Shown piece by piece: positions 1-64,000 of a stretch of 64,000 nt of DNA. Each line of letters starts with the position of its first letter. Position 1 is the stretch's first letter. The DNA is taken from NCBI RefSeq assembly GCF_009914755.1, contig NC_060930.1. One strand, 5' to 3'. Position numbers and translations under genes: made by a program. The DNA comes from the human T2T-CHM13v2.0 reference genome, Homo sapiens. Under the pieces are notes generated by a model, which was not told the DNA's origin, searched no databases, and worked only from the letters and a program-made list of their open reading frames with translations.

Positions 1-1800
1 TCTCCAGAGCATTCCAATGGCTGACCAAGGTGAAAAATGATGATTCTGTACTCTAGTGTCGAACTTCTTAAATCTGGCTATTAAAAAGTTAACAATAACA
101 TTGTACTAATAATTAAACTTAATAACATTTCAAGTTTATTTCTGTACCCCAGAAATTTATTCTATGATAGTGGTGTTTGGCTTTTGGCTTTAGTTTCATC
201 CAAGCATTGACTGGAATTCTAAGCCAGTTGCCATCGGCCCAAATGGGCATCTGATGCTCCTTGGGCATTCATGAAGCCCTCAGACTGAAGGAGTGAGCGG
301 CACTGGAGCCCACTGGGCCCACCTCTGCATCTGCTCTGAGATAGCCGTGTGACTGCAGCACTGCTCTCAGCCTCAGTTTCCCCATGTGTAAAATGATGGT
401 CTCCACAGACCACAGGATTATCCAGAAGCCAAATAAGATAACACATGAAAGTACACATGTAAAACAGGTTCACAGTAAATGTGGATTTCTCGTCCTCCAA
501 AGATTTGAAAGGGTTGACAGTTTCCATCTGTTCACTGCCTTGGGTAGAGTAATGTGCTCATAATAATAACCTTGGCTGTTATTGTGCCTTTCCATCAAGG
601 CACAATACTAGCCAAGGTTATTATTATTATTAATCCATTATTTGTGAATTGTCCCTCCTGTCGGACTGATACCCCTAGCCTGGCTAGGTTCTCTTCATCC
701 TCTAAGGATGGCCTTATCTTTGTGTTAACCACATTTTATTACATCTTTTTAAAAAATATCTATCCCTTTTATTAGATGGTGAGTTACTATAGGCAGGGAC
801 TGGATTTGTGCCTCTATTCTTAGCACATGACACATTTCCTGGCACACAGTAGGTGATCAACACTTGAATGAAAGCATCTCCTGCCAAGCTGTGTGCCAGA
901 CCCACTGCCCACACTGTTTCCCCACTCCCTGTGACACCCTTCTACCTGTTGATCCACAGCCATGTGTATTAGTGACTTTAAAGCCATAAAGATAATAAAA
1001 CGATAAGGCAAGTGCTATTGACCCTGAAAACCTTAACTACTTCAATCATTATACGGCTCAGGTATAAAGCCATCTGAAACAGCGTGTTTGATGGGTTAAT
1101 CACAATGCCCTTCCCCTTCTATGATTCTAAAATGCAAATCCCTATATTTCAATGTCACTCTTTTTCATTCACTGAATTTTGAATTAATGTGGTTTTAGCA
1201 TAACAGAAAATAGAGGGCCATGTAATAAATAACAGCCAAGTGTGCGGCCGTTGGGGAAGGAGAACTATCTGTTTGAGCCTCTGTTCTGCCAATTACTGGC
1301 GGTATGATGATGGGCAAACCACGTGGGATCTTCTACCCGATTTCTGCCTCATGGAGTTGGGGTCAGGGGTGGTAGTTAAAAGAGATAATGTCTACAAAGC
1401 ACTCGGCATGATCTGGCCCACAGTAGTTTCCCAAATGAAATGGTAGTTAAAGATTCAGCTACACGGAACCATATACAGCTTAGTAGAGGTGAAAGGAATC
1501 CTAGAAATACTTCTCCCAAGCCTTCCATTTTGACAGTGAGTCAACTAAGGCCCAGCAGGAGTCCATGGCTGGTATGGCCATATGATAAATGGCAGGAAGA
1601 GAAAGGTTTGTGTAGCTTCATGACCAAAGCAGTCCCAGATCTCAGTAGACTGGGTCAAGAGGCTCAAACCTCATTCTATCCATGACTTTGCGCAAGCATC
1701 ACAGATGTTAGTAAGAGAATAAATTCGAACAGCCCTGGTGGTAGGCCCTGCTTCCTTATCATCCCTACTGCGCCCGGAGCACAGGACGAACTTGCGTTAC

Positions 1801-1953
1801 CTCTTCTCCTTAATCAGAAGCTTAGAGATGAACTCCTTGGCCTCCTCCGAGATGTCCTGAAATTCTTCATCCTCTAAGTCCCACCTGCAGGCCAGGATGT
1901 TGTTCAGCGTCTCAGCATCATTGTCACCCAGGAAAGGCGACAAACCGCTAAGT
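1801..1953 (-). CDS. MYLK4: MYLK4 coding exon (153 bp, LSGLSPFLGDNDAETL...EFISKLLIKEKS)
   Basis: cag|...AG|gtaacg; kinase C-lobe; phase 2->2; the remaining exons are beyond the window start. Confidence 0.97.
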
Positions 1954-2292
1954 CTGGAGGACACGGGGTCCAGAGTGAGTATTTTTTAAACAGCCTCAAC
2001 CCCTTTCCATACAGATTGCTTTTCTGGTTGTGCCATTTAAAGGTGAGAGAAGGAAAATAACCTAATCCTGAAGCATAATTTTATAACATATTATTGTAAT
2101 CAAGAAAATGCTTGCCGCCCCCACCCAACTCCTAACTGAACAACTGCAGCAATAACAGAATATGAATATGAATATCAGCTTCCTTTTTAAAGCACTTTTC
2201 AGCTTGCAAAGTGCTACTACATGCTCAGATGGCAAACGCTAGGCATGTCACCTCTGAGGGGTGAGGCTAGCCTGAGTCATTTAGGAGATCAG

Positions 2293-2582
2293 TTTTTTTT
2301 TTTTTTTTTGAGACGGAGTCTCGCTGTGTCACCAGGCTGGAGTGCAGTGGCGTGATCTCGTTTCACTGCAACCTCCACCTCCTGGAAGCAATTCTCCTGC
2401 AGCCTCCCGAGTAGCTGGGATTACAGGTGCATGCCACCACGCACGGCTGATTTTTGTATTTTTAGTAGAGATGGGGTTTCACCATGTTGGCCAGGATGGT
2501 CTCAATCTCTTGACCTCGTGATCCGCCCACCTCAGCCTCCCAAAGTGCTGGGATTACAGGCTTGAGCCACCGCGCCAGGCCA
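2293..2582 (-). mobile_element. Alu (AluS-type)
   Basis: Alu consensus, poly-T on the + strand. Confidence 0.95.
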
Positions 2583-2858
2583 TGTGAGCTTTTTAAATTA
2601 ATTTTTGGCTTTTAGGTTGTGTCCTAGGAGTTAAAGTGATTAATGAAGAGGACACACATTTACTTTTCCAAATGATGTGCAGGGAAAGAATTCACTCCTT
2701 TCACCCACAGGAGTCAACAAAACCTAGAAGGCAACTGAGGATGGGACAGTGTTATTTATTTTTTAAATACCCCAATTGGGGCTTTTATTTAAAACGGCAA
2801 AACCTCAGAAAATATGCATGGAGTTGGAGAAGGGTCAGAGACAGAGGAGAGCTACTCA

Positions 2859-3059
<201 letters not shown>

Positions 3060-3800
3060 CTATGAGACAAAATGACTTCAGCCATACAGCAAACTTCAGA
3101 CAAACAAACATTGAAGGAAATCAAACAATCAAGCAAGAGGCTCAAAAACTTGTAAAGAGGCCCCAGAAAATTTAAAAGTCAAAATTCATACTAGGAAACC
3201 TTAAAAGCTGAACCAGTTGTTGGAGAAGCTGCTGTGAATAATGAGAACATCTGAATTACAGAAGATGACAAGAGGAAAACTGATATAGTCATTGACATGG
3301 GGATGATGTGAATAAGCCTGTAAAATGAATAAACACAGTACTGCAATAATTTACAACATCCATTTTATATGTGTCGTTAATGTGCTGAATTGTTAATGTG
3401 TCCACGTAAACTCTTTGTTCCCTGAAGAATCTTGTATGTGCCAGAACCCTTTGCAAACTTGCTTACGTTGTTAATATTTTTAAAGTAAATCTTCTCTGTA
3501 CAGATGGATCAAATATGAAAGAGGGGACAAACTCTTGCAAATGCTAAATTAATGGCTTCTAATTTAATAAACTTCACTGTATTAGGTTTTAATTTTTTAT
3601 ACTTTTTACTGCATGCATTATAGAAACTTCTAAACACTCAAGTCTCAAATTTAGCAAGTTAAGGCCAAACATAATTTTTGTTAAATTAATTATAAATGAG
3701 ATCATGAAACCAAAGAGCAGATCAGATATATGTTTGCAAAGGAAGGGCAACCATCATGTCCCCCAGCTCCATTCGTACACCTATGTCCAAATAGACATAC

Positions 3801-3871
3801 CTTCTGGCCAATCCAAAATCAATAATTTTTATTTGCTTAGCATCCCGATTCACACACAGGATATTCTCAGG
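3801..3871 (-). CDS. MYLK4: MYLK4 coding exon (71 bp, PENILCVNRDAKQIKIIDFGLAR)
   Basis: cag|...AG|gtatgt; PEN and DFG motifs; phase 0->2. Confidence 0.97.
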
Positions 3872-6603
3872 CTGCCAGGAGAAAGAGACACATTAGCAAT
3901 GAAAACAACCATCATTCACTCAAATTGTCCTTGAACCACAACTAAAAATACAACGATGCTCAGAAAAAACATATCAGGCCTTTCACTTCGGGGCGGGCTT
4001 GTCCGTGTGGGTACTTTCTCCTTTAATTATGTGGTGGATGAGGTTGCGGGTATCCTGCCAACCCTGCATTATCCAGCTTGTCCTCTGCACGGCTTCACAG
4101 TTCACCATAATGTCTGAGTTCAGGCAGAGGCCTTGAGGGGAGCAAGAAAAGGAGGTTGCTTCAGTCCTTCCCAAATGTGCTGTGGAGGCCCGCTCAGGCC
4201 TGACATCTGCCCCTCTAAATTATTCAGTATGAATTTCCCCTTCTTGGAGAAATATTTTTCCCAAGATTGATGAGTTCCAAGGGAATTGACCTGCTCCATT
4301 CAAACAGCCACACTGAACATGCACTGTCACGTGAACGTTCCGGCCTCCAGAGCTTCCCTTTGCTCAACGCCTATGGGAAAGTCGCACGGCAGAGGAGGGC
4401 TTTTCTCTCCAGTCGTTCTTCAGTCTCAGCAGTTCCAAGGTTTTGCTGAGTTTGGTCTCAATGCCTAAAACCCCTGACTAAGTGTTCCCTTGGAGCTAGG
4501 CCCTGGTAAGACCTTAGCCTGCTGACCTGACAGTCTTGGGGTGCAGGGGGAGAAAATGGGGTGTAGTGCAGCCACTCAGTGTTCACAGAATGCCTTACAA
4601 GTGCACCTAATGTTTATTGGGGTAGAAAAACAGAGGTCTTGGGAAAGTAAGAGATTTGATTTAAAGTCAAGGCCATTTATAAAAGAGAAAAAAAGTTTTC
4701 AGAGTTAAGAACCCTCAGTCCCAATTCTTTACAAGCTGGAGGGCACCATCCCAGAAGCCAAATGCCCAGGATCCCGTTCCTCAGCCTTTAGTGGGATCAG
4801 GCTCCCCTCCCCAACCTGTCCAGGTGGAGAAGAGGTTCCAATGAGATCAGAAATTCAGAAACACATTATGAAATGACATAATGTCTCCTTATCAATATTC
4901 AATAGTGCATTTGGTTGGGCAGAATATCTTTGGAAGCCCTTTTCTAAACTATCTCTAAAACAGATGTTTGTGAGTAAAAGTCATTATAGAGAAGGGGGTG
5001 CTACGTGAACCATTTGGTTTCATGCTTAAATCACTGATGGATCATGTATAAAGCTGTCCAATTGTGAAGGAGTACTGTGGCATCAAAAAGTTTGCAGGAT
5101 ATAGAGAAACCGTTTTGAGGGCATTTCAATAAGTTAGCCTTTTTATGACGATAAAATTACACAATGTTCATTGGATAAATTTTGCAAAACAGAAAAATAT
5201 AAAACAGACTGTTTGTAAGTCACCTATAATCTCCCCCCACATACTGACAATCACTCAATATTTTTGGCCCTTTTCCTTCCAAGGAGCTTTCAGAAAAGCA
5301 GCTCCTTAAGGACCCATCCAGCTGTCACCTTTATGATGATCTCTGCATCCAAGCCATAACTAAAACTGCCCACTGCAGGTCCTCAATCAATGTTATGAAG
5401 CCTCATATGGAGTCATTTGACTTACAATAGGTTTGCTCCTAGTTCCAGTTGCCAATCAGATCCCTGTAGGGATATCTGCAGAATATCTACATTCAATGAA
5501 AATGCTCCATGAAAGCATGCATTATCAAACTCAGTTCATAGTGAGGGTTTTGCTAATGATTTTTAGCCTCTGACTTTGTCATTTTATAAACCACTTCCTC
5601 CTGCTCTCCTCCTGCTCAAAAGTGAATGGGAAAGGCAAGGCACATAAATCAAGACAGTGAGGGAAGCCAAGTTATAGGAAGAGAGGCCCATGGAAACCTA
5701 TTTCAGGAGGCTAAATTTATTTAGCTATGCAATCCCTAGTGAATGCAATAGATGGGATGTTATATAGATTGTATATTTTATGTTACTGTCACGCTGTGCA
5801 AACAGGGAAATGAGAAAATGACCAAGCCACACAAGACGTACTTTATGATACTTAGTCCCAATATGGGACTTGATCAGGGTTGTTGGGCCTAGGTCTTTTA
5901 TTGGTTGTAACTAAGACTACATACAGTCCGATTCTAGGAACTTCATAATGAGACATAATGAGAGAGGTAAAGAGGGAAGGGGCAATCAATAGGAGGAGAA
6001 AGAAAGGCGGCTTGGCTTCTGTGTGCTTTCCACCATTGGCAGTGGGGTGCCCACCCCACCCTCTCTTCTCCTTAGCACTTTGGCCCCATCCTTCCGACTG
6101 TCCTCTGCTGCATTCTCCATAGGATTCTATTCCACAGGGCAGCAAACCCACAGAAAAACAAGTCCCAAAGTCCGGAGCTTCCTGAGTGACTCGAGGAGCT
6201 GCCGGCGATTCTTGGAGACCTGGAAAGGTTGACTACTACTTAGGGAATTCTGAGTTAGCTAAAATCCTCTCACCTACTTGTCCTGATGAGAGGGCTACCA
6301 CGTGGATACCGCTGTGGTGGTGGTGACTGTTTTCATTCTAAACTTTTAGGGAAACCATTGCCATATAGATTTCCTTAACGCAGGCAAGTTACAAGAATCT
6401 GAATATCACCCCTGAAGATGGAACATGCAAATATTAGGGAGTGACAGAAGCTGAGAATAAGGAGATGAGGGTAACAATTCAGATGTTTATTCATTTCTGA
6501 AATGACTGTACCAATTTCCCCAGCTGGCATATAATAGCAGACAGGGCCCACTGTGCAAGAGCTGGGAAGGGCTTACGTCTCACAGGATACAAAACACCCT
6601 TAC

Positions 6604-6745
6604 CTTCAGGTCCAAGTGGAGAATGTACATCTGATGCATGTGCCTTATCCCCTCACATATCTGCTTCATGAACAGGATGGTATCAAGCTCCGTCAAATTG
6701 TAGCTCTCATCGATGATGCGGTCAAACAGCTCCCCACCATCCACA
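6604..6745 (-). CDS. MYLK4: MYLK4 coding exon (142 bp, VDGGELFDRII...YILHLDLK)
   Basis: cag|...AAG|gtaagg; GGELF and HLDLK catalytic loop; phase 2->0. Confidence 0.97.
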
Positions 6746-6970
6746 CTGCAGAGGGAAGAGGACTGAAACCCTCAGTCCCGATTTCCTAACCACCATGTGC
6801 TTTTCTCGTAGTGACTTGTCGTGCAAGTTCTGCTACCTCTTCTGAAAGGTGTATGTGCAGTTATTTCTCTTCCTTCTTTACTATCTTACTTAGATGATTC
6901 TTATCTTGAAGGCCTGTATTTTATATACCTTTAATCTCACAAATGGAAATCCTCAAGCCAACTCCCCACC

Positions 6971-7019
<49 letters not shown>

Positions 7020-7300
7020 GAGATGGAGTCTCGCTGTGTCGCTCAGGCTAGAGGGCAGTGGCAGGATCTTGGCTCACTGCAATCTCCGCCTCCCAGATTC
7101 AAGCGATTCTCATGCCTCAGTCTCCCAAGTAGCTGGGATTAGAGGCATGCGCCACCATGCCCGGCTAATTTTTGTATTTTTAGTAGAGATGGGTTTCACT
7201 GTGTTGGCCAGGCTGGTTTCGAACTCCTGACCCCAAGTGATCCACCAGCCTCGGCCTCCCAAAGTGCTGGGATTACAGGTGGGAGCCACCACACCGGCCC
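6971..7300 (-). mobile_element. Alu with a (TG)n microsatellite in the tail
   Basis: Alu consensus; T-run plus about 14 TG units at about 6989-7016. Confidence 0.95.
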
Positions 7301-7501
7301 TCAAAGCCCCTTTATTCAGTGTCTTCAGCTCTGGGGTGAGCCCACATGTATCATGTTCTAAAGATGTTGAAGAGAAAGAGGATCCTAAGAACTCCAGGAG
7401 GGGAACTCCAAGCCCTGACTGAAGGTAGTCAGGGTCTCAGCCCTCTAAGTCTCCAGACTGAATTCAGGGATAAAGTGCTTCTCTGTGGCTGGTGCTAGAC
7501 A

Positions 7502-8035
7502 CAGTAATTTCCCTTATCCTTGGGGACACCTTCCAAGACCCTCCGTGGATGCCTGAAACTGTGGATAGTACTGAACCTGTATATACTATGTTATTTCCTA
7601 TAGACATATAACTCCGATACAGTTTAATTCATAAATTAAGCACAGTAAGGGATTAACAACAATAACTACGAGTAAAATAGAACAATTATAACAACACGCC
7701 AGCTGCACTACTCTTGTGTCTTGGGGCCATTATGAAGTCAAATGATAGTTCCGTGAACACAAGCATGGCGATGCCTCCACAGTCAATCTGATGACCCGGT
7801 CGGCTACTAAGTGACTAACCGCAGGGAGTGGTGGAGACGCTGGACAAAGGGATGATTCACGTCCTGGGTGGGACCGAGCGGGACGGTGGGAGATTTCATC
7901 AGGCTACTCAGAACAGTGTGCAATTTAAAACCTGTTGATTGTTTACTTCTGGAATTTTCCACTTAATATTTTGGGGCCTTGGGTAACTGAGACCATGGAA
8001 AGTGAAAGTGTGGGCAAGGGAGGACCACGATACTA
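7502..8035. mobile_element. Tigger-family DNA transposon relic (MER44-like)
   Basis: cagta...cccttatcc...ttccaagaccc...gtggatgcctgaaact terminus recognised. Confidence 0.65.
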
Positions 8036-8111
8036 TACTTTTTATTCAAAATGCCTTATTGAGGAATGAAAAACAAAACGGAATCACAATATCGATTCAG
8101 TGTTGGAATTG

Positions 8112-8442
8112 CAGTCGGCCCTCCCTATTCGTGGGTTCTGTTTCCACAGGTTCAAACAATCGTAAATCAAAATGTTTGACCAAAAAACAATAAAAATTGA
8201 CAATACAACAACAAAAATAATACAAATTTTTAAAAAATACAGTATAACAACTGTATATGTGGCATTTACAGTTTATCAGGTATTGTAAGTAGTCTAGAGA
8301 TTATTTAAAGTACTCGGGGGGATAGGCATAAGTTATATGCAAAAGACTATGCCATTTTATGTCAGGAACTTGAGTGTCCTCCGGTTTTGGTATTTGCAGG
8401 GATCCTGGGACCAATCCCTCTCCGATACCAAGTAATGACTGT
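8112..8442. mobile_element. Tigger3/MER2-like DNA transposon relic
   Basis: cagtcggccctcc...gtgggttc start and inverted ...gactg end. Confidence 0.65.
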
Positions 8443-8877
8443 ACTCGGTTTCTAACTAACCAGTCCTTATGTTTTTATAAAGGTGAGTTTAAATGGAAGC
8501 TTCTTAGCCCTAATCATCACCAGTTGTTGACATGACCTTTGTATTAGTGAATATGTTGAAAGTAAGATGTAGCTCAAAAACCACTTTCCTCCAGGTTGCC
8601 CTGGCTAATATTTAAGCTTGATTTTTGACAAACAGCGTAGATACAAAGCTAGATCTACTTGGTCCCACTACTTCTTAGCAATAAAATCCCATATGGAGAT
8701 TTGTAACCCCAAGTGTTTCCCTTCTAGAACTGATGTGATTGTGTGATCCGCGCGAATCAGAGTCTGCGGGGGCGAGCTTGGTTCTGGTCCCGCTACAGCA
8801 GGACGGAGCTACTGAGGCACGGTCACGGTCATGAGTGCCCTTGGGGAGGTCAGGGAGGGGGCGGAGGGGATACGTAC

Positions 8878-8987
8878 TACTCCATGACCAGGACAATGTC
8901 GTTCTTAGACTCGAAGGCATCGTACAGCTGGATGAGGTTCGCGTGGTCCAGCTGGTTCATGACGCTGATCTCGTTCTTCACCTCCTC
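8878..8987 (-). CDS. MYLK4: MYLK4 coding exon (110 bp, EEVKNEISVMNQLDHANLIQLYDAFESKNDIVLVMEY)
   Basis: cag|...TA|gtacgt; alphaC helix to hinge; phase 0->2; preceded by a 77-bp intron. Confidence 0.97.
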
Positions 8988-9064
8988 CTGAGAAGCAGGA
9001 AACAGTGCATTAGTGTGGTCAAGACGGGGCGGGGAGGGAGGGGACCACCTCCCACAGGCTGTAC

Positions 9065-9158
9065 CTTGTCCTTCATGCCTCTGGTCTTGATGATTTTGGC
9101 TGCCAGCTTCAGACCTGTGGCCGTCTCCTCACACTTGTGAACCTGGCCGAAACGCCCT
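9065..9158 (-). CDS. MYLK4: MYLK4 coding exon (94 bp, GRFGQVHKCEETATGLKLAAKIIKTRGMKDK)
   Basis: cag|...AAG|gtac; GxGxxG loop and catalytic AAK lysine; phase 2->0. Confidence 0.97.
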
Positions 9159-9290
9159 CTGCCAAAAAGAGGAAGCGGCGTAGCATGAGGCCCTGTGGTC
9201 AGCTGCCGAGTGGACAGCGCACAGTGGCCCCAGTATTTCTCCTGCTGAGTCCGGATGAGCAGCCCTCTGAGGAGTTCTTTCAGTAAACTT

Positions 9291-9812
<522 letters not shown>

Positions 9813-11612
9813 CTTTACAGACAATGCAGAATCTTTCTGAATACATATGAATGTTATGAGCTGGGCTTTGCCAGCATATGAACAAGAGAGCCCACCTTCA
9901 GATATATAAAATTATTTTTGGAAACTGCATATGTAACAATACTGCATATACATCCATATAGTCAAGACTGCATATTGCCAAGTCACCTATGAGCTTGAAT
10001 ATAAACACAAGACAGCTTCTTACCTACGTAATCACATACAGATGTGCACACTTGTGAGCAGTTTTAAATTTAATTTGCTTAGTTTGATTTCTTATTTAGT
10101 AAAATAAGCTAGAACACGTGTCCCTGCTCTGCAATGGTGGATGTCACAGTAGGGAGTGAGGAACAGCTTCCCTAGCAACACAGTGAACCCGAGGCAAGCC
10201 CTATGACAAGGCAGAGGACTTCAGCGATGAAAGTCATGGCAACGCTGGGCAGATGCAGGGGCACTGGCGGCCGCTGCATCCTACTGTGGGGCTGCACACC
10301 CAGCACAGAGGCAGATGAATCTTGGAGAATGACACAGGATTACCATAAACGTAGCCACGGCGTGACTTCAATTCCAACCTCTGCTCCAGATAGAGTCTCT
10401 ATGGGAACACACGGACACAGCCCCAGCCACCTCTTAATTGGTTGTTATGGAAATGGTTTCTCCCCTTCACTAGCAATGGACGCAGAACCTCCTGAGCCAG
10501 CAGTGGTGCCCATCACTGTCTGACTTCCCGGCTCCCTCAACCTTCTGACTCTTTCCCCTGATTTATTGTGCAAGGGCCCTGAAGGTTGAGGCCAACTCCC
10601 AGGATTCATGCTGGTTCAACACAGTGATAACCTTATGCTCATTGAACATGGCAAGCAGGGATGATGGATACCCTCAAGGCCACAGGGCAGGAGACGAACT
10701 CCCAGGAAAATTCAGGGGCCTGCCCCTGTGGGCAGGGTTTTTGGGATCCAGTGGTCCTTGGCATGTTGCAATATTTCTGCCAAAAGTAAAAGATAAGTTG
10801 CTACATCTTGAACCTGCTACCACTTAAAAGGAGGTGCAGCACTTGGTGATGTCTGCATTTTGAAGGCATCCACGCACATTTGATCATGCTCCACTCACTT
10901 ATTTGCTGAGTGAATTACGGCTGCCAATTTTGGTGAAGCCCATAACGAGAGCTGACGGGCAGCTGGTCTAGACTGCAGTACCAAAGAGAAGATCCCATGG
11001 TGCCCAAACAGACAGAAAGGAAGTTTCAAAGGAGCAATTGACAAACCTTGACCAGAAAAACAGCACAAACCCTGAGAATTCTTTCAAAGCTTCTTCTGCA
11101 AATAACTATTCTCGGTTAGAGAAATAGTTGCTGGCTTGCCACTGATGTCCCTGAAGGCCCAAATACCTCAGGCTTCCATGGAGCCAGTTCATGCTGTGGA
11201 ATTCCTGTTTCTCCCTCAGCCCATCCCCGCAGTCTCATGGGGCATTCTATGAGATCAGCCAGATCAGGAAGGGAAAGTCCAGGTGGTTCCATTCGGCACA
11301 GGGCAAAGAAATACGGAGTGGGAAGAGGAGGAAGGGACTTCACAAATATCAAGGACTCCCTGAAGACCACTTGCAGACGCCTGAACTGCAGTAGCGATGC
11401 GTGCTTTCCTTGTGTTGGTGAGTACATTTTGTATGTATACGTGCAGATGTTCTGCTTTCCTCTTCCTATTTTACACAGACATGCCGATGGCAGCAAACGT
11501 TATAATTTAGACTTTGAGTTACAAGATATCACGGGGGGTTGTGAAAGAAGTAAACGAAGAAGAACACCCTCTCCCCACCCCCAGCAGGAAGCGGGTCCCT
11601 GATGGACTTTAA

Positions 11613-11954
<342 letters not shown>

Positions 11955-12430
11955 TAGGGAGAATGTGTGTTTAAATGTCCCTAAAATAAGTTATTTGCTG
12001 AGCAAAGTAATCAATTGAAATGAATAATAGTAATTAATATAGTAACAACATAAATGAAAAACCAGCAGCAATGACAGAAAGACCTAATACAGGCCACAAA
12101 AACTACACGCTGTTGACTCATTTCTATCTTCTGTCTCCTGGAGGCTGCACTATGGCTTTGGACAGCTGGTCAACCTTCTGGTGACTCACAATGGGTTTTT
12201 CTTTCTTTTAGACATTACAACATGGGAAGTAAAGCAGATAATAAATGTGGAGTTTAGTCACCACATTAACCTTTCTGGCATCAGTGACAATTTTCAGAAA
12301 TGGTTACTGTTTCTTAAAATGTTTGTTTCTAATGTTTCTAGTTCTCAGGTCAAGACAGGCAGACATTTACGAAGTCATTTGCACGCTCTCTTCTTTTGTT
12401 GAGAGAATATTAACATTCAGCCTTACTCAC

Positions 12431-12536
12431 CCTCCTAGGATTTCTGTCTTGCTCACAGTATAGAAGCTGTTGACCGCTCCTTGCTTGGCTGTCACAATAC
12501 GATGATCAAATGGGGCCGGAGGAGCCGGGATGTCAA
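12431..12536 (-). CDS. MYLK4: MYLK4 coding exon (106 bp, VDIPAPPAPFDHRIVTAKQGAVNSFYTVSKTEILGG)
   Basis: ctag| acceptor, GG|gtgagt donor; MLCK-family PAPPAPFxHR motif and start of the Gly-rich loop; phase 1->2. Confidence 0.96.
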
Positions 12537-13708
12537 CTAGAAGGTGAGAGAAACAGAAGGGCAATCTGTCAAGAAGTCTGACCTCGTTAAGGCAGCAAGC
12601 CTGGGCCTCATAGTAAAAATGTGCTCATTTAATAATAAAATACAAGGAGCCATCTGTTTGATTCCTAATGATCCAGGGATATAGATTTCCACTTGAGATT
12701 ATGAGCTGTGACTCATAAAGGTGATCCTGACACCTCTGAGAAAGAGTGTCAGGGCGGCTCAATGGTTGTCCATACCATCTTCAGGATCACTTTTAGAAAT
12801 GTCAAAATAGTTGAAAATTTCCAACCCAACACAGTCCAAACAGGTAATACTTCCAAGCCTGAGACCATTCAAATTCAAACATGAGAAATTGTTTGATTCA
12901 TTTTTAAAATGCATTACTGATATAATCCATTATTTTAATTATATCAGAGACAAAAAAGAAAAATGAAACATTTCTTCATGTTGTTGAAATGCTTGATATT
13001 ATATATTACTTTCCAAAATGTCTTAGACTTTATTTAAGACACATTTAAGGCACAAAGATGAATTTTTCCTGGCTGGCTGGAAATAAAACACCCAATAAAA
13101 CCAGGTAAGTGTGTATTCAACAGAGATCAAATTTCTCCCACTTTCTCCCCTTCCACCTTAAGTGTTTAAACGCTCGTCCACATCAGCACCAGCTCTAACA
13201 TACAGAATTACTCAGGGATATTCCTCCCAGTATTCTTTCACCTTTCCATGACTACTGCTGTTGAAATTGGCTTGCCATGAACCTGCTCATTCTTCGTTAA
13301 TTCATTTACTAAGCAGCGACTGCATGCATACAATAAGAATACAAAGGGAGGTAAGTAAATAACAGCTTTGCTTTCAAAACACTCTACATTTATTTGACAT
13401 ATGTTTCTTGAGCATTTACCTTGTTCCAGGCACTCTGCCAAGTGTTAATATTTTTAAAAATTCAGATAATATAAATCTCTGGGAATCTGATTTGATATGG
13501 ACATCACCTCTCAGAGCCTAAATATGCTGAAAACTGAAGTCACCAGAGAAGCATCTTGATTAACATTCACTGTTTCAGATTAATAGAGGGAGTTAAATAC
13601 ACAAGCGGCATCGAAATGGCATTATATCTCCTGCAGGCTGTTAGACTAAATGAAATTTAGTCTGCAATGCTTGCTGGAGAAGGTTAAAAAGCCTTAAAAG
13701 GCCCATAC

Positions 13709-14025
13709 AAAAGCCATTTCCTACGCAGTGGGGTCAGGCCGTCTTGCCCTCGGGAGGTCTTCATCCCAGCAGACTCCCTGAGTCGGCCCCGGGAGCTCCT
13801 CAGCTTGCCTGGCTGCCTGTGTCTTCTGACACGTGTGTTCTTCCCCTGTGCCGACTATGTCTACTCTGCGCCTTTTGCTGTCTTCGTTGACGAGGCGCTC
13901 CTCTGCCACTCCACGCTTACTGCTGCCCGGGCACTCTGTCTGGTCAGCATTCCAGAAAATGGATCCTACTGCTGAACTTCCAGGGATTCGTGGGGGTAGA
14001 AATGGCCCTTATGCTGCTGACACAC
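13709..14025 (-). pseudogene. Decayed MYLK4 pseudo-exon B (about 317 bp; ...ECPGSSKRGVAEERLVNEDSKRRRVD...)
   Basis: tttacttcccag| acceptor; about 95 open codons between TAA (near 14010) and TAG (13721-13723); candidate weak donor TTT|gtatgg; A+B = 765 bp, a multiple of 3. Confidence 0.55.
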
Positions 14026-14404
14026 CTGGGAAGTAAAGTCCAGTTGCAGCTCTCAAAGTTTCAAGAAGAAAACATTCAGATGGTGGAAATTCTTTAAGAA
14101 GGTTTTCTTAAAACAGTGTTTTGGTGACGAGGACGTGAGCTCCGTGATAGAGGTGACCATTTCGGGGCTTGGGGAGGAAATGGAGCAGCACGCTCCCCAT
14201 CAAGCCTATGGGTGTAGAGAACCAGGGTCCCAGGGAATCTCACCACTGGCCAAATCGTGACCCCAAGTTATTCCACTGGAACTTAACAAAAGCCGTCATT
14301 TTATGAATACCTAACTAATTTGATCTTCATTTTTTCACTTCCTTTCCTTAGAGAGAAATTATTAAATTATAGCATGATAAAAGAAGCAATAATCTCTCTG
14401 AATC

Positions 14405-14711
14405 TTTTTTTTTTTTTTTTTTTTTTTTTGAGACCGAGTCTCGCTCTGTCGCCCAGGCTGGAGTTCAGTGGCGCGATCTCGGCTCACTGCAAGCTCTGCC
14501 TCCCGGATTCAAGCAATTCTCTGCCTCAGCCTCCCGAGTAGCTGGGACTACAGGCGCCCGCCACCACGCCCGGCTAATTTTTTTGTATTTTTAAATAGAG
14601 ACGGGGTTTCACCGTGTTAGCCAGGATGGTCTCCATCTCCTGACCTCGTGATCCAACTGCCTCAGCCTCCTAAAGTGCTGGGATTACAGGCGTGAGCCAC
14701 CGCACCCAGCC
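14405..14711 (-). mobile_element. Alu (young AluS/Y-type) with TSD aatctctctgaatct
   Basis: Alu consensus with flanking direct repeat. Confidence 0.95.
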
Positions 14712-15562
14712 AATCTCTCTGAATCTTAACGGCAGTGAGACTAAACCTTTATCAGTGGAAGAATTGACCTAATTTCCATTTCTCAGCAGCTCTCGACCTT
14801 ACTGAACACATCTGGCAGTGTTGAAGTTTCTTTCTTAGCAATCATTAATATTTATGCTTAATTCTTGGAAAATTAAATTTCTCCAAGATGAGGTTTCAGA
14901 TACATTATTAAAAAATGAACTAAGAATTATGTTTTAAATCCCTAAAAAAGACCACACAAGTGGTTTGATACTTTTGGTTCCAAATAGATACTGTGATATG
15001 TGATTACTCATAACTTAGAGTAGTTCATTTTAATTGGCTATAATATTACCTGAATCTATAAGTGAAACTGTGTAGTTGAGAAAGAAAGTCATTCAATAAT
15101 CTATGTCTTACTTCATCCTCACAATATTTGGGAAAATAGGCAATTTATTATTTATAATGGAGTAGGTAAGCTTTTTCAGATTTAGGTTTTTAACTTACGG
15201 ATAAATCTAGTCATTATTTAATTCTTGTCCTTAGGAAGGATATGTTCTGTATTGCTAAAAATGAAACTGTTTTACTTCATCTTTAAAAAATACTGATTCC
15301 TGTGGGCACTATTAATCATCATCTTTGTCTACCAGTTGGTAGAAAACATAGAAAATAACAAAATGCCTGAAAATATCACAGGCAAGAAGAAAAAATAATG
15401 GCTAGAAAATGTGGCCATGAAAAATTCATATAAGCTGGAAAACCAAGTTATAAATCATTGCTTCAAACTCTCTTCATTTATCCTTTCAATAAGGCCTTAA
15501 ACCGCAATGGCACATAGCTCTAGAGAAAACATTGCTGTGGATACGCAATGCTGTAACCCTAC

Positions 15563-16010
15563 CTTTCGTGAAATTGGTCACCATTAGTTTGATACACGTA
15601 TTGATTTTTATTTTGACATTGGTCCAGCACTGTCTCATGTGCAGTTGCCAGTTCTCTTTTCTCCTCAGCTTCTTATCCACTAGTATCTTCCTTAGAATGA
15701 AACCCGTTTCTCTCTTCTTCAAACACTGGGTGTTCATTTTTATCTGCAGTGTCTTGCTGTTCATTCCCAGCACTATCACTTTCCTGTGTATTCAGGCTCT
15801 CTGTGCATGAAATGTCTGTTCCATCTATATTCTCTCTTGGATTTATAGAATTTCTTGGAGCAAAATCTTCTACTTTGTCTTGTCTTTTTGTGTGAAATAT
15901 GGCAAAACTTCTATGAACTAGAGAGGCATTGGTCTTCTCAGCATTTTTCTTGTTGAGTTTATTAACCTTTTCTTTCTCAGAGGAGAGCTGATTCTTCTGG
16001 GTAGATCTCT
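15563..16010 (-). pseudogene. Decayed MYLK4 pseudo-exon A (448 bp), acidic/low-complexity linker, one in-frame stop
   Basis: ttctag| acceptor, AAG|gtaggg donor; the phase-1 frame continuing from the 16365 exon reads ERSTQKNQLSSEKEKV...EDTSG*EAEEKREL...QFHE; only stop is TAA at 15673-15675 in about 149 codons. Confidence 0.7.
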
Positions 16011-16364
16011 CTAGAAGCCACCATAGGACACAAAATATTTTAATGGAGAATGCAGGTGATCAGTATAATTTTGGCTTTCTATAATGGCATCTTTATCCAG
16101 GTTTCTTTTTATCAGCAGATATAAGCTTTTAAAAGCTAAGTAGAAGGAAATATGACCAATTGGGTTCCAAAAGATTTTCTTGTTTGTAACTAGTAAGACC
16201 CAAACACAAGCAAAAAAAAAAAAAGGGGGGGGGGGCATTTTTTTATAAACATCACTTCTTCCTGCACAGGGCTTTATGAATGTGCAACTTCCTCTGAATA
16301 ACAACAGGACTTTTATAACGGAACTTTCTTCATCCATAACTATCTACTTTTCTAAAGATGTTAC

Positions 16365-16440
16365 CTGCGAGGGCTGATGTCCTTTTGCTTTTGACGGGCA
16401 TCCTTTCCGTCAGGTCGGCGTTTGACCACACCTCCTTCGC
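16365..16440 (-). CDS. MYLK4: MYLK4 coding exon (76 bp, AKEVWSNADLTERMPVKSKRTSALA), first MYLK4 exon in the window
   Basis: cag| acceptor at 16441-16443, G|gtaac donor; phase 0->1; peptide recognised as the MYLK4 N-terminal region; splices in frame to the 12536 exon. Confidence 0.93.
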
Positions 16441-16479
16441 CTGTGGAGGCACAATTGAGTAATTGAAGTTACATATCAC

Positions 16480-16692
16480 ATCTGGGCTTTTCAACCTCAG
16501 CACTCCTGACACTTGCGCTGGATGATTCCGTGTGGTGGGGAATGTCACGAGCATTACAGGACAGCAGCATCACTGGCCTCTATCCACCAGATGCCAGTAG
16601 CACCCTCCCTCCCAGTTGTGATGACCAAAAAGGTCTCCAGAGATCTATAAATGGGGAGCAAAATCACCCGTCACCCCAGGCTGAAAACTACT
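16480..16692. mobile_element. MER20-like hAT element
   Basis: ggcctctatccaccagatgccagtagcaccc...gttgtgatgaccaaaa motif. Confidence 0.75.
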
Positions 16693-17123
16693 ATATTATA
16701 TGATTCAAACATAGAAAAAAGCCCAGTAAAATTAATAGTAATGTAGAGGGCAGAACAGTCTGAATTAATGAAAGCCTGTATAGACTACAGTATCTGAAAT
16801 GAGCTCACTATTTTCAAAGAAATTCTGTAAAACTGTCATTATGGGAAAAAGCCCATCTTCATGAATAGATGAAAGGATGTTAATAATGTGTGCATCACCC
16901 TTGACCTCTGTGTAAGTTGTCTTGATATGGTTGACATATAAATCAAATAGAAATGAGAGGATACATGTGAATGGGCTCTGTAAACCAGAGAGTAGGAGAT
17001 GAAAGTCAGCTTTATAAATGGAACCTTTACAGTGCTTAGAACAGATGGCCCTTTTCCTAAGTGGATAAACATTCTTCTCACAGTCCTGGAGTATCTGAAT
17101 TAGTTGAGCAAACCGTTAGCTAA

Positions 17124-17636
<513 letters not shown>

Positions 17637-18037
17637 TGCAAATGTGCTTTTACACAATGCAGGGGGCAGCTCCATGGATTCAGAGTATTTCCGTTTTTTA
17701 GATGGTGAACTTAAAACATAAAGGCATGTTTAGTAAATCTGTGGAAAGCCAAGGCTGGAAGTGAGAGCTTCAGAGTTTCTCTTTAAGTGAAAGTCCAGAG
17801 ACGGCACTTGCCTACTTTTCCCTCTGCAGGGACAATGGGCTGCCGCCTCTTCAAACAAAGCTGATTGCTCCCTCCTCTGTGCTTGCACAGAACTCAGCAC
17901 ATATCCCCACCCCTGGTGTCCCTTATAACACTTTAAGCCTTTTTTCCTGTCAATTTCCCACTAGACTGTGGACTTCCAGTGGGCAAAAAGACTGGTTCAT
18001 CTTTGACTCCCTGGTGATTACTTCAGAGACCAGTACG

Positions 18038-18540
18038 TAGTGATGATGATGATGATGATGGTAGTGGTCATGGTGGTGGTGGTGGTGGTGGCGGTGGTGG
18101 TGGTGGTGGTGGTGATGGTGGTGATGGTGGTGATGGTGGTGATGGTGGTGGTGGTGGTGGTGGCGGCGATGGTGGTGGTGGTGATGGTGGCGGCGGTGGC
18201 AGTAGTGGTGGTGGTGGTGGTGGTGGTGGTGGTGATGGTGGTGGTGGTGGTGGTGGTGGTAGTGGTGGTGGTGGTGGTAGTCGTGGTGGTAGTGGTAATG
18301 ATGGTGGTGACCATGATGGTGGTGGTAGTGGTAGTGCTGCTGGTGGTGGTGGTGGTGATGGTGGTGGTGGTGATGGTGGTAGTGTTCTGGTGGTAGTAGT
18401 GTTGGTTGTGGTGGTAGTCGTGGTGGTAGTGGTAGTGCTGCTGGTGGTGGTGGTGGTGGTGGTGGTGATGATTGTAGTGGTGATGGCGGTTGTAGTGGTG
18501 ATGGTGACGGTCATGGTGATGATGGTGGTAGTGGTGACAG
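18038..18540. repeat. Imperfect (GGT/GAT/AGT)n trinucleotide tract, about 500 bp
   Basis: Directly visible; source of the poly-V/T/P/H ORFs. Confidence 0.97.
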
Positions 18541-20180
18541 CTACCATGTATTGTGCACACACATTATGTACCACTCTTCTAAGCACTTTGTTTAACTGGT
18601 TGCTCCTGCTAACAGCCCTTTAAGATAGATACTATTAGCCCCATCGTACAAATGAAGTTGGGTAATTTCCCAAGGTTATAAAGTTTAGAAATGGTAGAGC
18701 TAGGATTCTGACCCAGCTGTCTACTTCAGCCAGTGCACCTAACTACCACCCTATACTGTCTTTCTGGGGAAAAAAAAAGATAGAAAGACTATAGCCAAGT
18801 TACATGATTCCTATTTATTGAGATCTACTACATAGTTGGCACCACAGGAGATAAGAAAAATGATTAAGAGAGAAGGTCATAAATCAAAAACAAATTAGCA
18901 GAGTGAAGAGATAAATATTTGTCGAAAGATTACAATTAACATGGAAGAGAAGCAAAAAAAGGAGAGAATTTAAGTCCAATTTTGAAAGCATATATCCAAA
19001 TTAGTCGAATAAGACAGTTTAACAAATTGTGTTTAAGGTGTTTTATAACTGTCTTTCAGTTCTTCCCTTTTGAAATGAAAACTTCTGGTGTATCAATAGA
19101 CATTGTGCTTCTGGGTTTATTCTGTGTGGCATGAATGCAATGATATAAGCATACGTGGATTTAATAATGAAAACTGGTATGTATCAGTCAATTTCTACTC
19201 ATAAAAGTATATAAAATTGAGCAGCTGGCTGTAAGACTCCATGGAGCACTGATAGATCCACGTTTGCCCCTGAGGCCATCTGAGTATCAGGTGGAAAAGT
19301 CCACATGCTAACCCAATATTCTTTGGGTTCGGAGTTGGACTTGACCAACAGGAGAAGCTGTCAGTATTGAGGAATATAAGAAGCCAGCTTCCAAGAGAGG
19401 TTGCTTTTTTCTTTAGTAATTATATATCACATATGTTTTTCCATTTAAATAATGTAAGAAGGCCTTTATTCATTGCCAAAGGCTGTTATAGTTTCATTTC
19501 CCTATGTAATACTGACATCTAGAGGAACTTTGAACCGAAGAGTTTCCAACAAACAGAAGTTGTATTCTCCTGTCCTTTCCAGGACAGACGCTGTATTTCT
19601 CCTTTTCTTTTCAGGACTGCAACCAAAAATATGAAACATTTTTACTTTGTATTTCTAAGTTATGCCTAGAAGTTGCTAAAATAGAAAGCTCAAGTTTGTA
19701 GATACACCTTGTTTATTGTCCAAAAATGAAACATGTCTTCTACCGATTAAAGAGCACAGGACCAGTGCTCTTAAGCATTAAGTTTCTGACCCAATCCTGA
19801 CCATCCCCAGTTAATGGGATGAAAACCATGTCAGTGACTATATTCCTCTGCTGAATTCACATCGATGGCTGGGATGAACCTAAGGACCTCTTTCATGCAA
19901 ATTCACTTAAAAATATTTCTATATTTGCATATGGATTTCTTTGGAACTATTTACCAATTCCTTTTATAATAATTTATCAGTGGATGTAGAATGACACAGG
20001 GAAGAAAGGCTAAGTGGTCCAGATGTCCAAGTATTCAAAACACAGCTTAGCTCTCTCCACTCTGTCTGGCTTCCTAGACTGGTCTCGTAAGTGGGATATA
20101 CGTACCCAGGGAGTGTCCATAGTAGTCCTTTGGAGGGTATCAAGGACATGCTAGAACTCATTTCAATTTATTCCATTCCT

Positions 20181-20529
20181 TATGGATTGAATGTATCCCC
20201 CCCGACGATATACGCACACAAATTCATATATTAAAATCCTAACCCTCATGGTGATGCTATTAAAAGGTAGGGCCTTCGAAGGTGACTAGGTCATGATTGG
20301 AGAGTCCTCATGAATGGGATTAGTGCCCTTATAAGAACCAAAATGAAAGTTTGCTCACTCTTTATGGGGAGAAGCCCACTACACACTAGTAACGGGGCCC
20401 TCGCCAGGCCCTGGATCTGCCAGCAGCCTGATTTGGGACTTCTCAGCCCCCAGAACTGTGAGAAATAAATGTTTGTTGTTTAAACCACCCAGTCCAGAAT
20501 AATTTGCTATAGCAGCCCAAGCTAAGACA
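20181..20529 (+). mobile_element. MaLR solo LTR (MLT1/MST-like)
   Basis: atgaatgggattagtgcccttataa, agaactgtgagaaataaa, ends ctaagaca. Confidence 0.8.
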
Positions 20530-20643
20530 CCATTCTTTTAACATTTATATTTTACATATGTTTTTAAAAATATATTGATACAATTGGACACATATAAAAG
20601 TATCTCTGACATATTAAATGTTATTTATAAAAATAAAAGTGCA

Positions 20644-20956
20644 GCCAGGCGCAGTGGCTCACACCTGTAATCTCAACACTTTGGGAGGCCGAGGTGGGCA
20701 GATCATGTGGTCAGGAGTTTGAGACCAGCCCGGCCAACATAGTGAAACTCCATCTCTACTAAAAATACAAAAATTAGCTGGGCCTGGTGGTGCACACCTG
20801 TAGTCCCAGCTATCAGGAGGCTGAGGCAAGAGAATTGCTTGAACCCTGGAGGCGGAGGTTGCCGTGAGTCAAGATTACGCCACTGCACTCCAGCCTTGGC
20901 AACAGAGAGAGACTCCGTCTCAAAAATAAAATAAAATGAAATAAAATAAAATAAAA
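20644..20956 (+). mobile_element. Alu with (AAAAT)n tail
   Basis: Alu consensus. Confidence 0.95.
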
Positions 20957-21265
20957 TGCATGTAGTGGTTATCAATGTATATAATTATAAATAAATATAT
21001 CGCGGAGTGCTTTAAAATATTTTACTGATGGCAGCACAAAATCAAAATAATTTGGAGACAATTGTAGATAACACCGTGCTTCACACTCTGATTTTCTGAA
21101 GTGTGTTTTGGAGCAGGATCATTCTAATTAGTCGGTTTGAGTGCAAGAACATAATTAGAACTATCAGCTCAATTCTTGCAAACTCTTTTTCTCCTTCTGC
21201 AAAGTACTGCTTTTAAGAGTTCAGTATTCATCGCTTGCGTGCCAGTTTTGATTATTTAAGCAATT

Positions 21266-21952
21266 TCAAGTCAGCACTTTATCCTCTTTTCTCCGTTAAC
21301 CATTACATTTACTGCCATAGGATCCAGATTTGAACAGCAGGGCGGCATCGGTCCACAGGCGTGTGCCGGCTACCTGGGCATGAGTGCGCTCTCGCCCTGC
21401 GTCACAGACCTGTCCCAGTACTACATCAAAACCCTACTTTTCCTGAGAGTGGCGGAATAGCTGAAAGGGAAATTCATTCAACTGAACAACATCGTCTAAT
21501 CCTTCTTTCATTCCCATTCAATAAAAATCATTTAAAAAATCAATGGTAAAACGGATTTGTCCTTGAAAGAACATAAAGGCTGAGATAAGGGCTGCTCCTC
21601 TGGACCTCAACAATGCCACCATCGTTTTCCGTGTTACTGCAGCGTTCTCAATGTGTCTGTCTGCCCGCTGGCATACGGACCCTTCTCTTCCCCTTCGTTT
21701 CCCCAGCACCGAACAGAGGGTAAAGTTCTGAAGTGCTTGGTGAAGCAATGCGTGATGAAGAAAACAGTGCTTTCTGGAATGGCACGTTCACTGTGAGAAC
21801 ACTCTGTCATCAGGCTGCACCCCTGAAAAGCCAGGCTGCCCTGGGGGCCATCTCAGATGCATCCCTGCCACGGTGGCTCATATCCACAGCCCTGAATTTA
21901 CATAGCCGATGGCCAGCAATATCAACGGCCATGCATTTTGGGATTACAGTTG
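21266..21952 (-). pseudogene. Candidate terminal coding exon P24 (C-terminal globular-looking domain)
   Basis: aattttctgcag| in phase 1: TVIPKCMAVDIAGHRLCKFRAVDMS..., then a shifted frame FFQGQIRFTIDFLNDFY*MGMKEGLDDVVQLNEFPFQLF; end uncertain. Confidence 0.6.
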
Positions 21953-21994
21953 CTGCAGAAAATTGTGTTCATAACATAACATATAGAGAATTCC

Positions 21995-23134
21995 TGGTTC
22001 TTTTTAAAACTGTTGCAAACAGGCCAGATAGAAGAATGGAGGAGAACAAATATTTGTAATAATTTGTAGCTGTGACCCACAGCCTGGACTCTGATGGTGG
22101 CAGGTAGATGTTAGAGGTCGGCCACCCTGTCCTACAGCTCTGTCCTCTACTGCCAGGCTCAAGTGTTGGTCTTTTCAAACCTCCTCAGCTCTGAACGTAT
22201 CACCCACATGGCCTTTCTACAACAAGGGGGTTATCAGGATAAGAAAACTCGGAAGTGTATTTAAATTCTAAAAGTTCAGTGTGAAAAAGGAATAGCCTAA
22301 TGGAATAAATCTGACCAGTCCTGGGCTCCGCAGAGTCTTTTCTTGCTAGCAGAGGACGCTGGGTCATGTACCCTGAATAACAGTTTTGCATATTACTGTT
22401 TGTGGAAATGCCAAGATGAACAATTTTTGGCCATTTTACCTAAGTTCTAGAAATATCTAAACAAAAGTATAACAATTTATAATGACTTTATTAAACTTGG
22501 ATTAGATTCCTAATGGGGGAGAGAACAATAAATAAATCCTACAAGAATACAAAGAGATGAATTTTCAGAAGAAATATGAAAACATTTTCTTGCCTGAGCA
22601 TAGAAGATACTTCTAGAGATTGTTTGTAAAGCAAATCTATTTCCCTTCAACCTCAGCACACACTCAAACTCTCCATGTATGAAGCGAGAAAACCCTGAAG
22701 TCCTGGGTGATAAAAGGAATTCTCACTAAGCAAAGCCTGTTTCATGGTCTGTGGGGACTGGCATGGCTCAAGGCAGGACAGAAACTGACTGACCAAATCC
22801 AGAAAGGGAAAGTGTTCACCTGTTCTCAGAACTCAGTAAGTGGATCCTCCCCAGGCTGCTGATGACATCAGGTGGAGTCAGTCACCTGAGAAAATAACCC
22901 CGCCAGGAAAATTAAAGCCTTTCCATGCACCCACAATTATGTGCACAGTGCTTCACTCGGAAGCCAAGTAAATGGGACCCTCCAAGTACATAGACCAAGA
23001 AAGAGCCTGAAGTTAAAGGTGTGGATTTAGGAAAGCCTAACTGGATCATCCACTGAATGAAGATGCACGGATAATTTTACTTTATTTTATTATAATATAC
23101 ATTGAGCTGTATCATAAGAGAAAGCATGCTACCA

Positions 23135-23167
<33 letters not shown>

Positions 23168-23830
23168 TTTTTTTTTGATATGGAGTCTCTCTCTGTCGCC
23201 CAGGCTGGAGTGCAGTGGCGCAATCTCGGTTCCCTGCAACCTCCATCTCCCGAGTTCAAGCAATTCTCTGCCTCAGCTTCTCCAGTAGCTGGGATTACAG
23301 GTGCCCCCTACCACACCTGGCTAATTTTTTTTTTTTTTGTATTTTTAGTAGAGACAGGGTTTCACCATCTTGGCCAGGCTGGTCTTGAACTCCTGACCTC
23401 GTGATCCACCGGCCTCGGCCTCCCAAAGTGCTGGGATTACAGCTGTCAGCCACCATGCCCAGCTGCTACCATATTTAACAGCCTCTGCTAGCAAGAAAAG
23501 ACCGTGTGGAGCCCAGGATGGTCAAATTTACTCCATCAGGCTATTCCTTATTGACATCAAAACTTTTTATAAATATACTTCCAAGTTTTCTTATCCTGAT
23601 AACTCCCTTGTTGTAGAAAGGGTTATATGTTCGGAGCTGAGGAGGTTTGAAAAGATCAGCGCTTGAGCCTGGTGGTAGAGGACAGAACTGTAAGATGGGG
23701 TGGCCAACCCCTAACATCTACTGGCCACCATGGGGGTCCAGGCTGTGGGTCACAGCTACAAATTATTACAAATATTCTCTCTCCTCCATTCTTCTATCCA
23801 GCCTGTCTGTGTAAATTTTAAAAACAACCA
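21995..23830. repeat. Inverted duplication: arms about 21995-22355 and 23482-23830
   Basis: Arms are reverse complements at roughly 80-85% identity by eye (e.g. tgtagctgtgacccacagcctgga / tccaggctgtgggtcacagctaca). Confidence 0.92.
23137..23463 (-). mobile_element. Alu
   Basis: Alu consensus; lies in the spacer of the inverted duplication. Confidence 0.95.
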
Positions 23831-24967
23831 CTTAAAATGAACAAATTAAGAATCTTCACCTACCTATGTGGCCACAGTGAGTAGTTCGATAACACAGATT
23901 TTATTTTCCCCCATCTTATACCCATTGGATGTGCTGACACCTTATAATGAGTCTGATATTGTTATTTTCTTCCCACTGCCACCTTACCTGTCCTCCCCAC
24001 AGAGAAAACGCTGAGTCCTCTGACTTGAGGCCGCTCTTTCTTTCCCTCTCAAACTCGCATTGCTCACCCTGCCGCCCCACCACCCCACCTGTTTTTGTTA
24101 TCCAAACTGTTCTAAGTTCTAATATGTGGCTCTCAACCATCTGGGGATGTTGGACACTATTAATGCCTGGGTCCTCCCCTGAAGATTCTGATAAACTGGG
24201 TCTTGAGTGGGGCCAGAACACCAGTGTTTTTTAACCCACCCACACCCCAGGGATTGTAAAGTACTAAAAGGGAGGGGACCCACTTCCTCTGTCGCCTCCG
24301 GTCACTCTGGCCTTTGTTCTGAGGCCTTCTTACCAGCCAGGCTCCCTCTGGTCACAGATTGGAGCAATTATAACAACACTGGAATCCCTCTTCCTCCCCC
24401 CGATAAGCAAGGTCTTTGATCCTATCCAGGATGGACTATCTAGCAAACCACTGCCTCCTCCTTATCCTCCACCCAGGAATACGTGTGTGGAAATGAGGCC
24501 AAGGTAAACGGCCCTGAGACCCATAAAACCTCCCTCCAAAAATGATCTATGGGGCATCCTGGGAGGGCAACAAATAAAAAATCCAACGTTGCCAACCATG
24601 CCTCTGGTCCTCTGCCTGAAAGCTTTCTGCCTTGCTTCTTGGCCAAAATTTAGTAATTGAAAGTGATTTAATTCCTCCATTAAAATGGAGGTAAGCAGAA
24701 GAGAGGAGGACTCAGGCTGAGGTGGAGAAATATCACCTTTCAGGGCATAGAAGTATTTATAGCACTTTGCGTAAAAGTATATCTAAAAACTATACATCAA
24801 GGGATGCTTTGCCTTCTTGGGATTCCGTCACCAGAATAGCACCTGAGCACTTCAAAAACTGTGCAGTGAGGCTACTAAGAAATCGAGAGCGTGAGTGCAT
24901 GTGTGTGTCAACCGACTTCAAATGGAATCACAGCTCCTCATGTTCATTTCATTAAAATGAGTCTTAC

Positions 24968-25381
24968 TTTGTAAAATTTCCCTTTCATAACGCAAGTCCA
25001 AACCTTGGAATGTTTTCGCATGAAGTTTACAGTGTTTCTTCATCACCCAATAAAACTCTTTGATTTCTTCCCGCCGCAGACAGTTTTAAGAGCCTTCATT
25101 TCACATGGGGTTCTCGGTATGCTTTTTAATTTTTATTTTAAGATCATTTTTTATCACTTCATCTCCTGTCTCCCACTCTGAGCCTAAGTTCAGTTCGGCC
25201 TCCCCGAACCCCACTGCCTCCCTGCAGTGGGGCACGCCGGCCGAGGCTCAGAGGGGCTTGGTGTTTCCTAATGTGAGGCGAGGTGTGGTCCCCTGGACTG
25301 CAGGAATATTTAGAGATCTGCGCTTAGACTCAAGGAGCAAAATGCTTAACCTCCTAATGGTTTACCTTTCTGCATCTTCCC
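24968..25381 (-). pseudogene. Candidate exon P23 (414 bp)
   Basis: tttcctgtgtag| ... A|gtaaga; symmetric phase 1->1, 4 stops in 138 codons; ends FQGLDLRYEREILQ. Confidence 0.55.
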
Positions 25382-25811
25382 CTACACAGGAAACACACAC
25401 TGCAAAGCAAAGTGACTTTTGAAAAGCTACCTCTGAAAAGCAAAGAGATACTACAAAGCTCTTCAAAAATGTCTCTGAATGAATGAATTTGTCTGTAATA
25501 CAAACTGCGTAGGTAAAAAACTAATCAGTTATGACTGTCCCCAACATTTAGTCGCCTGGTCCAGTCTATGCAAAGTGGGCTGGTGAATCCGCAGCAGCAG
25601 CATCTCCTGGGAACCTGCTAGCAATGCAGAACCTCAGAACCTCAGCCTCTCCCCACCACCCACCCAATCAAAATCTACTCTTTAACCAATGGCCAGGTGG
25701 TTCCCATACATGTTAGAATTTCAGAAGCGTTGACCTAGTTAATATACGTCATGAATTGGTGCGAAGAAGCATTTTACAAAATATGTGTCCCAGCCTCGTG
25801 TGTCTATTTAC

Positions 25812-26103
25812 ATCTTGCCTCCATCCACAAGGCGTCTGAAGAGCTAATCTCGTACTTGGGTAAACTCAGAGGGAAGCCAGTGAGGAGCGGGGAGGGAGTC
25901 GAGACAGCATTCACTGGGGGCCGCATGCCGCTGGCCTTGCTGGCAGCAGTTGGTGGAGACCCAGCACTGTGTGGAACATCCGTGAGCTGCTCAGGAGGCC
26001 CAGGACTCCCGCTGGAGCTCAGGGAAGAGCATGCATGACTAGGTATCATGTGCCTGGAACTTTCCACTAATCTCTGGGGTTGACAGATTGCCCAAACTCA
26101 GGC
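25812..26103 (-). pseudogene. Candidate exon P22 (292 bp), Ser/Pro-rich
   Basis: polypyrimidine tract then gag|; T|gtaaat donor in phase 1; about 95 open codons (SSSGSPGPPEQLTDVP...). Confidence 0.5.
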
Positions 26104-26339
26104 CTCAGAGAAGAGCAACATTAAGGCCCAAAGACAGGATGAAAACCAAGGCAAACCAAGCTCTGGAGAATTAGGAATGTATTCTGATGGGCCCCAAAAT
26201 GCAAATTAGGCAGTCAGGATTAATGCAAAGAATACAGTTAGAATTAATACAAGTGCTGTAACCTGGCTACAATAAAGGTGACTATCAACTTGAAAGAAAA
26301 TAAAAGTATTGTGTCTAGCATAGTTCTTACAAATCAAAA

Positions 26340-26676
26340 TTTAGAGGTTGAAGGGTGGGGTGGGGAAGGAAGGCGGAAAGATGAGCTGTTGATTAAAGGG
26401 TACAAAGTCTCAGACTGGAGGGATAAGTTTTAGTGAACTATTGCACGGCTTGGTGACCACAGTTGTTAATAACATACTGTACATATTTAAAAATTGCTAA
26501 AGGAATAGATTTTTAACATCCTCACCACAAAACAGTGTTAAGTTGGGGAGGTGGTAGATGTGTGAATTAGCTTGATTGACCCTTTCTACAATGTATACAT
26601 AGATCAAAACTTCACACCGTGCCCCAGGAATATACACAACTGTTATTTGTCAATTAGAAATAAATTAATTAAAAAT
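26340..26676 (+). mobile_element. L1 3' end fragment (L1MA-like)
   Basis: aaagggtacaaagt...aaaattgctaa...tagattttt...caccacaaaa 3'UTR motifs. Confidence 0.75.
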
Positions 26677-27456
26677 GTTAAGTACACAGCTAGTACATAC
26701 CCTCCAACACCCCCGATCGGTCTGTGTTTTACTCCTAAGATATGCTTAAGCCCTCAATATATGAAGAACATGAACACCAAGCTGAACTCTTCGGGTTCTT
26801 GTCTCATTGTCCTTTGTTTGATTGTGGACGTGGGGGAAATATTCAGCTGGTATGCTGGTACCATCCTAGTTATTAAAACATGGAAATACCTCCATGCTGG
26901 CTGGTAAATAGGGGATTTTCTGAGACTCCCAGGAGCTCCTCCAACCTCCCGACCTCGCCTCCTCTCAGCCTCAGGACCATCCTAAGACCAGTAACTATAG
27001 GGTCAATATCTAGCATGGAGGGGGCCCCCAGGACCCTGGTCCAATGCAGTACACCTTGATACGTGAGCAACTGTGGACTCCCAGTTATTAGTGTACAGAC
27101 CAGGGAAAAAGAGTATCATATGAAGGCATGTGGCCACAACAACAGGCTGTTGGCCATGTAATATTTAATATTTAAATAAGAAGTTTTTAAAAATATTTAC
27201 GCTATCCCTGCAAGTTCATTATTAGGTACGGAATCAAAGTGTGCTTTGAAAGTCAAGGAGAGAGCAATGGACAACAGTGAAGAGAGGTAAAAGAGTTACT
27301 ACCAGCAATGCCTTTACCTACCTTAGGCCCTGGGACGGTGGCCCTGAAATTATTAAAGTTCCTTACCCAGAAATTCTTAATCTGTGGGTCTGGGTTGAAG
27401 CCCAAGGACATTTTTCATGAGCTCTGGGAGTGATTCTGATGCACATGGTCCAGTGA

Positions 27457-27821
<365 letters not shown>

Positions 27822-28092
27822 AATTCTTTCTTAAACACTCCCCTCCCATATGTTCTACCTAAAGAGGAGTCCACCTTCTCTCTGCCTCTGTTGGCCACAC
27901 ATCTTCGTGGATTTATCACACTGTGTTGAATGATTTGTTTGCATTTCTGACTCCCTCAAGGCATCTCAGTATCTCTAGAATCTAACTCAGTGTCAGCTCA
28001 TGACAAACACTGATTGATTGACTGATTTGTTGATTAGAAGGTCGGGTTGGGGGAACTGATGCCAGGCTGTATTTACTGATCATCTCAACCAC

Positions 28093-29460
28093 CTGTATGA
28101 AGATTTTTGTCAAGGGCTGCCATTACATGCCCTTTATTACATCCTCCTCAGCATCACACTTTGATGTCCAGCTCCCAGACTCCTGTGGTACCTACAAGTC
28201 CCACGTCGATGCAGCGCAATCTGTTGTCCTGGACCTCTGGAAGAAAAGCTAAGTCTTCTCAGACCTTTGTAGAAATTCAAATGTTTGTGTCACCAGCAGC
28301 ATCTGAAACTCTATCCTCAGTATGGTTTTTGAAGTAATTTACCATTTGATCACCTTCTCAAATTTCTTAGACCTACTAAAAATCAGAACATGTACTATAA
28401 ACATTCATTTGCTTAGTGTATATATTTAAGATCTATTATTCATATTTCTGCATTGGCCGTAACTTCTTTAGCATGCTTTAACATGTTTGCCCAGAGAGAT
28501 ACTTCATGAATACTTTTGATCATGGGAAATGAGGTTAGAGTTAGGGATTGTTGCTGCCACATTTTACTTTATTATGATTATGGAAACTAATTTTTCCAGA
28601 AGGCAAGAGCAGGGAGTAGCTCTTTCCTTTGAAATGTCTGGTTAAATTTCTTTGCACATCTCCTAGCCCAACATCAAATCAAGTGCTAAATAATGTCTTT
28701 GCATTTTACTATTAAAGTCCTTTACAATATATTTCTAATGGCAACTAAGTAGCCAGTCCAATTATACATCATATCCATCACTCTAATGTCCCCTCAGCTT
28801 TAAAGTTCTAGGATGTCACAGGAGCTAGAAGAAAGCTTAGCACAGCGAAGGAGCATCCTCAGAAGCTTTATATGGTTGCAAGACACCGATTCTCGGGTGC
28901 TTTTCCAAATATCTCCACCCTTGGAATCTGTCTTCTGTTGTGATTATGATTTAGTGGTAACCAGATTGCTAAGCAAAAATGTCTTTATAACAGATCGCAG
29001 AAGAAAGCAAGATGCTTGTTTGGGTGGCTGTGTGCTTCTTATTGATTTATTTAGTGTTTTTAGTTCTTCCCCATTTCTCAGCAGGTGAGGCCTTCACTTG
29101 GGTTCAGTTCTTAGGTTCTCCTCACTGCATTAGGAACTGTCAACATGGAAATCGTTCTACTGAGGACTTTCTCAACAAAGTTTCCCATTCCCCTTTCTAC
29201 AAAGGGAAGGGAGGGTGATGGGAGTAGTCTCAAGGTTCTTCTCAAGTTTCTTCTCAAGCATTGCTTGGAGGTAGTAATGAGTGAAGCGGGATGGGGGTAT
29301 ACAGAGTCTGAGTTTGTAACACATGCCCCTCCAGGTCCTTTTCAAATTCCTGGTCCCAGTCATCCATGGCAATGAGCCTGTGTTCCCTGTTTAAGCAGGG
29401 AGCTTGATTTGCTGATTCAAATAAGAATAACAATCTCTTATTCTCCAAGGCAGGAAATTG
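28093..29460 (-). pseudogene. Candidate large exon P21 (about 1.37 kb), heavily decayed
   Basis: aaacag| acceptor; NFLPWRIRDCYSYL then MDDWDQEFEKDLEG and other protein-like patches in shifting frames; CAG|gtggtt donor; boundaries uncertain. Confidence 0.4.
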
Positions 29461-30530
29461 CTGTTTTGGTGAATGAAACCAAAACAAATCCAAAAAGCAG
29501 CACTTTTTGTTGTTGTGTAAATCAGCCATTTATTTTCCATGTTGGCTGAAGGCAGAACAAGAAGAAATCTGAAAAAACAACTTAGATTTAACATCACATT
29601 TAAATTTTATATTACAAAGAAATTACGGGAATGGAAGGAGTTTGCCTCCCAGTCCATTGGGTTAGAAAGGTAACTGTTTTGTATTCCCAACCATACAATT
29701 TACCACAAAAGAACATAGTATTTTAGAAGCTCAAAATAAGACAAAGAAAGGGAAAATTTCTCAAATTATGTAATCCATTTGAATTCGGGGGAAAAAAAAA
29801 AAAAACCTTAAAGAGCATTGTAGCCCAATCAGCTCAACTTGAAATGAGATTCTACCCAATTTCACCTAGTTACAGGAAATTTTAATAATGTTTAAAATGT
29901 TTTTGCCAAAAGGGATGACCGTCGATAACACTGAATAATATTGATGATCTTTTCCCACACTTTCATCTTTAAAAATGTCATAGGACATTGCAATATATGA
30001 TCTTTTCTCTCATTAAACATCCAGCCATCACAATGCATTTTTCAAAGACACACAGCTCTGAATATTCTATCTGTTATTGTATACTAGTTTTCTGTGATGT
30101 TTAGAAGAGTAGGCAACTATAGATTAATTTGTGTTAGGTATTTGTATAAGCATAAGAATTAATTTATGTTTTGGTATCAGGTCGCTATAGTGAGAAGCAC
30201 GTTATTCGTCACTCTAAAGTGACTTTTTTTTTTTCCAGAAAAAAAACCCCACAAAAGAACAAAAGGACATTTTTGGAGGTGATGGATAAGTTTAGTAACT
30301 TGATGGTGGTGATGGTATCACAGGTGTATGCATTTGTCCAAACTCATCAAAACGTGTATATTAAATACGTGTAATTTTTTGTATATAAATTTATACCTCA
30401 GTGAAGCTTTTTTTAATATAGATATAATAATGGACAAGATTATGAAAACTGTATTAGCACCTGTGGTATCGAAAGAGAAACTTTAGCTTTGGACTACACA
30501 GCGTGTGGGAGCCAGGAGGGGCTGGCTTAC

Positions 30531-30661
30531 TTCCTTGATTGGCAGAGGGCCCCACTTGAAATTCTTCGAGGAGGAGAGAGGTACAGTATCACCCAGGGCG
30601 TGCATTTCCATAGGAAGCCACAGCAATGCAGACTGGCTCTTCCTCCTTCACGGAGAACATG
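30531..30661 (-). pseudogene. Candidate exon P20 (131 bp)
   Basis: gtttag| ... AA|gtaagc; phase 0->2, open: HVLREGGRASLHCCGFLWKCTPWVILYLSPPRRISSG. Confidence 0.65.
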
Positions 30662-32196
30662 CTAAACTACACTCAGAGCAGTAATAAGTAAATCAATGCC
30701 TACGACGAGGTGACAGCTGGCCTCTGCAGCAGAAACACATGATCACAGATGGAAATCTCAATTATGGGTATTCCAAGAACAGAATTAAAGTCTGTTTTCA
30801 GTTAGAAGCCCCATATAAAATGGGGCTCCATCTGTATTTACTACATGCAGCTGCGTCTTTCTCAAAGTGCTTAATGAACTTTTTCTTCTTTGTGAACGTC
30901 CACTTGCACATAAAGGTAGCAACCTGAAGTAAATATCACAGGAACATACCTGCACAAAGCAACACGGGACAGTATACGTTTTTCTTCCTCTGTTAACTGA
31001 GAGACATTACATACTCCATACTCAGGTCCTAAGCTATTTCACCCAACTGCAGAAAATAGATCTAAACTGTGAAATAAAAAAAACTGCTTTAAGAATAGTA
31101 ACTTTTTCCAACTATTCTGGCCATATCTCATTATTTTCATGTATTAAAATTTAGGCCACAGTATAAATATACTTGAATTTCACATTTAATGAGATCAGTT
31201 CAATTTGGCATTTAACAATCACTGTAAAATTTTTCATTTTGATTTAATTCAGTTATACAGCAATATATTTTCAAACCGATCTCATTATTGGTGGCGCACA
31301 TTTACACACACACACAACTTACTACAGCAACATCAGTCAAATCGCAACATGAAAAGTTCGCATGCTATTACTTTGCTGTTGTTCATTTTCTATTCACCCC
31401 CACAAAATTAATCATACTGGCATGAACTTCTCCTAATAGAGAAGTAGTGTTATTTAAAATAAGTAAGTTCAGTTCCCAGGTAGATGCTATAAAAAGTGTT
31501 AAGCACATTTTATGAATTCGACTTTCAGTTAGTATCACCCCCAAATTTTTCTCCACTAAAAGTTGTGACAATAAATGTCAAAGTCAAATGTGTTTTTTCT
31601 TTTGAATTTTAAAGAAAACGAACCAAATAAGGATTACAACACCTAAGAAAATCTGCATTCTATAAAATTGAGACTTCAGATGCAAAAAAAATCAACAAAT
31701 CAAAATCCTAAAATCTACTTTTTTTCAAGTGATTAAGTAACTAAGACTAGTTTGTTATAAAATATGGATATGTATTTTTAGTGAAATAGCATACCATTCA
31801 TAAGCATCATATTTTTATTAAAATATTGCTCCCATCAATACTCATTTAACCATATTCACATTCACAGAGTGTATATAATCTTTTCCCCTGGATGATTTAA
31901 TATCTTTATTAAAACTCAAAAATAGAAATTTTGATGGTATTAATCTCAACCTTATATGGAAACACACTTTCTCAAAACAATGTTTTATTTTAATAATTAA
32001 TAATGTTAAAGTCAGTTTCATTACTAAGTTCAAGTAATAATCAAAGAACACCAACTCCAAAATAAAATTTGGGAAAGTTGACACTGAATCTACAAACATA
32101 TTCATACTCAGAAATAAAAATGTGTGCTTCTGAGTACTATTCCCTGATGAAAACCTCAGTTTTAAAAATTTGCCTTTGAGCATTACATTTTGTTAC

Positions 32197-32314
32197 GTTC
32201 TCCTCTACTGGGTTTGGGAATGATTTTTCAGAGAATACCAAAGTGCTGATCTTTGTTCATCAAAGTTCATCTTCACAGATTTGCCATACAATGTAACCTT
32301 CATCATCATTTTGG
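32197..32314 (-). pseudogene. Candidate exon P19 (118 bp)
   Basis: tttttttttctcccatag| ... AAC|gtaaca; phase 2->0: QNDDEGYIVWQICEDEL**TKISTLVFSEKSFPNPVEEN. Confidence 0.65.
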
Positions 32315-34159
32315 CTATGGGAGAAAAAAAAATCGTGGCTCACCTTTCCATTTCCTCTGCTAACAAAGTAGAGAAATTATCCAATCTCAAAAAACTATAT
32401 TTACTTTGACTTAAACTGTTAGTCTCAGGCAGCCCCAAAGTAAATCGGCTATTCTAGTATGCTTAGGGATTCTGGCAGCTCTCAACTCTCACAAAGGTTG
32501 TTGTTTTGGTTACACCCAGGACTATATGTTCTAGTCTACTTAATCTTTTGGCCTATCACTTTGTACTCTGACTCATAACTAAAAGTCCTAGTTCCCATGA
32601 AGAAACATCGTTTCTTCAAGGCAGAAGTCAACATTATAGGAAAGCCTGGGTTCATCTTCTGCCTTTTGCGTCTCCGTATATTCTCTCATAGCCTTGAACA
32701 CAGTATCTGATTTCTTTCTAAATAAGCTACTATTTTTAAAATTTGAAAAAGTTTAACCTCCCTTCTCAAGCCATGTACCTATAAAATTTCAGATTGTCCC
32801 CATTCTTTTAGAAGATATTTTGCCTTCTTCAGCATGATAATAACAGAATGATCATGGTTGCTATGGCCTTTATCCTGTTAGTGGTACTCATCATTTATGT
32901 TTAATCAGAACAACTCACTGCTATTTGACAGTTCTTCCCACTTTGGCCATCATAACCCTCTATCGGTCATCTCATCTACTGTCTACTAGTCATCTATGAA
33001 CAGTGAACTGAGATTTTTTCCTCTTGGAAAACTCATGAGCCCTTTCTATTCAACTCTGCACCAATCATTCCAAAATTCGGTCTTTATTTCTATCACACAA
33101 CGATGAGCAGATCTTAACATCTGGTCATGCTGTAAGGATCTCAAACTTTACATATCAAAAAGAAAACATCATTTTACATCAACATCTTAACACTCCATAT
33201 TAGCTTGCCTTCCCGTTGTTTCAGTTTCTGTCAGTGGTGCCATGAGACTTGCGTCTTACTTGTGGATCTGCCCGTGAGGCATGGTGTCCCACTCAAAGCC
33301 AGACACAGCCAGATCTGTGCCTTGCACCTTCCCACTGGGCATAGCTCACAAAGGAGGTTCACCACCTTAGAATTCAGGGCCACAGCAAGCCCCAGGACTG
33401 AGGTTCATGAATGGCACCAGGAATTCAACAAACAAGCAAGTACAGCACATGGCAACCCAGAGAAACGCTGTTTGCAATTCCATTTGAACTAGTGTTCTGC
33501 ATGTTTTTCTTTGGCAACCTATGTGATTCCAACATTCAGTCACAGATTGAATTGAGTTGAGAACAATTGCCCTAGGGTTAGCTTGCTAATGTACGATCTC
33601 TCTAATTTGTAAAGCTTGTGCTAAATGGAAAGTGAATTCTGTAGCCCCAGCCAAGATTTCCCTTTCAGGTTTGGTTAATGATGGTTTAATTCACCAAACT
33701 TTAAGAGTAGGTGTTGGGAGGTGCTAGGATTTGACAGCAGAGAAATAAACCCAAAATACTGTCTCTGTCCCCAAGAAACTAACAGTCAGGAGCTGAAATA
33801 AAATAAAATCTTCCATACTTGAATATATATTTTATTAAAACAAGAAATCATTTCTTTAAAATATAAAAATATTTAAGTAGTAATTGGCTATGTTGACATT
33901 TCTACTTATGAGAGATGTCCATTTGGAATAAAACATAAATAAAACCCTTTTACATGGAGGCATCAAAAATATATTCTTAAAAATTAATAGCTTTTAAGTA
34001 CTAATATAAACCTTCTCTCACTTGTAAGTTTTCTGACATTGAATGCTGCTTCCGGTTTTCAATGATGCCTCACTCCTGCAGGCTGCGTTGAATAAACATA
34101 GAAATTGATCCCCCAACATTGGTATTAAAGCTCTCAAGCCATGTGGTTCCTTAGGAGAT

Positions 34160-34650
34160 TGAAATCGGCCCAGTTGTCCCACAGAACTGATGTTCATAGT
34201 GTCTTATTAGAAATTTACAGCCCCCACTCCCTCCCCAAGTCTTAAAACTTAAAAAAGTTACATTTTTCTTCTCTGAGTTCCTTTCTCAGGAAACCAACCA
34301 TCAGGTCTCCCAGACAGTATCAAAGAACTAAAACTCACCAGGTCACCACATCTGGACAATGAAATGCCAGACTCCTTATCCATCATGATTGCTTAAACAA
34401 CCACCTCCTTCCTGTTGACCAGCTCTGCTTCCTTACCCCTCCCTAATTCCTGTTTTACATTTCTTCACTGCTATAAAAACCCCTAATTTCAGCTGGTTGA
34501 GGAGATGGATTTGAAACAGATCTCCCATCTCCTTGGCTGCAGCACCCAAATAAAGCCTTCTTCCCTGGCAAGACTCAAAGTCTCAGTGACTGGCTTTCTG
34601 TGCTGCAAGAAACAAGACCTAGACCAAACCCCTGGTGTTCCGGCAATAAA
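34160..34650 (+). mobile_element. ERV solo LTR (family not assigned)
   Basis: tgaaatcggcccagttgtcccacagaactgatg start, TATA-like ctataaaa, aataaa. Confidence 0.65.
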
Positions 34651-34740
34651 ATTAGACACATGGCTTTCAGTGTTCTTTAAAGTTGGTGTTTAAAAGCCTG
34701 AACAGGATGAAGGGCTGTGTCATAGCACAGACTGTCTTAC

Positions 34741-34886
34741 AGTAGCTTATACTATCACCAACAATTTGTTATCAGCAATGTCCGAGGTAATAAAATTTGC
34801 CAGCCTTTCTTTTTTCAAATCAGTGGTTTCAAGTTTATTCCTTATAATAACATTTCTTGCACTCACTTGTCTCCAGGAGTGTTTTC
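34741..34886 (-). pseudogene. Candidate exon P18 (146 bp), MAP1-N-like repeat 3
   Basis: tctcccactcag| ... |gtaaga; GKHSWRQ...ERLANFITSDIADNKLLVIV*AT; phase mismatch with P19. Confidence 0.65.
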
Positions 34887-35291
34887 CTGAGTGGGAGACA
34901 CAGGGGAGGAACTGTGGCCATTCTGCTGGCTTACGCATAACCACACACAGCTGTGTACATGAGACCAGGGTGGGAACATCCTCCTCCGTGTGTGCCACAA
35001 CAGAAAATGGCAAGAACTGCTGCTCAGGTTCATATCAGTCCATTAATTAACACGTATCAGTGCCACAGTTTCACCCAGCTGTTGTTATCCAGTTTCCATG
35101 CCTCTGAATTTCCCACAAGGACATGGTAAGAAACTCAATTGTAGAAATTAATCTAATCATGGTATTACCATCAACAACTAGTTTAGTAACCATGGAGAAA
35201 AGGAAGTAAGATGACTTTAGCATGATATTTTCTTAATGAACTCAAGTTACAAATTATTGTGAGTGTTCTGGATGTGTTAGCATCCTCCTAC

Positions 35292-35629
35292 CTTCACACT
35301 CAGGTGGTTCCATGTTCTAAATATTCTTTGATTCCAATTACTTCAGAATCTCCTCATCAAATGTTCTTGCCTATGGCTCAATAAAGATAAAATGAAATGG
35401 GGGGAAGATGCTCCTTGTATTTTCAAACTTTGCACTACTATGACATAGGAGGACAATTTTCTGTTTATCCTGCATGAGCTTTGCTATGGGGTGTCAGCTC
35501 TATGGAAGGACCACGACCGCACAGCAACACACTTTAATGGGGCAGCACTTATTCGATAAGCTAAGAAGTGCAAAGATGTTTTGGAAAGGCATCTGAGACA
35601 CACATTTAGTATGTGACATTATCCATGAA
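35292..35629 (-). pseudogene. Candidate exon P17 (338 bp)
   Basis: gttgttttcag| ... AAG|gtagga; phase 2->1, several stops; contains FHFIFIEP*ARTFDEEILK. Confidence 0.6.
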
Positions 35630-36184
35630 CTGAAAACAACTTTTAACAATGCTAAAGTTGGGTATCTTTTTTTTTTAAAGGCAAATTTTAAGGTATATAA
35701 CTTTAAAGTAGGCTCTAAGCATTTCATCCAAAAAAGCAACATACAAATGATAAATGTTTTTCAAAATAACTAAAGCTCTTTCCTCCAACCATGATATCCT
35801 TGACAAAAGGTGCTTCTGTAAAGATGTAAATCATGAAAATACAAGTTATACATTATGCAGGTAAATATGTATCAGGATATATTCAGAGCTGGCCATTTGA
35901 AGTAGATTTTTCTCATCTTTTGTTTTAAAGCAGAAGAGGGACTGCTGTTAACTGGTCTATTCAAAAAAAGCACCACCATGTTTCCACTAATGCTCACTGT
36001 AATCTAAAGTCCTCAAGCACGGATGCCACTCTCCCTTAACAACAGCTTCATCATGTTCCGGGGCTCATGTTCAGCAGAGGCCACCTGAGATGATAAATGA
36101 CCTTTGTGGAGAGAAGCTATAAATCTAAGCTGGCTCCCTTTTGTCCATCAACGGCAGTCACCAGCTGTGTTCAGTAGCACTCAC

Positions 36185-36355
36185 GTACTCTCTCTGACAT
36201 GCAGGTCCTGGCTAGCAAATTCCAGAAGATAGGCCACATATGGGTAGGCTTGCCCAGACCCATGTGTCTACTTCAGGCCCTTTAAACTCAAGTAGAGAGC
36301 CAACAGGCATTCAAAGTACATCGCCAGTGATGTAAAAGGTCATCTCTGACTTGCA
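36185..36355 (-). pseudogene. Candidate exon P16 (171 bp)
   Basis: ttgttctgtttag| ... AC|gtgagt; ends AYPYVAYLLEFASQDLHVRES in phase 2; needs an internal indel. Confidence 0.6.
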
Positions 36356-36900
36356 CTAAACAGAACAATGGTGACAATGAAAACCCAGCAAATTCACTAG
36401 TCTATGACATTTATGTTTTGAGAAACAGATTTAGTGATCACAAAAGTCATAAGCAATAGCTTCTAAACTTAAGCTAAGCAGAATCAAACAAACAGAACCT
36501 CCAACGATTTTGAGGTACACTAAGTGGGACCCACTGAGGTTCAGAAGGCCCAAATGAGACGTGCCTCTCTTCACAGAGCCAGATGGCTGCATCGGGCTTT
36601 CACACATCAAGACTTCATGGAGAAAAAACTGGACACAAGCTACTCTCTGCCCCCACTCAACAGAGTACCTTGCTTCAAACCCTGAAAAGTCCTGAAGAAA
36701 GCAGGCCATTTAAATCCACAAAATGTTAACTCCTGGATGGGATCCTCTCTCTCAAAACCAAGGACTGATCTACAGCCAGGATGCTGGGTTCTCATCCCAT
36801 TTCTGCTAACCAGACATGTGCCCTTGAGGAAGGCATTTAACATCTCAAAGACTATGCTTCTCTGTCAAATGGGCACAGTTTCCATTGGATCCAAAGATTA

Positions 36901-37280
<380 letters not shown>

Positions 37281-37799
37281 ACATAAATACTAACTTGATT
37301 TAGTCTTTCCTTCAGCAAGCATTTTCAAGTTCTGCACAAATGGAGCAGTGCACAGAATCCTTTCTCCATGGCCAAAAGAGAAGGTTCTGTGTGTGTCTCA
37401 GTGTGGAGTCTTTGCCACTGCTTGGTGAAATAGGAGTCGCATCCATGCATGGCCCTGATACTTGGAACAACGCTCTCCCTTTACGTAACAGGAGGCACAA
37501 AGCTGCCCTGGTATTACGTTAAAGAGAACTCACTCCCCATCCCATGAGTCAGGGCAGGATTTAACTGTTAGCAATGCCCTGGGGAGGTCATTGAGGACCA
37601 GCAGGGCCAGGTGGTACAGCCAGTACCTTTTAAAGGTTGTATCCCATATTTAGGCCTACGCATAGGCTGGCAAAGCTGCCCTGAGCTCCCATTCAGTAGA
37701 GAAACCGGCTTGGTAAAAATTCCTCTTCAAAACACAAATAAATCATGGCCACTCCCACTCAAACCCAGGATGAAGAATGATTTTTCTTGGGTGAAAAAT

Positions 37800-39310
37800 A
37801 ATACAAGCCCAAACCACAATGAGATAACACCTTATACCCATTAGGATGTCTACTGACAAAGAAAATAGCAAGCGTTGGCAAGGATGTGGAAAAATGGGAA
37901 CCCTAGTGCACGGTTGTTTGGAATGTAAAATAGTGCAGCTGCTACAGCAAGCAGTGTGGAAGTTCCTCAAGAGACTGAACATGGAATTGAGGTAGGAGAC
38001 CAGCAGGACTTGTTTCCAGGACCCGGTCAGAGGAAGTGAAGAAACCAGCCAAAACCAGCAGATGGCAACCAAAGGAATCCCCAGCTGGCCCCATTGCTCA
38101 TTAGCATAACACATCTCACCAGCCCATGACTCCATGACAGTTCACAAATGCAATGGCAACGTCCCAGAAGTTACCCCCGCTTCTTAGAAAGTTCTAAGTA
38201 ACCTGCCCCTCAATTTGCATTAACTCACCCCTTAATTTGCATGTAATTGAAAGTGGGTTTGAATGAGTGTAAATACAGTTGCCAATACCCCACACATTGC
38301 ACTCTGGATGCACTGCCTATGAGTCAGCCCTGCTCTGCAAAGAGCAGTACCATTTGATTAAAGATTGCTGACTAACGTCACCGGCTCATCCTTGAATTCT
38401 TTCCTGGGCATAGCCCCAATTTGGGGGCTCGCCTGTCCTGCATCAGAATTATCATATGACCCAGCAATTCCACTTCTGAGTATAGATCCATGAGAACTGA
38501 AAGCAAGGATCTCAAGAGCTATTTGTACACGTGTGTTCATAGCACCTTACTCACAATAGCCAAATGGTGGAAACAAACCAAGTGTCCGCTGACAGCTGAA
38601 TGGATAAACAAGATGTGGTATATACACACAATAGAATATGATTCAGCCTTAAAAAGAAAGGAAATTCTGATCCCTGCTACAACATGGATGAACCTTGAAG
38701 ACTTTATGCTCAGTGAAATAAGCCAGACACAAAAAGATAAATACTGTGTCATTCCATTTACAGTAGTCAAATTCATAGAGACAGAAAGTAGAACAGTAGT
38801 TGCCAGGGGCTGGGGTCAGGGAATGGGAAGTTGGTCTTTAATGGGTACAGAGTTGGCTGGGCGTGGTGGCTCACTCCTGTAATCCCAGCACTCTGGGAGG
38901 CCATGGCGGGCAGATCACCCGAGGTCAGGAGTTCTAGACCAGCCTGACCAACATGGAGAAACCCCATCTCTACTAAAAATACAAAATTGGCCAGGTGTGG
39001 TGGCAGGCGCCTGTGATCCCAGCTACTCAGGAAGCTGAGGAGAATCACTTGAACCTGGGAAGCGGAGGTTGCGGTAAGCTGAGATCCTGCCATTGTACTC
39101 TGGCCTGGGCAACAAGAGCAAGACTCCGTTTCAAAAAAAAAAAAAAATGGGTACAGAGTTGCAGTTTTGTAGGAAGAAAAGAGTTCTGGAGATGGATGGT
39201 GCTGACGGGCTGCACGACAATGTGAATGTACTTAGCATCATTGAATTGGACACTTAATGGTTAAAACGGTATTTTATGTTATGTGTCTTTTACTACAATT
39301 TTTTTAAGTC
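37800..39310 (+). mobile_element. L1M 3' fragment interrupted by a solo LTR and an Alu (38854-39148)
   Basis: L1 ORF2-end/3'UTR motifs (ccagcaattccactt, atggataaacaagatgtgg, atggatgaaccttga); Alu TSD aatgggtacagagtt. Confidence 0.85.
37988..38445 (+). mobile_element. ERV solo LTR nested in L1
   Basis: TG...CA ends (tgaggtaggagacc...ctgcatca) with 4-bp TSD gaat; attaaa signal. Confidence 0.8.
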
Positions 39311-39413
39311 ATAAAAGCCAGTTTCATCTATGTTGCTGTTTGGAACCTTTCTGAGAAGAAAATTGGCTGATCCAAACAATGTTGGGCAGAGAAAAGCGTG
39401 GTGTTAACATTAC

Positions 39414-39470
39414 CTGTTGTATGAGCAGGAGGTTTTTCCCTCCTACCTGAGTACAGGGGACTTGTTGGAT
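39414..39470 (-). pseudogene. Candidate exon P15 (57 bp)
   Basis: ctcctttcccctag| ... CAG|gtaatg, both strong; phase 1->1, open. Confidence 0.65.
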
Positions 39471-41129
39471 CTAGGGGAAAGGAGCATCTCCCTACAAGAC
39501 ATCTAAATCAAAGTTGACTTCCAAGAATTAGCTAGTCCTGCTTCACGTGTCTGGCTTACAGGTGAGGGTCAAAACCGCTAGCAAACATGCTTGTCTCAGG
39601 TTCATGAATGCAGAAATTCTTGCTGTCTCCCCATTTCTGAGAGAGGGGCCTATTTGTAGCATATGGAATATGAAAGGGTTTTCCCTGCCAGAGGAGATGA
39701 AATGTTTGCATAGTCAAATAACTCAGAACACGTGTGAAACTCCAGGCCCTTGGAAAGTCCAAGATTTATGGGACCTGTTCCGTGCTGACCAGGATTCCAC
39801 GGTTCCTCGTGCACTGCCACCACCCAGGCTACCACGACTGTTGCCCCAGGGATTCCAGAACCTTTGCACTCTGGTCAAAGCTCTCTGCTGCCTATTTTTT
39901 TTTAAACTCTAGTAAATGTTTCTTTGTAAATACAGAGTAACAGAAAATACAGGAAGAATCCTTTAATGAGTCTGAACATTGTGGACAAGCACATTGGTTA
40001 AGACAGATAATTATCTCTCTTTCCTAATTTCTTTCCCTCATCACCAAAGGATTTGAGGTTACTACCATGTGGTAAGGACAACTATTTTTATGGACACAAA
40101 ATCAAAGGATTTTCAAGTATCATAGTTAACCAAAACATCATAAATCACCCCTTCATTGGGTTTTCACTTTGTCAGAAGTTGAAAATTATCTTTATACCTG
40201 TATGTAGTAGCTAGGAGCAGAATGTGTTTAAGTGTGATCCTGTTTGAGTAAATCCTTTAAGGAAAATACATATATGCTGGTGTGTGCATTAAAACATCTC
40301 AAAGAAATCACAAGAAGCTATTGACTGTGTTTGTTATGCAGATAGAAACTTAAATCGGGGGCATCGAGTATTCTATTTCAGTTATTTTCTGTAGTTTGAA
40401 TTTGTTACCACATGCTAGTATGTGGTATTCATTCATTCATTCAAGATAAGACCTGGCTATGCTCAGAGGAGTAAGACAGAGCCCTGGCAGAAAACTCTTT
40501 ACAACCTAGTAGGGGAAACTGATCCACACATTATCAGTTACCATGTGTGTACTGTAATTGGTCAACAACCTAGGTTCAAATCCTGACTTGGCCATTTCTT
40601 AGCCATGTGATCTTGGACAAGCTATACCTTTCTGTACCTCAATTTTCACCTGTAAAATGAGGATAGTAGTTCCTATCTGACAGAGTTTTTATGAATATAA
40701 AATGAATGAAAATATGTAAAGCAGTTAAGATGTGCTTGGAACATAGTGAGCTCTCAATAATGCCTGATGTTACTATAGTAAAGATAAGAGACAGGCATTA
40801 CACCAATAGAAGAAGGATTTCTTCAGTCTGGGCCCTGGGGTATCAAGGCTCTAAAGTGGAGATGCTGCTTGAGCTAGGCCTTAATGGAGAAGTGGTGTTC
40901 TGTCAGGTAAGAGGAGGGAAAGGGCATTCCAAGAGAAGGGGACAGTATGAGCAGAAACAGGTTGGTATGACTGCCTGGTTAGCAGCCACTGCAGGCAAGG
41001 TGAACTCCTGAACTTTCCTTCCAGGAACGTCTTGAGGAAATGAGAAAGAAAGAGCAGCTTTGTTCGTTTTGAAAGTCCAGTACGTAATTTGTGTAAAGTC
41101 TGACCCTTCCTATGCCATTTCAGACTCAC

Positions 41130-41196
41130 TTGTTAAATTTCCTTTTTACGGTCTTCTTGGTAGAAGTTCACACCTGATCAAACATCTGTAAATGAG
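41130..41196 (-). pseudogene. Candidate exon P14 (67 bp)
   Basis: ttttttatactag| ... A|gtgagt; phase 0->1: LIYRCLIRCELLPRRP*KGNLT. Confidence 0.65.
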
Positions 41197-41734
41197 CTAG
41201 TATAAAAAATGAAAATCCTGAAATATAAAGCAGGTCCCTAAGCAGACCTCCAGAGCAGACATGCAGAATGCAGCAGGCCTCACACCTCTCGAAATCCAAT
41301 TGACACCTGCTTCTGGGGCCAGGGAACGTACAATATGGCTGTTGGGCGTTGGGAGATCCAGTTCAGCACCCCCTAAGTGGGGCTGGTCCTGAAGGTCACA
41401 TTTCCCTGGCTCTCCCGAGGTTTGGGATTAGACTGTAATCTTGGGCTTCTCAACCTAAGGTCACACTGAATAAACACCTATATGTTTGAGATAGTGCACT
41501 AAGACGCCCTCATCCAATCCTCAGCAGAAGCTTGTGGGTAGACATTATTTTTTCCCTTTTATAAGAGAAAAACTGGGCCTCTGAGAAGTCCAGAAATTTG
41601 CCTGAGTTCCTGATAATAGTTCAGGATTTAGATCCATGTCTTCTGACTCCACATTCAGTGCTCTTTTCACTGCTACATGCTGTCTCCTCTGAGAAGTGCT
41701 TTAAACTCAGCATTCCAGGATGTCGGCTTCATAG

Positions 41735-42100
<366 letters not shown>

Positions 42101-42869
42101 TAGACATCTAGTGCTGCGGTCTCCAAACCTACACCAAGAATCCCCACCATGCTCATGATTCCAGATGTACTTCCAACATTGTCTACAGACTGAGTGAGTC
42201 ATAGATTGCTAGTAGCCTAGCCAATATCCTTCTCCCTTCTTCTATTCTAACAGATACCTGGATAATGTGCTCTCCAAAAAAACTACATCCTTTAGCCTTT
42301 TTTGAAGAAGGGGTAGCCATTGGTAAATAAGCATAAAAATTATAAAAACCTTTCAAGGAAAACTCTTTGCCCTTCCATCATCCTTCCTTCTTCAAGCTGC
42401 AGGAAAAGCAGATATGGTAGGAGCTCCAGCAGCCACTTTGGGACCATGAAGAAAAGGTCAGAGAATTTCAGAGACCTTGGCTATAAACCAACACCTCTGG
42501 ACTTCTTTATTGTGAGGGCCGATATCTTTATGTATAATATTTAATCCACCAGGCATAGAGCTCTGTTTCTAGAAGCTGCATACAATTTCTAACTAAATAT
42601 TAGCACTACTGAATGTATTACCATTGTTCAGATGTTTGTTTATACTGGTGTGGTTAGTAAGAATCAAATTTATTCAAAAGAACAACTGAATAAAAATAGC
42701 TACTAGTCATGTAATTTCTCAACAGGAAATAACAGAAGTATGGCTGCTATGATAAGGAAGTCTGTGAATGTTTTTCTTTTACATTAAGAACGCCTTTAGA
42801 TATGGCTAGAAGTCACGAGTCTCCTTTGATCCATAAAGTAACTTTCTAAGGCCAGTTATCTGGACTCAC

Positions 42870-43010
42870 GATGTGGTCCTCTTTCCACCATCCCACTGAC
42901 ATTACTTTGGACTGTTCTTGCAGACAGACCATATTAGCAAGGAATGAGGGAAAACGGGGCGCTCATTTTGAACAAAAGTCCTAGGGCTTCTTAGGGAAAG
43001 CTAGAACTCT
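42870..43010 (-). pseudogene. Candidate exon P13 (141 bp)
   Basis: ccttttgtag| ... ATC|gtgagt; EALGLLFKMS / FPSFLANMVCLQEQSKVMSVGWWKEDHI with one inferred 1-bp insertion. Confidence 0.65.
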
Positions 43011-43496
43011 CTACAAAAGGCTCTTCAAAGGGCAGGACGTGCAGCTAAATCTTGGGTTACATTCCTGAATCACATCCACCCACATACACGAAAAAACACT
43101 CCCGTCAGCTTCACTCATAAAGACCAGTACATTGACTTTTTATCAGTGAGAAAGGTGGGGAGGGGAGGAGGACCAGACCAATGGTATTGAAAAGAAACAA
43201 ACCAGCAGCATTTCTGTAAACTGGAAGGGTGAGGCATAATCCCCCCAACACACGCACACAAACATCTCATGTTTTATAATAGTTCTTGAAAGAGTCAAAA
43301 GAGGGCCACCCTTCCACAGGTAAAATTACGAGTTTGAAAGCAACTAAATACAGTAACTTCCTACCCAGCTACAGAAGGGTCTGTGCCAAATAATTTACTA
43401 TTAACTGTCTGTGAAAATGTGTGGCATTTTATAGCCCTTGAAGTTTGTGCCTCTGTTTGGTGATTTATTAATTATAAATGGCATGATATATCTCAC

Positions 43497-43565
43497 AGTT
43501 TGTCTTTCTGTTATTTTCATTAGCGTAAACCCTCAACAAATCCAAGTTCAGGTAGATTACAAGTC
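43497..43565 (-). pseudogene. Candidate exon P12 (69 bp)
   Basis: T-tract followed by TG in place of AG; T|gtgaga donor; phase 1->1, open: LVIYLNLDLLRVYANENNRKTN. Confidence 0.5.
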
Positions 43566-43728
43566 CATTAAAAAAAAAGTATGAAATTTATTTAAAAAGA
43601 AGCACAAATTGTATTCCAAGCCTGTAAATTCAGTAACACAAATTAATAGCTAACAAAGTGAGGCTCAAGTGTGTGCCATATCAGAATTCACATCAACAAG
43701 CAGCATTTGTCATCAGAAAAATTAGTCT

Positions 43729-43866
43729 GGGCTGGATGTGGTGGCTCACACCTGTAATCCCAACACTTTGGGAGGCTGAGGCGGGTGGATCACCTGAGGT
43801 CAGGAGTTCGAGACCAGCCTGGTGAACATGGCAAAACCCCGTCTCTACTAAAAATACAAAAATCAG
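43729..43866 (+). mobile_element. Alu left monomer
   Basis: Alu consensus stops after the middle A-rich linker. Confidence 0.9.
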
Positions 43867-43996
43867 TCCTATTCCCAGAGATTATAATTTAATTTACCTG
43901 GTCCTTAGAATTTTTAAAGATTTCCCAGGTGATTCTAATACACAGACAAGTTTAGGGACCACTGTCCTAACATTTTTTTTAAAAAAGCAGAGACTA

Positions 43997-44338
<342 letters not shown>

Positions 44339-44379
44339 TTATGCAGGGAAATGAGAACTTTAAAAATTACTCATTGATA

Positions 44380-44458
44380 TTAGGCTAGTGCAAAGGAAAT
44401 TACAGTTTTTGCCATTAAAAGTCATGCAAAAACTGCAGTTACCTTTGCACCAACCTAA
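44380..44458. mobile_element. MADE1 (Hsmar1-derived MITE)
   Basis: About 80-bp palindrome ttaggctagtgcaaag...ctttgcaccaacctaa flanked by TA. Confidence 0.88.
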
Positions 44459-44459
44459 T

Positions 44460-46720
<2,261 letters not shown>

Positions 46721-46861
46721 TATTTTATACATCCTATATATAATGTTTTAATTATGAATGAATTGCCCCAATTCTTAGCATGACAATTTGAGAACCTATA
46801 GTATCACCTTAATATGCATTTTTTCAATAATATACCAGCTTCTCATATTTTTGCTTTTTTA

Positions 46862-47183
<322 letters not shown>

Positions 47184-47514
47184 GCTATGTGAGTGCTGAT
47201 AATTATTAAGATAATTCAGTAAGGTTCTAACTGAAAACTTTCTGTTCTCCATATTTGTGAAACATGGGGAAGAGTTTATTTTAAAGCTCTAATTTGAAAC
47301 AAATTTGCTGAAGCAATTGAGCATTCAAATATTGGGGAATAAAACAGATGCAAAGATCTCTCAAAAAAACTGCTGACGTCCCTCACACTGAGTTAGCTTG
47401 AGGTTCTCTCGCCCTCGCTGGCACCCCAGGGTCTGCGTTTGCTCTTTCACTTAGAATCAATTTTCCATATTTCCTTTTCACTCATGGCCCCATCAGAGCA
47501 CCTTGTAAACTTAC

Positions 47515-47596
47515 GGTTTTGGCTTTTTGCATCCTCAATAAGAGCTCAGGTAGAAGTGGTCGGGCTGTGGGTAGCTCTGCCTCCAGTCATCTCTGG
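47515..47596 (-). pseudogene. Candidate exon P11 (82 bp)
   Basis: tctctttag| ... C|gtaagt; phase 0->1, one stop. Confidence 0.6.
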
Positions 47597-47730
47597 CTAA
47601 AGAGACACCCTTCATTAGGTTGGCAGCACTTTGGAGCCCCACTATTTCTGGGATCTAAGACAACTTGGTTGTCTTCTACACAGTTATTTTGTCAGTTTCT
47701 AATGCCCTTCACAACGGCTTTGGTGATTGA

Positions 47731-48047
<317 letters not shown>

Positions 48048-48089
48048 TGATTGATTATTTTAAAGATGACCTTGTTTTCCCTCCCTTAC

Positions 48090-48443
48090 CCAGCATCTGC
48101 TACAGATGGGCGATACACATAGAGGACTTTCCAGTGACTGCTTAGTCATTGTCACCAAAAACCCATGTCTCCCAGTGTTCCTGCTCCTGAGGTTCCAAAA
48201 AGGAGTTGTCCTGGATAGGGGCACATTAAGAAATCCCAGAGGGTTCAGATCTATAGGAGCTATGAAAGGGTTCCTCCAACTGGATCCGGCCAGGGAGAAA
48301 TCAATCACTAACGCAGGGGGAAAGGTATGCAGGGACCTTTCGTCACTTGGTGCTGGAGAAAGGAAGTGTGAAGGGTCGGTAAAAGCCAAAAGGGAAATCA
48401 TGAAGGGAAGGATAAAGCTTTTTACTCCCAAGTTAAAATCACA
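48090..48443 (-). pseudogene. Candidate exon P10 (354 bp), MAP1-N-like repeat 2 core
   Basis: tttctgtag| ... TGG|gtaagg; 118 codons fully open, phase 0->0: CDFNLGVKSFI...TPFWNL...GFLVTMTK...PICSRCW. Confidence 0.75.
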
Positions 48444-48749
48444 CTACAGAAATCCATCCTTCAGACTTTTATGATCAGTTGCTAAAAAGTCCAAGACATT
48501 TGAGCCTACTCCAAAGTGCATTTCTTGCAGGATATTTTGAGGGAATTCATTTTGTAAGATGCGGTGAACACAGAGCCCAGCCCGGTCTGTCTCTGAATAT
48601 TGTACATAGCACAGCAACACACAAATAGAAAATTAGCGAATGTCTTGATGATTAAGATCATGTGACAGGGAGACCTCGTATTCTATTAATTCAAGAAGCA
48701 CAATTTTCTAAGTTAAAGCCCATAACACAACTCAAGCATAGTAAAACTA

Positions 48750-49540
<791 letters not shown>

Positions 49541-49758
49541 TTAAAAAGAATATCCTGTAGATAAGTAGAATGTAAAGCTTATCTTTTAACTATCGATAGG
49601 CAGAGCACTTCTTGAAATAACCTCATGTGTTCTGGGAGAATATACATCAGAATTCAAAGTACGTCCAAATTTAACATTTTTAAAAATCAAAGAATCCTGC
49701 AGTTTGGAGGGACACGTGAGTGCCTCTCACTCAGCCTTCTGTGATATTAATAATATAC

Positions 49759-50090
49759 CTGATAACCGATCATCCAGCCACGAGCTCTCTATTTCATAAG
49801 GTGCTCTAGCACGGAACAAGCTCAGTGTTTGGAAGGTCTGTTTTTATATAACAAGGTGAGTAAGATAACCCTGGTCTCTTATCTTTAAGACAGACTTTGA
49901 GGGGTTTTCCAAGGAGTAAGCAGTGGCCAACAGCGCTGAGTCGTCCCTTTGTCTGGCTGACTTCTCTCGTTATCAGTTGCAAACATCTCATGGAGTTAAG
50001 GCATTAAAAAGACTGAGAAATAATCTACATATCCAGTGTGTTTGGAAAACATATACTGTTATTAAAGTCCAAAGATTACCTTGAGACTCT
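49759..50090 (-). pseudogene. Candidate exon P9 (332 bp)
   Basis: ttttgctgttag| ... CAG|gtatat; phase 1->0, several stops; ends RVILLTLLYK...RARGWMIGYQ. Confidence 0.6.
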
Positions 50091-50407
50091 CTAACAGCAA
50101 AATCGCAAAAAAGGAAAATGTTTTGGGTTATAGACCAATGTAATAAAAAGCAGAAAGATGTAGTAGGTGAGAGGAGAGAAGGAGCCCAGGGCCAGCAGAG
50201 TCGTAGCCATTTTGCCAGGAAGTAGCTTTAAGGGTTTCTGGACTGTTAGGCGAGTAGCTGGCCTGAAACCAGATCTCAGCGTGCAGGGGCTGCTTCCGTA
50301 AATTGCATCCTTTCAGTCACTGAGAAAATTACTCACTCCAACTTAGAGGAGACAAAAACCATGCCCAGAGTTGTTAGGTCATTACCAAATATGAGAAGTC
50401 AAAGTGA

Positions 50408-50772
<365 letters not shown>

Positions 50773-51016
50773 ACCTACTATATAATTAACCAAATGATTA
50801 CCTGGGCTAAAACAAATTTCTGTGTAAATATCTTAAAACTGTATTATTATCTCACAGCGGGAGAGATCAGTTTTGTGACACAAAATACTTTGACATTGTG
50901 AACGTGTCAGATTCTGCCATCTGAAAGGTGGCCTTTTTCAGCCCACTGTGTGGCTTCAGAGATGTGGGCAGAACAGGTGGAATCCAACTTAGGGGATTTG
51001 CTCTTTCTGGTCTCAC

Positions 51017-51078
51017 TGTCAGTTTTCACAGATCTTAAAGAAGTGGCTGCATTAACTAAGTCAATCAAAGCCTGCTCC
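51017..51078 (-). pseudogene. Candidate exon P8 (62 bp)
   Basis: ttttgctttaaaag| ... A|gtgaga; phase 2->1, open: EQALIDLVNAATSLRSVKTD. Confidence 0.6.
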
Positions 51079-51386
51079 CTTTTAAAGCAAAATGAAGCCA
51101 CTGCTCAGCCTTCAACATAAAAACCTGGATTCCACTACTGTAAGATTCTGCCCACAAGGAAAGAGAAGACCCCGGAAAGCGCTGCAGTGCTGTCAGCCTT
51201 AAATGGAAGTTGGGAGAGCTGGAGGAATGCCACGGAAAGAGCTGCCCAGAGCTAGAGGCCGAGGCACTGAAAAACTCTGCCTTCTCCTCTAGAGTCTCAG
51301 GAGGGGCCCTGATCCCTGCCCCCATGCACAAGTGAGTGGGAACCCCCCCAAAGACAGCCGCTCTTCATAGAAAATGACAGTCATAC

Positions 51387-51476
51387 TTCAAAATTGTAGA
51401 GTGCCTACAAACCGCTCGAGGTTGCATCTGGACAGAAGGATCAGAAGTTTTAATTTCATAGGCCTGGAACAGGGTT
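51387..51476 (-). pseudogene. Candidate exon P7 (90 bp)
   Basis: tttttattttag| ... AA|gtatga; phase 2->2, open: [29 protein letters not shown]. Confidence 0.6.
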
Positions 51477-51543
51477 CTAAAATAAAAACTAATAAGACGG
51501 TTCATATCTCATCATCATCATTATTATTAATAATAGCTATCAT

Positions 51544-51837
<294 letters not shown>

Positions 51838-52170
51838 TTACTTAGGGCTTACAGTAGCCCTGGTATAGCCCTTATTTAATGCTCACCTCAACCTTGTATG
51901 GGCTCCATTTTCCCCCATTCTACACACAATTAAACTGAGGCACGGAAAGGATAAGTAATGAGTACAAGGTCACTGAGGCAGTAGGTAGCAGAGCTGATAT
52001 CTCTATTTTTAAAAGTGATCCAGGTACCACAGTTTGAAAAACAAAAGTCCCAACAAATGGCATCAGACATTGGGCAGCAAATACTGCTGCAGGACTTTGT
52101 ATATGTTTCTCCTTATTTGTCTTTAGGTGTTTTTCGTATGTAAGACACAGGCAGTGCAGGGGAACCTTAC

Positions 52171-52257
52171 TGTTTTCTACAGAATGAGAGGGGTCTGAGT
52201 CCCCGTCTCTCTGAAGAAACCACTTTCGTGTCTTTTATTTAACTCATCATGTATTGT
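52171..52257 (-). pseudogene. Candidate exon P6 (87 bp)
   Basis: poly-T...ctcttcag| ... CA|gtaagg; phase 2->2 with one stop. Confidence 0.55.
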
Positions 52258-52305
52258 CTGAAGAGTTTTATTAAAAAAAAAAAAACAGTCTGATGATGCC
52301 CAGCC

Positions 52306-53297
52306 CTGGAGAGGTGGGAGCTCCTTTGCCAGGATCTCTGTGTCCCGCAGCCGACCTGCCTTGGCATCCTCGTCTCCTGCCACTTCCTGTTTTACCCCAT
52401 GTGCTTGCTGGTCCCTGAATTCTCTTCCTTCTGTCTTTCCTCATCCTCCTGGCCCCAGTGGCTCCCCAGCCATGCCCAGAGAGGTTGGCACTCCAGCTGA
52501 GGCTGCAGCTGGGAGGCCCGTGGAGGCCACAGAATGTGTTTTCCTTCTGTCCTTCTGTCCTGGTTATCACAGTGACCAAAATTTCACCAACCTGGAAACC
52601 AAGCACATTTACATCTGCTTTGACTTGATCTGTCAAACCAATCTGTCAAGCACCCACCTCCCAATAACAGGGTCCCTGGCATCTCTTTCTTCTTCCATCC
52701 ACACCCACCCCAAGAAGCTATCTCTGCTGCTGACCTCAGAGGAAAGAGAGCTGAGAATCTCCACGGTGGATGGCAGATCCTGGCTTTCTGTGTCTCTGCC
52801 TTCTGTTGCTACCTCCCCATTTTGCTATCATAGGGCTTGGCAATAGAATGGAGTCTTTGCTGGTTGCTATGTGTACACACATGCCATGGTTCAAGGAGAT
52901 ACCCACTCCCTCCTGGCTCACTGTCCACCAACTGTGCTCACGCTTGGGCTCCCAAGGTTCCAGCTCTTTAGCTCACACTCCTGCAAAGCCACAGTTATGA
53001 CACACACTTCATGTGCCAGCCCCACTTACAGGCCATGCCCCTATTATCATGCAAATAAAAATACAGGATATGCAGCAAATTTCAAAGACTCCATTCTATT
53101 GCTCAGCTATAGTGCCAACCTCTCTGGGCATGGCTGGGGAGCCACTGGGGCCAGGAAGATGAGGAAAGACAGATGGAAGAGAATTCAGGGACCAGCAAGC
53201 ACATGGGGTAAAACAGGAAGTGGCAGGAGATGAGGATGCCAAGGCAGGTCGGCTGTGGGACACAGAGATCGTGGCAAAGGAGCTCGCACCTCTCCAG
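52306..53297. repeat. Inverted duplication: 52306-52501 vs 53102-53297, plus 52840-52859 vs 53083-53102
   Basis: About 8 mismatches over 196 bp; the 20-bp pair is perfect. Confidence 0.95.
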
Positions 53298-53851
53298 ATA
53301 CGCAACAAATAACTTTGGTTTGTGTACTGATTATTACAAACTTATACTAAACACGATCCACCATTATCTGATATTCCAGTTTCACCAAGGGGCCCTGTAT
53401 TTTTTCCCTTAGTTCCCCAACCCTAAACCCTGCCTGCCGCAGGGGGCCAGGCTCCCTCAAGGAGTGTTTCTCTTCTGCCTCTCAGGATGCTTTCCAGACT
53501 GGACTTTAGTGGATCAGATGTGTTTTAGTGACTTTGAACCTCACTGGGGAGGGGGTGAAGGCCTCATGCTGTTTCTCTCAAGGAGGCATTTTTCAGCATT
53601 TACCCACCAAGACCATTGGGAGAGAAGTTTCTGACAACCTACAAAGAACCCTGTTAGGACCTATATGAAGGCAGTGGCTTCTGTGATCTTTTTTCATTTA
53701 TATAAGCAAGAAGGGTGGCTGGAGCAATCCCTCCCAGCTGGGCCACTGGGCCGAAAGCAACTTCTTCCCTCCATCCAGACAGAAACACAGTTGGCGGTCT
53801 TCAAACGCTGGATTTTCTCCCTAAAGCACATCGCCTTACTGAAAAACTCAC

Positions 53852-54257
53852 TATACTTCCTTTAAAACTTCATGATCTGGGGTCTTTCAGATAAAATGTC
53901 AGTGGTTCGACAATAATGAATGGACAGGTAGCTAAGAACAGCGTGCTGGGGAAGCGTTCCGCAGGCCATCTGCCTGCAGCATGTAGTTCACACCCTCCAT
54001 GGAGCTGCCCTTTGGGGAGGTGAGGGGCTGAAAGCAAGCGTGTGCTCCCTTGGCCAAACCCAAGGAGGGGAAGCGCTGTCAGCTGGCCAAGATGTGAGCC
54101 AACAGGGCACGTAGAAGGATATCCCTCCCAATCTACTGCCCCCAAGGGAGCCCCTCTTTTAATTTTGTGCCTGCTGGCTTGGAGTGATACATTATTCTTG
54201 GAGAATTGTCCAGCATAGCGGGAGGAAGGATGCAGAAACAGGGGCAAGTGGTTGAAC
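53852..54257 (-). pseudogene. Candidate exon P5 (406 bp)
   Basis: attttcag| ... TA|gtgagt; long open stretches in several frames (SMEGVNYMLQADG; VLSYLSIHYC), implying frameshifts. Confidence 0.5.
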
Positions 54258-56228
54258 CTGAAAATTCCCAGTTTTCCTTCATTGCAGCATTGAATGAGGG
54301 GCTGTAAGTAGCCACAAGAGCAGGTCCCCGTGTGGTTAAAGGCCCCGGCATTCACTTAACAGGCGAATTTCCAGGCAACATTCTCTTACTCAGCACTTTT
54401 AATCAAAATAATCAGTCCAGTGTCTGAGGAGGAATGAATAGGGCAGTGTAGGAATCCCCTGTTGCTAATGAAACATTTAAAAATCCAGGACAGTAATGGC
54501 CTGTGCTATTTAATACAGAGGAGATGCTTACCACAGCCCCCTCATACCCTGTTTTTTTTTCTTATTTGCAAAAGGAAAAAAAATAGAATTTATTCATCTT
54601 AAAAAAAATACGAAGTGAAAAATTATCCATTAGCACAGCAAAGACCTATTTCCAGGAAACGAGTTTTAAAAAGAAAATTCTTGACATCCTAAGGTTGAAA
54701 GCGGGAGGTGTCATGACTTTGAACGTGAAGGATGAAAGGGCCACTGTGTCCAGGTGCAGTTCAGCCTGGCCTCATTTCATCTGTTACGGGAGGCTGCTTA
54801 AACCCCTGGTTGTGGTCCAAAAATATCCTGGCAGTTAGCATCCTGCATTAAAATTTATAAACCACGAAAGACCTTTTCTTACAGAAAAGCTAATTCAGGC
54901 TGGATAGCCTTTTAAAAAAAAAGATTTAAAAGGGGTAGTCATCAGAAGAGGTTATATGGAAAACTAGAGGTAAGTAATGCTTTTCAGTCCCCCAAAACAT
55001 ACTAAAAATACAGCAACAGTAATTTCAGAAGGAAGGGAAATGGTACCAAGCATAATTTCGTTTCTAAGAAGTCCCAGGAATGAATCCTGGAACTGCTAGA
55101 ATGAACTTTTAGGGGTGACAAAAAAAATGGTTGGAATATTATCAGGAAATGGGAACTGACAAGAGGATGGAAACAGGCTGCACCTTGGTGTCTCGGCTCG
55201 GGGGCTGGATAAGGGGCCCCAGTTTCTCTGGACTCTAGGTAGGCAGGTCTGAAACCTGGTCACTGAGCCATGGCTGCTGGAGGTGCTTCTCCCTCTGCCT
55301 GGCCGCATTCCTTCACCCCATGCTGAGCCTTTGCTGAGCGCCTCCTATGTGCCCTGGCTTTAGTCCCTGCTATCCTTCAGGTGCAGATGAAACTTCACCT
55401 GCTCAGAGATACCTTCCTTAATCCCTACAGATTAGATAAAATTCCCCTGCTCTGGACTCCTATGGCACCTGCTCTGGTCTTAACCCTGAGCACACTTTTC
55501 CACTGCTGAATTCTCTCTAAGGTTGGTGGGGGAGGGGACTGTTTCTTTCATTAATCATTGTATTCAACCTCCCTTACTCATCCAGCCCACACCCACCCGT
55601 TGGGTGCTTAATGAATACTGGTAAAATGAATCAATGCTATTTTCTGTGAGTCCAGTTTTATATGCGTAGGTTATCTTTTATTATAAAAGGACCTGGAGAT
55701 TTGGCTCCAAAGTTGACATTTTAAGGAGACTGGTGAGGAAGAGCAAGTGGCAGCAAGTAGGTGACCATGGCATCATTCTTTGAGTAGTGGGGAGGCCATC
55801 CACAGGCAGTCAGTCTGACCATCTCCAGGGAGCAGAGAGTGCACTCCATTTCTGCACAAACTTAAGTGAGAGGGAGGAAGCCTAAACAGACCTGGAAATT
55901 GACCTGGACCAGCCTGCTCATACACCTGCAAAATGCACCTGGAGGATCATAGCCTCTAAGACGTATGCTGGCCTTTGGCCAGCCTTGTTTTCTTCCTGAT
56001 TCACGTAATCAGACATGCCAGCTTCCACGAAATGATAAGCTTCTGGAGTGATGGTAACAATACCATTAATAATGATTTTAGCTACCTTTTAGTGAGTGCT
56101 AACCTTGAGCCAGGCACAGTCCAAGCCTTTTATGCACAGTATATATTTACCTGCACAGCAGCCCAGATGAGAACAATGGCGCTAACCCCATATTTCAAAT
56201 ACCCACTCAGCAAGCTGCAGAGATTTAC

Positions 56229-56604
56229 ATAGGTCCAACAGCTCATCGTGATGGGCACTGGAAACCCCATTTCTTTGGCCTCTTCTATAGATCCTAGTGG
56301 ATACCTGAGCACTCAGGAAGCACTCAGTAAATCCTCTCAACTTAGCCAGAGCAGGGTAGAACAAGTCCTTGTATTTCTGTTTACAGAAGCTTCCACCTGG
56401 GTCTACACATACAGCCACAGAGTCAGCCTGAGTGGATCCTGGGCTGACAGAGTTTATCGGCCAGCTCTGCAGTGGCCCTAGGAACATCACACTGTGCCTA
56501 TCATGCCAAGTGACCCCCGAGACCCACTGGAGCTGAGAGAGCCTGAGGAGGGTGTCAGACCAACATCCTGGGTGGTTGCTGTAGTTTCCTCTGATGCCAT
56601 AAAA
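56229..56604 (-). pseudogene. Candidate exon P4 (376 bp), MAP1-N-like repeat 1 core
   Basis: attttcag| ... T|gtaaat; lies inside the 186-aa ORF; with one base removed near 56305 it reads LRGFTECFLSAQYPLGSIEEAKEMGFPVPITMSCWTY. Confidence 0.7.
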
Positions 56605-57857
56605 CTGAAAATCTAGAGGGTTTGCAGGAACGACCAAAGGGACTGCACTGTGCTTTGTTTCTGCTGGGAGTGACCCTACATCACAGAGAGTTTGGGCTTC
56701 ACTCCACCTAGCCCTGGCTGTTCCTTCCAAACATTCTTTCACTCACAACCTTCCTTGACCCTCTGTCCCCATCTGCTCCCTTGATCTATTTGTGGACGTG
56801 CTTAGAGCTAAATAACACTGGAGTTGGATTTCATTCAATTTCTCAAGTCGATTCAAGGAAGGTTGACTTTATTATAACTATTCAGGCAGAGAATGGCCCT
56901 TCTATCTGCTTTCACACAGAACAAAAATGGTCTCAGCTCTTCTTTAAACTGTCAAATTATATCCTTCTTCTTTTTGAATTATTTATAATCTGTTGTTTTT
57001 ACCCTGCAAAAATGGGCTTTTGCTACTTCAACCACATATTAGGCCTTTTATGCAAACTGTAAAAGAAGCCAGCCTTCTGTCAGAGAAAGGCTTCTGACTT
57101 CACTAGGTATAAGAGAACCAAATTTTTATCCCCATAAAATTTTTCCCATTTCAGTCATAGCACAGCTGATGCAAAGGCAGAAGAGTTATGGTGGAAATGG
57201 AAATACATGTGTAAAAACTACAGTCCCTACAGTTTTCTGTGAATTCATAATCCCCAGAGACCAGCAGACCTCAGAAACCAACCAAGCAATGGGAGGAGCT
57301 AGAAACTCAATGGTATCAGCCAAAATGAGCATGGAGTGTTCACTCAGAATGAGGAACCACCGAGGAGGTGTGCGTCATCAGCCTCACTCACAGAGAAGGA
57401 AGTCTACGTGGTCACAAGACTGAGCTGTAAGAGGGAGGGGCAATGCGTAGTCAGCCCAGATAGAGCTCAAATGTTTTAAAATTTAATACGTTTTTTATTA
57501 TAAGGTCTAACCAATCCCTAGCAATGACACAATATCACTCTCTCAGCTCTCAGTTGGCACCTCCTGGTAGGGTGAGTTTAGAAGGATGAAGGAGGAAAGT
57601 GAGAGGATAGCAATCAAGTGGATTCCCTTCAACAGCACGAACCACACTTCTCATGAGACCCCTGGAGGGTTATCCAAAGCACAGATTCCCAAGCTTCGCC
57701 CGCGGAGACGCTGCTTTGGTGGCACTAGGGGAACCTCGCAATCTGGATGCTAACCTAGTACCCCAGGTGATTCTTATCTACAGTGGTTCTCATCCCCGAT
57801 ACATAAATAATAAATGTCAGCGCATCCCAAAACTTGCTCAAAGTCAAGGTCACTTAT

Positions 57858-58353
57858 CTAACGTGAGTGCCAAAGCCCAAACGGACCACAGACTCCAGAC
57901 ACTAGTGACCTTTCCATTCAACCCTGGGAACGTATGAGCCAAAAAACATGCTAAAACCAGCGACAGTAGAATGCAATGGTATTCAGCTGCTCCATGCCAC
58001 ACGTACTCATGTCTGCAAACCCTTGCTAGCGGGCACCTGCCAGAAGCAACTCTGTTACAGGATGGAATCTCACAGGTTGTTCCCCTACCCAGCACATATG
58101 CGGCTTTCGCTAAACCATCTGCTGCTTTGCTGACAAGGACAGACCAAGGAATTTCCATGCTGCGGTCTGTCAGCGTCTGTCACAGGGCCACCACCCTTTG
58201 AATGGGCGAGGAACTTGGAACTGAGACCTGTCCTCCAGGAGACCAATGTGACCCTCCCAGGGCAGAGGGAGTGCTGCCACTTCACACGTCCTCTCACCCG
58301 GGCTTATCTAACTGGCCACAGGACAAGTTCTGTGTTTTGTCGGCCTGGGAAAT
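57858..58353 (-). pseudogene. Candidate exon P3 (496 bp)
   Basis: tttccattag| acceptor; donor appears mutated (AG|ataagt); net phase 2->0; includes ORF-track segment ...HEYVWHGAAEYHCILLSLVLACFLAH... Confidence 0.5.
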
Positions 58354-58884
58354 CTAATGGAAAGGACTATTATTAGAAATATTTATCTTATCAAGGAAAA
58401 TATGCTCTTAAAATGTTCAAGAAAGGATGCTGCCTGGTTCCCAAGGAATAGCCTGAAAGACTATATATATATATAATATACACTCATACACATATACATA
58501 TTATACACACACATACACATACATGTATATATGTGTGTGTATTTAAATGTAATATGCATATGAATATTACTTAGGTAAGCATATATTCACAACTGCAGTA
58601 GTATGTTACCTTTATTTTTCTTTCAGCAGTTTTTTGAAGTAAACTTCATCATCTGACTGCAGGGGTTAATGAATATTCTAGTGCTTCTCACACTCTGATG
58701 TGCACATACATGAGTCATTCAGGAACCCTGATGATATGCAGATTCCTATTCAGCAGGTTGGATGGGGCCCGAGAGCCTGCATTTGTAGCCAGCTCCCAGG
58801 GAATGCTTGAGGCCCAGGCAGGAGCCACTCTGAGCAATCAGATTCCAGCTTGTGATGATGTTTGCATCACACATAAAACAGCAC

Positions 58885-59048
58885 CTGTCAAAGCTTAGAA
58901 TATGTAAAACAAACAAAACTAAGTTCAAATTAAGGCACTCTTTCTTAGATGATTCAGAAGGAACTTCAGAATTTGGGCAATGCCTCTTAGCCATCATTAC
59001 AAACAATTCTTCCCGTATTAGAGCCATTTCAGTAATAACAGACAAGTC
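58885..59048 (-). pseudogene. Candidate exon P2 (164 bp)
   Basis: tgtcag| ... AG|gtgctg (weak donor); phase 0->2, open: DLSVITEMALIREELFVMMAKR...LSFD. Confidence 0.45.
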
Positions 59049-60042
59049 CTGACATACAAGAATCAGGTTGCCTTCTTCTTCATAAAGGGACAGAAAGCAC
59101 CCAGAACTACAGGTATTTTTCTCTCATTTTTGATACTCTGATCTGAAGGTAAATGAAGAAAGCCAGGGCATGTCAGGCCACTTTGACTGCTTAAAATTGA
59201 TTCTGCCAGTCTAGAAATGATTAAAATTCCAATCTTGGAAGCTCTTGGGAAAAAATATACAAACGCTATATTATTCCAAATATTCTGCTATATGAAGGCT
59301 GGCCCTATTCATCACATTGTTTAAATATTTGAAATAAGTACATTAATCATTATCCTCACTTCTAAGACATCAAAGACAAAATTATGCCTAAAATGTATTG
59401 GTAATAACTAGTACACAATTGAGAATGGACATGTCTCATGTGAAGGATACAAAGAAATACAGAGAATGATCCCCATGGGGACGGAGCTGCAGCTTTTCAG
59501 GAATGGAGGTCCAAACCCATGACATAGTATTTATCACACAGGGCCCCAAAACTATGCACACACCTGGCTCAGCGTATGTAGTCGATGCAAACTGGGGAGG
59601 TAAAATTAGAATCAACTGTGGTGGGATTTAAATCTGGCCTTGAAGGATTTCAAAAGGCATAGAAGAGGAGAGAGAATGAGAGCAGGTTTGGGGAGAAACA
59701 ATGAAGCGGAACAGAAATTAAGGTTTTGGATCATGTCTCTAACAGACAAATTGCTAATTTAATCCTCCCAATAATCCTGCAAGGTTGGCATTATTACACC
59801 AATTTGGTGAACCAAGAACTGAAACTCAGAAAAGCTAAATGACTGAGGTCACACAGCCGGTAGGTGGTCTCCAAGGGGATTTGAATTTGGGCCTGTTTGA
59901 TATCAAAGTCCATCATCAGTCCACCCTAAACCAGCACGCCCCAAAGCACATCTCATAGCTCCCTAAAATGTTAATAATGAGTCAGGAAAAAGAAAAGGTC
60001 AGAAGTCAAATAAATTTTGAAAGCTCTCAGGATAAATAATAA

Positions 60043-60312
<270 letters not shown>

Positions 60313-60890
60313 TAACGCTCTAACCTGCATTGAAAATCTCTAATATTATGTGTTGGAATAATATTAAAAATCTCACATAAGAGAATATTGATCATGCAAA
60401 AACATAATACTGAAATAGATAATGGGAAGTAGACTCTGATGGGTTTCAATGATAAGTCATTATGTTATGGTGAACTAGCTTCAGAGCTAGACTGTATGCC
60501 TGGTGGCTTTCCATTCTTCCTGACATCCCCAGCTAATTTCATTTAAAAATACACTCTAACAGACTGTGGCAATTCTCAGGGGAAAAGGACAGAAACTGGA
60601 AGGTGGAAACACAGCTTCTGCTGTGGTATCTAACAGCTAGGTAAGTCAGGTCTGGTGGTTTGGCATTTGACATATTAAGAGACAAAGGTTCTGGACAAGA
60701 CACCAGAGGAATCTCTCCTGCCCCTTTTGTTAGTAACTGCTGTAATTTCCTAATTTATAAATCTTTGTACACTGTCTGCATCAGGTGTAAAGTAGCCATC
60801 CATCACCTGGCTCTCATGACATACTGAGTTGCGTTTGTCCAATAAAATAGTCTCTGCCTTCTCTCATGTTCTACGAAGCCTATGTTGCTA

Positions 60891-61357
<467 letters not shown>

Positions 61358-62689
61358 TTAGAAGACAGTTGGGGTGGGGAGGAACGAACACATTCTGCAG
61401 TCATACCAGTAGGAACGAAAAGGAGAGATGTAAGATACATTTCAAGAAATCATGTGCAGAATTTGGTATCTGACAGAATATGACAGGGAGGGAGGGGGAG
61501 TCCATAGCTCCAGGCAATGTGGCATCAAGATGCTAGGATCCCAGGCCAGTGCCTGAGAAACCTGACAGCATCACCCACAGAAAGAAATTAAGTGTGGAAA
61601 GACATGAAAGAAGAAAATGTCCTTCAGGAAACTAGATCTGTAGGACTCTGAGCAGGAAAGATATTGGGTCACAGACAATATGCCCTATAAATTACTAGAA
61701 TGGTAGATGGTGTAAAGTTTAGCTACATTAGTAGTAAGAGTGTATTGTTTTGTTCATGTAGCTTTTTTTTTTTTCTCTAAGCCAAGCACTGTGTTAACTG
61801 CTTTATACAACAACTCTGCTGGGGGTGGGGTGCCGGGGGCGGGAGGGGGGGGGGTCAATGTTATTAACCCCAGATGAGGAAATACTTGAGAGAGGCTAAA
61901 TAATATCCTTGATGTCATAGAAGTAGCAAGAGGCAGAAACGAAATTCCAGCTGGTGGTCTTATGTGAAACTAGATTGCACAGTAAGAATGTGTCACATTA
62001 TAACTTCTCATTATTAGGCAAAACATGTGAGTAGGCAACCCTGCAAAACTAGCAAGTGGGTGACACTATAAAAAGCTAAACAGGATAAATTTTGGATTAC
62101 CCACCTTCCTGATCTATCTTTAGTGAAATGTCAGTTCCACTCTGTAGTCAAGACTTATGACTAACAGAGTACTGAGCATAGGAAACATCTTAATACATTG
62201 TTTAATGAAACAAAGTATTTTAGAGCATGCTGGCAAACTGCATTTAGTTTATAATCTTCCAGCCTTATTCTATATGCATGAGGGAATCATTAGTTCCAGT
62301 GTAGTCTTTCCTAGCAGCTTCTGTGTCTACGAACAGAGAGCTGAGAGTGGCCTGACATTCGTTCCAACAATTAGGATTAGCTTAAAATGCTGGGACTTCA
62401 CTGCATTGCCGCAGTAACTTTTGCAGCTTTTCCCCACTGGAGGTCACTGTCACCTTGCAGTTGCAGAGAAGAACCTCAATTTGTGGTGGTAAAGAAAGTG
62501 GACGTTTTCATCTATCTAGGCTGGCTGTAGTTGCTTAAAGAAATCAACCAACCAACCAAAGCAACAATCATTAAAACATACTTCAGATCATGTGGCAAAA
62601 AACTGTCCTTAGAAAATTCATCACTGATAGCGCTTGTTTTCAAATAATGTTTCATCTTGACACTTTTTAATTTTTAGGTTACTATAACA

Positions 62690-62840
62690 GTAGATACATG
62701 TTATTATATATTTGTCCAAACCCACAGAATGTGCAGCAACAAGAGTGAACCCTAATGTGAACCATGGACTCTGAGTGATAATGATATGTTAATGTAAGTT
62801 TATCCATTGTAAAATATGTCCCACTCTATTGGGATTGTTA
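62690..62840 (+). mobile_element. L1M 3' fragment
   Basis: tttgtccaaacccacagaatg...gtgaaccctaatgtgaaccatggact motif. Confidence 0.7.
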
Positions 62841-64000
62841 ATAGTTGATAAATATTTTGAATTCAGTTAAAATTTCTACAAAGAGACCCAAGCACCTGTT
62901 TCATATGTTGGGCAAGCGAATGCATTCAAAGATCAGATGGTATATAGCTTCATAACTTTGAGCCAATTCCTGACCTCACTAAGCCTCAGTTTGCTCACCT
63001 AAAAGGTAGAGATAAGAATTCTACCAACTTCGGCCAGGCACAGTGGCTCACACCCGGAATCCCAACACTTTGGGAGGCCAAGGCAGGCAGATCACTACTG
63101 GAGAGCCTGACCAGAACCAACACAGTGTCTTTTGTGCAGTGGTGGCTCAGTAATGATTTGCTGAGTAAATTAATACAGAATCTAGGCATAAATATTTAAA
63201 GGAAAGCTGAGACACTAAGGAATCTTGGGTGAGTCCATCTGACTTTTCCCGGACTTTCAGTTTCTCTTCAGAGAAGGGTTTGAATGAGCTGACCCCCGAA
63301 GTTCCTACGCATTAAGGTCCCTAATCTTTGAGTTACAACCTGTGGGTCAGAGCACAGCCTTCAGTGTCCCATTCACTATGGAAACGCCACGACAACCTGT
63401 GTGCATCTGAAACCCCAAGTGGAGGCAGCCATGAGTCATGGATTATGTTTATACTGGTATCCAATTGAGCACATAGCATACTATCACCCTCAATGGACTG
63501 GCAAATCAGATACTTTTCCCCATTAAAAATGGCAAATGAGGTTTTAAAAAATCATTACAATTAATACAAAATGCCAGGAGGCACTGTACAGGTTGTATCT
63601 CCATATTTAAGAAGACCTAGGGCCTAAATATACTTAAGCACATAAGAGAAATGTACTGATAGCAGTACTAACATACAGCATTTTACATTTTACAAAGAAC
63701 TTTCACACATGCATGGTACTTTATTTGGCCCTAAGAGCAACCCTGTGCAGTAGAGGGGGCTGCAGAAACTGACCTGCATATACTGTTGTGTAAAGAACTT
63801 AAAGAACTCCACTGGGAGGGCAGGGCCAGGACTGGAAGCTGCATCTCCTGACCCCAGTGATTCAGCTTGAACAGGATGTTTAACTGTGAAGCACGAAGTT
63901 GGGTATAGCAGGACAATCCTTCATGGTGGCATAGAGTGCAAGCTAGGTGCCCACCATGGGGTTCAAAGCCCAGCTCTTTTGCATGTGGGTTTTGGGCAGG

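What the first reader, a model, noticed from the sequence alone, without database searches (positions are those of the whole stretch)
13709..16010. Two dead exons suggest a lost long N-terminal isoform of MYLK4
Between two phase-1 MYLK4 junctions (16365 and 12536) lie a 448-bp exon with good splice sites and one stop, and a roughly 317-bp exon with about 95 open codons. Together they are 765 bp, or 255 codons, which preserves frame. They would insert a charged, disordered linker with a basic SKR...KRRR cluster just before the PAPPAPFDHR motif. Paralogues MYLK2 and MYLK3 have long disordered regions at this position (established). Exon B needs two compensating indels or two repaired stops. If either exon were included today it would act as a poison exon.
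Basis: partly seen in the sequence, partly recalled or inferred. Interest (0 to 1): 0.7.

Follow-up and report, generated by a model that had tools for sequence, protein, structure and literature searches.

The report
Humans lost muscle-type MYLK4 exons
Inside an intron of the human MYLK4 kinase gene lie two broken exons that are intact in lemurs, rodents, carnivores and bats and are part of the main skeletal-muscle form of this kinase in mice, so humans likely cannot make the version that mouse work linked to androgen-driven muscle strength.

Summary
Confirmed, with one boundary corrected. Exon A (16010-15563, 448 nt) and exon B (14025-13725, 301 nt; not ending at 13709) are the human orthologues of two coding exons found in long MYLK4 isoforms of lemur, loris, colugo, rodents, rabbit, carnivores and bats (53 proteins). 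In mouse they are the insert of the androgen-induced fast-muscle isoform skmMYLK4 (PMC8041868 Fig. S5) and are in the predominant muscle transcript (PMC6008051). MYLK2 and MYLK3 keep two exons with the same 1-2-1 phases at this place. In human there are four lesions: TAA in A, +1 and -2 frameshifts in B, and C at B's donor -1. Every inclusion pattern tested gives an early stop. No ape or Old World monkey long form turned up; a marmoset model keeps only part of A. The date is open: human exon A is not fast-evolving, while marmoset's is, which hints at later or independent loss. Ten literature searches found no report of the human loss, but one likely source (Wang 2015) was unavailable. It is a known kind of event (pseudoexonisation) and bears on how far the mouse result carries over to people.

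The parts
16365..16440 (-). Annotated MYLK4 exon upstream of the insert; phase-1 donor CAG|GTAACA
   Evidence: hub annotation
15563..16010 (-). Pseudo-exon A, 448 nt, phase 1 to 2, 148 full codons; orthologue of the mouse 421-nt exon; positional homologue of MYLK2 421-nt and MYLK3 433-nt exons
15673..15675 (-). Premature TAA; Arg in colugo, lemur and loris, Lys in the marmoset model
14391..14727 (-). Alu insertion (321 nt plus a 16-nt target-site duplication), sense to the transcript, in the A-B intron; AluY-like by recalled diagnostic positions
13725..14025 (-). Pseudo-exon B (long form), 301 nt, phase 2 to 1; 100 codons in loris and colugo; orthologue of the mouse 290-nt exon; positional homologue of MYLK2 299-nt and MYLK3 461-nt exons
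13991..13997 (-). +1 frameshift at a C5 run (13996-13992)
13919..13921 (-). Internal donor GCA|GTAAGC, matching the short form of exon B ('GS|ND') seen in 6 rodent proteins
13865..13918 (-). Basic cluster KR..KRRR; bipartite-NLS-like pattern in 36 of 40 long orthologues; removed by the short donor
13796..13801 (-). -2 frameshift in a GAGGAG stretch
13719..13727 (-). Long donor of exon B, TGC|GTAGGA; the -1 base is C, where all 42 parsed full-length orthologues have a G-initial junction codon
12431..12536 (-). Annotated 106-nt PAPPAPFDHR exon; 106 nt also in MYLK2 and MYLK3

Best explanation
The two segments are broken remnants of a coding exon pair that other placental mammals include in a long MYLK4 isoform, which in mouse is the predominant, androgen-induced fast-muscle form; humans likely make only the short, skipped form. 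Shown: the pair enters in phase 1 and leaves in phase 1, so including both adds about 250 charged, low-hydrophobicity residues before the kinase domain and skipping both keeps the frame. Shown: the human copy has a stop, two frameshifts and a C at the donor -1 position, so any inclusion meets an early stop many exons upstream of the end (inferred NMD target). Inferred: the insert is a mostly disordered linker whose two conserved patches (the start of A, and the SSKRRV..KKSR patch of B) likely act as docking or localisation motifs, by analogy with the alpha-actinin-2-binding N-terminus of MYLK3. Inferred: selection relaxed in simians because the skip form already existed, and lesions then accumulated; the human-lineage loss most likely falls after the split from New World monkeys.
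For: 53 long-isoform proteins from strepsirrhines, colugo, rodents, rabbit, carnivores, bats and one whale model. tblastn maps them onto A in one frame and onto B in three. Frameshift-aware alignment gives +1 and -2 at the same places for 6 of 7 correctly cut orthologues. Mouse exon sizes 421 and 290 nt and intron 1202 nt (PMC4111849 Table 2) match human 448, 301 and 1216 nt after removing the Alu. skmMYLK4 differs from cMYLK4 by this insert plus a 43-residue N-terminal extension (PMC8041868 Fig. S5). Two novel exons are in the predominant mouse muscle mRNA (PMC6008051). Phases are identical in MYLK2 and MYLK3. Conservation peaks at 0.81 and 0.83 against about 0.6 in the rest of the insert. 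Both exons matched only this locus in the human genome.
Against: No primate DNA or human RNA-seq could be examined, so timing and real skipping are not shown. Human exon A is not more diverged than working copies (human-only vs lemur-only changes 14:21 and 20:20; vs loris 10:25 and 14:25), which argues against a very old loss. The mouse knockout targeted exons 2-3 and an siRNA knockdown was used, with no long-versus-short comparison in the sections read, so the insert's own role is untested. The structure model was uninformative (mean pLDDT 29.9). Pig, cow, horse, afrotherians, marsupials and birds were also absent from all three searches, so absence from this database is weak evidence for loss in catarrhines.
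Confidence: 0.9

Rival explanations
1. The exons are dead for coding but are still spliced in human muscle as poison exons, so a large share of human muscle MYLK4 mRNA would be destroyed by NMD, or a kinase-less stub would be made.
For: Exon A's acceptor and donor (6 of 9 consensus matches, within the 5-7 range of annotated donors) and B's acceptor and short donor (5 of 9) are intact. Inclusion is predominant in mouse muscle. This can coexist with the best explanation.
Against: No exon of the five RefSeq transcripts lies here (hub table). B's long donor is weakened (4 of 9). No RNA data were available.
Confidence: 0.2
2. One old loss in the common ancestor of monkeys and apes, with all later lesions being neutral decay.
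For: The only simian hit is a marmoset model that leaves A early and lacks B (1 of 21). No catarrhine long form appeared in three searches. Three coding lesions fit 14-57 My under assumed rates (95% ranges 4-166 My).
Against: The TAA is not shared with marmoset (Lys). Since their split the human exon A branch is 0.081 and the marmoset branch 0.202 substitutions per site; human-only vs marmoset-only sites are 8:16, 5:18, 6:14 and 6:15 with four outgroups. Both indels sit in slippage-prone repeats, so the lesion clock may run fast.
Confidence: 0.35
3. The open frames are chance or repeat-derived intronic sequence.
For: Near-open 448-nt AG..GT segments do occur by chance in this window (4 of 242).
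Against: E-values down to 4e-54 against MYLK4 proteins at the expected position; only the Alu part of the region matched elsewhere in the genome.
Confidence: 0.01

Closest known systems
Mouse skmMYLK4 (XM_006516667.2; Sakakibara 2021, PMC8041868; Terry 2018, PMC6008051; Kim 2014, PMC4111849)
   Same: Same two exons, same position, phases and intron size; same short donor in exon B.
   Different: Open and predominant in mouse muscle; broken by four lesions in human. The passages read do not mention the human state, and PMC8041868 extrapolates to men's muscle stiffness.
MYLK2 and MYLK3 linker exons
   Same: Two large exons in phases 1-2-1 before a 106-nt PAPF exon.
   Different: Open in human; no detectable sequence similarity to the MYLK4 insert. 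MYLK3's mapped actinin site is at residues 171-174 (PMC6715661); I did not map it onto these exons.
TNNI3 exon 3 pseudoexonisation in shrews and moles (10.1101/2023.05.19.541292; search listing and start of abstract only)
   Same: Lineage-specific loss of a regulatory N-terminal exon of a sarcomere protein while the gene stays intact.
   Different: There the loss is repeated and argued to be adaptive; here it is a two-exon pair in the human lineage with no adaptive evidence yet.
[quoted passage not shown] 2015, PMC4298176; seen only as a reference)
   Same: Same class of event.
   Different: Not readable; whether MYLK4 is listed there is unknown.

Membership tests
Pseudoexon (lost coding exon) | Orthologous to a coding exon in related species, at the same gene position | tested here: met
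Pseudoexon (lost coding exon) | Inactivating lesions in the focal species | tested here: met
   TAA, +1, -2, donor -1 C
Pseudoexon (lost coding exon) | Not included in mature mRNA | not testable with these tools
   No RNA data; absent from the hub's RefSeq table
Pseudoexon (lost coding exon) | Lesions fixed in the species | not testable with these tools
   Only one assembly held
Pseudoexon (lost coding exon) | Relaxed selection after loss | tested here: inconclusive
   Human A not accelerated; human B faster than loris (17:7, 18:6) but not than lemur (11:13, 12:14)
skmMYLK4 insert | Matches the peptide that separates skm from cardiac MYLK4 | tested here: met
   Fig. S5 read; exon sizes and primers
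MYLK2/3/4 linker exon pair | Phase 1-2-1 pair before the 106-nt PAPF exon | tested here: met
MYLK2/3/4 linker exon pair | Sequence homology between paralogue linkers | tested here: not met
   No significant tblastn match of the insert to the MYLK2/MYLK3 loci; homology is positional only
Regulated poison exon (AS-NMD) | Premature stop on inclusion, far upstream of the last junction | tested here: met
   6 of 6 patterns
Regulated poison exon (AS-NMD) | Measurable, regulated inclusion | not testable with these tools
   needs RNA-seq with NMD inhibition
Intrinsically disordered linker | Low predicted order | tested here: inconclusive
   Composition fits (31-34% charged); the model failed even on the kinase domain

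The most novel reading that the evidence does not exclude
The androgen-induced fast-muscle MYLK4 isoform stayed under selection on the human line well after the split from New World monkeys and was lost late (apes or hominins), independently of the marmoset and of other mammals with broken copies. That would make it a recurrent loss that removed an androgen-to-myomesin stiffness pathway from human fast muscle, possibly with the dead exons still draining MYLK4 mRNA into NMD.
Probability: 0.2. Interest if true: 0.85.

Novelty: new member of a known kind. Interest (0 to 1): 0.62.

Why it matters
Mouse work names this isoform as the link from androgen receptor to myomesin-1 phosphorylation and muscle strength, suggests it may explain men's stiffer muscle, and a human muscle atlas repeats the claim. 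If humans cannot encode it, that chain cannot be assumed in people. It also gives a clean test of what the linker does (an exon-skipped mouse copies the human state) and a candidate, datable loss in primate muscle evolution. Human MYLK4 biochemistry on the short protein would describe a skip form that is minor in mouse muscle.

Tried and rejected
Repeat or duplicate origin: rejected. Frame rescue through the short donor, or through A or B alone: all give early stops. AlphaFold on a 40-sequence alignment: uninformative; no fold search was run on it. ESM Atlas: no usable hit. Profile-free search of 50% representatives: 11 hits, all closest to placental sequences, no deeper relatives. In one search three of ten orthologues (squirrel, rabbit, blind mole rat) were mis-cut by my script and dropped. 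Branch-by-branch placement of individual changes was not done, so the timing rests on branch lengths and site counts. The binomial p of 0.022 used the most extreme outgroup count and a recalled branch ratio, so it is weak. Ten literature searches showed no report of the human loss. Wang 2015 was not held, I did not try to fetch Chang 2016, subscription journals and bioRxiv supplements are outside the library, and genome-browser tracks could not be seen.

Full report
Observation. On the minus strand the MYLK4 intron between exons 16440-16365 and 12536-12431 is phase 1 at both ends. A 448-nt segment, 16010-15563, has an AG acceptor, the donor AAG|GTAGGG and, in the incoming frame, 148 codons with one TAA at 15675-15673. 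A second acceptor at 14025 opens a segment with 95 open codons. By sequence alone exon A is one of 4 of 242 similar segments in the window with at most one stop, so the case depended on orthologues.

Orthologues. The exon A peptide, with X at the stop, hit 21 of 163 candidate proteins, all with kinase Pfam domains, at 52-75% identity: colugo (E 4e-54), mouse lemur, slow loris, carnivores, bats, rodents and one marmoset model. Two further searches with the insert of blind mole rat and cheetah gave 49 of 1520 and 46 of 857 candidates, 53 different proteins in all. They add many rodents, rabbit and a partial fin whale model. In the alignment the insert lies between 'TSAL' and 'PAPPAPF'. No ape, Old World monkey, tarsier, pig, cow, horse, afrotherian, marsupial or bird was named in any hit list; a search of 1.84 billion unnamed representatives gave 11 hits, all nearest to placental sequences. 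Because well-annotated livestock are missing too, absence here is weak evidence.

True structure of exon B. tblastn places orthologues on three frames: 14027-13995, 13993-13799 and 13797-13726. A frameshift-aware alignment against ten orthologues (three mis-cut by my script and dropped) gave +1 at the C run near 13994 and -2 near 13799 for 6 of 7; the whale gave +1 and two -1. The peptide ends 'LTPL' at 13726, followed by one base and GTAGGA, so B is 14025-13725, 301 nt. All 42 parsed full-length orthologues have a G-initial junction residue (D, V, G, E; 51 of 53 proteins parsed); human has C at -1. Six rodent proteins use an internal donor ('GS|ND'), which survives in human at 13921. All six inclusion patterns tested end in a stop, at TAA in A or five codons past the upstream exon for B alone; skipping both is open.

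What the exons are in mouse. Kim et al. 2014 (PMC4111849; passages, Table 2 and primer supplement) list novel Mylk4 exons of 421 and 290 nt, 1202 nt apart, enriched in heart. Mouse exon A computes to 421 nt, and my hand count of the Fig. S5 peptide gives 96 codons, 290 nt, for B. The human intron is 1537 nt, or 1216 without a 321-nt Alu insertion. Three of four primers translate into mouse P0047 and the fourth into the long-B peptide of Fig. S5. Terry et al. 2018 (PMC6008051; passage) report two novel exons in the predominant muscle mRNA; that they are the same exons follows from Sakakibara's statement that it is the same variant. Sakakibara et al. 2021 (PMC8041868; passages, sections 11-12, supplement part 1 of 3) show that skmMYLK4 is androgen-receptor-induced and fast-muscle-enriched, and that knockout lowers torque, passive stiffness and myomesin-1 phosphorylation. 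Their Fig. S5 shows skmMYLK4 = cardiac form + this insert + a 43-residue N-terminal extension. Their knockout and siRNA were not shown to be isoform-specific, so the insert's own function is unproven.

Ancient layout. Human MYLK2 has exons of 421, 299 and 106 nt and MYLK3 of 433, 461 and 106 nt at this place, with phases 1-2-1 as in MYLK4 (boundaries read). There is no detectable sequence similarity. I infer that the pair predates the duplications that made these paralogues and that human MYLK4's short form is a skip product.

Likely function (inferred). The insert is 31-34% charged. Conservation over 40 long forms peaks at the start of A (0.81) and at the SSKRRV patch of B (0.83), against about 0.6 elsewhere; 36 of 40 carry a bipartite-NLS-like pattern that the short donor removes. 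The best guess is a disordered tether with docking or localisation motifs, like MYLK3's N-terminal alpha-actinin-2 site (PMC6715661; abstract and section 7). I put about 0.45 on that. The structure model gave nothing.

Timing. The marmoset model leaves exon A after 121 residues, lacks B, and has Lys at the human stop. Branch lengths on a fixed tree for that part: human 0.081, marmoset 0.202, simian stem 0.079, lemur 0.143, loris 0.218; for the kinase part human 0.011, marmoset 0.007. With recalled neutral branch lengths (about 0.055 and 0.066 per site) a hand estimate of the neutral expectation is about 0.13 and 0.16, so marmoset looks unconstrained and human does not, on about 120 sites. Over A+B the human branch (0.214) is no longer than lemur's or loris's (0.243 and 0.203, plus 0.034). 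A lesion clock with assumed rates gives 14-57 My with very wide ranges. The best reading is loss after the platyrrhine split, but one old simian loss is not excluded. Three unnamed ORFs (P0060, P0061, P0063) end early or change frame within exon A, which hints at further losses or at sequence errors.

What is known. Pseudoexonisation of a regulatory exon is a known kind of event (TNNI3 exon 3, listing only; Wang 2015, reference only). Ten searches and MYLK4 passages of PMC8016876, PMC12016402, PMC11447269 and 10.64898/2026.04.08.717200 gave no statement that humans lack these exons. PMC8803689 (exon passages) and PMC6695735 (one reference) added nothing. Supplements of bioRxiv papers and of Wang 2015 were not visible and could list it.

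Verdict. Real, orthology-proven pseudoexons: confidence 0.9 for the overall explanation, lower for mechanism and date. New member of a known kind; interest 0.62.

Noticed in passing
L001:3749-3898 (G000:C6:2609749-2609898, just outside the window): An alternative first coding exon of MYLK4 (hydrophobic, signal-anchor-like, ending in phase 0) is open in human and 72% identical to colugo; bats, beaver and a mouse-like record use it too. By position it may be the mouse heart exon hNE-5. A membrane-anchored MYLK4 form is untested.
   Followed up: partly
window 13919-13921: The rodent short donor cuts exactly before the KRR..KK basic cluster, so alternative splicing would switch an NLS-like motif on and off; phyllostomid bats (P0013, P0016, P0019) have lost the motif.
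   Followed up: partly
protein searches: No pig, cattle, sheep or horse long isoform was found; the only ungulate-clade hit is a partial fin whale model lacking the start of exon A. Possible independent loss or a database gap.
   Followed up: no
window 18059-18536: 478-nt imperfect TGG microsatellite (about 160 copies) in the upstream intron; reads as open poly-His on the minus strand, probably non-coding.
   Followed up: partly
window 48139-48586, minus strand: A 448-nt AG..GT stretch with one stop in the chance control; weak splice sites, no match to MYLK4 orthologues.
   Followed up: no
window 12534-12536: The PAPF exon starts with TT in human (junction Val; Ile in the marmoset model) where most orthologues and both paralogues give Asp: a change next to the acceptor that appears shared by simians.
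   Followed up: no
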